From contig CAWCPV010000004.1 in the NCBI GenBank assembly GCA_963797555.1, positions 448,001 through 512,000 of the forward strand: DNA of 64,000 nt, given 5' to 3'. Below the pieces are notes generated by a model. The model was not told where the DNA came from and made no database searches. It saw only the letters and a program-made list of their open reading frames with translations. Of the stretch, positions 1-64,000 are shown in pieces. Both the position numbers and the translations under genes were made by a program. Each line of letters starts with the position of its first letter. Position 1 is the stretch's first letter. Origin of the DNA: an uncultured Gammaproteobacteria bacterium. Its GTDB lineage: Bacteria > Pseudomonadota > Gammaproteobacteria > CAWCPV01.

Positions 1-509
1 GTCTGACCGAACGCCAGCGCGCCGAGCGTGGCCGTATCGAGCGTGCTGAAACCGTGGAACGGATTGTTGCGCACGCCTGCTCGGGCGACCGCCGCCTTGA
101 GGAAGGCGAGATCGAACGAGGGGTTGTGTCCCACCAGGATGGCGCGGCTGCATGCCTGCCTGTCGATCTCCTGACGCAGGACTGCGAACAGGGTTTCGAG
201 CGCCTCCTTCTCGGTCACGGCCAGGCGGAACGGGTGGTAGGGGTCTATCCCATTCACCGCCAGAGAGGCCGCTTCTAGCCTGGCGCCAGGAAAAGGCTTG
301 ATGTGGAAGGCATGCATCGCGGCGGGATGCAGGTGGCCTCGTGCATCGAACTCCACGGTTACCGCCGCCAGCTCCAGCAGCGCGTCGGTGCCCGCATTGA
401 AGCCCCCCGTCTCCACGTCCACGACGACCGGCAGCAGACCGCGGAAACGGCTGGCCAGCGCTGTTCTGGGGCGTGACTCCGGCGTCGCCTCGCGGGTCTG
501 CGCGGGCAC
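1..509 (-). CDS. rnt: Ribonuclease T (runs off window start; absent from ORF track)
   Basis: Manual minus-strand translation from GTG at 509 gives ...RFRGLLPVVVDVETGGFNAGTDALLELAAV...AILVGHNPSFDL...STLDTATLGALAFGQT, a DEDD exonuclease with RNase T motifs; lies directly after pyrC. Confidence 0.9.
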   Translation of the reverse strand, partial: MPAQTREATPESRPRTALASRFRGLLPVVVDVETGGFNAGTDALLELAAVTVEFDARGHLHPAAMHAFHIKPFPGARLEAASLAVNGIDPYHPFRLAVTEKEALETLFAVLRQEIDRQACSRAILVGHNPSFDLAFLKAAVARAGVRNNPFHGFSTLDTATLGALAFGQ

Positions 510-510
510 G

Positions 511-1545
511 TCAGGTCGCAAGCTGCCAGCGCAGTTCTGTACCGGCTGCGAGGGGCACCACGGCGTCGACGCCCAGTGCGAAGCGGCTCGGTACCTGCCA
601 GGACTGCTTGGCAAGCGTGATGGTGCCGTCGTTCCGCGGCAGACCGTAGAAGGCCGCCCCGTGACGGCTGGCGAAGCCATCCATCCGGTCCAGCGCTCCC
701 GCCTGCTCGAACACCTGGGCATATAGCTCGAGGGCCACCGGCGCCGAAAAGATCCCAGCGCAGCCGCATTCCGCCTGTTTCGCGGTCATCGGATGGGGGG
801 CGCTGTCGGTGCCGAGGAAGAACTTCGGATGACCGCTGATCGCCGCGGCAAGGAGCGCTTGGCGGTGCGTCTCGCGCTTGAGCACCGGCAGGCAGTAGTG
901 ATGAGGACGGATCCCGCCTGCCAGCATGGCGTTGCGGTTCATGAGCAGGTGGTGGGCGGTGATGGTGGCGGCCACATTATCCGGTGCCTCCCTCACGAAG
1001 TCTACCGCCTCCCGAGTGGTGACGTGTTCCAGCACGACGCGCAGGCCCGGCAGACGCCTCACTAGGGGTTGCAGCTCCCGTTCCAGGAACACCCGCTCTC
1101 GGTCGAAGATGTCCACCGCCGGGTCGGTGACCTCCCCGTGGACCAACAGAGGCACTCCGAGCCGTTCCATCGCCTCCATGACGGCACGAACTCGCCCCAA
1201 CCGGGTCACCCCCGCCTCGGAATGGGTAGTCGCTCCGGCGGGGTAGTACTTGACGCCCACGATGTGCCCGCTCTGCCGCGCGCGCGCCACTTCCTCCGGC
1301 GGGGTGCGATCGGTGAGGTAGAGAGTCATGAGGGGCTCGAACCGCAGCCCGCCCGGCAGCGCCGAAAGGATACGTCTACGGTATGCGAGCGCCTGTTCCG
1401 TCGTCTCTACAGGGGGCCGAAGGTTCGGCATTACCACCGCGCGCGCGAACTGCCGGGCGGTATGGGGGAGTGCGGAACGCAGCACATCGCCGTCGCGCAG
1501 GTGCAGGTGGCAGTCGTCCGGTCGGGTGAAGGTAATGCTGGGCAA
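511..1545 (-). CDS. pyrC: Dihydroorotase (homodimeric type)
   Basis: DDCHLHLRDG, VMPNL, YYPAGATT, HYCLPVLK and FLGTDSAPH motifs. Confidence 0.95.
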   Translation of the reverse strand: MPSITFTRPDDCHLHLRDGDVLRSALPHTARQFARAVVMPNLRPPVETTEQALAYRRRILSALPGGLRFEPLMTLYLTDRTPPEEVARARQSGHIVGVKYYPAGATTHSEAGVTRLGRVRAVMEAMERLGVPLLVHGEVTDPAVDIFDRERVFLERELQPLVRRLPGLRVVLEHVTTREAVDFVREAPDNVAATITAHHLLMNRNAMLAGGIRPHHYCLPVLKRETHRQALLAAAISGHPKFFLGTDSAPHPMTAKQAECGCAGIFSAPVALELYAQVFEQAGALDRMDGFASRHGAAFYGLPRNDGTITLAKQSWQVPSRFALGVDAVVPLAAGTELRWQLAT

Positions 1546-1595
1546 GGGAACTTCCCAGGAGAGCGAGCCTTTAATGTTGCTGTGAAGAAACGTTG

Positions 1596-1611
1596 GTTGC
1601 TATATAGCAAC
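1596..1611. promoter_or_regulatory. Perfect 16-bp palindrome GTTGCTATATAGCAAC, candidate operator
   Basis: Perfect inverted repeat in the AT-rich divergent gap, 8 bp upstream of a -35 box. Confidence 0.5.
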
Positions 1612-1619
1612 GATATATG

Positions 1620-1647
1620 TTGACAAATCAGCACAACGTAATATACT
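1620..1647 (+). promoter_or_regulatory. Sigma70-type promoter TTGACA-N16-TATACT
   Basis: Consensus -35 at 1620-1625 and near-consensus -10 at 1642-1647, upstream of an RBS and small ORF. Confidence 0.7.
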
Positions 1648-1680
1648 TATGCTATATGCGACAGACACAGGAGGTCTGCC

Positions 1681-1773
1681 ATGTTTGACATCTTTACCAT
1701 GAGCGGGATCGTGATCGCTGCAGTGGTAGGTGCCGTCGTGTGGCGCGCTTACCGTAAATGCAAGCAGTGCTGA
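1681..1773 (+). CDS. 30-aa single-TM small protein ending in CxxC (MFDIFTMSGIVIAAVVGAVVWRAYRKCKQC)
   Basis: AGGAGG RBS a few nt before ATG, promoter upstream, hydrophobic helix then basic/Cys tail; below the ORF-track length cutoff. Confidence 0.65.
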   Translation: MFDIFTMSGIVIAAVVGAVVWRAYRKCKQC

Positions 1774-1895
1774 GCGCGGACCGGACTGGCGCCTGAGTCG
1801 CACGAATGGAAGTCAGGACCGATAGCAACCTTGTCACTCCCCGTGCCGACCCCGGGCGCGGGCCCAATCCCGCGTGCGGGGGACCCACCGTCGTC

Positions 1896-3563
<1,668 letters not shown>

Positions 3564-3939
3564 TCATTCAAGCACAGCCCGGGAAGAGCCGTCAAAAGCG
3601 GCGAGGCAGGGCTGCGTCACCTCCCACGGCGCCGTTGTTGGGGCGCGCCGGGCGCCGCCCGCTGGAGACCGGACACGAAGCCTGGGAGAGAACGAGATCG
3701 AGATTCACGGAGTGGCGTGGCTGGCTGGGCGGCCGGCCACCTGTGCCGGAGCAACCTGCGGTAGATTGAGTCCCTTGCCGACGAATACGACGTAGGGGAC
3801 CTCCTTTTTCATCTTGCTCATGACCTTCGGGTCTTTCTCGATGTCGTACTCCCAGCTTACCGTATGTCTGCTCTGGGCCGCTCGCGCCAATCTCTGTTGC
3901 AGGCTCTCTCTCGTTGCAAGCTCTGAGATGAGCCAAGGG

Positions 3940-4452
3940 TCAGTCTGATGCATAGAAGGCGGCGACGTTCTCCAGTACCGCCTTGAGTTCCACCGCAGCC
4001 TTTTCCGCCGCCTTGTAGTGCTCGATATCCACCGACCGCGCCTCGTAGACGGGGTCGGTGAAGCCCAGGACTACGCGGCCTGGCTTGCCGGCCCGCGACG
4101 GCTCGCGAAACAGGGTGAAGCGGCAAGGGATGATGAGACTGACGTAAGGGTCCTCTTGAAGGGCCTGAGCCAAGTACTGGGATTTGCAGGCGAGGAGGAG
4201 CTTGTGCTGCAGAGCCAGGCCGTATTTCTTCATGCCCATATCTAGATGCTCGACCTCGATGACCTCCCAGTTCTGCCCTCCCAGCTCGGTCTTTAGCCGT
4301 TCCAGGACGTTGTAGATGTCCACCTTGGGCGGGAGGTAGCTCACATAAGCGTGCCCGTGGCTGAGCACCTTGGCGTCGCTGTGAGTACACGGCAAGGCCG
4401 AAAGTGTTAGCAAGAGGCCGAGGGAAAGCAGGATGCGGGGCGTTGTGCGCAA
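3940..4452 (-). CDS. DUF302-like exported protein
   Basis: Signal-peptide-like N-terminus; LLACK...SLIIPCRFTL pattern typical of DUF302. Confidence 0.6.
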   Translation of the reverse strand: MRTTPRILLSLGLLLTLSALPCTHSDAKVLSHGHAYVSYLPPKVDIYNVLERLKTELGGQNWEVIEVEHLDMGMKKYGLALQHKLLLACKSQYLAQALQEDPYVSLIIPCRFTLFREPSRAGKPGRVVLGFTDPVYEARSVDIEHYKAAEKAAVELKAVLENVAAFYASD

Positions 4453-4569
4453 CGTAAATCCTCTGCCAGCCGCAGTAGCGCCAGAGTATCTGGCACCGCA
4501 GTGCGGGCTGTCAACGCGGCGGGCGGCCCGCGAAATGGCGCCGGCAGCGCCAGTCCTCGCGTCGAGCCC

Positions 4570-8242
<3,673 letters not shown>

Positions 8243-8354
8243 GGAGTACGCGTTGGCTCAGAGCGTGTGCAGAAATCGTCGCGAGCGGCCCGAGAGCGAG
8301 GCGCACGCAGCGTGGCGGCGAGACTTATCCAGCAGATAGGCCAGGAGTGACCTG

Positions 8355-8577
8355 ATGGCAGGACGACCATTCGGCACGTCCGCGAGACGCCCCGAAGGGG
8401 TGGCGTACAGGGAGGTACGCCATGACCGAATGGCAGGACAGCCATTCGGCACGTCCGCGAGACGCCCCGAAGGGGTGGCGTACAGGGAGGTACGCCATGA
8501 CCGAATGGCAGGACAGCCATTCGGCACGTCCGCGAGACGCCCCGAAGGGGTGGCGTACAGGGAGGTACGCCATGACC
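8355..8577 (+). repeat. Three tandem 75-bp repeats inside a larger dispersed REP/MITE-like element (~8260-8605)
   Basis: Units start at 8355, 8430 and 8505 with no spacers; hairpin TGGCGTAC-AGGGAG-GTACGCCA; inverted single copy at ~37690-37740. Confidence 0.9.
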
Positions 8578-8682
8578 ACCGCGCGATGCGACGCGCAGCA
8601 GATTTTCGGGTGAAAGGCGGGCCGGGCGGCGTCTCGATGCGCGATTGCAGTTTCAAGTCGAAACCCCGAGAATATGCCCTGA

Positions 8683-12532
<3,850 letters not shown>

Positions 12533-12543
12533 CTTGAGCCGCA

Positions 12544-12837
12544 GTGAAGCTGCTGGTCACGGTCCTGCTGATACTGCTGGCGCTGTTGCAGTATCGGCTA
12601 TGGGTGGGCGACGGCGGCGTCGCCAAGGTGTGGCGCCTCCACAAGGCGACACAGGCGCAGCAGTCCGACAACGCGACCCTGGTTGAGCGCAACCGGGCGC
12701 TGGAGGCGGAAGTGCGCGACCTCAGGCAGGGGCTCGCGGCGGTGGAGGAGCGGGCGCGCACGGACCTGGGGATGATCAAAGAGGGCGAGACCTTCTTCCA
12801 GGTCATCGAGCCTCCCGGCTCGCCTGTGCAGCGCTAG
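12544..12837 (+). CDS. ftsB: Cell division protein FtsB
   Basis: TM helix, LQYRLWVGDG, coiled coil, EERARTDLGMIKEGETFF; conserved position after eno. Confidence 0.93.
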   Translation: MKLLVTVLLILLALLQYRLWVGDGGVAKVWRLHKATQAQQSDNATLVERNRALEAEVRDLRQGLAAVEERARTDLGMIKEGETFFQVIEPPGSPVQR

Positions 12838-12890
12838 TGTCATGTCGTAGGAATCGTTGCACGCCCGCGCGGGCCACGATCCCCTGTTTC

Positions 12891-12969
12891 GTCATTCCCT
12901 CGCGCTGGGAGCCCGAAGGCTTCTCTGGATTTCGGGTATCCGGCGCTGCGCGCACCCGTCCGCAATGAC
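12891..12969. repeat. GTCATTCC...CAATGAC palindromic REP-like element
   Basis: Imperfect terminal IR; similar elements at ~27787-27880 and ~39816-39889. Confidence 0.45.
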
Positions 12970-13026
12970 GGGACGAGACCGGCAGGGCCTTTTCCAGCCG
13001 CCAGCCCGAAGCGCGCGGCGTCCGGC

Positions 13027-13740
13027 ATGACCTCGTCCGAGCCCGTCCGCCACTGGGCGGTGATCCCCGCCGGCGGGAGCGGCCGCCGCATGGCGGGTAC
13101 GCTGCCCAAGCAGTACCTGCCGCTGGCCGGGCGGTCCGTGATCGAGCACGCCGTGGAGCGGCTCGGCAACCACCCGCGCATCTCGGGCGTCGTGGTCGCC
13201 GTCAGTGGGGGGGGTGCGCACTGGTCCTCCCTGCGCCCGGCCGCGCGGGCGCCGATCCTCACGGCTCCTGCTGGAGAAGAGCGCTGCCACTCGGTGCTGA
13301 ACGCTCTGCGGCGCTTGCGGGAGATGGCATCGCCCCAGGACTGGGTGTTGGTGCACGATGCCGTCCGGCCGTGCGTGCGCCGCGAGGACCTCGACCGGCT
13401 GATGCGGGAGGTGGCGGAGGACGAGGTCGGCGGGCTGCTCGCCCTTCCGGTGACCGATACCCTGAAGCGGGCCGACCCGCAGGGCCGGGTCCTGGAGACG
13501 GTGGACCGCGCCGGGCTCTGGCGGGCCGCGACGCCCCAGATGTTCCGCCTGGATGCGCTCTCGCAAGCGCTGCAGCGGGCCATCGACGAGGGCGTGACGG
13601 TGACCGACGAGGCGGCGGCCATGGAGCGCACGGGCCTGCGGCCGAGGCTCGTTCCCGGACACGGCGACAACATCAAGATCACCTACCCCCAGGACCTCGC
13701 CCTGGCGGAGCTGTTCCTGAGACAGCAGGCGGCGGAATGA
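13027..13740 (+). CDS. ispD: 2-C-methyl-D-erythritol 4-phosphate cytidylyltransferase
   Basis: [38 protein letters not shown]. Confidence 0.95.
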
Positions 13741-14228
13741 GGATCGGGCACGGATACGACGTGCACCGCTTCGGCTCGGACAAGCCTCTGGTGCTGGGCG
13801 GCGTGACCATTCCCTACGACCAAGGGCTCGTGGCCCACTCCGACGGCAACGTCATCATCCACGCCCTGTGCGACGCCTTGCTCGGCGCTGCCGCCCTGGG
13901 CGACATCGGCCGCCATTTCCCGGACTCGGACCCGGCCTGGCGCGGCATCGACAGCCGGGCGCTGCTCCGCCGCGTCGTCGCGCTGGTAGGTGAACGCGGG
14001 CTGAGACCGGGAAACGCCGACCTCACGGTGGTCGCCGAGGCGCCGAAGCTCGCGCCCCACGTGCCGCAGATGATCGAGTGCCTGGCGAAGGACCTCGGCC
14101 TGGCGCCGGATCGCGTCAACCTCAAGGCGACCACCACCGAGGGGCTCGGCTTCGCCGGTCGTCGGGAGGGAATAGCGGCCCATGCGGTGGTGCTGCTGGA
14201 GGAGTCCGTGGATCACGGTCCTGCCTGA
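13737..14228 (+). CDS. ispF: MECDP synthase
   Basis: [39 protein letters not shown]; ATGA overlap with ispD. Confidence 0.95.
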
Positions 14229-14329
14229 GATGGCCGACTGGCAAGCCGGGACGTGCAACGTGGCCTGGAAGTCCGCGACGAGATCCGTAAGGCGGAACCC
14301 CTATTTTCTTTATAAATGGAGTCTGACCC

Positions 14330-15833
14330 TAATGGCACTTACTTAACCTTTTTCGGATGTCCGTTCTCGCGGATTTCTTCCCGTACGAGCTGTCTTGGCT
14401 TGCAGAGCAGCGGAAACGGTTTGGGTCGGCGTTGACCGCTCTTGGCTCGACGCGCCGGGGGCGTTTCCCGACCCGCTGCTCGGCGATCATCACGAGTAAG
14501 GCAGACAGAGTGACGGGGTCCTGCGCCCCGCCACGTTGCTGCCACACTGTCCAGATCTGGACGGTATGCTTGAAGCTGAGCTGGCGCGGGGTCTGATCGG
14601 CCAGCCAGGCGGCCTGGGCCATCAGCAACCGGATCAGATTGTAGGCCAGCAGATGAACCCAGACCTCTTTGATCGCCATCTCCGGGGTCTTGCAGCTCAG
14701 CATCTCCATGCCGAGCGTGGTCTTGATGTGGCGTAAGTCCAGCTCCACGTGCCAGCGCCGGCGATACAGCGTCTTGAGGGCGGGCTTCGGAGTGTGCCTG
14801 GGGCAGCAGAGCGTGGTGACCAGGGTCTTGCCGCCGGTGTGCAGCTCGCGCACCTGCAAGGTTTCGGGGGCTTGCGCGTAGTCGGCCTGGCGCATCCAGT
14901 CGGGCTTCTTGGGCCTGTGCAGCACGATGAGGTGGTCGCGCTCGCCGAGCTTCTCGCCCACAGAGAAGTCGATGCTGCGTCGCCGTGCCCCGTACTGTTC
15001 GAATACTCCGTCCACGCCCCGTTGCACCAGCTCGGAGAGCAGGAAATAGGTCGCGTAGAAGGCATCCCCCAAGAGGATGTCACCGGGGCGCAGGGTATCG
15101 AGCTGGGAGCGCAGCAGAGTCTGTTCATCGCTTCCCTTGCCTTGGCACGGGCCCGTGGCCACATCGAGCAACCCGCCACTGCCCAGGCACAGCAAAGCGA
15201 CCAGGCGGCACTGGGGAAAACCCAGGCCCGCCTTCTGGCTGGCCGGTTGCGGATAGGCCGCTTGATTCTCCGGTGTATCCGGCAGCACCACCGTCGCCCC
15301 ATCGACCAGACGCACCGGGCGACCCTGCCAGTGCCACATCGCCGGGGCACCCTCGGCGATCAGCCGCCCGGTGTGGCGGCACAGCCGCGTGACCATCTGA
15401 AGCGGCAGGCGCTGTCGTGCCTTGCAGTACGCCCCGGTGTGGGTACTGCATCGCGGCAGGCCGCCCACCAGGCGCTTGACCGCCGCATCATTCACCGCTT
15501 GCTGGCAGGAGCGGTCCGCCGAGAGCGTCTGCGCAAGAAACATCGACAGCGTCTCGGTGGGTGCAAACAGCCGCTCACGGTGCTCCGGCAGCAGCGACTC
15601 GACTTGCTCGAACAAGCGCGGGCCGGTGAGCAGGTTGAAAAACGCGTAGGAATCCGTGTTGGCAGCCTGATGACGAACCCGTCGCTGTTGCTGAACGCAG
15701 GCGCAGTGGCTAGGATGCATGAGGGCTGGCTCCCTGGGTGATGGACGTTGTGTTTGGCGACTCAACAGCCTATCACCTACGCCAGCCCTTCTGCATGCAA
15801 ATTCAGTCAGTTGCGCTTAAGTAAGTGCCATTC
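14330..15833 (-). mobile_element. IS4-family insertion sequence with 16-bp IRs and 11-bp target duplication
   Basis: IR AATGGCACTTACTTAA at 14331-14346 and its complement at 15817-15832; DR GAGTCTGACCC at 14319-14329 and 15834-15844. Confidence 0.9.
14339..15765 (-). CDS. IS4-family DDE transposase, frameshift near C-terminus
   Basis: VDGATV, LGDAFY, YRRRWHVELDLRHIK (YREK) motifs; expected tail KRRPKPFPLL...HPKKVK lies in another frame and ends inside the IR. Confidence 0.9.
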
Positions 15834-15974
15834 GAGTCTGACCCCATTCGGTCTGCCAACAGGCTCGGTCTGCCCAAACGCGCCAAATAGGGGGAAAACC
15901 GGGGAAAACCCCTCCTGGGGCCAAGCCCATAGTACATTTAATGCGCCCATAAATTTATTTGATCGACAACGCCG

Positions 15975-16319
15975 GTGCGAGAGACACACAATTCTCTGAT
16001 CATCGGGAATTATTTGTCTTCAGTGATTCTGTGTCGTTCTGTATTGGAGTATTGCTTGGCACAACAAGGACGAAAACATGGCATTAACGTTTTCCGGGTG
16101 AGTGGAGAGCTAAAGAAGCTGGGGGAGCTGGTCAATGAATATTCCGAAAGATTCGCTGAGCAGGAGGTTGATCTCAGGGGGATCAAGCGTCTTGGTGATG
16201 ACAGCGTTCATGTCAACGTGTACCAGAACAATGTCATTTCTTGGCCCAAGGTCGGCTTTGGCCATGCATTCAAGTCATGGGATGCTTTGAGGAAGTTGTT
16301 GGAGTGGCTGTATGGGTGA
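15975..16319 (+). CDS. DUF4145/HEPN-like domain protein, probably N-terminally truncated
   Basis: SSVILCRSVLE...IKRLGDDSVH pattern; visibly lower GC; no convincing start or RBS. Confidence 0.45.
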   Translation: MRETHNSLIIGNYLSSVILCRSVLEYCLAQQGRKHGINVFRVSGELKKLGELVNEYSERFAEQEVDLRGIKRLGDDSVHVNVYQNNVISWPKVGFGHAFKSWDALRKLLEWLYG

Positions 16320-16451
16320 CATTCGCAGCGGGCGAGCCCGGCAAGTGAAATCAACGTCAGAGGGTAGGTGGCGTGTGCGTGGGGGAGGCGTAGGTGCTTG
16401 ACTGGTGGCTGCTGGGTTGGAGGCTTGAGCGTACACGCCTACATGGCGGAG

Positions 16452-16844
16452 TTAGGTTTGGCTGGCAGCATTGAGAATGCCTTCAAGACGCTCTTTCAAC
16501 AACTGAGGGCCGTTGGCAGGCAGACAGTACATTACACACCAGTCTGGGCATTCCTCGTCGCCGCCGTGGTAAGCCTGCCATGCCTTGTTGAAGCGCAAGC
16601 GGTCAATGTTGCGGAGGTAACGCCGAAACTCGACTGCGGCGGCGCGATGCCTGGGAAAGACTTGAATTAAGGCAGCGTGCAGTTGGTGGCCCCGAAGGTC
16701 GCCGAAAACGGAAGGGTCGATGGCAGCGCGAAAGGTGGCGGCTGCGGCGCGCTTGGTGTTGAGGCGGTGAACGTACAGCAAAGCCAAGATGCCAAGAAAC
16801 CCAGTCAGCAGCGTAGCGGCCCAAGTGGGGATGAGGTCGTTCAT
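16452..16844 (-). CDS. Hypothetical protein with N-terminal TM helix in an integron-cassette-like context
   Basis: 130-aa ORF whose TAA lies within ACCTAAC; upstream GTTAGATTTGG is complementary to that end. Confidence 0.6.
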   Translation of the reverse strand: MNDLIPTWAATLLTGFLGILALLYVHRLNTKRAAAATFRAAIDPSVFGDLRGHQLHAALIQVFPRHRAAAVEFRRYLRNIDRLRFNKAWQAYHGGDEECPDWCVMYCLPANGPQLLKERLEGILNAASQT

Positions 16845-16923
16845 TTTGATTGGTGGGCGCTACTTGGGGCTATGGTGCCGATTTGGCTATTTGTTGCGGA
16901 CGGGATGTTGGCTCGAACCAAAT

Positions 16924-17406
16924 CTAACAGGAAATGGCGGGCCGGTACAACGCTGCCGACGGCTCAGACGGTGTACGAGCCTCGTTAGAGGGCACAAGGC
17001 AAGACCTGACCCGGGCTCTCCGACTACAGCGCTGGACCGCTTCCGCGCTGTCGTCAGGCCGGGAGTTGAAGCAGATCCTGGCTTGCGGCGCGTGTTCGTG
17101 GACGATGTTGATCAGCTTCTCGAAGAGCAGGAAGTTCTTGGGGATTGCTCTCACCCCGGCCCCGATCAGGACACAGTCGTAGCGATTCTGCTTCAACCGA
17201 TCCGTAACGGTGGCTGCCGCGGATACGGGATCGGTATCAGTGAGGCATAGCTCCGCCTCGAATCCGAGCGCGTTGAGCTTGGCCACATCCTGATCCAATC
17301 CCTCCTGCAACTTTTTCGCACCCAGATGGGCGATGTAAGCGTTGGCCGGGTCGGAAAAGTCGATTTTGGTGGGATCCATTCCCACGATGACAACCTTCTT
17401 CGTCAT
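16924..17406 (-). CDS. Conserved hypothetical protein, copy 1 (native stop lost, read-through tail)
   Basis: MTKKVVIVGMDP...DCVLIGAGVR...FEKLINIVHEHAP; AAGGAG RBS; near-identical to 17929-18315. Confidence 0.7.
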   Translation of the reverse strand: MTKKVVIVGMDPTKIDFSDPANAYIAHLGAKKLQEGLDQDVAKLNALGFEAELCLTDTDPVSAAATVTDRLKQNRYDCVLIGAGVRAIPKNFLLFEKLINIVHEHAPQARICFNSRPDDSAEAVQRCSRRARVRSCLVPSNEARTPSEPSAALYRPAISC

Positions 17407-17898
17407 AAGCACTCTCCTTTGGTGGCCTGAGACCGCGACATCGCAAGCGGTCTCCGCTCGCTTAACATTATGAGTAGACCGTGCCCTGGCCGCCGGACCC
17501 TCCGGTTCGTTTCCGAGCGAGCGATGTGCTTGGACGAACAGGCGGTTGCCTGACACCGGAGCACTGAGGAGGCTTGGCACAGTGGGCATCCCTTCCGGGG
17601 ATAGGTGGACATCGTCCGTCTATCCTCGCACGGGTCCGCGGCGAGTTCGTTCCGCTCAAGACGCGGCTCCCCCGCGGCCAGATGTCCTCGACCGCGCCTG
17701 GGTCCTCTGCGATGGCCCCCCATGTGCCTCCCGGTGGTCTGGTCCGCCACCTTTTTGCCGCCTCCCTCTGGGCGGACCGGCTTGCCCGTCCAACCTGCCG
17801 GAGGGAACGCCTTGCACTTTATAGCGAGAGTCTGACGAGCGCGCACCGGGCTATCAAGCCGGGCGGGAGGAGAGCGGGGTCAGGTCTTGCCTTGTGCC
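16991..17898. repeat. ~29-bp inverted REP-like repeats (GGGTCAGGTCTTGCCTTGTGCC core) bracketing a duplicated segment
   Basis: 16991-17020 is the near-perfect reverse complement of 17870-17898. Confidence 0.85.
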
Positions 17899-18771
17899 TT
17901 CGTTCTGGCCCTGGTCCCTTTCCCTCTATTAAATCCAACGCTGGACCGCTTCCGCGCTGTCGTCAGGCCGGGAGTTGAAGCAGATCCTGGCTTGCGGCGC
18001 GTGTTCGTGGACGATGTTGATCAGCTTCTCGAAGAGCAGGAAGTTCTTGGGGATTGATCTCACCCCGGCCCCGATCAGAACACAGTCGTAGCGATTCTGG
18101 TTCAACCGATCCGTAACGGTGGCTGCCGCGGATACGGGATCGGGATCAGTGAGGCATAGCTCCGCCTCGAATCCGAGCGCGTTGAGCTTGGCTACATCCT
18201 GATCCAATCCCTCCTGCAACTTTTTCGCACCCAGATGGGCGATGTAAGCGTTGCCCGGGTCGGAAAAGTCGATTTTGGTGGGATCCATTCCCACGATGAC
18301 AACCTTCTTCGTCATAAGCACTCTCCTTTGGTGGTCTGAGACCGCGACATCGCAAGCGGTCTCCGCTCGCCTACCATTATGAGTAGACCGTGTCCTGGCC
18401 GCCGGACCCTCCGGTTCGCTTCGGACCGAGTGATGCGGCGGGACGAACACGCGCTCGCCTGACACCGGAGTACTGAGGAGGCCGGGCACAGCAGGGCATC
18501 CCTTCCGGAGATAGGTGGACATCGTCCGTCTATCCCCGCACGCGTCCGCGGCGAGTTCGTTCCGCTCAAGACGCGGCTCCCCCGCAGCCTGATGTCCTCG
18601 ACCGCGCCTGATCCTCTGCGATGGCCTCCCATGTGCCTCCCGGTGGTCTGGTCCGCCACCTTTTTGCCGCCTCCCTCTGGGCGGACCGGCTTGCCTGTGC
18701 GACCCTCGGAGGGAACGCCTTGCACTCCAGCGAGAGTCTGACGAGCGCGAGACGGGCTGTCAAGCCGGGCG
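17027..18771. repeat. Direct duplication of ~840 bp (17027-17865 vs 17936-18771)
   Basis: High nucleotide similarity over the gene plus ~450 bp of upstream DNA, with scattered substitutions. Confidence 0.92.
17929..18315 (-). CDS. Conserved hypothetical protein, copy 2 (intact, 128 aa)
   Basis: AAGGAG RBS; ends ...SAEAVQRWI*. Confidence 0.8.
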   Translation of the reverse strand: MTKKVVIVGMDPTKIDFSDPGNAYIAHLGAKKLQEGLDQDVAKLNALGFEAELCLTDPDPVSAAATVTDRLNQNRYDCVLIGAGVRSIPKNFLLFEKLINIVHEHAPQARICFNSRPDDSAEAVQRWI

Positions 18772-19165
18772 CGCGGTTTGCGGGCCCGACCGGATGGCCC
18801 GGGCCCCCGGGGATCGGCGAGTGCACCGCGCCAGCAACGGCGCGCGGCGGCCGAGCAGGGCGCCGACGCGGGTCACGCCGGTAAAGCACATGGCGTCGTC
18901 GGCGCCCAGCCGTTGCGTAAGGGCCAGGCCGCTACTGCGGCGGGCCGGTCGGGTCCCTTGTGCGCCGCCGAGGACGCGCAGCCTCGCGGGGGGTCGTCGG
19001 CGAGCACTGTCTGAGCCCGGCGCCCCGCCGGGCGAGTTGCGCAGCCGCCCCGTGGGGCGAGCACCGCAGGGCACCCGCAGGGCGGCGCACAGGGTGGCCT
19101 TCTCTTTGGTGACTTTCTCTTGGCCAAACAAGAGAAAGTCACCAGCCGCCGGGCTGCCCCCGGGC
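18772..19165. repeat. GC-rich MITE-like intergenic element with a long hairpin
   Basis: GGTGACTTTCTCTTG-N6-CAAGAGAAAGTCACC at 19108-19143; resembles widespread proteobacterial intergenic repeats; no credible ORF. Confidence 0.65.
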
Positions 19166-19277
19166 ATGCCTGCGACCGCGCCGCAGGTCGAGCCTCGCCG
19201 AGTCCCCCTGCAAAGCCGGGGGGGGTTGCCACGCCGTGCGGACTCGGCCCGAGCCTTGGACGCTGTCTAGTGGACGC

Positions 19278-19306
19278 TTGACCACAGTGGCCGCCTTTGC
19301 TAGAGT
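19278..19306 (+). promoter_or_regulatory. Sigma70-type promoter TTGACC-N17-TAGAGT
   Basis: Optimal spacing, ~80 bp upstream of the SnoaL-like gene. Confidence 0.5.
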
Positions 19307-19386
19307 CGCTCGCGGAGAGTTGGGCGTTACACCGTTCTTAATCCGGGCAACCGACAACTTCAGTGATTGGAGGAAGGCAAGCCACC

Positions 19387-19770
19387 ATGAGAGAGGATCT
19401 TATCAAGCGCTGTGAGGAGCTTTTTCGATATCTTTCCGCAGGAGATTGGGAGCACGGACTTGCCCTTATTGCACCGGATCTACGCTACACCGTAGCCGAC
19501 GAGAAACCTATGATAGGACCCGAATCGGTCAAGGAGTATCTGACCGAGCTTTCCAAGGCCCTCAGGCCTCTCGAGCACAATGTCCGCAATGCCTGGCAGG
19601 TCGATGACAACACGGTAGTCATGGAAGGTGTGACAGTTTGGGGTCGTCCCGACGGCAGTCAATTCTCGACGCCCTTCTGCGACATTTATGGCTTCGAGAA
19701 TGGGCTTCTCAAGGACTGGCGCGTTTATGTCGTGGGGGGCGGAACTGTCAGCCGCCCGGAAGGGCACTGA
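19387..19770 (+). CDS. SnoaL-like / NTF2-family protein
   Basis: 127 aa with ...TVVMEG...PFCDIYGFENGLLKDWRVY; GGAGG RBS upstream. Confidence 0.75.
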   Translation: MREDLIKRCEELFRYLSAGDWEHGLALIAPDLRYTVADEKPMIGPESVKEYLTELSKALRPLEHNVRNAWQVDDNTVVMEGVTVWGRPDGSQFSTPFCDIYGFENGLLKDWRVYVVGGGTVSRPEGH

Positions 19771-20065
19771 TCGGTCATTTTTCCTTCCCGAGAATTGCCT
19801 TCTTGAAGGCCGCTCGACCGCTTCTTTCGTATCGAAGATCGTTCGGAAGGAGGTGGCGGCGGCTGAGCACTTGTGAAAATCCGTGGAGGGATTCATCCCG
19901 CCCAGATAGGATGATCCGGCCCCACCGGGGCCCGAGTGTCCTGCGCTGCATCCGGAATGTGGTCGGGGCGCAGCGCTGAGTCAGTCACCGGCTCCTCCAC
20001 GCACGAGCCGCTGCCGCTCCCTGTGTTTCGCAGCCCAGTTCCGAGCCTGCCATCGGCCAGCGCCG

Positions 20066-20443
20066 TCATCGAGCCAGCTCCCATCCCAGGTAGACGACCA
20101 AGAAAATCGCCATGGCCGCGACTGCCGTTCCCAGGGCGAGGTTGGGCAGGGTCGCTCGGTACTGCGCGATCTCCTCCGAGTCGATCCGCCGCTCGTGGGC
20201 GAGAAAGCGCCGGGTGGCCAGAGTCACCATGAGCACCGCGAACAGGAGCAGGCCGATGCCCGCGATCTCCGCTGCCGGCGAGGCATGGACGTGCGCCTCG
20301 CCGCCCTGCGCGTGGAAAAGATAGGCGAGGAAGAGGTCGAACCTCTCGATCAGGAACCCTAGCGCCATCAGGGCGATCGCGGTCCGGATCCAGGCGAGGT
20401 AGGTGCGCTCGTTGGCGGCGTGGTCGGTGAAATGCGGGATCAC
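20066..20443 (-). CDS. DUF202 (YidH-like) membrane protein
   Basis: ANERTYLAWIRTA motif, three TM helices. Confidence 0.88.
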   Translation of the reverse strand: MIPHFTDHAANERTYLAWIRTAIALMALGFLIERFDLFLAYLFHAQGGEAHVHASPAAEIAGIGLLLFAVLMVTLATRRFLAHERRIDSEEIAQYRATLPNLALGTAVAAMAIFLVVYLGWELAR

Positions 20444-20898
20444 GGCTTGCCCTTGCGGGCCTTGGGGATAGTGAGCACCGGCACGTGGGACAGGCGCACG
20501 GTGGTCTCGGTCACGCTGCCGATCATGAGACGGTCCAGTCCCCGTCGGCCGTGGGTGCCGATCACGATGAGGTCGGCAGGCCAGAGGGAGGCTGCCTGGT
20601 CGATGGCCTCGCCGATATGCCGCCCCGCGGTCTCCAGCAGGACCCCATCGGCCTCGACGCCCGCCTGCGGGGCCAGGGTGCGCGCGTCGTCGAGCAGGTT
20701 CTGGCCAGTCGTGTGGACCGACTCGCGGATCTTCTCGATACCGATCCAGCCATGGATGTCCCAGTCGCCCAGGGTTTCATCCACCACGTAAACGAAGCGC
20801 AGGCGGGCAGCTTGCTCTGCGGCGAGCGCAATGGCGTGGCGGCATGCAGCCTGTGCGGTATCGCTACCATCGATGGGAGCCAGTATGCGCGCGTACAT
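20440..20898 (-). CDS. Universal stress protein
   Basis: ILAPIDGS...DLIVIGTHGRRG...GSVTE. Confidence 0.92.
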   Translation of the reverse strand: MYARILAPIDGSDTAQAACRHAIALAAEQAARLRFVYVVDETLGDWDIHGWIGIEKIRESVHTTGQNLLDDARTLAPQAGVEADGVLLETAGRHIGEAIDQAASLWPADLIVIGTHGRRGLDRLMIGSVTETTVRLSHVPVLTIPKARKGKP

Positions 20899-21034
20899 CG
20901 GACCTCCTTCTGGTGCGACGTTGCCCGAGGCGCGGCGAGCGTGGACGGAGCCGCCTCCGCTTTAGCGGCGGAGGTCCTCACATCGGCGCACGCCGGCCCG
21001 AGAGTTCGCTCGGTTTCACGACGCCCGGTGCGCC

Positions 21035-21457
21035 TCAGCGCACCGTAAGTACGTCGCAGGTTGCCTGATGGATCACCCGATCCGCAGTCGACCCCAGCAG
21101 CCCGGCCAGACCGTGGTGCCCGCGGGCGCCTACGACAACGAGGTCGGGCCGGCGCTGTTCGATTGCCCGCAGCACCTCCACCTTCGGCCGCCCGCTGACC
21201 ACCACCGCCTCGGCGCCGACTCCTTCACCCTGAAGGAGCGCCACCAAGCGCTCGCGCGCCGCAGCGATCAGTTGCGTCTCGGTCTCGTCCACCGGGGGAA
21301 TCACGTAATCGAGGTCCGGCGGTATCACGTAGTCGACCACGTGCATGACGCTCAACCCAGCGTCCAGCGCTGCGGCGATCTGTGCGGCCCGCCGAACCAC
21401 GGCGCCGCTCCTGTCGCTCAGGTCCACTGCGGCAAGGATGTGCTTATAGACTGGCAC
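21035..21457 (-). CDS. Universal stress protein
   Basis: YKHILAAVDLS...DLVVVGARGHHG...LGSTA. Confidence 0.92.
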   Translation of the reverse strand: MPVYKHILAAVDLSDRSGAVVRRAAQIAAALDAGLSVMHVVDYVIPPDLDYVIPPVDETETQLIAAARERLVALLQGEGVGAEAVVVSGRPKVEVLRAIEQRRPDLVVVGARGHHGLAGLLGSTADRVIHQATCDVLTVR

Positions 21458-21955
21458 GGTACACTTCCCCTCTGGTGGGAGCTTGAAGAAGCTCATCCGC
21501 GAGCGTCTTCACCTCGACTCGCCGCGGTACGCGTCCGCGGCCCGCATACCTGCGGCGCCTGGCAGGCTTTCTTCGAGCAAACTGCTCGTGTGATGAAGGT
21601 TGCGGCCCAGTCGCCAAGTGCGTGGCGGCGAACCTTCCCCCGCGCGTGCGCAGCCCAAAAGCCGCGTCCGTCGGCCGGTGCCGACGGGTCCGGTGACCCC
21701 AATCTGCCAAGCCGCAGAGTCCACGGCTAGCATACTCCATCGTTACGCAAATACGCCGGGTCCAAGGGGTGACGGCCGCGGCGCTCTCGGCCAGCGACGG
21801 TATAATGGCCGGCGCGGTTCGCGTTGCCTGTGCGTGGACGTCCAATCCCTCCCAGATTACCGGCGCCAACCGTCGATGCGGGCGGCTGCTGGCAGCATGA
21901 CTGCGGGCAGGCGTTGGACATAGCCCCGAGACGATGGCCCATGGTACGTGGTCCA

Positions 21956-23470
21956 ATGATGTCACTGCTCGCGCGCGTGGGGTCGGCGGTCCAGGCACGC
22001 CGACTCGCCGTGCTGCCGGCGGCGGGCGCCCTGTGCCTGGCCGCCTGCGCTTCCTACGCGCCGCGGCCGCTCAGCACCGCACCGGATCTGGCAGAGGAGG
22101 TCCCGCATTTGAAGGTGGCCGCATCGCGCCTGCCGTTACCCGACCTCCGCGGGCACCCGTTCAATCCGGACGACGGGCTGGACATGGTGGAAGTCGCGAT
22201 CCTGGCCGTCGTGAACAATCCCGACCTGAAAGCGGCGCGCCGCGAGGCGGGGGTCGCCAGGGCCCAGGTCCTTGCGGCGCGCCTCCTGCCGGACCCCCAG
22301 CTTTCCCTGTCGCTGGACGACACCACCGACACCGGTCCCGGTCTCACCAACGCCTACAACGCAGGCATCAGCTACGATCTGCTGGCGCTGGTCACGCGAG
22401 GCGCGCGCATCGATGCCTCTTCCGCCGAACGCAACAAGGTGGACCTGGACATCCTGTGGAAAGAGTGGCAGGTGGTTCAAGAGGCGGAGACGCTCTTCGT
22501 CCAGGCCTACCACCAGCGAGAGAAGCTGGTGCTGCTGCGCGCCTTGCAGTCACTCTATGCCGATCGTTATGCGCGCTCGCGCAAAGCCCTCCGGCAGGGA
22601 AACCTGACCTTGGAGGTGACCGGAACGGATCTGACCGCTCTGCTGGATGCGACGACGCGCGTCGACGGGATGGAGCGCCAGCTCGCGGAGACCGACCACA
22701 AGCTCAATGCGCTGCTGGGGCTGGCACCGGACCTGACCCTTTCCCTGGTTCCGGGCGCCGAGCCGCCGCCGCCGGGGCGCGGGGAAGTGACCGCCGCCCT
22801 CGCGAGTCTGCCGCGGCGCAGACCGGACCTGCTCGCCTTACAGGCTGGTTACCGGAGTCAGGAGGCACGGGTGCGCCAGGCGGTTCTGGAGCAGTTCCCG
22901 GTATTGAACCTGGGCGTCACTGCGGCGCGTGATACGACCAACGTGCACACGATAGGCGTCGGCGTCACCCTGACCCTTCCGTTGCTGGATCGCAACCGCG
23001 GCCGCATCGCCGTGGAGCGGGCGACCCGTGCCCGCCTGCACCAAGAGTACCAGGCCAGGCTGGATCAGGCCCAGGGCGAGGTCCATCAGCTTTGGGTGCA
23101 GCACGAGCTGCTGGCTCGGCACTTGCGGGAGATCACCGCCGAGCTTCCGACGCTCAAAGAAATGGCCGTGCAGGCGCAACGCGCTTACGAGGCCCAGGAC
23201 ATCGGCGCCCTGGTCTACCTGAATCTGGAAAACACCTCGCTGAACATGCAGATCGAGGCGCTCGATTTGCGGCAGTCCTTGCTTGCTACGCGCATAGCGC
23301 TGCAGACGCTGCTGGGACAGGTGCTGTCGGGTCAGCCACCCCCACAGACCGGAACCCTCCCCCCGCCAGCGCCAGGGGAGGGCGAGGATGCGGCGATCTC
23401 CACACCTTCCCGGCATCGGCAGGTGGTTCCGCTCACCCCCGATGCCTTGCGGGCGGGTCGAGGCACGTGA
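21956..23470 (+). CDS. TolC-family outer membrane efflux lipoprotein
   Basis: Lipobox LAAC; NNPDL, LPDPQL and RRPDL OEP repeats. Confidence 0.88.
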   Translation: MMSLLARVGSAVQARRLAVLPAAGALCLAACASYAPRPLSTAPDLAEEVPHLKVAASRLPLPDLRGHPFNPDDGLDMVEVAILAVVNNPDLKAARREAGVARAQVLAARLLPDPQLSLSLDDTTDTGPGLTNAYNAGISYDLLALVTRGARIDASSAERNKVDLDILWKEWQVVQEAETLFVQAYHQREKLVLLRALQSLYADRYARSRKALRQGNLTLEVTGTDLTALLDATTRVDGMERQLAETDHKLNALLGLAPDLTLSLVPGAEPPPPGRGEVTAALASLPRRRPDLLALQAGYRSQEARVRQAVLEQFPVLNLGVTAARDTTNVHTIGVGVTLTLPLLDRNRGRIAVERATRARLHQEYQARLDQAQGEVHQLWVQHELLARHLREITAELPTLKEMAVQAQRAYEAQDIGALVYLNLENTSLNMQIEALDLRQSLLATRIALQTLLGQVLSGQPPPQTGTLPPPAPGEGEDAAISTPSRHRQVVPLTPDALRAGRGT

Positions 23471-24535
23471 GGCCACGGGCGCTGCTGCTGGTGACGTTCC
23501 TGGTGTGGCTCTGGACGCCGGACGTTGCGTGGCGGCCGGTTTGGGGCGACGAGCGCCCAGACGCCGGCACGGCTTCCAGCGTGCTCGTCGAGACCCAGGC
23601 GGTGCGCCGGCAGTCGCTGAGCGACACGTTGACCGGGTATGGGCGGCTGCAGCCCGACCCGGACAGCACCGTGAGCGTCAATCTGGCGCGCGAGGGGCTG
23701 GTCGCCCGGCTCTGGGTGCGCTTGGGTCAACTGGTGGCCCCGGGCGCGGCGCTGCTGGAGCTGGATACCGCACCCGGCGAGGCCATGAAGTACGAGCAGG
23801 CGCAGGCGGCGGTTCAATATGCCCGCGGCGAGGCGTCGCGGATGCAACGGCTTTTCTCCCAGCAGCTCGCCACCCGCGACCAGGTCGACAGCGCCAGACG
23901 CGCACTGCAAGACGCCGAGGCGGCCTTGGCCGCACAGCGGAAGCTCGGGGCCGGCCAGGCCCGGGAGGTGGTCCGCGCGCCCTTCGCCGGCATCGTCACC
24001 GACCTCGCGGTCAGGCAGGGCCAGCGCGTCCAGGCGGGCGCCGACGCGCTCATCCTGGCGCCCCAGGAGAACTTGTTGGTGACTCTGGGGGTGGAGCCGG
24101 AGGACGCGCGCCGAGCGGCGGTCGGGATGCCCGTGGTCCTGACGCCCGTCTTCGAAGACGACGTCGAAGATCGCCTCGCGGGTGGCCAACGTCCACGCCA
24201 TGGTCAACCCGAGCACCCGCCTCGTCGACATCCTGGTCAAGATCCCGCCGGCCGATACCCGCGGATTGGTCGTGGGAATGACCCTGAAGGGGGTCATCGA
24301 GGTGGCGACGCGCCGGGTGCTGGCCGTGTCCAGGGCAGCGGTCCTGCGGGACGAGCGAGGCAGCTACCTGTTCATCGTCCAGGGAGGCACGGCGCGCCGC
24401 ATCGCCGTCCGGCCCGGTCTGGAGCAGGGCGACCAGGTCGCCGTCGAGGGACCGCTGAAAGAGGGGGACCGGGTCGTGGTCCTGGGAAACTACGAGCTGC
24501 AGGACGGGATGCGGGTGCGCGAGGCCAGTCGATGA
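23467..24535 (+). CDS. RND efflux periplasmic adaptor (frameshift ~24170)
   Basis: Lipoyl half-motifs (VRLGQLV, VRAPFAGIV), coiled hairpin, C-terminal GPLKEGDRVV in a second frame. Confidence 0.85.
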
Positions 24536-27500
24536 CGGTCGCCCGCTGGGCTCGTCACCACCGCCGATCGATCCTCTTCATCGTGGCCGTCGCGGCGCTG
24601 GCCGGAGCGGCGGGCGCCTTCAGATTGCCGGTGGCCCTGTTCCCCGACGTGCAGTTCCCCCGCATCGTCGTGGAGCTGGACGCCGGTGACCGTCCCGCCG
24701 AGCAGATGGTATCGGAGATCACGCGGCCGGTGGAGCAGGCGGTGCGGGCGGTGCCCGGGGTGCGCGGCCTGCGTTCCACCACGTCGCGCGGCAGCGCCGA
24801 TCTGTCCATCAATCTCGCGTGGGGAAGCGACATGACGGCGGCCAAGCTGCAAGTGGAGTCGGCCGTCACCCAGACGCTTCCGCAATTGCCGCCGGGCACA
24901 CAGTTCACCGTGCGGCGCATGGACCCCACGGTCTTTCCGGTGGTCGCTTACAGCCTGACGTTCCGACCGGCACACGCTGACCGACTTGCGAAACCTGGCC
25001 GTCCAGCAGCTCGTACCCCTGCTTTCGGCGGTCGACGGCGTCGCGCGCGTCGGAGTCCTGGGGGGAGAGCAGGCGGAATATGGGGCGAGCGTCGATCCGG
25101 CACAGCTCCAGGCCTATGGCCTCACCATGGACGACGTTGTGCAGGCGCTGTCCGCCGCGAACGTGCTGCAGGCGGTCGGTCGGCTGGAGGACCAGTACAA
25201 GCTGTTTCTGGTCCTGTCGGACACGCGGTTCAACGGGCTGGATCAGATTCGCCACACCATTCTGCGCAGCGGCGACAACGGGCTGGTGGAGGTCGGCGAC
25301 ATTGCCGTGGTCACCGAAACCACGGTGCCCCAGTGGCTGCGGGTCACTGCCGGAGGCCGCGATGCCGTGCTGCTGCAGATCTATCAGCAGCCGGGAGGCA
25401 ATACGGTCCAGATCGTACGCGCCATCCAGTCCAGGCTGGAAGCCTTTCACCACAACCTGCCTACAGGCGTGAAGCTCGCCGACTGGTACGACCAGAGCCA
25501 GCTCATCACCGCGTCTGCGCGCAGCGTGCGTGACGCCATCTTGCTCGGCGCCGCTCTGGCCGCCCTGGTCCTGCTCGCATTCTTGCGCAGTGCGCGGAGC
25601 ACCTTGATCGCGTTCCTGGTGGTCCCGGCGATACTGGCGTCCACGGTGCTCCTGCTCTTCGTCCTCGACATGAGCTTCAATCTGATGACGCTCGGCGGCA
25701 TGGCGGCGGCAGTCGGTCTCATCATCGACGACGCCATCGTCATGATCGAGCACATCGTCCGCCGCCTGCGGGGCGGGTCGGGCGAGCGCCCGGAGCGCAT
25801 GCGGGTAGCGGTGCAGGAAATGTTGAGGCCGCTCGCCGGCTCCTCCGCCTCGACCGTCATCATCTTCGTACCGTTGGCTTTCCTGGGGGGAGTCACGGGG
25901 GCGTTCTTCAAGGCGCTCGCCACCACCATGGCGTGTGCCTTGCTTGTCTCCTTCCTGGTCGCCTGGCTTGCGGTGCCGCTGCTGGCCGATCACCTGCTGG
26001 GCGCAGGGGACGCCGACCGAGAGGAGGGCGGACCGCTGCGGCGCCGGCTGGACGGACTGCACCGTGCGCTCCTCGGCCGTGCCCTGGTCCACCCGGGGTG
26101 GCTCGTGGTCGGCGTGTCCATGCTCGTCGGCGGCGGCTACCTGGCTTACCGGCAGGTAGGCTCCGGCTTCATGCCGGCCATCGATGAAGGCGGCTTCGTC
26201 TTGGATTACTGGGCACCCCCGGGCACTTCGCTCACGGAAACCGATCGCCTGCTGCGGCAGGTGGAGGCCATCCTCGCCGCCACGCCCGAGGTGGAGACCT
26301 ATTCGCGGCGCACCGGGGCACAGCTCGGCGGCGGACTCACGGAAGCCAATCAGGGCGATTTCTTCATACGCCTCAAGCCCTTGCCCCGCAGGCCCATCGA
26401 CGGGGTGATGGAGGAGGTCCGCCGCCGGGTCGAGCGGGACGTACCCGGACTCACGGTGGAGACGGCGCAGCTCATGGAAGACCTGATCGGCGACCTCACC
26501 GCAGTGCCTCAGCCCATCGAGGTGAAGCTGTACGGCGATGACCCTCGGCAGCTTCTCTCACTCGCGCCGCGCGTCGCCGAGGCGATCGGCAAAGTCGACG
26601 GCGTGGTCGAGGTGCGCGACGGCATCGTCCTGGCGGGAGATGCCCTGGCCGTCCGCGTGGACCGCACCAAAGCGGCTCTGGAGGGGGTGGACCCGGCGGC
26701 CGTCACCCGGCAGCTCGACGCCTCCCTGAGCGGCGTCGTCACCACCCACGTGCAGCGCGGCATCAGGAGCATCGGCATCCGGGTTTGGATCCCGCAGGCG
26801 CTCAGGTCGACCGTCGAGCAGATTGGAGTGCTGCGGCTGCGCGCCGCCGACGGGCACACGTTTCCTTTGCGGCGCATCGCCTCCATAGACCGTCTCACCG
26901 GGCAGCCGCAGATCACGCGCGAGAACTTGAAACGCATGGTGGCGGTGACCGCCCGTATCAGCGGGCGCGACATGGGATCGGCGGTGCGTGCAGTGCAAGC
27001 CGTGCTGAGCCGCGACGGCCTCATCCCCCGCGGTGTCTACTACGAGCTCGGCGGCCTGTACCAGCAGCAGCAGATCGCCTTCCGGGGGCTGATGGCGGTG
27101 TTCCTGGCCGCCGTCGCACTGGTGTTCCTGCTGCTGTTGTTCCTCTACGAGCGTTTCCGCATCGCGCTCGCCATCCTGGGAATGCCGCTGCTGGCAGTCT
27201 GTGCGGTATTCATCGGCCTGTGGGCGACGGACACGGAGCTCAATATCAGCGCCATGATGGGCATGACTATGGTGGTCGGAATCGTGACCGAGGTCGCGAT
27301 CTTTTACTTTTCGGAATTCCAAGACTTGCGGGACGCCCACCCCGTCGCGGAGGCCCTCATCCTCGCCGGGATCAACCGCCGGAGGCCCATCGCGATGACC
27401 ACCCTGGCCGCCATCCTTGCGCTCCTTCCGCTCGCCCTCGCTCTCGGTCAGGGCGCCGCCATGCAGCAGCCCTTGGCCATCGCCATCATCTCGGGACTGG

Positions 27501-27586
27501 TGGTGCAGTTGCCGCTGGTCCTGCTGGTCATGCCGGTCGTGTACCACGAAGCCTCGAAGCCGCGCCGTAAGCGATCGTCCGGCTGA
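24532..27586 (+). CDS. RND efflux permease, CusA/CzcA-like (frameshift ~24960)
   Basis: LPVALFP, NLMTLGGMAAAVGLIIDDAIV, RPIAMTTLAA, QQPLAIAIISGL. Confidence 0.9.
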
Positions 27587-27786
27587 TCCGAACTCCGGCG
27601 CGTCGGGGTAGCCCGTCGACGGTGATGCCTCATCGGGCCGGTGTCGTCATGCACGACGGACGGACGAAAGCGTGCGGAAACCCGCTTCTCACCGCGTTGG
27701 TTCCAGGCCGCGCTGCCTTTGGGGCTTCGAGAAACGCTGGTCCGACCTCAGCGATGACAAAGACGACGGGGTTACGCACATCCCTC

Positions 27787-27880
27787 GTCATTCCGTACAG
27801 GAGTGTACGGAATCCAGGGGCAAGGATGCCGAGCCATGCCGTCCGTGGCCTCTGGATTCCAGCTTCCCAGCCGGAACGAC
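27787..27880. repeat. GTCATTCC...GGAATCC...GGATTCC...GGAACGAC palindromic element among other repeat remnants
   Basis: Nested inverted repeats in non-coding DNA between the RND operon and hsdM. Confidence 0.55.
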
Positions 27881-29458
27881 AGCCGAGACCAGGAGTTGTG
27901 TCTAATGGCATGGGTTAACGGTCTGGGTGCTACCATCAGGCCCGCGTACCTGTCCCGGCCTCGCGCGCCAATGAAAAGCGGGTTCGCGAAACCGTCATGG
28001 TCGGCCGGCATGAAAGGGGAAGGCCAACTTGCCCTCAAAGGCCGTGGATGCCGCAGGCGGGCTCGTCCTGACACCGGTTGTACCGCTGGAGCAAGGGGTT
28101 GCTACAGACCAGAGGCGGTTGAGAGGGTCCTGTGCGGAGCAGATCGGGAATTTCTTCTAGGCGCAACGCACCGCAGTGTCTACCATAATTCGGCCATTGG
28201 CTGCGGAGCTGCTGAGAAGCGGTATACGACCAAGAGCGCGTCTCTAAAAGAACCACGTCGCGAAGCTCTGTGTGGCGCCTCGGGGTGGCGTCTCGATCGG
28301 ACGATCGAGACGACCTGAGAGGGGCGCTGTCCAGGTCGGCCGATCGCGAGCAAAGGGGAAAGAATCTGTGTCCAGACAAGCGTCAGCCAGGAAGAGCAGC
28401 TCGGGCGCCACAGCGGCGAATCTCGGCTTCGAAGCCAAGCTATGGGCCGCCGCCGATGCCCTGCGCGGCAGCATGGACGCCGCGGAATACAAGCATGTCA
28501 CGCTTGGACTTATCTCCCTCAAGTACATCTCCGACGCCTTCGAGGAGCAGCACGCGAAGCTCGAAGCCGAGAAGGCCCAAGGCGCCGACCCGGAGGACCC
28601 CGACGAATACCGAGCCCTCGGGATCTTCTGGGTGCCCAGGGAGGCCCGCTGGTGGCATCTCAAGAACAACGCCAAGCAGCCGACCATCGGAAGACTGGTG
28701 GACGACGCCATGGAGGCGGTCGAGCGCGACAACCGCTCGCTCAAGGGGGTGTTGCCCAAGGATTACGCCCGTCCCGCGCTCGACAAGCAACGCTTGGGAC
28801 AGCTCATCGACCTCGTCAGCAACATCCGGGTCGGCGACGAACACAGCCGCTCCAAGGACATCCTGGGGCGGGTCTACCGAATACTTCCTGTCCCAGTTCG
28901 CGAGCGCCGAGGGCAAGAAGGGCGGCGAGTTCTACACCCCGCGCTGCATCGTCCGGGTGCTGGTCGAGATGCTGGAGCCCTACAAGGGGCGCGTCTACGA
29001 CCCCTGCTGCGGCTCCTCGGGGATGTTCGTGCAGTCGGTGGAGTTCATCCGCGCGCACGCGACCGGAAACGGCAACGGCGGCAAGGCGCCCAAGCGAACG
29101 AAGCCCGCATCCCGACCTCAAGGCCGACTACATCCTTGCCAACCCGCCCTTCAACGTGAGCGACTGGCGCGGGGAGATGCTGCGCGACGACAAGCGCTGG
29201 AAGTACGGGGTGCCTCCGGTGGGCAACGCCAACTTCGCCTGGGTGCAGCACATGATCCACCACCTGGCGCCCATGGGCCTCGCGGGCTTCGTGCTGGCTA
29301 ACGGCTCGATGTCTTCCAACCAGTCCGGCGAAGGCGAGATCCGCCGAAACATCATCGAAGCCGACCTCGTGGACTGCATGGTGGCGCTGCCGGGTCAGCT
29401 CTTCTACTCCACGCAGATTCCGGCCTGCCTGTGGTTCCTCGCCCGCAACCAATCGGGC

Positions 29459-29486
29459 GTAGGGGCGCGCGGCCGTGCGCCCCTAC
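29459..29486. repeat. GTAG-type REP palindrome in frame inside hsdM
   Basis: GTAGGGGCGCGCGG-CCGTGCGCCCCTAC, sister of the REP at 32266-32293. Confidence 0.85.
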
Positions 29487-29626
29487 GCGACCGCCGCGGC
29501 GAGGTGCTCTTCCTCGACGCCCGCAAGCTCGGGGCGATGGCCGACCGCACCCACCGCGAGTTGACCGACGAGGACATCGCCCGCATCGCCGCCACCTACC
29601 ACGCCTGGCGCGGCGAATCAACGACA

Positions 29627-29661
29627 CCTTCCCCCTTGCAGGGGGAAGGCGGGGATGGGGG
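29627..29661. repeat. CCTTCCCCC-N5-GGGGGAAGG-type palindrome in frame inside hsdM
   Basis: 9-bp stem hairpin followed by GGGATGGGGG; translates as [11 protein letters not shown]. Confidence 0.65.
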
Positions 29662-29904
29662 TAGAACGCATGAATACCGCGACATCCCCGGCTTCTGCAA
29701 GAGCGCGATGCTGGAGGAGATCCGCAAGCACGGTCACGTGCTCACGCCCGGCCGCTACGTGGGCGCCGAAGCGCAGGAGGACGACGGCGAGCCCTTCGAG
29801 GCAAAGATGAAGCGGCTCACCGCAACGCTTGAGGAACAGTTTGTCGAGAGCGCGCGATTGGAGGGAGAGATTCGGGAGAATCTGCGAAGGTTGGGGTTTT
29901 GCCC

Positions 29905-30265
29905 GTGACACGGTTGCCTCACGCCGAGCGGGCCGTTCTAGAGGAGTCCAAGATAGTTGGCTACCTGCTGGCCACAGGCCATCCGATCGGGAGAGGCAAG
30001 GCCGCCTTTTTCCTTCGATTCGGCTTCCGGCCGGAAGCTTGGCAACATCTCCAGATCGCACTCATCGGCCGCGCGCGCGATAACCTGCGCTAACCCCATT
30101 GCCGAAACTGAGGAGACGGCCTTTGGCACAAAATATCTCATTGATGGTCCGCTCTTGGCGGCCGACGGACGCAGCCGGCTGGTCCGTGCTGTCTGGTTTG
30201 TCGAGGCGGGCGAAGAGCAGCCGCGGTTCGTCACCGCCTATCCCTTGAAAGGAGGGGCTCCATGA
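29905..30265 (+). pseudogene. DUF6883-like putative toxin, frameshifted
   Basis: KIVGYLL..HPIGRGKAAFF then FGTKYLIDG...PRFVTAYP in another frame; imperfect 10-nt duplication at ~30077-30096. Confidence 0.65.
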
Positions 30266-30486
30266 TCCAGGAATTGGACATTGTGGTATTGAGCAGGAAT
30301 CTGCCTGAACACGGGCTGGAGGCCGGGGACATTGGCACGGTCGTTCTTGTGCACCGTGAGGGCACCGGTTTCGAGGTGGAATTTGCGACCCTGACGGGTG
30401 AGACGGTCGCGGTGCTCACCGTGTCCGCCGATGCCATCCGACCTGTCGGCCAGCGCGAGATTGCCCGCGTGCGGGCAGTGGCGTAG
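30262..30486 (+). CDS. DUF4926 protein (putative antitoxin partner)
   Basis: [22 protein letters not shown]...FEVEF; ATGA overlap. Confidence 0.8.
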
Positions 30487-30554
30487 GGGATCCGGGAAGC
30501 ACGAGCCCATTTTCTTGCGGCGAAGGCCCGGGTAACGAGGCAATCGAGGGGAGC

Positions 30555-30656
30555 ATGAGGCGTCTCAGCACGATGCTGCGCGAGCAGCAGGCGAAATCCG
30601 CGAAGCTCGACGCCGCGATCGCCCACAACCTGAAGGAGTTGGGGTATGGGGATTGA
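30555..30656 (+). pseudogene. Second, orphan HsdM C-terminal tail
   Basis: [33 protein letters not shown] parallels the hsdM end [31 protein letters not shown]. Confidence 0.7.
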
Positions 30657-30936
30657 CGAGATGCTTCGAGCCAAGCGGAACGAGATCCTGCGCATTGCCG
30701 CCACTCACGGCGCGCACAACGTCCGGGTTTTCGGCTCCGTGGCGCGGGGCGAAGCGGACGAGCGAAGCGACATCGATTTTCTCGTGGATCTGGAGCGCGG
30801 ACGCAGCTTGTTCGACCTGGGCGGCTTGCAGGTTGACCTCGAGGCCATCCTGTCCCGGCCGGTGGATGTCGTCACCGAGCGTGGGCTGAAGGCGCGGATG
30901 CGTGCGCACGTGCTCGGCGAGGCGGTGCCGCTATGA
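30646..30936 (+). CDS. Minimal nucleotidyltransferase (MNT antitoxin)
   Basis: VFGSVARGE...SDIDFLV...VDVV. Confidence 0.9.
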
Positions 30937-31172
30937 GAGATCCCACAGAACGCCTGCGGGACACCCTCGAAGCCATCGCCAATATCGAGGGCTACCTCCC
31001 TCGGGGACGGGAAGCCTTCGATCGCGACGAGCTTCTCCAGACATGGTTTCTTCGTCAATTGCAGATCATCGGAGAAGCCGCTCGCGGCGTGCCCGACGAC
31101 GTTCGCGTCCGTGCGCCTGACGTCCCTTGGTCGAACATCGTTGGCATGCGCAACATCCTGGTCCATGGGTAT
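30933..31172 (+). pseudogene. HEPN/DUF86 toxin, truncated after RNILVHGY
   Basis: IIGEAA...VPWSNIVGMRNILVHGY (R-X4-H), then abrupt switch to HsdS-like sequence. Confidence 0.8.
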
Positions 31173-31378
31173 CACCTCTCCGACGCGAAGCTAACAGTTC
31201 CGCCGACAACGCTGCTCTTGGCTATGGATGCTGTTCTACAGCCGATTGTCGAGAGTCTGTGGAGGCGTGATGTGCTGTCCCGCACGCTCGCCGCCCTGGC
31301 GATGCACTGCTGCCCAAGCTCATCTCGGGCGAGCTGCGGGTGAAGGAGGCGGAGAAGTTCGTGGGGGCGGTGGCATGA
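31173..31378 (+). pseudogene. HsdS C-terminal remnant 1
   Basis: SRTLAAL / [20 protein letters not shown], the typical HsdS C-terminus. Confidence 0.75.
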
Positions 31379-31626
31379 AAGCAGTCATTCATCCACATGC
31401 CGCTGCGAGAATAGCAGAGCGCGGCGCTACCGAAGAGGAAGTGCTCAAAACGATTGAGGGAGGCGAACAGTTCCCCGCCAAATTCGGGCGAACAGGTTTT
31501 CGCCGCAACTTCCCATTCACCGGTCTGTGGCGTGGAAACGCATACGCCACCAAGCAGATTGAAGCGTATGCCGTACAAGAGGACGCCGATTGGGCAGTCA
31601 TCACCGTTATCGTCAAATATTTCTAG
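31375..31626 (+). CDS. DUF4258-like putative toxin
   Basis: HPHAAARIAERG...VITVIVKYF, upstream of a DUF2283-like gene. Confidence 0.65.
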   Translation: MKAVIHPHAAARIAERGATEEEVLKTIEGGEQFPAKFGRTGFRRNFPFTGLWRGNAYATKQIEAYAVQEDADWAVITVIVKYF

Positions 31627-31637
31627 GAGGACCGACC

Positions 31638-31887
31638 ATGCGTATTGAATACGACCAGAAATACAATGTCGCCTATATCCGCTTTCTCGGAGGGCCAGCA
31701 AAAGACTTGCAGACCTTGCATGTCAGCGAGGAGCTGAATATCGACATGACGCCCGATGGCCATATCTACGGAATTGAGCTCTCTGAACGCCAACGAGCAG
31801 CTTTTCCGGCAAGATGCGGGGAAGCTGGTTGTTGAAAACCGGCAGTCGGGCAGGTTGGAAACCGTCCGGCTGGTCGAAGAAGCGTGA
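31638..31887 (+). CDS. DUF2283-like putative antitoxin (frameshift ~31783)
   Basis: MRIEYDQKYNVAYIRF...NIDMTPDGHIYGIEL then NANEQL in shifted frame; AGGAGG RBS. Confidence 0.7.
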
Positions 31888-31906
31888 AAGTCGCGCTTCA
31901 TTCCCC

Positions 31907-31990
31907 CGCGACACCCTGTTCCCAAAGCTCATCTCTGGCGAACTGCGGGCGAAGGACGCGGGGCGGTTTCTGAAGGAGCGCGGGCTGTGA
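31907..31990 (+). pseudogene. HsdS C-terminal remnant 2
   Basis: [27 protein letters not shown]. Confidence 0.75.
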
Positions 31991-32559
31991 ATTACGACCC
32001 GGTCAGACACCGCCGCCGATCCATCCGTCTGAAGGGCTACGATTATTCGCACGCCGGGGTGTATTTCGTGACCGTCTGCACCCAGGATCGGGCGTGCCTG
32101 TTCGGCGAGGCTGTGGACCGCGAAATGCGGTTGAATGCCATGGGCCAGATCGTGGCTGATGAATGGTTGCGGTCGACGCGGATTCGGCAGGAAATCGAAT
32201 TGGATGCGTTTGTGGTCATGCCTAATCACATGCACGGCATTGTCGCGATCACCGACCCGGACGTAGTAGGGGCGACCGGCCGGTCGCCCCTACGGTTTGC
32301 GGAATCGCCCCAGCCGCGCGGTCCGGGGCGGCATTCGCTGGGCGCTCTGGTCGGCGGATTCAAATCCGCGGTTACCGTCCGGATCAATGTCCTGCGCGGC
32401 ACACCGAGTGCGCCGGTCTGGCAACGCAACTACTACGAACACATCATCCGCGACGAGGCATCCTTGCATCCCATTCGGCAGTACATCGTCGATAACCCGC
32501 TGCGTTGGGCCGTTGACCGGGAGAATCCAGCCGCCACCACCCCTGAAACCGGAGGATGC
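31987..32559 (+). CDS. REP-associated tyrosine transposase (RAYT, Y1 HUH), in frame with hsdR
   Basis: [26 protein letters not shown] (HUH), [17 protein letters not shown]. Confidence 0.88.
32266..32293. repeat. Perfect 28-bp GTAG-type REP palindrome inside the RAYT gene
   Basis: GTAGGGGCGACCGG-CCGGTCGCCCCTAC. Confidence 0.9.
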
Positions 32560-35691
<3,132 letters not shown>

Positions 35692-35958
35692 CGGTGCCCA
35701 CGTTCAGGAAGGCGGGCGACGCCGGCCAAGGCCGCCGAGGCAATGGGAGCACTCGGTCGGCGCCCCCCCACAGGAACCTCACTGCGGACAGGTCGTATCG
35801 TCGCAGTAGATGACGTTCTGCCAACAGAAAATCTGCGGCGAACGGGGATCGATGGTGAGCCGCAGCCATTCCCTGGGGTTGTTGGTCGAGCCCTGAGACA
35901 GGCCGCCCCGACCTCCGCCGCCTCTGCCAGCGTGGGGCAGGCCGGGCGGAAAATCACC

Positions 35959-37044
35959 TCAATGGCGGCCCGCCGTCGCTGCAGCAGGGGGTGGAGCGAA
36001 AGCGGCAGGTGCGAGCACTGGCGCAGAGCTGAAGTCGGCCGGCAGCTCGCCGGTCAGGCTCGCGAGGAAGGTGACGATGGCGCGCACCTCCTCGTCGCTC
36101 AGGGTCCTGCCGAGCTGAAGCTTCGCCATGATGCGAACCGCTTGCGGCAGAGCGGCGACGGAGCCGTCGTGGAAATAGGGCGGGGTCATGGCCACGTTGC
36201 GCAGGCTCGGGACCTTGAAGACGTAGCGGTCGCCCTCGGCTTGGGTGACTTTGTAGCGGCCCAAGTCGACCTCCCGGCTCCCCGTCTCCTTCCAGTAATC
36301 GCCGGTCAGTCCGAACTTCTGGAAGCTCCCGCCCCCGACCCCGACCCCGTTGTGACAACGGCTGCAGCGGAGATTCAGGAACGTCTCCAGGCCCTTCTGC
36401 GCCTCGGGGCTCAACGCCCCGGTGTCGCCTTGGAGGTAGTGGTCGAAGGGGCTGGGCGTCACGAGGGTGCGCTCGTAAGCGCCGATGGCCGCGCCCCAAT
36501 TCTCCGGCCGGACGGCCTCCGGCTCACCGGGAAAGGCGGCACGGAATGCCCCTTCATAGCCGAGGGACTTCAGCTTGGTCACGACGCTCGGGTAATCCGG
36601 ATTTCCGAAGCTGGCTGGACCGATGAGCGACTTCTGGGCTTGGTCTTCCACGTCCGCCCGGTCGCCGACCCAGTGTTCGCGGAACTGCAGGGCTGCGTTC
36701 AACACCGTGGGGGCGTTGCGGGGATTGAGCTTGTCGGCCACCCCGAGGCTTCTCGGCAACGCGTCGGTTGCGCAGAGCGCGGGCTGATGGCAACGCGCGC
36801 AGCTTACCGTGCCGTCGGCGGAAAGGCGCGGATCGAAGAACAAAGCCCGCCCGAGCTTGACCCGAGCCGGGGTAATGGGGTGGCCGGGGGTGGCCATGTC
36901 CTTCGGAAGCGGCTTGAACACCTGATGAGCGCGCTGCAAGAGCGCGTCTTCGGCAAGCGCATCGCGGGCCTCCGCGCTGAGCGCCCCGATCGCGGCCGCC
37001 ATCAAGGCCAGACCGAGCCATGTACCTTTGCCAAGGTCGTGCAT
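35959..37044 (-). CDS. Diheme cytochrome c peroxidase (CCP/MauG family)
   Basis: Signal peptide, LFFDPRLS, CARCH, RNAPTVLN, CSRCH, FKVPSLRNV, PYFHDGS. Confidence 0.92.
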   Translation of the reverse strand: MHDLGKGTWLGLALMAAAIGALSAEARDALAEDALLQRAHQVFKPLPKDMATPGHPITPARVKLGRALFFDPRLSADGTVSCARCHQPALCATDALPRSLGVADKLNPRNAPTVLNAALQFREHWVGDRADVEDQAQKSLIGPASFGNPDYPSVVTKLKSLGYEGAFRAAFPGEPEAVRPENWGAAIGAYERTLVTPSPFDHYLQGDTGALSPEAQKGLETFLNLRCSRCHNGVGVGGGSFQKFGLTGDYWKETGSREVDLGRYKVTQAEGDRYVFKVPSLRNVAMTPPYFHDGSVAALPQAVRIMAKLQLGRTLSDEEVRAIVTFLASLTGELPADFSSAPVLAPAAFAPPPAAATAGRH

Positions 37045-37649
37045 CGCTTCTCCTCCGATCATCTTCATAAAGGACAGGCCAACGGGCCGCTGAAAGCTCG
37101 AGACTATCGCAGGCTCTCTCGCGATTTCGGTTCCAGTGCGCAGACGCGCATCGGCAGCAGGACACGTTTCCGAATGCCGTTCGGAGCGCGACACAGAGCG
37201 TGTCCAGGCGACCCGGGCGAGGTTCGAGAGCGCAGCGTGCAGCGCTCGGTCCGAGGATGATAGCAGTCATTGCTGACCGTGGGGTCACGGTCTGCAAGGC
37301 CGAAAACCGGGAGCTTGCGCAAGCCTCGCGGGGTTAGAGATCTCCAGGACATCAGGCCAGACCCTGGCACGCTTCATGCTCATATCCTTTCAGAGGGCGG
37401 AGGAGTCATCGGCCCTGGGAGACGCCCACCGGCGAGTCGACATGAACACCCACGTCTGCGACATGCTTAGTGCTCTTCGCCGCAGCCAAGTCCGGTGGCG
37501 GGGAAGGGGCCGTCGCGACGAGCGCGGCAGCAGCAGTCAAGAGGCACGCGCCTATGGTTTCCGCCCTGCCTTCCAGGATTATGGTACGGGCCGGTCTCGG
37601 GTCGGAGGCACCTCGGCGTCGGCGGTATTCGCGCCTGAAGCTTGTGAAT

Positions 37650-37741
37650 GAATCTGCTGCGCGTCCCGGCAGCGGCGTTGCGCGGTGGTTGGCGTACCTC
37701 CCTGTACGCCACCCCGTCGGGGCGTCCTGCGGACGTGCCGA
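37650..37741 (-). repeat. Single inverted copy of the 8355-8605 repeat family
   Basis: Reverse complement reads CGGCACGTCCGC..GACGCCCCGACGGGGTGGCGTACAGGGAGGTACGCCA-ACCACCGCGC...GACGCGCAGCAGATT. Confidence 0.85.
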
Positions 37742-37910
37742 CTATGAGACGTACCAAGCTCGACAGTGTATGGAAGCGATTATGGGTCCCGCGAGCCGAG
37801 CGTGGCCCGCCACGTATCCTGCTCGTCAGACCCCGCTGTCGCTCAGCAGCGACGTGAGTGGGGCGCAACGGAACGCCGTGAAGCCGCCGCACTCGAGGGT
37901 CAGGCGAAAC

Positions 37911-38915
37911 TCACTCGGGGTTTCCGGTGCCGTTGATGATCAGCACCTCGGCTCCCTGGACTCTCCCCTCCCGGAGGCGCGACAGAGCCTCGTTGGCCGC
38001 GGCCAGGGGTGAGATCTGGACCTCGGTGCGCACCGGCACCTGGGGAGCAAGAGCCAGAAACTCCTCCCCATCGCGCCGCGTGAGGTTCGCCACCGATCGC
38101 ACAGTGCGCTCACCCCAGAGGATATCGTAGGGGAAGGCGGGGATTTCGCTCATGTGGATGCCGGCGCACACCACGGTCCCGCCTTTGGCCACCGAGCGCA
38201 GGGCCGCGGGTACCAGCGATCCGATGGGCGCGAAGATGATGGCGGCGTCGAGCTCCTCCGGCGGTCGCGAGGTCGAGTCGCCGGCCCAGACCGCGCCGAG
38301 CCCGAGCGCGAACTTCTGGCCCTCATGGTCCCCGGGACGGGTCAACGCGAAGACCCGTCGGCCCTGGTAGTTGGCCACCTGGGCGATGATATGGGCCGCG
38401 GCGCCGAACCCGTAGATGCCGAGACGCTCTGCGTCGCCCGCCAGGGCGAGGGAGCGATAGCCGATCAACCCGGCACACAGCAGCGGGGCCGCCTGGGCAT
38501 CGCTGTATGCCTCTGGGAGGGAGAAGCAGAAATGCTCGTCGGCCACGGCATACTCCGCATAGCCTCCATCCAGGCTATAGCCGGTGAAGCGTGCCTGGTC
38601 ACACAGGTTCTCCCGACCGCTCCGGCAATAGCGGCAGACGCCGCAGGTGTGTCCCACCCACGGGACGCCCACGCGCTGGCCCACAGCGAGGCGTTCCACC
38701 CGTTCTCCCGCCTCGATGACCGTGCCCACTATCTCATGGCCCGGGATCAGCGGCAGCTTGGGCCGTGTCAGCTCTCCGTCCACCACGTGCAAGTCCGTGC
38801 GGCAGACGCCGCAGGCGTGGACCTGCAGGAGTATCTGCTGCGCGCCCGGCGTCGGGCGCGGCACTTCGCGCTGCACGAGGGCGCTGCCAGGCGCATCGAG
38901 CATCATTGCACGCAT
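37911..38915 (-). CDS. Zinc-dependent alcohol dehydrogenase
   Basis: CGVCRTDLH, GHE, CxxCxxC...C, LGIYGFGAAA. Confidence 0.92.
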   Translation of the reverse strand: MRAMMLDAPGSALVQREVPRPTPGAQQILLQVHACGVCRTDLHVVDGELTRPKLPLIPGHEIVGTVIEAGERVERLAVGQRVGVPWVGHTCGVCRYCRSGRENLCDQARFTGYSLDGGYAEYAVADEHFCFSLPEAYSDAQAAPLLCAGLIGYRSLALAGDAERLGIYGFGAAAHIIAQVANYQGRRVFALTRPGDHEGQKFALGLGAVWAGDSTSRPPEELDAAIIFAPIGSLVPAALRSVAKGGTVVCAGIHMSEIPAFPYDILWGERTVRSVANLTRRDGEEFLALAPQVPVRTEVQISPLAAANEALSRLREGRVQGAEVLIINGTGNPE

Positions 38916-39085
38916 GAAATGACCTCCCGTCGAATCGGGCTCAGGTGACACTCCATCTGTCCATGACTATGACCACAAATCTTGCCGGTCGGGTAGATCC
39001 TGTGGGAAGGATTTCGCAACCCGTCAGGCCACGCCCGTCTCCGCGTGCCGGCGACGGCGCTGGTCGAGCCGCGGCGGGTGCTCCG

Positions 39086-39754
39086 TCACGCGATTCCCTG
39101 GCGTGCGAGGACACGACGACCCAGCACCCGCTCCAGCGCAGAAAGGCAGGACGCGCGGTCTACGAAGATCACGGCCCTCAGTCCCTGCGATCTGGCCCGC
39201 TCCACGTTGCCCTGGTCATTGTCCACTAGCAACACCGCCTGAGGCGGGATGCCGAGGGCGTGAACAACGTCGCCGAAGAGCGACGCATCCCGTTTAGTCT
39301 TGCCCAGCCGGTAGCTGATGAACACCCGGTCAAATCTCCCGTAGAAGGTGTCCCGTGTCTCCAGACGGTCGAGCCAGTCGCCGTGGTCGCTCAGGATCGC
39401 GGTCAGGTAACCTTCTCTCTTCAAGGCATCCACTATCTCGAGCATCTCCGGTCGCAAGACGTAGCGGCCGAGAATCTCATCCGTCAGGGCTCGATCGGAT
39501 CCGCGTATCTTCCAGGATTCCCGCACCTGCCTCCAGAACCCCGCCTCGTCCTCGTGCCCGGTGAAGTATCCCCGTTGGTACGCGGTATCCCTTGCCGCGC
39601 AATAGAAGCTCTCGGGATCGATCTGGTTGCGCTGGGCGATGGCGTAGAGTCCGTGACGGAAACCCTCCTCAGCCAACACTCCTCCATAATCGAACAGCAC
39701 CGCTCGGACGCGAGTCGTCTGGCTGCCGCCATCCCCGTACATCTCGCTATTCAC
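39086..39754 (-). CDS. HAD-family phosphatase
   Basis: LFDYGGVL motif I, ILSD, K, VDNDQGNV. Confidence 0.82.
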   Translation of the reverse strand: MNSEMYGDGGSQTTRVRAVLFDYGGVLAEEGFRHGLYAIAQRNQIDPESFYCAARDTAYQRGYFTGHEDEAGFWRQVRESWKIRGSDRALTDEILGRYVLRPEMLEIVDALKREGYLTAILSDHGDWLDRLETRDTFYGRFDRVFISYRLGKTKRDASLFGDVVHALGIPPQAVLLVDNDQGNVERARSQGLRAVIFVDRASCLSALERVLGRRVLARQGIA

Positions 39755-39893
39755 GCACGCGGCCCGCCCGACGGCTGGCAGATGCTGTCAGGCATCTGTA
39801 ACGAGCTCCAGGGCAGTCGTTCTTCGATGCGAAACGGAGCCAAATACGGCGTTCCCCCATCTGGATCTCTGCGGCTGCCGAGGAACGACCGGC

Positions 39894-40802
39894 TCACGCG
39901 CCGCGCGCGCTACCCAGGCGCTCCAACTCGTCCAGAGTCCGCGGCCAATCCTTTTTGAGCAGCCGGGATAGCGCGCGGTCCGCCAGCAGCCGGCCACCGG
40001 TCTGGCATCGCGGGCAGTAGTTGGTTTCGTTCGTCGCGTAGCGGATGCGCTGCACCGGCGCTCCGCAGGCCGGGCAAGCCTGACCGAAGCGCCCGTGCAC
40101 CTTCATGCCCTCGCGGAAGGCCGTCACCTTTTCCGGGAAGCGCTCGCCCGCCTGCGTGCGCAACCTCGCGACCCATTCGGTCAGGGTGTCTCGCGCCGCC
40201 CGGTGCAAGCGCTGGACATCGTCCGGGGCCAGTTTCTGGGTCATGGCGACCGGAGACAGCCGGGCACGGTGCAGGATTTCGTCCGGGTATGCGTTGCGAC
40301 GCCGCTGAAGAGCCGCGGGTCGGTCAGCGCCCTCTTGAGCGTGTGGTTCTCTCGGGTGAGCGCCGCGCGGAACATGTCCGGGTCCGCTTCCAAGATTTCG
40401 AGTCCGCCGGGGTCGTGAGCGCGGAGTGCTGCCTCACCCGGTACCACATGGAGCGACGCCCGCTTCTGGGTGCCGGCCTCGGTCAGCGTGAGCGTGCCGC
40501 TCGTGAACTCGAAGGCCGCCAACCCGTGCCTGCCGGGCAGCTTCGCGCCGAGCGCCCGCCAGTGCAGGCGTCCCGCAATCATCGAGATGGATGACCAGCC
40601 AGAGGTCGCCCTCGAGACCGAGCGCGATGCGCTTGCCGAGGCGCCGCAGCTCCCGGATTTCCCGGCCCTGGGTGCTGGTGACGGGCGGCTGCGCCGTGCG
40701 CAGCACGAAAGGGCTGGTGAGCCGGATGGTCTCCAGGCGTTGACCGAGAATCCGCCGTTCGAGGGCCTCGATGTAGAGGGTGATGTCGGGCAGTTCGGGC
40801 AT
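39894..40802 (-). CDS. Fpg/Nei-family DNA glycosylase (frameshifted)
   Basis: MPELPD, GKR, MIAGRL, H2TH region, C-terminal CPAC...CPRCQ zinc finger. Confidence 0.85.
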
Positions 40803-40901
40803 CGACGAGCGCGCAGATACAGGGCGTGGCGGCGCACACTTGCGGGCTTGGGTCGCAGGCGAGCGGGGCGGACCGCCACTCGGCGATGCAGGCCCTTTCC
40901 C

Positions 40902-42686
40902 CTAGCGGCGTCCGCTGCCGACGAATTCTTGCAGCGCGTGGTTCAGGAGGCTTTCCGACAAGTTCCTCCGCCTGACGAGAACCTCGCCCAGCTTCACTCG
41001 GCGGTCTCGGACCACTGTGTCCAGCTCCGGGATGGTCTCCTCGGTCGCAACCCCGAGCGCTAGCAGCGCCGTCCTGAAGCTGACGCCTTTCTGGCGTTGG
41101 TATCCCAGGCAGCCACGGAAGTCCTCCAGGGTGAGCAGGCCTGCTTCCAGTGCCGCCACCCCGTAGTGCTTGTTGATCTCGGTCTGGATCTTCACGGCCT
41201 CCGATAGCTCGCGCTCCGTGAGCAGTCCGCGCCGCACCAGAAACCGGCCAAACACCACGCTGCGCTCGATCTTGATTTCCTCCGATGCCGATGGCATCGC
41301 CTGAGATCCGACCTCTGCTGCAGTGCGCGGCGCGATGGCGCGTAGCCCCTCGGCCTCGGACCCACGGGAGGATGAAGGGATTGTCGTGTCCTCGACAGGA
41401 ACTGCTTTTGGCATGTGCTGCTCGGAGGGGGCCGCCGGAGCCGCACCGAGGCCCGGCTCCTGGTCAGCCCTGTCGCCGTCTTCAGGGGGAGCGGGTTCCA
41501 CGGGGATCTTGGGAATGGCCTCTTCTGCCGAAGCCACCAATTCCGCGGCGGAGGTGCCGTCCTCGGGAAATGTCGCGATCCCGATATCGAACAGGGGTGC
41601 GCTATCGGCCTCTCTGACGCCGGGCATCTCGGCGCCGTGGAGCGCTTTTCGCAACTGTTCCGCGACCGCCAGGCCGAGCGCCCGCGAGGTGTCATACAGG
41701 ATGACGCCGAAGCGTCCAATCCCCACGGAGCCCAGCCGGTCGGATGGCAGGATCTCGCGACCGACGACTCCGCGTACCACCGCATCGAGGTCACTGGTTT
41801 GGCCGAGGCCTTCCTGGCCGCCGCCAACACTCTCGGAGCTGCTCACCTGCAGCAACAGGACCGAGAGCGGGTGACGCCCCTCATTGCTGGCGAGGTCGGT
41901 CTCCAACTGCTGTACGAATTCTTCCCGACCCAGCATCGGCCGAGTCGTACCCGCCGGCGGCGCGGATCCCTCGCCGGAAGCCCCCGTCGAAATGCCGGCT
42001 GGCTCGGGGCGTGCGCCATGGGCCGAGAACCTCGCTTGCATCCGGTCATCGGCTGTGCTCGCGCCCGGCCGATGCATCAATGCGAGCGCGGCGACGCTTA
42101 CCAACCCACCGACTACCAGCGCGGCGAAGCAGGCGACGGCTGCCGTCAAGCGCACCAGCAGGGCCACTCTGCGCTCTACGGAAAAGGCGGGCCCCGACTG
42201 CTGCAGGCTGTCCAGCAGCGCGACCGCTTTTTGCAAATGCTCTTTCACATCACCGAGCCGTACGCCCGAGTTGAGGTTGCCGTTCAGCGCAATAGGGCGG
42301 GCTGCGCTACTCAGAGTGGCCTTGGCATCGGCCCACTCCCGCCGCGCCGCGTGGACGAGAGCCAGCTCTTGATCCAACCAGGAGTCCGACCCGGCGACGG
42401 CCGCGAAGCCGCTCTCTACGACGGCTGCTCGATCGAGCACCTTCGACAGCGATGCCCGATCGTCTACCAGGTCTGGGGCCGCCGTGCTGACGGCGAGGCT
42501 CAAGAGACGATTTTGCAGATCCAACACCGCCAGACGGTCGGCCAGCTCTCGGTCGCGCAGCTCCCTGGCGTCGCGAACCGCACCCTGGACGGCGAGCCAT
42601 GTGAGCAACGCCAGGGCTGCGAGCGCCAGCAGCGGAAGCCCCAGCAGACCTGCGCGCTTGCTGGGATGGAACGGCAGCCTCGTCAC
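40902..42686 (-). CDS. Membrane protein: two TMs, degenerate GGDEF, C-terminal MshEN-like repeats
   Basis: GGDEF-fold segments with GIGRF at the signature position and IGIATFPEDG; C-terminal FGRFLVRRGLLTERELSEAVKIQ-type repeats. Confidence 0.6.
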   Translation of the reverse strand: MTRLPFHPSKRAGLLGLPLLALAALALLTWLAVQGAVRDARELRDRELADRLAVLDLQNRLLSLAVSTAAPDLVDDRASLSKVLDRAAVVESGFAAVAGSDSWLDQELALVHAARREWADAKATLSSAARPIALNGNLNSGVRLGDVKEHLQKAVALLDSLQQSGPAFSVERRVALLVRLTAAVACFAALVVGGLVSVAALALMHRPGASTADDRMQARFSAHGARPEPAGISTGASGEGSAPPAGTTRPMLGREEFVQQLETDLASNEGRHPLSVLLLQVSSSESVGGGQEGLGQTSDLDAVVRGVVGREILPSDRLGSVGIGRFGVILYDTSRALGLAVAEQLRKALHGAEMPGVREADSAPLFDIGIATFPEDGTSAAELVASAEEAIPKIPVEPAPPEDGDRADQEPGLGAAPAAPSEQHMPKAVPVEDTTIPSSSRGSEAEGLRAIAPRTAAEVGSQAMPSASEEIKIERSVVFGRFLVRRGLLTERELSEAVKIQTEINKHYGVAALEAGLLTLEDFRGCLGYQRQKGVSFRTALLALGVATEETIPELDTVVRDRRVKLGEVLVRRRNLSESLLNHALQEFVGSGRR

Positions 42687-42743
42687 CCTTTCCTCCTCAG
42701 AGCCTGCCGCCGGCTACAAAGCCGTAATGGGCCTCGCGCAACT

Positions 42744-43808
42744 TTAGGGTATGACCAGCACCATTCCTGGATAAATGGCATCGGCGTTTCCCAACAAGTG
42801 TGCGTTGGCCTGCAGAATGGCAGGCCATAGGTTCCTGTCGCCGTACAAAGCGGCAGCGATAGCGGACAGCGTGTCGCCGGGCTTGACGGTGTATACGTCC
42901 TTTGCGCTGGACAGGCGGGCAACGAGAGACTGCGCCGCATTCACCTCTCCCTGCAACTGTTTCAGGCGAGAGTCGGAGCCGCCCGGGCGCTCGGAGCGCC
43001 GCTCGCGATCCTGCACCATTTCGCGGTACGCGGCATTCAGCTTTGCGGCTGTTTCCTTGGCGTCTTCCAGCGTTTGCTGAGTCTGCTTTCCCACAGAGCT
43101 TCCTGGCGGCATGGCGCGACCCCCCCGCAGTGCAGCCAGGTCTTCTTTCGGCTCCTGCGCTGCGCCCGAAATGCGGCCCCGCTGGGCCCCCGGCGCCTCA
43201 GGGCCTCCGTTTCGGGGTGGCGAAACGGGCGGCCGCACGCCCGTCGGCGCCTGTTCCATTCCAGCATGTTGGCCCTGCGGAGGCTGCGAAGGGGTCGTCT
43301 GCGTTGGCCTCCGGGACCCTGTCGGGGCAGGTTCAGCGGCGGAACCTGCAGAGACGACGCACCCTCTGTCGAGTGCGCCGGCGATGGCATAGAGGTGGGC
43401 CTGCAGCAGCACGGCGTCTTGACGCAGCGATAGCGCCAAGCGGCTCGGGTCTATCGCTTCCGCCCCCGGGTTTCCAGCAGATAGAGTAGGGAACTGTGTG
43501 GCGGATCTCGCGCTCGGAGCGCGATCATTCAATGCCTCGAGTTGCTGTCGCAGCGTCTCGTTGCTCTCGCGGAGTCTCTCAATGGCCATCGCGAGTTCCA
43601 CGATGGATCTCCCCGCCCCCTCACCATCGCCGGGTCGATGATCGCGCAGCGCGGCCGACCCCGCCGCACCCGCATCACCCGGGAAGTCCGAGGCAGCCTG
43701 CACAGGAGAGAAAATTATCAGCAACAGCGCGCTCCACGAAGGAATGGAATTACTCGCGGAGCCGGCTTTGGCGGCGAACCGTTTATGTTGCTTGTGTGAT
43801 GTCAGCAA
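42744..43808 (-). CDS. Exported coiled-coil protein with C-terminal LysM domain
   Basis: YTVKPGDTLSAIA...WPAILQAN...IYPGMVLVIP; signal-like N-terminus; start uncertain. Confidence 0.78.
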   Translation of the reverse strand: MLTSHKQHKRFAAKAGSASNSIPSWSALLLIIFSPVQAASDFPGDAGAAGSAALRDHRPGDGEGAGRSIVELAMAIERLRESNETLRQQLEALNDRAPSARSATQFPTLSAGNPGAEAIDPSRLALSLRQDAVLLQAHLYAIAGALDRGCVVSAGSAAEPAPTGSRRPTQTTPSQPPQGQHAGMEQAPTGVRPPVSPPRNGGPEAPGAQRGRISGAAQEPKEDLAALRGGRAMPPGSSVGKQTQQTLEDAKETAAKLNAAYREMVQDRERRSERPGGSDSRLKQLQGEVNAAQSLVARLSSAKDVYTVKPGDTLSAIAAALYGDRNLWPAILQANAHLLGNADAIYPGMVLVIP

Positions 43809-43938
43809 TGGCCGCCCTTCGAAGGCGTTCGAGCCGGCCGCATGATAGCACTTGTCGAGTGGGGGAAAAATGCAACTGGCGATACTTGTTTCTGGATTTC
43901 GGCCCCATGACCACGCAATTCGTCGGCGCTGCCGTCGC

Positions 43939-43968
43939 TTGACATGTGATACGCCCGTTGCATATCGT
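43939..43968 (+). promoter_or_regulatory. Candidate sigma70 promoter TTGACA-N18-TATCGT upstream of the riboswitch
   Basis: Perfect -35; -10 ends ~17 bp before the aptamer. Confidence 0.5.
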
Positions 43969-43984
43969 TGGCGCTCGGGAAGCC

Positions 43985-44068
43985 CCCGATAACGGCAAAC
44001 CTACCGTGAGGTAGTGGCGCAAAGCAACGGGTCTCCAGCCGGGGGGAGACGGCCGAGCTGCCGAAGGG
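43985..44068 (+). ncRNA. Cyclic di-GMP-I (GEMM) riboswitch
   Basis: GGCAAAC-CTACC-GTGA-GGTAG-TGGCGCAAAGC...GGGTCT...AGACGGCCGAG-CTGCCGAA matches the GEMM layout (GNRA-capped P2, CGCAAAGC junction, P3). Confidence 0.85.
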
Positions 44069-44384
44069 TCTCGTGCTGATTAGCAATAATTGGGGGGCAG
44101 CGAGGCCTGATGGACGACGACCGCGACACGGGTGTTCTCCCGCCGCTGTGCCACGCGGTCGCAGGCCCCCTCCACAGGCCCCACGAGCGCCGTCTCGGCG
44201 CCAGTTCGGAACTGAGAACCGTCGGGCGCCGCGGTCGCTGCCGCAGGTCCTCTGAAATGCCAGTGGCGCACGCCGGGCCAGACGGGCGCGGTACGCTTCG
44301 GATCACACCCGCGTTATTCATCGCGCCACGCGCCCCTGCATCCATCGAGGTCTGTTTGCGCCGCCGCGCGGCCTGTCGTTTCCC

Positions 44385-45917
44385 ATGGAAACAAGCTCCA
44401 GCCTGAGCCCCAAGCCGCTGCCGCCGCTCGCCGAGCCCCTGAAGGGTAACGGGCGGCGCATGCTGCTGATAGACGACGATCAGATCGATCGGGAGCTGGC
44501 CAAGCTCATCGTTGGGCGTGAGATGCCCGACGTGCAAGTGATCGAGATAACGGATGCCATCGGTTTCGGCGAGGCATTGGTCAGAGGCGATTTCAACGTC
44601 GTCGTTACGGAGTACCGCCTCTCTTACACCGACGGGCTGGCGATCCTGGAAACCGTGAAGAGCCGATATCCTGAGTGCCCGGTGGTGATGTTCACCGCCA
44701 CCGGTCCGGAAGACGTCGCCGCGAAGGCGATCAAGCTCGGGCTGGACGACTATGTGCTGAAGTCTCGCAAGGAGTTTCTGCGGCTTCCGAGCACCCTCGC
44801 GCAGGCGCTGGCGCGTGCCAATCTGCGTCAGCAGGCTCAGCAGTGGATGGCGCCCGTGCAGGCCCTGCTGGAGCGCTCCGCCGTAGGGACCTTTCGGGCC
44901 ACGCTCGCGGGCCGCTTGCTCGACGCCAACCAGACCCTGCTGCGGCTGCTGGGCGTAAACACCTTGCATCAAGCGCAGGGCCTCGATCTGCACAGCCTCT
45001 ACTTGGTTCCCGACAAGCAGCCGGCCGCGTCGGAACAGCTCAAGGAGAGCGGCTATCTGCGCTACCCACAGCTCGAGCTGCGGCGCCCGGACGGCGTCCA
45101 CCTGTGGGTATCGGTCACCGAGATGATCATGACCAGTCCCGGTGCTGTGGAGACCGTGGTGTACGGTCTGATGCAGGACGTCACTGCGCAGCGGGGAGCC
45201 GAGGACGAGCTGGCCCACAAGACGGAGCAACTGGCGAGATCGAACGCCGACTTGGAACAGTTCGCCTATGTCGCCTCTCACGAGCTGCAGGAGCCGCTTC
45301 GGATGGTGGCGCGCTACACCGAGATGCTGGCCCAACGCTACCAAGGCAAGCTCGACACCGATGCGGATCGCTTCATTGGCTATGCGGTGGACGGCGTGCA
45401 CCGGATGCAGCAACTCGTGGACGATCTGCTTACCTACTCGCGGGTGGGGACGCGAGGGAGGCCCTTCCAGACGACCCACACCGAAGCGGTGCTGAACGAG
45501 GCTGTCCGTCAACTGAAAGCGGGCATCGACGCGAGTGGTGCGGTGATCACGCACGACTCGCTGCCCACGGTGGTGGCTGATGAGGCACAGATGGTGCAGT
45601 TGTTCCAGAATCTGCTCGGCAACGCCATCAAGTTCCGCCGTGAGGAGACGCCGCGCGTGCACATCTCCGCCGAGCTAACGGGGCGTGACTGGGTGTTCGC
45701 ATTTGAGGACAATGGCATTGGTATCGAGCCCCAGGATAGCGAGCGCATCTTCGGCATCTTCCAGCGAGCGCAGACGACTGGCGGGCCTGGGGGCACGGGA
45801 ATCGGACTGGCGCTGTGCAAGAGGATCTTGGACCGGCACGCAGGTCGTATCTGGGTGGAATCGCGGCCCGGCGAGGGCTCCGTCTTCAAGTTCGCCGTAC
45901 CGGTACGGGCAACTTGA
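44385..45917 (+). CDS. REC-PAS histidine kinase
   Basis: LLIDDD receiver, PAS, FAYVASHELQEPL, NLLGNAIKF, DNGIG, GTGIGL. Confidence 0.9.
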   Translation: METSSSLSPKPLPPLAEPLKGNGRRMLLIDDDQIDRELAKLIVGREMPDVQVIEITDAIGFGEALVRGDFNVVVTEYRLSYTDGLAILETVKSRYPECPVVMFTATGPEDVAAKAIKLGLDDYVLKSRKEFLRLPSTLAQALARANLRQQAQQWMAPVQALLERSAVGTFRATLAGRLLDANQTLLRLLGVNTLHQAQGLDLHSLYLVPDKQPAASEQLKESGYLRYPQLELRRPDGVHLWVSVTEMIMTSPGAVETVVYGLMQDVTAQRGAEDELAHKTEQLARSNADLEQFAYVASHELQEPLRMVARYTEMLAQRYQGKLDTDADRFIGYAVDGVHRMQQLVDDLLTYSRVGTRGRPFQTTHTEAVLNEAVRQLKAGIDASGAVITHDSLPTVVADEAQMVQLFQNLLGNAIKFRREETPRVHISAELTGRDWVFAFEDNGIGIEPQDSERIFGIFQRAQTTGGPGGTGIGLALCKRILDRHAGRIWVESRPGEGSVFKFAVPVRAT

Positions 45918-46074
45918 TGTTGCCTCGCTCGCCACGCCCCCGAAGCGGCCGTGCGGGCTATGATCGCGCCGATGAAAGGAATACCGGTCCCCTCCCGACC
46001 GCAATGCAGCGCACTCGGGTCGGCCGATGGTGGACGCCCTGCATACCGGTAGACGGCAGCCGAAGGGAGCGCAG

Positions 46075-48181
46075 ATGTCAACGGAAACGACTAAAGCATT
46101 GCTGGTCGAGGACAACCCCGGTGATGCCGATCTGGTGCGCGACATGCTGGCGCAGGTCCCGGGTACACAGTTCGATGTCGTCTGGGCGGACACTCTCGCG
46201 AAGGGGCTGGCGGCGCTGGACCGGGGTGGTATCGAGATCGTCCTGCTGGACCTGTCTCTTCCTGACTGCCGCGGGATCGAGACCTTCGAACGCGCTTACC
46301 AAAGGGCCCCGCAAGTTCCGTTCATCGTGTTGACCGGTCTGGCCGACGAGGATCTGGCCGCGACCGCGGTACGCCGGGGTGCGCAGGACTATCTGAACAA
46401 GAGGGACGTTCGCAGCGATCTGCTGGGGCGGGCGATCCGCTATGCCCTGGAGCGGCAGCAGGCGGCAAAGGCGCTGCGGGAGAGCGAAGAGCGGTATGCT
46501 CTGGCCACGCGCGGCGCGAACGACGGGTTGTGGGACTGGGACCTCAAGACAGACACGGTGTATTACTCCCCGCGCTGGAAATCGATGCTGGGCTATCGGG
46601 AGGAGGAGATCGGAACCTCGAAGGAGGAGTGGCTCGGCAGGGTGCACCCGGGGGATAGGGTGCAGATGGAGGTGAACATGGATGCCCATCTGAAAGGAGA
46701 GTTTCCGCACTTCGAGAACGAGCACCGGATGTTGCACAAGGACGGCTCGCACCGCTGGATGCTCGCCCGCGGACTCGCCATTCATGACGCGACCGGGCGA
46801 CCTTCCCGGATGGCGGGATCTCAGACCGACATCTCGGAACGCAAGAACGCCGAGGGCAGATTGCAATACGTTGCCTTCCACGACCGTCCTGACCGGGCTG
46901 CCCAACCGAGCCCTATTCATGGACCGGCTTCAGCATGCCCTGGTGCGGGGAGCGAGGCACCAGGACCACAGCTTCGGTGTGTTGTTCCTGGACTTGGACC
47001 GTTTCAAGGTCATCAACGACAGTCTCGGGCACTTCATCGGCGATCAGTTGCTCGCGGCGGTGGCACGCCGCATCGAGTCTTGTCTGCGGCCGGGGGATAC
47101 GGTGGCACGCCTCGGTGGCGATGAGTTCGCCGTCCTGCTCGAGGACGTGGACGGGAGCCCAGGCGCGACTCGAGTGGCCGAGCGCATCCAATTCCAACTG
47201 GCGAGGCCGTTTCTGCTCGAAGGGCACGAGGTCTTCGCCACGGCCAGCACCGGAATCGCCATGAGCCGAGCCGGCTACCACCAGCCAGAGGACCTGCTGC
47301 GCGATGCAGACCTGGCCATGTATCGAGCTAAGTCACTCGGGAAGGCGCGTTACATCCTGTTCGATGCGGACATGCATACGCGCGCCCTGCAACAGGTCGA
47401 GTTGGAGACCGACCTGCGGCGCGCTTGGGACCGTGGCGAGTTCCGCATCCACTATCAGCCGCTGATCTCGCTGGAGAACGGCGCCATTGCCGGTTTCGAG
47501 GCGCTGGTGCGCTGGCAGCATCCGCAGCGGGGGCTCCTCCATCCGGCCGAGTTCATCACGGTCGCCGAGGAGACCGGACTCATCATGGACATCGATCGAT
47601 GGGTCTTGCGCGAGTCCTGCCGTCAGATCGAGGCCTGGCAACATCGTTTCCCCCGAGAGACACCCATCGCCGTCTCCGTCAACCTTTCCGGGAAGCATTT
47701 CTCGCAGCCTCAGCTCGTCGCTCAGGTCCAGCAGGTCCTTCAGCAAACCAAGCTGGAGAAGGGAAGCCTGTGCATCGAGATCACCGAGAGCGTCCTCATG
47801 GAGAACCCCGAATTGGCCATTGTGGCGCTATCCCACCTGCGCAACCTCGGCGTCCGGGTGTGTCTGGATGACTTCGGCACGGGCTACTCATCCCTCAGCT
47901 ACTTGTGCAGGTTTCCAGCGGATGCGGTCAAGATCGACCGCTCCTTCGTGGCGCAAATCACCTCCCAGCAGACGAAGAACGTGGGAATCGTGAAAGCCAT
48001 CGTGATGCTGGCCAAGACTCTCGGAATGCGGGTCGTCGCCGAAGGTGTGGAGACGGAGGAGCAGTTGGCCCAGCTCAGCGCGCTGGGCTGCGACTATGCC
48101 CAGGGCTATCTCTTTGTGGAGCCGGTCGACGCACAGTCCATCTCCATGCTGGAGTCCGACCGGAACTGGTTGAACGGCTGA
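46075..48181 (+). CDS. REC-PAS-GGDEF-EAL protein (frameshift ~46885)
   Basis: LLVEDN, DGLWDW PAS, RLGGDEF, FEAL, DDFGTGYSS, AEGVE, QGY. Confidence 0.9.
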
Positions 48182-48261
48182 GGGTCATCGACTTGCGCCG
48201 CGTGCTGCAGCTCGCGGCCCCGCTGTATGCGATCCCCGTCTCCCCGACGGACCGCCGGTCT

Positions 48262-49542
48262 TCAGCTCCGAAATCCGCTGGCAATCAGCTCTTGTGGACC
48301 GATCCCGTATTGGGCGGCACGGACCGCCGACTTTATCGTTATCGGCTTCACCGACGCAGAGCCCTGCATAGCGCGCAGATCCACCGTGGTCACCGCTGCG
48401 TAGCGCTGTCCTTGTGCGTCGACCAGCAGTCGCACCGTCGGGAGCAGCCGATACTGCGGGTGGGAAGCGACAACGACGCCGATGTCGCCCGTATCGAGCT
48501 CTACGATGCTGCCCACGGGATATATTCCGATGGACTCGATGAATTGGCCCACGAGAACCTCGCTGAAGAAAAGCTTGCGCAGCGAGTGCAGCGTCCCGAG
48601 GGCCTGGTAGGGCGCCACCCCTTCCCGCCACGGCCGGTCCGTGGTGAGCGCGTCGTAGGTGTCGACGATGCCGCCGATGATCCCATACAGCCCGATGTCT
48701 TTTCCTTGTAGGCCGCGGGGATAGCCGGTCCCGTCAGAGCGTTCGTGGTGGTCTCGAACGAGGTCCAGCGCGGCCGCAGGGATGCCCGGAGTGTCCTCCA
48801 GGATGTGGACGCCCTCCATGACATGGCTCCTGAGGAGATCCGACTGGTCCGGTGTCAACTTGCCCGGCTGGTCGAATATCTCCTTGGGTAACCTCGTGTA
48901 GCCTACGTCGTGCAGAAGGGCTCCTAGCCCAAGGGTATGCAGCCCGCTCGGGGCAAGTCCCAGGTAGCGGCCAAAAACGAGGGCAAAGATACACACATTG
49001 ATGGAGTGCAGCTCCAGGTAACGACCCTGGGCCCGAAGCTGGGTGAGAAAAACCATCGCATCCGGGTTCCGCAGGACGCTTTCCGCAATGTCACCCACAA
49101 GCTGCTTGACAGCGGGGGCATCGATGCTCTTCCCCAACCGCACGTCCTCCAGCACATGGTTGACGACGGCCCTGGTATCGCGATGCAGGTCGAAGGCAAA
49201 TTCGACCTCCTGTTCCATGGGCACCCGGTGCGGGAAAGCGCCGCCGTCCGCCGCGACGGATTGCTCCGTACCCCCGCTCGGTGTGACCACGGGGCGCTGC
49301 CGAACCCGCGTGACGATGCGTCGGGTCTCTCGACGCTCAACGTCCGAGCCGGATTCGTCGATGTCGTCGCCGCGCTCCGGGTCGATGTACACATGTTCGC
49401 AGTGTCGACGAAGCTCCTCGATCTCGTCTTCGCCGCGTATGACGAAACCTTGCAGGAGAAAGGGCGTGTCGAGCCACGGGCGGTCCAGCCGCGACACGAA
49501 CAGCCCCGGCCTCAACTGCGATGTGTCGACCAGCTTCTCCAT
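48262..49542 (-). CDS. HD-GYP phosphodiesterase with DUF3391-like N-terminus
   Basis: LRPGLFVSRLDRPWLDTPF, LHDVG, HHERSDGTGYP. Confidence 0.9.
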   Translation of the reverse strand: MEKLVDTSQLRPGLFVSRLDRPWLDTPFLLQGFVIRGEDEIEELRRHCEHVYIDPERGDDIDESGSDVERRETRRIVTRVRQRPVVTPSGGTEQSVAADGGAFPHRVPMEQEVEFAFDLHRDTRAVVNHVLEDVRLGKSIDAPAVKQLVGDIAESVLRNPDAMVFLTQLRAQGRYLELHSINVCIFALVFGRYLGLAPSGLHTLGLGALLHDVGYTRLPKEIFDQPGKLTPDQSDLLRSHVMEGVHILEDTPGIPAAALDLVRDHHERSDGTGYPRGLQGKDIGLYGIIGGIVDTYDALTTDRPWREGVAPYQALGTLHSLRKLFFSEVLVGQFIESIGIYPVGSIVELDTGDIGVVVASHPQYRLLPTVRLLVDAQGQRYAAVTTVDLRAMQGSASVKPITIKSAVRAAQYGIGPQELIASGFRS

Positions 49543-49620
49543 GACTAAACTCTCCCTGCGGCGCCGGCGGCGAGCACCAGATTCTGCCTGCCGCGGGAAT
49601 GCCGCCGCGTTTGTTGCGCT

Positions 49621-49749
49621 CAGAGCGTGTGAATAAATTGCCGTGGCCCCTGCCGCTCTCTCATCAGGGCGCGTGACAAGCCGATCGCAGGGCCGGATCG
49701 ATCGGCGGGCGGGATAAATCCCCTCCCTGTGGGTTTTTTACAAGCTCTC
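49621..49749. repeat. Small MITE-like element with imperfect terminal IRs
   Basis: AGAGCGTGTGAATAAA vs reverse complement AGAGCTTGTAAAAAA; similar ends at ~8261, ~37195 and ~37639. Confidence 0.45.
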
Positions 49750-50185
49750 AGTCCCAAGAGACCGAGCATGCATGGTAGACAGCCGCATGCTATCCGGCGC
49801 CAAAAGCGGTCTGTGCGTCCCATAGGGGTGCAGCATGCCGGTCGTCTCGAGCCGTCCCATGTGATTCAGCAAAGTCAAACACAAAGGACAGGGCAGTTCA
49901 AGCCGTGAGTGGAGCGCACGCCGCCCTGCCTCAGCCCCTGTCGCGCGCCCGATTATGCCGCGCGGAGGGTGGTACGGTCTGCAGGTTTCGGGTCAAGAGC
50001 TTGGCGGTTACGGGAAGCCGCCAGGGCGGTGGCGTGCGCCGGCTGGCGTGCCGCGCGTCTGACCAGGCGTCCACATCTAGGCCGGGGCGAGACGCGGAGG
50101 CCGCCTCAGTCGTGAGGTCTGCATCGGCTCCAAGCGGCAGCGCCTCAGACCGCCTTTCGGCGGGGTGCGGGGTCCGGTCGCAAGC

Positions 50186-50446
50186 CTAACGGCTCACGGT
50201 CTCGCAGACCTTCTCGATGGCGCCGGGGCGTATCACCCAACGGCAGTTCTTACCGCACTCGTAGTCCCCTTTGCCGACGGCATGGAGGAATGTCAGGACC
50301 GCTATCGCCATCTTGCGGCAATCTTGGAGACTCGCGTGGGTTCCGACGTATTGGTAGACCTGGTTGTCCGTCCGATCAGGCTGCACAAAGCCCTCCCACT
50401 GGTCGTCCGAGCATCCTACGGCGAGCGCCGCGGTGAGGCATAGCAC
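50186..50446 (-). CDS. Small Cys-rich lipoprotein
   Basis: Lipobox LAVGC; WEGFV...LQDCR...DYECGKNC. Confidence 0.6.
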   Translation of the reverse strand: MLCLTAALAVGCSDDQWEGFVQPDRTDNQVYQYVGTHASLQDCRKMAIAVLTFLHAVGKGDYECGKNCRWVIRPGAIEKVCETVSR

Positions 50447-50531
50447 CGATGCTCCGCCAGCCCGACGAACTGGCTGGTTTGCATCGCGACGGGCGCCCGG
50501 CAGGCCGCGCGGGTGTGCCCCGCCCCGGGGT

Positions 50532-52635
50532 CTAGCGGCGCCCTAGGACGCCGGGGACGAGCTTGGGGTCGACGGGAGCGTAGTGACTGACCTCGATGGA
50601 GAAGAGCCCCCGTCCCTGGGTGGCCGAGCGCAGGTCGGTCGCGTAATTGAACATCTCGGCCAACGGCACTTGGGCGCGGATCGTCTGGACACCGCCGGGT
50701 CCGGGCTCCGAAGCCGTGATATCGCAGCGGCGGGCTGCGAGCTGACCCAGGACGTCCCCGAGGTACTCCTCCGGGACCACGACCTCGAGCTTCACGATCG
50801 GCTCCAAGAGCAAGCTGCCGCCTTCCTCTAGACCGTGACGCATCGCCACGGCCGCAGCGCTCCGGAAGGCCAGGTCGCTGGAGTCCACCGGATGGAAGGA
50901 CCCGTCGTACAGGCGCACGGCCACGTCAGTTACCGCATAACCGCCCAGGATACCGTTCGCGGCAGCGTCCCGAACGCCCTTCTCCACGGCCGGGATGAAC
51001 TGCTGCGGGATGGCGCCGGCCTTGATGGCGCTTTCGAACAGCAGCCCGGAGCCGGCCGCCCCGGCCTCCAGCGCCAGGACCACGTGTCCATACTGGCCGT
51101 GGCCGCCGCTCTGCCGGACATGCCGCCCCTCGGCGCGAGGCACGGCGCGCGCCAGGGTTTCCTTGTAGGTGACGTGCGGACGCCCCATGTTGACCTGGAC
51201 ACCGTGCTCCCGGCGCACGCGGTCCATCAGAACCTCCAAGTGCAGCTCTCCCATACCTGCTACCACCGTCTGGCCGCTGTCCTCGTCCGTCGTCACCAGA
51301 AACGTCGGATCCTCTTCGGTCAGCGTGCGGAGTGCCGTCGCCACGCGCTCCGCGTCGGCCTGGGTGCGAGGCTCGACCGCGACGCGCACCACAGGCTCCG
51401 GGAAGCTGATGCTCTCGAGCAGCACCGGACGGTCCTGCGCGCACAGCGTATCCCCGGTGGACACCCCCTTCATCCCCAGGGCGGCGGCGATGTCGCCGGC
51501 CTGTACCTCCTCGATGTCTTCGCGTTCATCGGCATACATGCGCACCAGGCGGCCGATGCGCTCTCGGCGGTCGCGGGTGGCGTTGAGCACCGACACGCCG
51601 CTTGCCAGCGTGCCGGAATAGACCCGCAGGTAGGTCAGGTGGCCGGAGTACGGGTCCGCGGCGACCTTGAAAGCGAGCGCCGCCAGCGGCTCCCGCGGGT
51701 CGGGCTTGCGCTGGATCTGGCGCCCGTCGCGAGGATCCGTACCGGTGACGGCGCCAACGTCGATGGGGGAGGGGAGATAGTCCACCACTGCGTCCAGCAA
51801 CGGCTGGATGCCCTTGTTGTGCAGCGCGGAGCCGCACAGCACCGGAAACAAGCGGTTACCGATGGTCGCCCGGCGCAGGGCGGCGGTCAGCAGCGCGGTT
51901 TCCACCGGCTGACCCTCCAGGTAGGGCGCCAGGATCGTCGTCGTCGACCTCTGCCACCTGCTCGATCAGCTCGGCCCGCGCCCGCTCCGCTGCCTCACGG
52001 AGATGCTCGGGGACCTCGGTGACGACGGGCGGGGTGTCCGGCTCTGCCGCCCAGCGGATGGCCCGCATCTGCGCCAGGTCGACGACGCCCTCGAAGGCTC
52101 CTTCGGCCCCAATGGCGAGCTGCAGGGCCACCGCGTTCGCGCCGAGGCGGCTGCGCAAGCTCCTGAGCGCACGCTGGAAGTCGGCGCCGACCCGGTCCAT
52201 CTTGTTGACGAAGCAGAGGCGCGGTACCTTGAAGCGGTCCGCCTGCCGCCAGACCGTCTCGCTCTGGGGCTCGACGCCGTGTACGGCATCCAGCACCACC
52301 ACGCCGCTGTCCAGAACCCGCAATGCCCGCTGCACCTCCGCGGTGAAATCGATGTGCCCGGGGGTGTCGATGAGGTTGATCCGGTGCCCTCGCCACTCCG
52401 TGCTCACCGCGGCGAATACGATGGTGATGCCGCGCTCGCGCTCCTGGACCATCCAGTCGGTGACCGTGGTGCCGTCGTCCACCTCCCCCAGACGGTGGGT
52501 GCGCCCGCTGTAGAACAGGATGCGCTCCGTGACGGTGGTCTTGCCTGCATCGATGTGGGCGATGACGCCGATGTTCCGGATATGATCGATCGGCGTGCTG
52601 GCCGCGCCGGCGTCGGTGCGCGCATGTCTGGTCAC
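50532..52635 (-). CDS. fusA: Elongation factor G paralogue (frameshift ~51925)
   Basis: [42 protein letters not shown]. Confidence 0.88.
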
Positions 52636-52877
52636 GGCATGGGTCTCGGTGATGGTGCGCGGGAGGAGGGGTCGAGCCTTGCTTGAACCGGTCCGATCTT
52701 AGCGCCTTTTCGCCACGGCCGGCGTCTAGTGTTGCAATCGCCTGTTTCTTGAAGCACGTCCCACAACGGTCTAAGATTTGAGCATCGCCGAATAGCGCGG
52801 CGGAAAGACCGCGCCCGACCTCGCCCTTGCATTCGAAGCTGCTGCAGTGACGGATGGGGCGGGATCATGGGGGGCCC

Positions 52878-55401
52878 GTGCAGCCGATTCAGCAGTCTTT
52901 CCAGCCGCTGCACACCAGCACGTGGCCGCCGATTGTCGTTTTCTTGGTTCTGGCCGCGGCTATCGCGGGTCTGGCCTACGTCGTCTTCGACCGTGTGGAG
53001 CAGGGCGTCAGCGCACAGCAGCAGGCCCTGCTGGCCGCGATTGCGGACCTGAAGGTCCGCGAAACCGCTTCGTGGATGGCGGAACGGCGGGGAGACGCCA
53101 AGGTCCTCACCCGCGACTCATTCTTGGCGGAACAAGTCGAACGCTGGCTGCAACAAGGTGCTCCACCGGACGCGGTGAGTCAGAAGCTCGCGCGCCGGTT
53201 GGGGAGCATCCAGGAAGCTTACGGTTACCGGGGTGTGTCGCTGCTCGACGAGCGCGGCGAGCTGAAGCTCGGCGCGGGGGAAAGCGGCGGGCCGATGGAG
53301 CCGGAGGACAAGAGCTTGGCGCTGAGGGCCATCCACAGCGGCGCGGTGGTGACTTCGGGCCTCCATTGGGCCGGTGGGCGGGAGTCGCGCGGCATTGAAT
53401 TCGACTTGGTGGCGCCGCTGCTCCTGACCGACGGCGGCCACACACGCTCTGTGGGTGCCCTCGTGCTGTCGATCGACCCGCAGCGGTACCTTTACCCGCT
53501 CATCCAGTCGTGGCCGACGCCGAGCCTCAGCGCGGAGACGCTCCTGGTCCGACGGGAGGGCGACGAGGTCGTGTTCCTGAACGAGCTGCGTCACCGCGGG
53601 GGCACGGCCCTCAAATTCCGCCTGCCGGTCACTACCAGGAATTTGCCGGCAGCCTTGGGACTGCACGGGCGGGAAGGCGTATTCGAGGGCGCCGACTACC
53701 GCGGGGTCCCGGTGCTCGCGGCGGCGCGCAAGGTTCCGCAGACCCCGTGGACCCTCATCGCCAAGGTGGACCTGGCGGAGATATACGCCCCGATCCATGC
53801 ATTCGCCCTGGCGATGGCTGCCGTCACCGGCCTGCTCATCGCTGCAGCGGGCCTATCGACCGCCTGGTGGTGGCGACAGCAGGGCGCTCGTTACGAGGCG
53901 GCACGGTACCGGACGGAGATGGAACGGCGGGCACTGTCCGAGCACTTCGACTACCTTACCCGCTACGCCAACGACAGCGTGCTGCTGGCGGACGAGTTTC
54001 GCTGCATCATCGAGGTCAACGAGCGTGCCGTGGACACGTACGGCTACGCCCGCGACGAGCTGCTCGGCACGGATCTCCGCCGGCTTCGGACACCGGCCTC
54101 CCTTTCCGATGCGCACCCAGGGTTCCAGGACTTGGAGCTCGCGGGCGTCGTCTACGAGACGGTCCATCGGCGCAAGGACGGCACGACCTTCCCGGTCGAG
54201 GTCAGCGCACGCGGCATCGTGGTCGAGGGCGGGAAGTTCTACCAGCAGATCATCCGGGACATTACCGAGCGCAAGCGTGCCGAAGAGGCGGTGCGGGACA
54301 GCGAAGCGCTGTTTCGAGGCTACTTCGAGCGCGGGCTGATCGGAATGGCCATCACCTCTCCGCAGAAGGGCTGGGTCGAGGTCAACGACCGCCTGTGCGA
54401 GATGCTGGGCTACTCGCGGGACGAGTTGCGGACGATGACCTGGGCGCAGCTCACCTACCCCGATGACCTGGCGCCGAGTGTCGCCCAGTTCGACAGGGTC
54501 CTCGCCGCGGAGAGCGACGATTATCGGCTCGATGCGCGCTTCATTCACAAGGACGGGCGCGTGGTTCACACCAATCGCTCGGTAGGCTGCGTCCGAAACC
54601 CCGACGGGAGCGTTCACCACTTCGTCGTCTCGGTGCAGGATGTCACGGAGCGAAAGCGGGCCGAGGACGAGATCCGCAGGCTCAACGCCGAGCTGGAACA
54701 GCGCGTGGCGGAGCGCACGGCCCAGCTCGAAGCCGCCAACCAGGAGCTGGAAGCGTTCGCCTACTCGGTGTCCCACGATCTGCGCGGCCCGCTGCGCGCC
54801 ATCGACGGGTTCAGCCAGGCGCTGCTCGAGGACTACCCCGCCGCCCTGGATGCGCAGGGGCGGGAGTATCTGCAGCGGGTGAGGGCAGCGACCCAGCACA
54901 TGGGCCGCCTCATCGAAGATATCTTGAAGCTGTCGCGCGTCACGCGCAGCGAGATGAGCTGGGCGCCGGTGGATTCTGAGCGCCCTGGCAAGGGCCTGCG
55001 CTGGGGAGCTGCAGCAGAGCCAGCCGGAGCGGAACGTCGAGCTGGTGGTCGCGGACGGGGCCGTGGTCGAGGGCGACGCTCAGCTCCTGAGGGTGGTCCT
55101 GGATAACCTGTTGCGGAATGCGTGGAAGTTCACGGGCACCCACGCGCACGCGCGTATCGAGTTCGGCGTCACGCAGGTCGACGGCGCGCGGACCTTTTTC
55201 GTGCGCGACGACGGCGCGGGCTTCGATCCCACATACGCCCACAAGCTGTTCACGCCCTTTCAGAGGCTTCACTCCGACAGGGAGTTTCCCGGGACCGGCA
55301 TCGGCCTGGCGACCGTGCAGCGGGTGCTGCGGCGCCACGGCGGGCGTGCCTGGGCCGAAGGGGCCGTGGAGGGGGGCGCCACGTTTTATTTTTCGCTGTG
55401 A
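52878..55401 (+). CDS. Membrane-bound Cache/PAS-PAS histidine kinase (frameshift ~54975)
   Basis: Two TMs, periplasmic domain, two [29 protein letters not shown]. Confidence 0.88.
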
Positions 55402-55490
55402 CCAGCGCTGATACGGCGCTTCGCTGCGTGGGTGCGCCTCGCTCTCGGGCCCCTTGCGACGATTTCTTCACATGCTCTGAGGAGGGCGAT

Positions 55491-55946
55491 GTGGACGCGC
55501 GGACCAAGGTGATACTGCTGGTGGAAGACAACCTCGACGACGTGGATCTGGCTCGGCGGGCATTCAAGAAAAGCAATCTGGTGAACGACATCGTGGTCGC
55601 CAGCGACGGGGTGGAGGCGCTGGACTACCTGTTCGGGAACGGCGCATTTGCGGGCCGCGACCCGAGCCTCATGCCCGCCATCGTCCTGTTGGACCTGAAG
55701 CTGCCCAAGGTGGATGGTCTGGAGGTGCTGCGCCGGTTGCGGGCCGACGAGCGGACCCGCTACGTCCCGGTGGTCATCCTGACCTCCTCGGCGGAGGAGC
55801 GGGATGTGGTCGAGAGCTACAAGCTGGGCTGTAACAGCTATATCCGCAAGCCGGTGGACTTCGTTCAGTTCACCGAAGCCGTGCATCAGCTCGGCCTCTA
55901 CTGGCTGCTCCTGAACGAGCCGCCGCCCGCTGCCGGTGGTGGCTGA
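55491..55946 (+). CDS. Single-domain response regulator
   Basis: [28 protein letters not shown]; GAGGAGG RBS. Confidence 0.92.
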
Positions 55947-58644
55947 CGTGGGCTCTCGCCTGCGCGTGCTCATGATCGAGGACTCCGCGAACGACGCGCG
56001 GCTCCTGGAGCGCTCGCTGCGCAAGGAGTGGAGCGACCTCATCGTGCAGCGCGTCGATACGCCCGAAGCGCTGGAGGAAGCCCTGTCGACGCAGGAATGG
56101 GACGTCGTCCTGTCCGACGAAAACATGCCGCGGTTCAGTGCGGGGGCGGCTCTGGACATCCTGAAACGCCGCGGGCTCGCACTCCCTTGCATCGTGGTCT
56201 CCGGCCTGCTCTCGATGGAGGGTGCGGTCGGCCTGATGAAGGCCGGCGCCCACGACTTTGTGCGCAAGGACGACCTGGCCCGGCTGGCGCCGGCGATCCG
56301 TCGCGAGATCAGAGACGCCGAGGTCCGACGGCGTCGGAGGCAGGCAGAGCTGGCGGTCAAGGAGTCGGAGGAGAAGTACCGGCGCCTGGTGGAGAACCTG
56401 GCGAGCGGCTACGTTCTGTACAGCCATGACACCCAGGGCGTGTTCACCTACGTCAGCCCCTCCGTGACTTCTGTGCTCGGCTACTCGCCCGAGGAGTTCC
56501 TGACACATTACGCGGAGCATCTGACCGGCGCGCCCGTCAATCACGGGGTCGTCGAGCACACCGCCGGGACCCTGCGAGGAGAGCCGCAGCCTCCTTATCA
56601 GGTGGAGCTGTGTCACCAGGATGGCTCCCTACGCACCTTCGAGGTCCAGGAGGTGCCGGTCCTCGACGAAAACGGCCAAGTGACCGCCGTCGAGGGCGTG
56701 GCCCATGACGTCACGGCGCAACGACGCATGGTCGCGGCCCTGGCCGCGAGCGAGGAGCGCTTCCGGCTCGCCATGCGCGGGGCCAACGACGGGCTGTGGG
56801 ACTGGAATCTCGAGACCGACGAAGTCTACTACTCACCGCGCTGGAAGAGCATGTTGGGCTATGCCGACGAGGAGGTTGGCGCCAGTCCCGACGAATGGCG
56901 CACACGTCTCCACCCCGACGACTTGGAGCGCGTCTCATCAGCGGCGCAGAGCTACCTCCGCGGGGAGACGGACAGCTATGAGGCGGAGTTCCGGATGCGC
57001 CACAAGGACGGCCATCACGTGGACATCCTCGCCCGCGCGCTTGCGCTGCGCGACGCCCGCGGCAAGGCATTGCGTTTGACGGGGACGCACGTCGATGTCA
57101 GCGAGCGTAACCGGGCGGCACGGGAGCTGCGCGACAGCGAATCACGGGTGCGGCTGCTGCTCGATTCCACCGAGGAAGGGATCTACGCCATCGACACCGC
57201 AGGCGTGTGCACGATGTGCAACCCCGCAGCTGCCCGCCTGCTGGGCTACAGCCAGCCGCAGGCGCTGCTCGGCAAGGTGCTGCATGGGCTCGTCCACCAC
57301 AGCTACCCCGACGGTACCGAGTACCCCACCGAAGCGTGCCGGATCCACCGCGTGGTCCTCGATGGGACTCCGGCCCACAGCGAGGACGAGATGTACTGGC
57401 GGGCAGATGGGACGCGCTTCCCCGCGGAGGTCCGGGCGGCGCCCATTCGCCGGGACGGAGCGATCGTCGGTGCAGTGGTGAGCTTCTTCGACATCACGCA
57501 GCGCAAAGAGACCGAGCGTACCCTGCGGCGCCTCAGCCGCGCCCAGACGGCCTTGTCCCGGTGCAACGCGGCCATGGTGCGCGCCAGCGACGAGGCGGAG
57601 CTGACTCAGGCGGTATGCGATCTCCTGGTCGACGTGGGAGGCTACCGCCTTGCCTGGGTCGGCTCCGCCGAGCCCTCCGGGGATGGGCTGCGCCTGGTGG
57701 TGGTGGCTGGAGATCGCATCGATGTCCTGGAATCGGAGGGGCTCGCGCTGGAAGAAGCGGAACGCGAATTGGCGCGCTGGTGCGCCGCACTCGCTGTTCG
57801 CACCGGCCAGAGGCAGGTGGTTCGCGACCTTTCGCAAGCACCTGACTATGCGGCATTTGCGGCGTGTGGTCACCGTTCCTGTCTGTCCGTGCCGCTGCTC
57901 GACGAAGGCAAGTCCTTCGGTACTCTGAGCGTTCACGCGGCCGAGGTGGACGCATTCGACGCCGAGGAGCTGGCCCTGCTGGAAGAGCTCGCCAGCGATC
58001 TGGCTTACGGAATCCGCATGCTGCGCACTCAGAAGCAGCGGGACGAGGCACATGCTGGACTGGAGAAGTCCCTGCTGCAGACCATCGAGGCGGTGGCCCT
58101 GACCGTGGAGAAGCGCGACCCTTACACGGCAGGCCACCAGCGGCGCGTCGCCCAGCTCGCTGCGGCGATGGCCGAGGACATGGGGCTATCCGAGAGTCGC
58201 GTGCACGGTCTGCGCCTGGGGGCCATGATCCACGATATCGGCAAGATCTACATACCGGCCGAGATCCTCACTCGGCCGGGCAAGCTGTCCGAGGTGGAGT
58301 TCAAGCTGATCCAGACCCATCCCGAGGTGGGTTTCGAGATCATGAGGGGAGTGGAGTTCCCGTGGCCCGTCCAGGCGATGATCCTGCAGCACCATGAACG
58401 CTTGGACGGGTCCGGATACCCGCGGGGTCTGAGAGGAGAAGACATCCTACGCGAGGCCAAGATCCTGGGGGTGGCGGACGTGGTCGAGGCGATGGCCTCC
58501 CACCGACCCTTTCGTGTCGCCTTGGGTATCGAGGTTGCCCTGCAGGAGATCCAGCGCGGCCGGGGCACCCTCTATGACCCCGAAGCGGTGGATTCCTGTG
58601 TCCGGCTCTTCGGGGACGGCCGGTTCAAGTGGGAGAGTGGGTAG
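55936..58644 (+). CDS. REC-PAS-PAS-PAS-GAF-HD-GYP phosphodiesterase
   Basis: Receiver, three [23 protein letters not shown]. Confidence 0.9.
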
Positions 58645-59018
58645 ACCGGTCGACGCGTAGCTCTCGCGTGGCGGTCCCTGCGCCCCCTGGCGGTTGGGCC
58701 CCGGATCGAGAAGGGCTGGAATCCGACTGCGGGGTCTACCGGCAGCACCTGCCCGCCAAGACGCTCAGCACGTTTTCCGCGACCTCGCGCCTCACGCCAG
58801 AAAGCGGCCCTGCCCGGTGCCCTTGACACGGCAGGGTGCATCGTCACGGCCGCGGGGCGAGGGGCTAATTCCGCCGCCGTCCGGCCCCGACACCACAGAG
58901 CTTCAACGCCGCCGTCGGCGCGGCGCGCCTCGAACGGCGGCCCGCCTTGACATGCGATATGGGTCGATGTTACCAAGCAGTCGCAGTCAATACCCACAAC
59001 ATGAATGGAGGAGTGCAC

Positions 59019-60527
59019 ATGAACGCCGAGACAAAGCGCAGACCATACGACCGGCGCCGGTGGAGGGGCCTGTGCCTCGCTGCCTGCCTCATCGGAATAA
59101 GCAGTGCCGGGCACGCCGCTGCGGCGACGGCCGAGGCCGGTAAGGCGTGGGGCGACCCGGCCGGCCAGGCATGCATCGCGTGCCACATGACCCAGAGTCC
59201 CGGGCTCTACTGGGAATGGAACAACAGCAAGCACGGCCAGCGGGGCGTCAATTGCTTCGATTGCCACAAGGCGGAGAAGGGAGACATCGACGGTTTCGAG
59301 CATATGGGGCAACGTATCTCCATCATCGTGAGCCCCAAGGACTGCTCGCGCTGTCACAAGACCCAGTACGACCAAATGGAGGGGTCGCACCACGCCAAAG
59401 CCGGCGATATCTTGGCCTCACTGGACAACCTGCTGGGCGAGGTGCTCGGGGGACCGGCCGCGGTGAACGCGGGCTGCCGGCAATGTCACGGCGCCAAGGT
59501 CGAGGTCGGCCCGGATGGCAAACCGACGCCGACCACCTGGCCGAACACGGGGATCGGACGCATCAACCCGGACGGCTCCAAGGGCTCTTGCACCGCTTGC
59601 CACGGTCGTCACGCGTTCAGCCGGGCCCAGGCGCGTACCCCTGACACCTGCGGCAAGTGCCACGTCGGGCCGGACCATCCCCAGCAGGAGGTTTACAACG
59701 AGTCCAAGCACGGAATCCTGTTCCACTCGAATGTCTTCGACATGAACCTCAACTCCGACAAGTGGGTCGCCGGCGTCGACTACTCGGCCGCACCCACCTG
59801 TGCCACCTGCCACATGAGCGCTGCGCCCGGCATCGAGAGGACCCATGATGTCGGCGAGCGCATCTCCTGGACGCTGCGCCCGCCGATTTCGACGAAGATC
59901 AACCTGGTGCGCCTGGCTAACGGCGACGAGTTCGACGTGCCGGAGGGCAAGGAGCTCCCCAAGGTGGGGGCCGAGGTCAAGGGGGCCAAAGTGGTCGAGG
60001 TGCTCACCTGGAAGGAGCGGCGGGCCAAGATGCAGATCGTCTGCAAAGCCTGCCACGCCAGCGGCCTGGTGGAGGGCCATTACAAGCAGTTCGATGACGT
60101 TGTGGATCTCTACGACGACAAGTTCGCCAAGCCCATCGCGGGAGTCATGAACGAACTCGTGAAGGGCGGCTATCTGACGCCGGCCCCCTTCGACGAGCCT
60201 ATCGAGTGGACTTGGTGGGAAATCTGGCACCACGAAGGTCGACGGGCCCGTCACGGAGCGTCCATGAACGGTCCGGACTACACTTGGTGGCACGGACTCT
60301 ACGAGGTGGCCAAGCACACTTACTTCGAGTGGATCCCGCAGCTCAAAGAGGTGGTCAAGAAGAAGGACGGCAACACGAAGAAGGCCAACGAGCTCCTCGC
60401 CAAGTACTTCAAGCCCATCGAGGGCCATGACTGGTACTTCCACGGCCTGAGCAAGGAGCAGATCGAAAAGGTGCGCGAGGGCTACGCGAAGCGCTATGGA
60501 AAGGCCGGCGCGGGTGCCGTGGAGTAG
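59019..60527 (+). CDS. Octaheme cytochrome c, hydroxylamine oxidoreductase family
   Basis: Signal peptide; eight CxxCH; GPDHPQ.EVYNESKHG, APTCATCHM, HHEGRRARHGASM.GPDYTWWHG; GGAGG RBS. Confidence 0.88.
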   Translation: MNAETKRRPYDRRRWRGLCLAACLIGISSAGHAAAATAEAGKAWGDPAGQACIACHMTQSPGLYWEWNNSKHGQRGVNCFDCHKAEKGDIDGFEHMGQRISIIVSPKDCSRCHKTQYDQMEGSHHAKAGDILASLDNLLGEVLGGPAAVNAGCRQCHGAKVEVGPDGKPTPTTWPNTGIGRINPDGSKGSCTACHGRHAFSRAQARTPDTCGKCHVGPDHPQQEVYNESKHGILFHSNVFDMNLNSDKWVAGVDYSAAPTCATCHMSAAPGIERTHDVGERISWTLRPPISTKINLVRLANGDEFDVPEGKELPKVGAEVKGAKVVEVLTWKERRAKMQIVCKACHASGLVEGHYKQFDDVVDLYDDKFAKPIAGVMNELVKGGYLTPAPFDEPIEWTWWEIWHHEGRRARHGASMNGPDYTWWHGLYEVAKHTYFEWIPQLKEVVKKKDGNTKKANELLAKYFKPIEGHDWYFHGLSKEQIEKVREGYAKRYGKAGAGAVE

Positions 60528-60550
60528 TGCGCTCTAGGTGGTGACGGTGT

Positions 60551-60581
60551 GCTGCCCCTCCCGGAGGCCGGGAGGGGCAGC
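60551..60581. terminator. 14-bp-stem hairpin between convergent genes
   Basis: GCTGCCCCTCCCGG-AGG-CCGGGAGGGGCAGC; no U-tract, so may be a REP-like hairpin instead. Confidence 0.45.
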
Positions 60582-60653
60582 GCTTCGCTCTCGCGGGTCC
60601 GGGGCCGGCGGTTTTCTCCGCGAGCCCGAGATTTCGTTCTCGCTGGCGGCGTT

Positions 60654-62690
60654 TCAACGCCCCTTGCGGTACTCCTCCTCCAGTTGCTTCTGGACGCTCG
60701 GTGGCACCGGCTCGTAGTGGCTGAAGTCCATGCGGAAGGTGCCGGCGCCGCCGGTGATCGACTTGAGCTTCGACTCGTAGCCGCCGAGTTCCGCCAGAGG
60801 GACGAGAGCCTTGATGGCGAGGGCCCCGCTCGGCAGGTGGTCGGTCCCGCCGATGCGGGCGCGCCGGGCCGAGAGGTCGCCGGTGATGTCGCCCACGACC
60901 GCGGCGGGCGAGCTGATCTCGACGCTCACGATGGGCTCCAGCACCACGGGCCGCGCGGCCAGGGCCGCCTCCTGCATGGCTTTCTTGCCCGCGGCGATGA
61001 AGGCGACCTCCTTGCCGTCGACCGGGTGGGTCTTGCCATCGTAGACGGTAACCCGGACGTCCTGCAGTGGATGGCCGGCGAGAATGCCTTCCTCCAGCGC
61101 CTCGCGCACGCCTCTCTCCACCGCCGGGATGAACTGATTGGGGATGGCGGCCCCGACGACCTTGTCGACGAACTCGAAGCCGCCGCCACGGGGCAGGGGC
61201 TCGACGCGCAAGTACACCTCGCCGAACTGACCGGCGCCCCCGGTCTGCTTCTTGTGCCGGTGGTGCCCCTCGGCGGGAGCGGTAATGGTCTCCCGGTAAG
61301 GGACGCTCGGTGCATGGGTCTCCACTTCGACGTGGTAGCGGGTCTTGAGGCGCTCCATCACCATGCGCAGGTGCAGCTCCCCCAGTCCCCACAGAATGGT
61401 TTCGTTGCGGGCCTGCTCCAGGCGCAAGCAGGGGTCCTCGTCCAACAGCTTGTGCAGCGCGTCGGCGAGCTTTTGCTCGTCGCCCCGGCGCAGCGGCTCG
61501 ATGGCCAGACCCTGCATCGGGGGCGGACACTCCATGGACTTCAGATGATGGTGGTCCTCGTCGTGGGAGTCGTGCACGACGGCGTCGAAGTGCAGGTCGT
61601 CGACTTTGGCCACGGCGCAGATATCGCCCGCGACGGCGCGGTTCAGCACCGTCTGGCTGTTGCCTTGGAGCCGGTAGAGGTGACCCACCTTGAAGGGCTT
61701 TCGGGCGTCCCCGATGTGGAGTTGGCCGTTGGTGATTACCGTCCCCTGGTGAACGCGGAGCATCGCGAGCTTGCCCTTGTAGGGGTCGTTGCTCACCTTG
61801 AACACGTGGCCGATGACGTGCCGCTCCGGGTCGGGCAGCACTTCTACGGGCGTTGCAGCCGTCCCCTCACCCTTGAGGAACGGCGGGGGATTGCCTTCCG
61901 TGGGGTTGGGCATGAGGCGCGAGAGCACCCGCAGCACCTCGTCCAGCCCGGCGCCCGTGCGTGCCGAGACGAAGCACACCGGGATCAGGTGTCCTTCGCG
62001 CAGCGCCGCCTCGAAGGGCTCGTGGAGCTGATCGGGCTGTAGAGATTCCCCCTGCTCCAGATACAGGGTCATGAGCTCTTCGTCGACCTCCACCACCTGA
62101 TCGACCATGGCCTCGTGGGCCTCCTCCACCGAAGAGAAGTCCACCGGCTGGGCCTGGGGATCGAAGAAGCAGTCCACGACGCGGCGCCCCCCGTCGGCGG
62201 GCAGGTTCAGGGGCAGGCACTCGGAGCCGAATGCCGCGCGGAGGTCCGTGAGCAGTGCCCTGAGGTCGATATCGGGGGAATCTATCTTGTTGACGATGAT
62301 CAGCCGATCCAGCCCTCGCTTGGCCGCGGTCTCCATCATTCGCCGGGTGACGGGCTCGATCCCCGCCGCGGCGCTCACCACGACGGCGGCGGTTTCCACG
62401 GCAGACAGAACGGTGAGGGCACGGCCGAAGAGGTCCGGATGGCCGGGCGTGTCCAGGAGGTTGACGTGGCAGCCGTCGGTCTCGAGATGCAGGAGCGAGG
62501 TGTCGAGGGAATACCCCTGAGCCTGCTCCAGAGGGTCGAAGTCGCTGACCGTGCCGGCGCTCCCCACGCTGCCGGCCTGGGGGATGGCCCCGGCGCGGGC
62601 CAGCAGCGCCTCGGCGAGGGTGGTCTTACCCGCCCCCGTGTGCCCCACGAGGGCGATGTTGCGGATGTCCTTGGTGGCATTGGCGGACAT
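60654..62690 (-). CDS. Divergent EF-G-like GTPase (EF-G2 type)
   Basis: GHTGAGKTT, DTPGH, NKID, GLGELHL, KKQTGGAGQFG; RGITI replaced by QGYSL. Confidence 0.88.
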   Translation of the reverse strand: MSANATKDIRNIALVGHTGAGKTTLAEALLARAGAIPQAGSVGSAGTVSDFDPLEQAQGYSLDTSLLHLETDGCHVNLLDTPGHPDLFGRALTVLSAVETAAVVVSAAAGIEPVTRRMMETAAKRGLDRLIIVNKIDSPDIDLRALLTDLRAAFGSECLPLNLPADGGRRVVDCFFDPQAQPVDFSSVEEAHEAMVDQVVEVDEELMTLYLEQGESLQPDQLHEPFEAALREGHLIPVCFVSARTGAGLDEVLRVLSRLMPNPTEGNPPPFLKGEGTAATPVEVLPDPERHVIGHVFKVSNDPYKGKLAMLRVHQGTVITNGQLHIGDARKPFKVGHLYRLQGNSQTVLNRAVAGDICAVAKVDDLHFDAVVHDSHDEDHHHLKSMECPPPMQGLAIEPLRRGDEQKLADALHKLLDEDPCLRLEQARNETILWGLGELHLRMVMERLKTRYHVEVETHAPSVPYRETITAPAEGHHRHKKQTGGAGQFGEVYLRVEPLPRGGGFEFVDKVVGAAIPNQFIPAVERGVREALEEGILAGHPLQDVRVTVYDGKTHPVDGKEVAFIAAGKKAMQEAALAARPVVLEPIVSVEISSPAAVVGDITGDLSARRARIGGTDHLPSGALAIKALVPLAELGGYESKLKSITGGAGTFRMDFSHYEPVPPSVQKQLEEEYRKGR

Positions 62691-62883
62691 GGCTGGGCTC
62701 CTGTGCGATTCTGCTTTTCAGTATACCTGCCGGAGGCCGTTCAGGCCGCTCGCCTCGGGGGTCGATAGGCCGATAGGGTGCGGCCATCGGCAGCCCCGCC
62801 TGCGAGAGCATCCGCTGGCGCTGGCGGATGCCGCCAAGCGCGGATGGCGCTTCGCTCGTGCTGCGCAGGAGCGCGCCTGAAGG

Positions 62884-62965
62884 CGTCGCGAGCGGTCCGA
62901 GAACGAGGGGCACGGAGCGCAGCGACGAGACCTGATCGAGTAGAGTGGCGAGGAGCGACCGAATG
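62884..62965 (+). repeat. Dispersed repeat related to 8278-8357
   Basis: TCGCGAGCGGTCCGAGAACGAGGGGCACGGAGCG...GAGAC...GGAGCGACC vs TCGCGAGCGGCCCGAGAGCGAGGCGCACGCAGCG...GAGAC...GGAGTGACC. Confidence 0.6.
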
Positions 62966-63009
62966 ACCGACCCGCAGGTTTCGGGCGCGGCTGGGGGGCG
63001 CCTTGCGGG

Positions 63010-63252
63010 TCAGGCCGATGTCTTCAATAGCGCATACAGCCGGTCTTTCAGGCGCACCCGACGCTTCTTCAGATCCTCGATGGTTTCGTCGGCCACCGGC
63101 TGACCGAGCGCCTCCAGATCCCGGATCTGGGTGTCGATCTCATCGTACTGATCCATGAGCTGTGAGAATGTGCCATACGCCTTCCTCAGCTCATGGATCC
63201 TGCTCTCCAGTTCGGGGAATTCGTGCACTAGATCGTGGGGCTCACCAAGCAT
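63010..63252 (-). CDS. YdcH/DUF465 family protein
   Basis: HDLVHEFPE...IHEL...LKKRRVRLKDRLY; GGAGA RBS. Confidence 0.85.
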   Translation of the reverse strand: MLGEPHDLVHEFPELESRIHELRKAYGTFSQLMDQYDEIDTQIRDLEALGQPVADETIEDLKKRRVRLKDRLYALLKTSA

Positions 63253-63308
63253 GCTTGTCTCTCCCGCCGCGACGCGCACCGGATGGTATAACACTCGGGC
63301 CATGTTCA

Positions 63309-64000
63309 TCAAACCTCTGGCGGACGCGGCGGACTGCCGCGCTGCTCGAGGATCGGGCGCAGGAACCTCGCGGTGTGGGAGCCCCTGCTGCGGGCGATGC
63401 CTTCCGGCGTGCCCTGGCTGACCACCTGTCCCCCGCCGTCACCGCCCTCCGGCCCGAGATCGATCACCCAGTCCGCCTCGGCGATGACGTCCAGATTGTG
63501 CTCGATGACCACCACCGTGTTGCCGGCGGCCACCAGACGGTGCAGGACGCGGACCAACTTCTCAACGTCCGCCATGTGCAGTCCGATGGTGGGCTCGTCG
63601 AGGACATACAGAGTCTGGGCGCCAGCCGCGGGCCGCTGCTCTCCCCACGCTTCGGGGCCGGTTTCTCCGGCCCCCGGTCTGGCTTTGGCCAGCTCGGTGA
63701 CCAGCTTGATGCGTTGCGCCTCGCCGCCGGAGAGCGTCGGGCTCGGCTGTCCCAGGGTGAGGTAGCCCAGCCCCACGTCTTGAAGCAGGCGAAGGACGTG
63801 GTGCACCGAAGGCTGCGCGGCGAAGAAGGCCGTCGCTTGGTCCACGCTCATGGCGAGCACCTCGCCGATGCTCTGGTCCTTGAAGCTCACCGCCAGCGTT
63901 TCGGGGTTGAACCGCGCCCCGCGGCAGACCTCGCACAGGACTTTGACGTCCGGGAGGAAGCTCATCTCCATGGTCTTGACGCCCTGGCCCTCGCAGGCCG
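63309..64000 (-). CDS. uvrA: Excinuclease ABC subunit A, C-terminal part (runs off window)
   Basis: [42 protein letters not shown]. Confidence 0.92.

Follow-up and report, generated by a model that had tools for sequence, protein, structure and literature searches.

TIRYT/TIRtron tyrosine transposases are associated with terminal inverted repeats (TIRs) whose published tip is GGGGWSAS (PMC3733652, PMC6006769). TIRtrons and TIRYT are treated by Di Nocera, De Gregorio & Rocco 2013 (PMC3733652), and Quentin et al. 2018 (PMC6006769) class TIRYT as TnpA-REP subclass 2.1. According to the available parts of the two papers, the elements are widespread and known from sequence alone, and these parts report neither an activity assay of TIRYT nor cargo capture. 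REPs, by the accessible text of Bertels & Rainey 2011 (PMC3116915), are individually palindromic and abundant, and the arms of a REPIN lie tens of bases apart, with a distance of 71 bp in the GI class.

The locus described here lies in a repeat-rich, accessory part of the metagenome-assembled genome of an uncultured gammaproteobacterium (5.35 Mb in 20 contigs, 84.6% complete). It was analysed within a stretch of 64,000 nucleotides, referred to as the window. A gene and its upstream leader are present there twice in the same orientation, and the incomplete copy lies between two inverted arms. The features of the locus, in positions of the window, are:

16988-17021, no strand: left arm (IR-L), apparently an inverted copy of a 7-9-nt flank and a 25-26-nt TIR
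17022-17026, no strand: junction filler GACTA (5 nt), homologous to neither arm nor source copy
17027-17865, minus strand: copy 1, a derived, partial transcription unit comprising a truncated gene and the upstream leader
17027-17406, minus strand: truncated gene of copy 1; the annotated 160-aa open reading frame extends to 16924
17407-17865, minus strand: leader of copy 1 (459 nt), beginning 8 nt upstream of a TTGATA/TTGACA box
17866-17868, no strand: 3-nt junction GGA following copy 1, which may be filler or part of the native flank; GGG in a relative
17869-17901, no strand: right arm (IR-R), the 7-nt flank GGAGAGC and a solo TIRYT-type TIR
17929-18315, minus strand: copy 2, the intact 128-aa gene of a conserved uncharacterised protein
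18316-18771, minus strand: duplicated part of the copy 2 leader, with the right-hand breakpoint of the source at 18771|18772
18385-19031, minus strand: full dispersed repeat module of about 650 nt (upstream half and leader), with the duplication breakpoint inside
18735-18763, minus strand: candidate promoter, TTGACA (18758-18763), a 17-nt spacer, and CAGACT (18735-18740), conserved in the family

The original prediction was of a gene-plus-leader duplication whose copies had diverged by substitutions, and this duplication is real. In the BLAST alignment, 17027-17865 (839 bp) and 17936-18771 (836 bp) are 94.2% identical over 840 columns, with 44 mismatches and four gap openings. The global alignment differs in 49 columns, 42 of which fall in the 459-nt non-coding part and seven in the 378-nt coding part. 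The gene of copy 1 lacks the last codons and the stop, as had been noticed; the loss amounts to two codons and the stop. The protein of copy 1 ends in AVQRC and then reads through to 16924, and that of copy 2 ends in AVQRWI followed by the stop; the C-terminal tryptophan missing from copy 1, W127, is invariant in 33 homologues. Copy 1 is also without the upstream half of the 650-nt module, the cut falling at model position 263 of 678. The upstream module is whole in copy 2 and at two other loci (C4:573890-574556 and C16:30272-30943). Copy 1 thus derives, in agreement with the direction proposed originally, from an intact copy like copy 2, because it is truncated at both ends, whereas copy 2 runs without a break into the full gene end and the full module.

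The rearrangement is fairly old, with about 6% divergence. The arms differ at 3/34 positions, which resembles the divergence of the leaders (42/459) and fits arms and copies of about the same age. Polarised by the two other full copies of the module, the derived changes in the leader number 13 in copy 2 and approximately 13 in copy 1, the latter after the removal of seven flank columns. The intact copy 2 carries three derived amino-acid changes and the truncated copy 1 carries one, the reverse of what would be expected if copy 1 were simply decaying. Empty sites in relatives had been proposed as a check; none was matched among the 40 nearest genomes, which are class-level kin and had no match to the duplicated unit, and a metagenome scan recovered only relatives at ≤62% identity, with no empty site or intermediate.

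The 128-aa protein has 1879 homologues at E ≤ 0.001 and no Pfam or NCBIfam family. Its predicted structure (pLDDT 93.4) is a small alpha/beta fold with generic fold matches only. The 97%-identical proteins P0001 and P0122 are encoded on JGI metagenome contigs, of 1878 bp for P0001 and up to 5880 bp for P0122. The core pattern of the leader has no exact match among species-representative genomes. A cis-regulatory structured RNA was considered for the leader and rejected: the RNAalifold consensus of nine family members (-21.5 kcal/mol, covariation term +1.84) contains two sequence-conserved local hairpins without covariation, and Rfam has no match at E ≤ 1 in 15500-20500. The TTGACA-like box of the candidate promoter is exact in 9/12 members of the family alignment, and the second hexamer is more variable. 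A consensus promoter scan called no promoter at TTGACA-N17-CAGACT, because CAGACT matches only three of six positions. Through its counterpart in copy 1 (17829-17857), the next gene, which encodes 130 aa (16844-16452), has a second copy of the candidate promoter upstream of it.

Copy 1 is closely bracketed by the inverted arms, as the original prediction held. The core arms, each of 25 nt (16988-17012 and 17877-17901), show 96% complementarity, and with one indel they extend to 34 nt (16988-17021 and 17869-17901) that match at 31/34 positions (91%). The arms are 864 nt apart, and copy 1 is separated from the extended arms by only 5 nt on the left (17022-17026) and 3 nt on the right (17866-17868). 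No arm is present at the far end of copy 2, also as stated originally, with the 14-mer GGGTCAGGTCTTGC occurring only twice in the window at ≤2 mismatches. The bracketing does not reflect a chance encounter with an abundant repeat: a 22-mer of the arm is found at three places in the genome at ≤3 mismatches, namely the two arms and one weak match. The exact arm sequence is confined to this locus in the 5.35-Mb genome, and every other genomic copy of the 25-mer core is at least three mismatches away. Other inverted pairs of GGGGTCAG agree at ≤20/34 positions, compared with 31/34 for the two arms. The arms are, by these comparisons, the closest relatives of each other, including the 7 nt outside the tip. 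A loose motif of the family has 13 matches in the genome, compared with none for the reversed control, which gives about 13 related copies; the arms have GTGC at a site where other copies of the family have GTAG, and REPs carry a GTAG or CGTC tag. The idea that IR-L is a native TIR with a family-type flank was plausible by eye and was rejected, since its outer flank aligns with scores of 2-7, the level of shuffled sequences, compared with 12-25 within the repeat family.

The arms are solo copies of a TIRYT-type TIR. The TIR of IR-R begins GGGGTCAGG at 17876, and the sequence at 17876-17883 fits GGGGWSAS; IR-L has GGGTCAG, with one G fewer. In the genome of a relative, a locus designated L011 contains similar arms (629-654 and 1507-1532) around a gene for a 284-aa Y1 transposase, which scores 54.9 bits against Y1_Tnp and 81.8 bits against the NCBIfam model of REP-associated tyrosine transposases, and has a weak C-terminal HTH_23. 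The 26-nt repeats of L011 match the TIR of the window at 22/26 positions by manual count, and IR-R is 91% identical to the TIR of the L011 TIRtron over 33 nt. The genome that contains the window has 30 Y1_Tnp matches, TIRYT-like genes among them; TIRYT-type genes are located at C17:145829, where the related end GGGGTCAAGTCTTGC is present, and at C17:141968. A complete TIRtron is not found at the locus, since the arms enclose no transposase gene, just the copied 128-aa gene and leader.

The original prediction regarded the arms as a REP doublet and linked them to a REP/HUH transposase. The link to HUH tyrosine transposases stands for the repeat family; however, the repeats are TIRYT-type TIRs and not REPs. 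Single arms fold with energies of -3.6 and -1.3 kcal/mol, no better than shuffled sequences (z 0.4 and 1.4), and a doublet is contradicted by this lack of folding, by the small size of the family, and by the distance between the arms. A cognate RAYT flanked by the same repeat, which the original prediction proposed to look for, was not encountered: a 39-nt REP of another kind flanks the classical RAYT loci (C3:823644 and one near C7:204 kb), and the 237-aa RAYT-like genes of the genome are flanked by GGGGTCAGACACGAT. In a Pirellulaceae genome rich in doublets, the GGGGTCAGGTC tip is absent within 1.5 kb of the ten best Y1_Tnp loci.

The GGGG tips of the two arms point inward, at the cargo. The tip of IR-L (the reverse complement of GGGTCAG, 17006-17012) points right and that of IR-R points left, each towards copy 1. 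The REPIN-like cargo geometry proposed originally disagrees with this orientation, because the tips point outward in the L011 TIRtron and in 26/26 inverted pairs among 85 loci from other genomes, each with 200 nt of flank. The doublets that the arm motif forms in other genomes extend over about 93 nt, also with outward tips, and such a doublet folds as a hairpin (-34.7 kcal/mol, z -9.6). No direct repeat that could be a target-site duplication abuts the arms when the sequence is inspected by eye, and a transposon or MITE with cargo, which would have outward tips and a target-site duplication, does not describe the locus.

A relative in sequencing run X3 (record 10) has the flank GGAGAGC, the TIR, the spacer, and an intact gene end, and diverges leftward exactly from the copy 1 junction. 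IR-R is a native part of the DNA downstream of the gene, because the relative keeps this whole arrangement. The sequence to the left of the TIR flank in the relative is the end of another repeat and is therefore no guide to the ancestral left side. The locus is not a simple head-to-tail tandem duplication, which would have one new junction. The intervening 70 bp (17866-17935) are absent to the left of copy 1 and to the right of copy 2, and to the left of copy 1 their place is taken by 34 nt in the inverted orientation. An inserted block of 881 bp sits 10 nt outside the GGGG tip of the right-arm TIR; it contains the 839-bp direct copy of leader and gene and the inverted 34-nt flank and TIR, and except for the 5 and 3 junction bases all of it repeats sequence from the adjoining 0.9 kb on its right side. 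The block was inserted at 17868/17869, which is also where the stretch copied in inverted form starts. This shared position, read as one DNA end used twice, favours a break or a stalled fork at the flank of the TIR tip.

The locus is a real, local rearrangement and not a mobile element. The tentatively favoured explanation, held at slightly below an even chance, is a local scar of break-induced, template-switching repair at the repeat tip. The ancestral arrangement would have been the 128-aa gene with its promoter-leader module, followed by one solo TIRYT-type TIR. After a break or fork stalling at the flank of the TIR tip, the 3' end would have copied the neighbouring unit again, with the sister or the same duplex as template, switched strands for 34 nt in a fold-back, and been rejoined to the left side. 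No read or contig spans the junctions, and the order of these events is therefore inferred from one sequence. Template switching is disfavoured by the three switches that it needs, by the absence of visible microhomology at the junctions, and by the presence of just one case in this genome.

Transposase activity might have contributed the first step. Direct pairs of GGGGTCAG 9-60 nt apart occur 11 times in the genome, compared with 0, 0, 0, 1, and 0 for five control 8-mers; therefore, TIR tips in this genome are duplication-prone. When the printed sequences are parsed, the unit of these stutters starts 9-10 nt outside the tip at approximately 4/7 loci. The end of copy 1 lies 10 nt outside the tip, an offset common to several of the short tandem stutters. 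This common offset is the sole basis for the speculation that the initial break was a transposase nick, and such a nick is a possible trigger of the repair event. In a broader form, which is doubtful, TIRYT would nick its end repeats, orphan copies included, roughly 10 nt beyond the GGGG tip, and the break or primed 3' end would repeatedly set off local re-replication, which usually yields tandem stutters of 13-32 nt at the tip and occasionally a kb-scale duplication of the adjacent gene.

A pre-existing palindrome of two TIRs placed tip to tip downstream of the gene, with 34-nt arms and a short centre, is an unlikely alternative. It would have broken at its centre by cleavage of a hairpin or cruciform or by fork stalling, and a copy of the neighbouring unit would then have entered the broken centre; in another version, a 909-bp tandem duplication ending at the centre would have been followed by a deletion that took away the gene end, the spacer, and one of the arms. 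Pairing of the arms continues 7 nt past the TIR tips, as in the centre of a true palindrome, copy 1 lies only 3-5 nt from the inner ends of both arms, and a tip-to-tip origin explains the arms as well as template switching does. The genome encodes Ku, which makes end-joining capture conceivable, and palindromes are known fragile sites in the available text of PMC7999016 and PMC3855049. However, tips-inward pairs number 0/26 among the 85 loci from other genomes, within their 200-nt flanks, and there are no tips-inward GGGGTCAG pairs within 1 kb in the genome itself. The similar divergence of arms and leaders makes the palindrome no older than the duplication, and the two-step version requires a second precise event.

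It is very unlikely that an HUH tyrosine transposase (RAYT or TIRYT) inserted the gene segment as cargo between the repeats. The arms are ends of a TIRYT-type element, the genome is supplied with Y1_Tnp genes including TIRYT-like ones, and short duplications accumulate at tips; a chromosomal tip-to-tip junction presumably also resembles the circle junction cut by IS200/IS605 enzymes. Against insertion as cargo, the arms are oriented oppositely to those in all the doublets and TIRtrons that were analysed, no TIR is present at 18771 in the source copy, and the four breakpoints, when the copies are aligned with their flanks, have no visible cleavage motif in common. The genome-wide inverted-repeat scan found no other pair made of the arm motif, and no second case with cargo. 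A 1.2-kb direct duplication on C14, beside another copy of the leader, has no TIR at its ends and is therefore not a parallel case. The available parts of PMC3733652 and PMC6006769, as described above, are silent on cargo capture by TIRYT. The transposase-driven route of duplication that was originally suggested is therefore unproven, given the inward tips, the lack of a shared motif, and the lack of a second case.

An assembly artefact, in which two strain variants of the locus were joined in tandem or the contig is chimeric, is highly improbable. The incomplete, 20-contig assembly leaves room for it, the marsh runs X3 and X4 contain related strains side by side, and the sequencing-run contigs that cover parts of both copies neither bridge a junction nor cover the arms. 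However, a tandem haplotype collapse would repeat the left flank directly, and the locus instead has 34 nt in inverted orientation and lacks the gene end. Contigs with 100% identity to copy-1-specific sequence (17462-17612) and to copy-2-specific sequence (18194-18536 and 18596-18805) are present in runs of one study, which may be the source sample, and both gene products are called on the same 846-kb contig. No sequencing run contained more than 0.15 of the sampled words, and no RNA run was listed among those that contained them.

The chance that the arms are recombination sites of an invertible switch, which flips the candidate-promoter segment to regulate the neighbours, is extremely small: inverted repeats of 25-34 nt do flank such a segment; however, neither an invertase nor a tyrosine recombinase was found among the open reading frames of 14.5-21.5 kb, where the one such enzyme is an IS4-type DDE transposase, the segment is a copy of its neighbour in decay, and no strand-changing joint was reported, although the arms had zero read cover. 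An integron cassette was rejected, as the arms are 864 nt apart and do not form one attC, no GTTRRRY core is seen by eye at the boundaries, and no integron integrase is nearby.

The locus alone is a single rearrangement scar and does not demonstrate a new mechanism of mobile elements; the scar at the repeat looks like a one-off event of DNA repair rather than a new way of moving genes. Its value is that a gene-sized duplication ends at the tip offset of the short stutters, which provides a testable hint at the cut site of TIRYT and at the way in which orphan ends might make the DNA around them unstable. If the nick reading were true, orphan transposase ends would be a built-in generator of gene duplications, and the locus would be the first sequence-level footprint of TIRYT activity.

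Among the known systems, REP-mediated tandem duplication by unequal recombination was reportedly described by Shyamala et al. in 1990. Such recombination needs a unit that is flanked on either side by repeats in direct orientation, and its product contains three direct copies. The locus shares with it a repeat element at the join point of the duplication; however, the repeats of the window are inverted and none is present at the far end of copy 2. The resemblance to REPINs and RAYTs consists of inverted short repeats tied to the family of HUH tyrosine transposases, and the motif of the window does form hairpin doublets of about 93 nt in other genomes. By contrast, the arms in the window do not fold, belong to a family of about 13 copies, are separated by 864 nt, and face the other way. 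The resemblance to TIRtrons is that the arms begin with GGGGTCAG, which fits the published tip, and that the TIR families in the available part of PMC3733652 also occur as singles, dimers, and groups; the differences are the lack of a transposase between the arms, the inward tips, and the neighbouring host gene copied inside. Serial template switching and break-induced replication differ in that the window is apparently a single natural case in the assembly of an uncultured bacterium, with its breakpoint at a transposase end-repeat. The combination of a direct and a short inverted duplication is nevertheless the same (PMC1428787 and PMC10766183, available parts), and as in complex duplications of the type presented in the accessible text of Slack et al. 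2006 (PMC1428787), all of the insert is templated nearby and joined with a few untemplated bases.

The most plausible reading of the locus is a one-off complex duplication that left a scar at the end-repeat of a transposase. It lies in an assembly of 5.35 Mb in 20 contigs, with a GC content of 64.6% and a completeness of 84.6%; C-numbers denote contigs of this genome, the window corresponding to C4:448001–512000, and plain coordinates denote window positions. Two direct copies of a unit of ~840 bp are separated by 70 bp; BLAST aligns them over 840 columns at 94.2% identity (44 mismatches, four gap openings). Each unit comprises a gene and 456–459 nt of upstream DNA, the leader. The features of the locus are:

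14329–15765, IS4-family DDE transposase gene (Pfam DDE_Tnp_1)
16988–17021, left arm of the inverted repeat
17027–17865, minus strand, copy 1
17869–17901, right arm of the inverted repeat
17936–18771, minus strand, copy 2
18315–17929, minus strand, 128-aa gene of copy 2, C-terminus ...AVQRWI*
17466–17871, leader module of copy 1
18385–19031, leader module of copy 2

The arms match in inverted orientation at 24 of 25 positions (16988–17012 and 17877–17901), and the pairing grows to 34 nt with 91% identity when one indel is allowed. Only GACTA (17022–17026) and GGA (17866–17868) separate them from copy 1. The original prediction was therefore correct in describing copy 1 as precisely bracketed by inverted repeats and the copies as diverged by substitution. 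It also agrees with the sequence that copy 1 lacks the last codons and stop of the gene, whereas copy 2 is intact. The gene of copy 1 ends two codons early, and its reading frame runs across the left arm to 16924, forming a 160-aa open reading frame that is also called in the public annotation. Of 1899 candidates, 1879 are relatives of the 128-aa protein at E ≤ 0.001; the protein belongs to no family in Pfam or NCBIfam. In its confident model (pLDDT 93.4) it adopts a small α/β fold, for which structural comparison yielded generic matches only (best Foldseek E 1.5e-4, TM ≤0.61).

Copy 1 is the derived copy, as predicted, because it lacks W127, its module is cut, and the arm, spacer, and gene end in the intervening 70 bp are the natural downstream region of copy 2. 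R126 and W127 are invariant in an alignment of 33 homologues. The upstream part of copy 1 is cut within a ~650-nt module and begins at position 263 of a 678-position model; the module is unbroken in copy 2 and at two further loci (C4:573890–574556 and C16:30272–30943). The copies differ at 42 of 459 non-coding nucleotides versus 7 of 378 coding ones, and four of the seven coding differences alter the protein. When polarized with the two other full modules, copy 2 has 13 derived leader changes and copy 1 has 20, seven of which are flank columns outside the duplicated block; the leaders are similar in their number of derived changes. With P0001 and P0122, 97% identical metagenome proteins, as the outgroup, the intact copy 2 has three derived residues (G21, N72, and S87) and the truncated copy 1 has one (T58), which runs against a simple picture of a dead copy.

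About 12 dispersed modules of 400–650 nt, the leader among them, make up a family; its members outside the locus are the two full modules already named and:

C7:292999–293378, leader module
C4:640430–640659, leader module
C9:210569–210980, leader module
C14:58064–58272, leader module
C3:410929–411088, leader module
C7:469791–469961, leader module
C8:44103, leader module
C8:45412, leader module

The modules share a TTGACA-like box, exact in nine of the 12, with a CAGACT-like hexamer that varies more ~17 nt further on, a highly conserved core of 37 nt (GGTGGCGGACCAGACCACCGGGAGGCACATGGGAGGC), and a 27-nt near-palindrome (GGATAGACGGACRATGTCCGCCTATCC); some have an extra box, GGGATAGGCGGACAATGTCCGTGTTTAAACACGGACAACGTCCG, directly ahead of the gene. 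The right breakpoint of the duplication is 8 nt upstream of the TTGACA box, and therefore the entire candidate transcription unit is present in copy 1. The downstream genes are unrelated, accessory, and differ between loci: the 128-aa gene, two encoding proteins of 201–205 aa, a tyrosine recombinase followed by an IS91-type transposase, and genes for a 355-aa protein, a Hydrolase_2 protein, and a GmrSD_N protein. The modules may serve as a shared regulatory region, specific to the lineage, that contains an operator. A consensus scan called no promoter at the TTGACA box, Rfam had no match in the leader region, RNAalifold gave no covariation support for the family, and the core has zero exact matches in the species-representative genome collection. 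On the plus strand, the core forms a small hairpin followed by TTTTT, resembling a terminator (17733–17751 and 18642–18660). At C4:572800–574556, a full module lies directly ahead of the recombinase gene and the IS91-family (Y2) transposase, and the truncated module at C7:469791–469961 adjoins DNA that shares 86% identity with the far end of this element. A ~1.2-kb direct duplication (C14:55800–59700; 92.8% identical, 2.4-kb period), with no TIRs (terminal inverted repeats) at its ends, lies to either side of a member of the leader family and repeats the end of an amine-oxidase-like gene.

The arms had been regarded as REP-like. However, they fold with only −3.6 and −1.3 kcal/mol, which shuffled sequences equal, and a 22-mer of the arm with up to three mismatches occurs at three places in the genome: the two arms and one weak match. 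The exact arm sequence is confined to this locus, which argues against coincidental bracketing by an abundant REP. Arms as REPs are rejected on this lack of folding and confinement to one locus. The arms are members of a small family with dispersed copies, roughly GGGGTCAGGTC-N4-CTTGTRNC; its loose pattern has 13 copies in the genome versus none with a reversed control; GGGTCAGGTC occurs 47 times versus 21.7 expected from base composition. The exact family motif is present at 85 loci from many phyla in the species-representative collection, where ~35 are expected by chance according to a hand calculation (17.5 specified bases, 596 Gb). Two full motifs in +/− order are present at 13 of the 80 loci listed. 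Within 200 nt of flank per locus, the 11-nt tip forms a +/− pair at 26 of 85 loci and a −/+ pair at none. These +/− pairs form hairpin doublets that are ~93 nt long and carry GGGG at the outer ends (fold −34.7 kcal/mol, z −9.6).

In a class-level relative, 26-nt inverted repeats (GGGGTCAGGTCTTGTCTTTTGCC...) lie 852 nt apart around a gene for a 284-aa protein that matches Y1_Tnp (54.9 bits, cut-off 23), the NCBIfam REP-associated tyrosine transposase (81.8 bits, cut-off 80), and, weakly at its C-terminus, HTH_23. The repeat is 91% identical to the right arm over 33 nt (BLAST). The element is of the TIRtron type, with a tyrosine transposase termed TIRYT, named by Di Nocera et al., whose account of it gives GGGGWSAS as common to the TIRs (PMC3733652). 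The corresponding account by Quentin et al. assigns it to subclass 2.1 of TnpA-REP, whose tails are HTH or DnaA-like (PMC6006769). The repeat that brackets copy 1 is an orphan TIRYT end and not a REP. The genome has 30 Y1_Tnp matches, including TIRYT-like genes at C17:145829, with the end GGGGTCAAGTCTTGC, and C17:141968, and 237-aa RAYT-like genes flanked by GGGGTCAGACACGAT. The classical RAYTs of the genome have a 39-nt REP unrelated to the arms at their flanks. A further GGGGTCAG-headed sequence at ~15838, on the minus strand, recurs beside RAYT-like genes on C3. A solo 38-nt repeat at 19185–19222 (hairpin region to about 19245) has ~25 genome copies with 84–87% identity, several of them ~80–120 nt upstream of Y1_Tnp genes of 125–175 aa (C3:26176–26213 beside C3:26296; C7:229360–229396 beside C7:229513); it probably represents the left terminus of an element of the IS200/IS605 type. 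At 19107–19144, a 6-nt loop separates the arms of a perfect 16-bp inverted repeat; the surrounding stretch shares 92% identity with C2:130342–130553 and 70–90% with short stretches of three class-level relatives.

The inserted block of 881 bp (34 + 5 + 839 + 3 nt), apart from its eight junction bases, is copied from the neighbouring 0.9 kb as one direct and one inverted piece. Break-induced, serial template-switching repair is favoured, because the inverted-copied piece starts at the very position of the insertion, 17868/17869. In the steps that we infer, a single DNA end would first have been extended by re-copying the adjacent unit and would then have switched strand for 34 nt. The divergence of the arms (3 of 34 positions) is about equal to that of the duplicated leader and fits a common age of arms and copies. 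According to the main rival explanation, a tip-to-tip palindrome was already present and was struck at its centre. The right arm is native: a contig from a marsh sequencing run (X3, record 10) retains the GGAGAGC flank, TIR, spacer, and intact gene end. Left of the flank its sequence differs, starting exactly where copy 1 ends; this is the end of another repeat with three copies in the genome and thus does not reveal the ancestral left side. The left arm resembles the right arm over only 34 nt, the TIR and 7–9 nt outside its GGGG tip, and its outer flank has no significant similarity to the flanks of other family copies (scores of 2–7, equalled by shuffles, versus 12–25 within the family).

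There is a modest chance that the locus reflects real, recurrent TIRYT activity at the tips. Eleven direct GGGGTCAG pairs 9–60 nt apart occur at seven loci in the genome, versus 0, 0, 0, 1, and 0 for five control 8-mers of similar frequency. Stutters, short tandem repeats of flank and GGGGTCAG tip, lie directly outside TIR or RAYT-type ends; parsed by eye, about four of the seven loci have a repeated unit whose start lies 9–10 nt outward from the GGGG tip:

C17:145711, unit starts 9–10 nt outside tip
C3:76066, unit starts 9–10 nt outside tip
C8:79434, unit starts 9–10 nt outside tip
C3:414642, unit starts 9–10 nt outside tip
C3:823062, unit starts elsewhere
C3:548977, stutter

The end of copy 1 lies 10 nt outward from the tip. 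This offset in common with the stutters, the sole evidence for a TIRYT nick having seeded the event, is suggestive and no more.

No contig from the sequencing runs spans a duplication junction. An artefact is unlikely: a tandem collapse of two haplotypes would duplicate the left flank directly and would neither invert 34 nt nor remove the end of the gene. Runs of one study, which may be the source sample, contain contigs 100% identical to sequences specific to copy 1 (17462–17612) and copy 2 (18194–18536 and 18596–18805).

The predicted mechanism, a REPIN carrying cargo, finds no support: the tips face inward, the arms are 864 nt apart, the pair is unique in this genome, no motif common to the four breakpoints was found in the aligned copies and flanks, and, as had been noted, copy 2 lacks an arm at its far end. 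A scan of the genome for inverted 16-mer seeds 150–4000 bp apart yielded no second such pair with cargo; the remaining inverted pairs are read as the ends of IS elements, REPs beside RAYTs, and genes copied in inverted orientation. Among the 23 inverted GGGGTCAG pairs separated by up to 4 kb, the arms agree at 20 of 34 positions at most, versus 31 of 34 for the arms around copy 1. Both GGGG tips of the window arms face inward, towards copy 1. By contrast, the tips face outward in the TIRtron of the relative and in all 26 hairpin doublets of other genomes.
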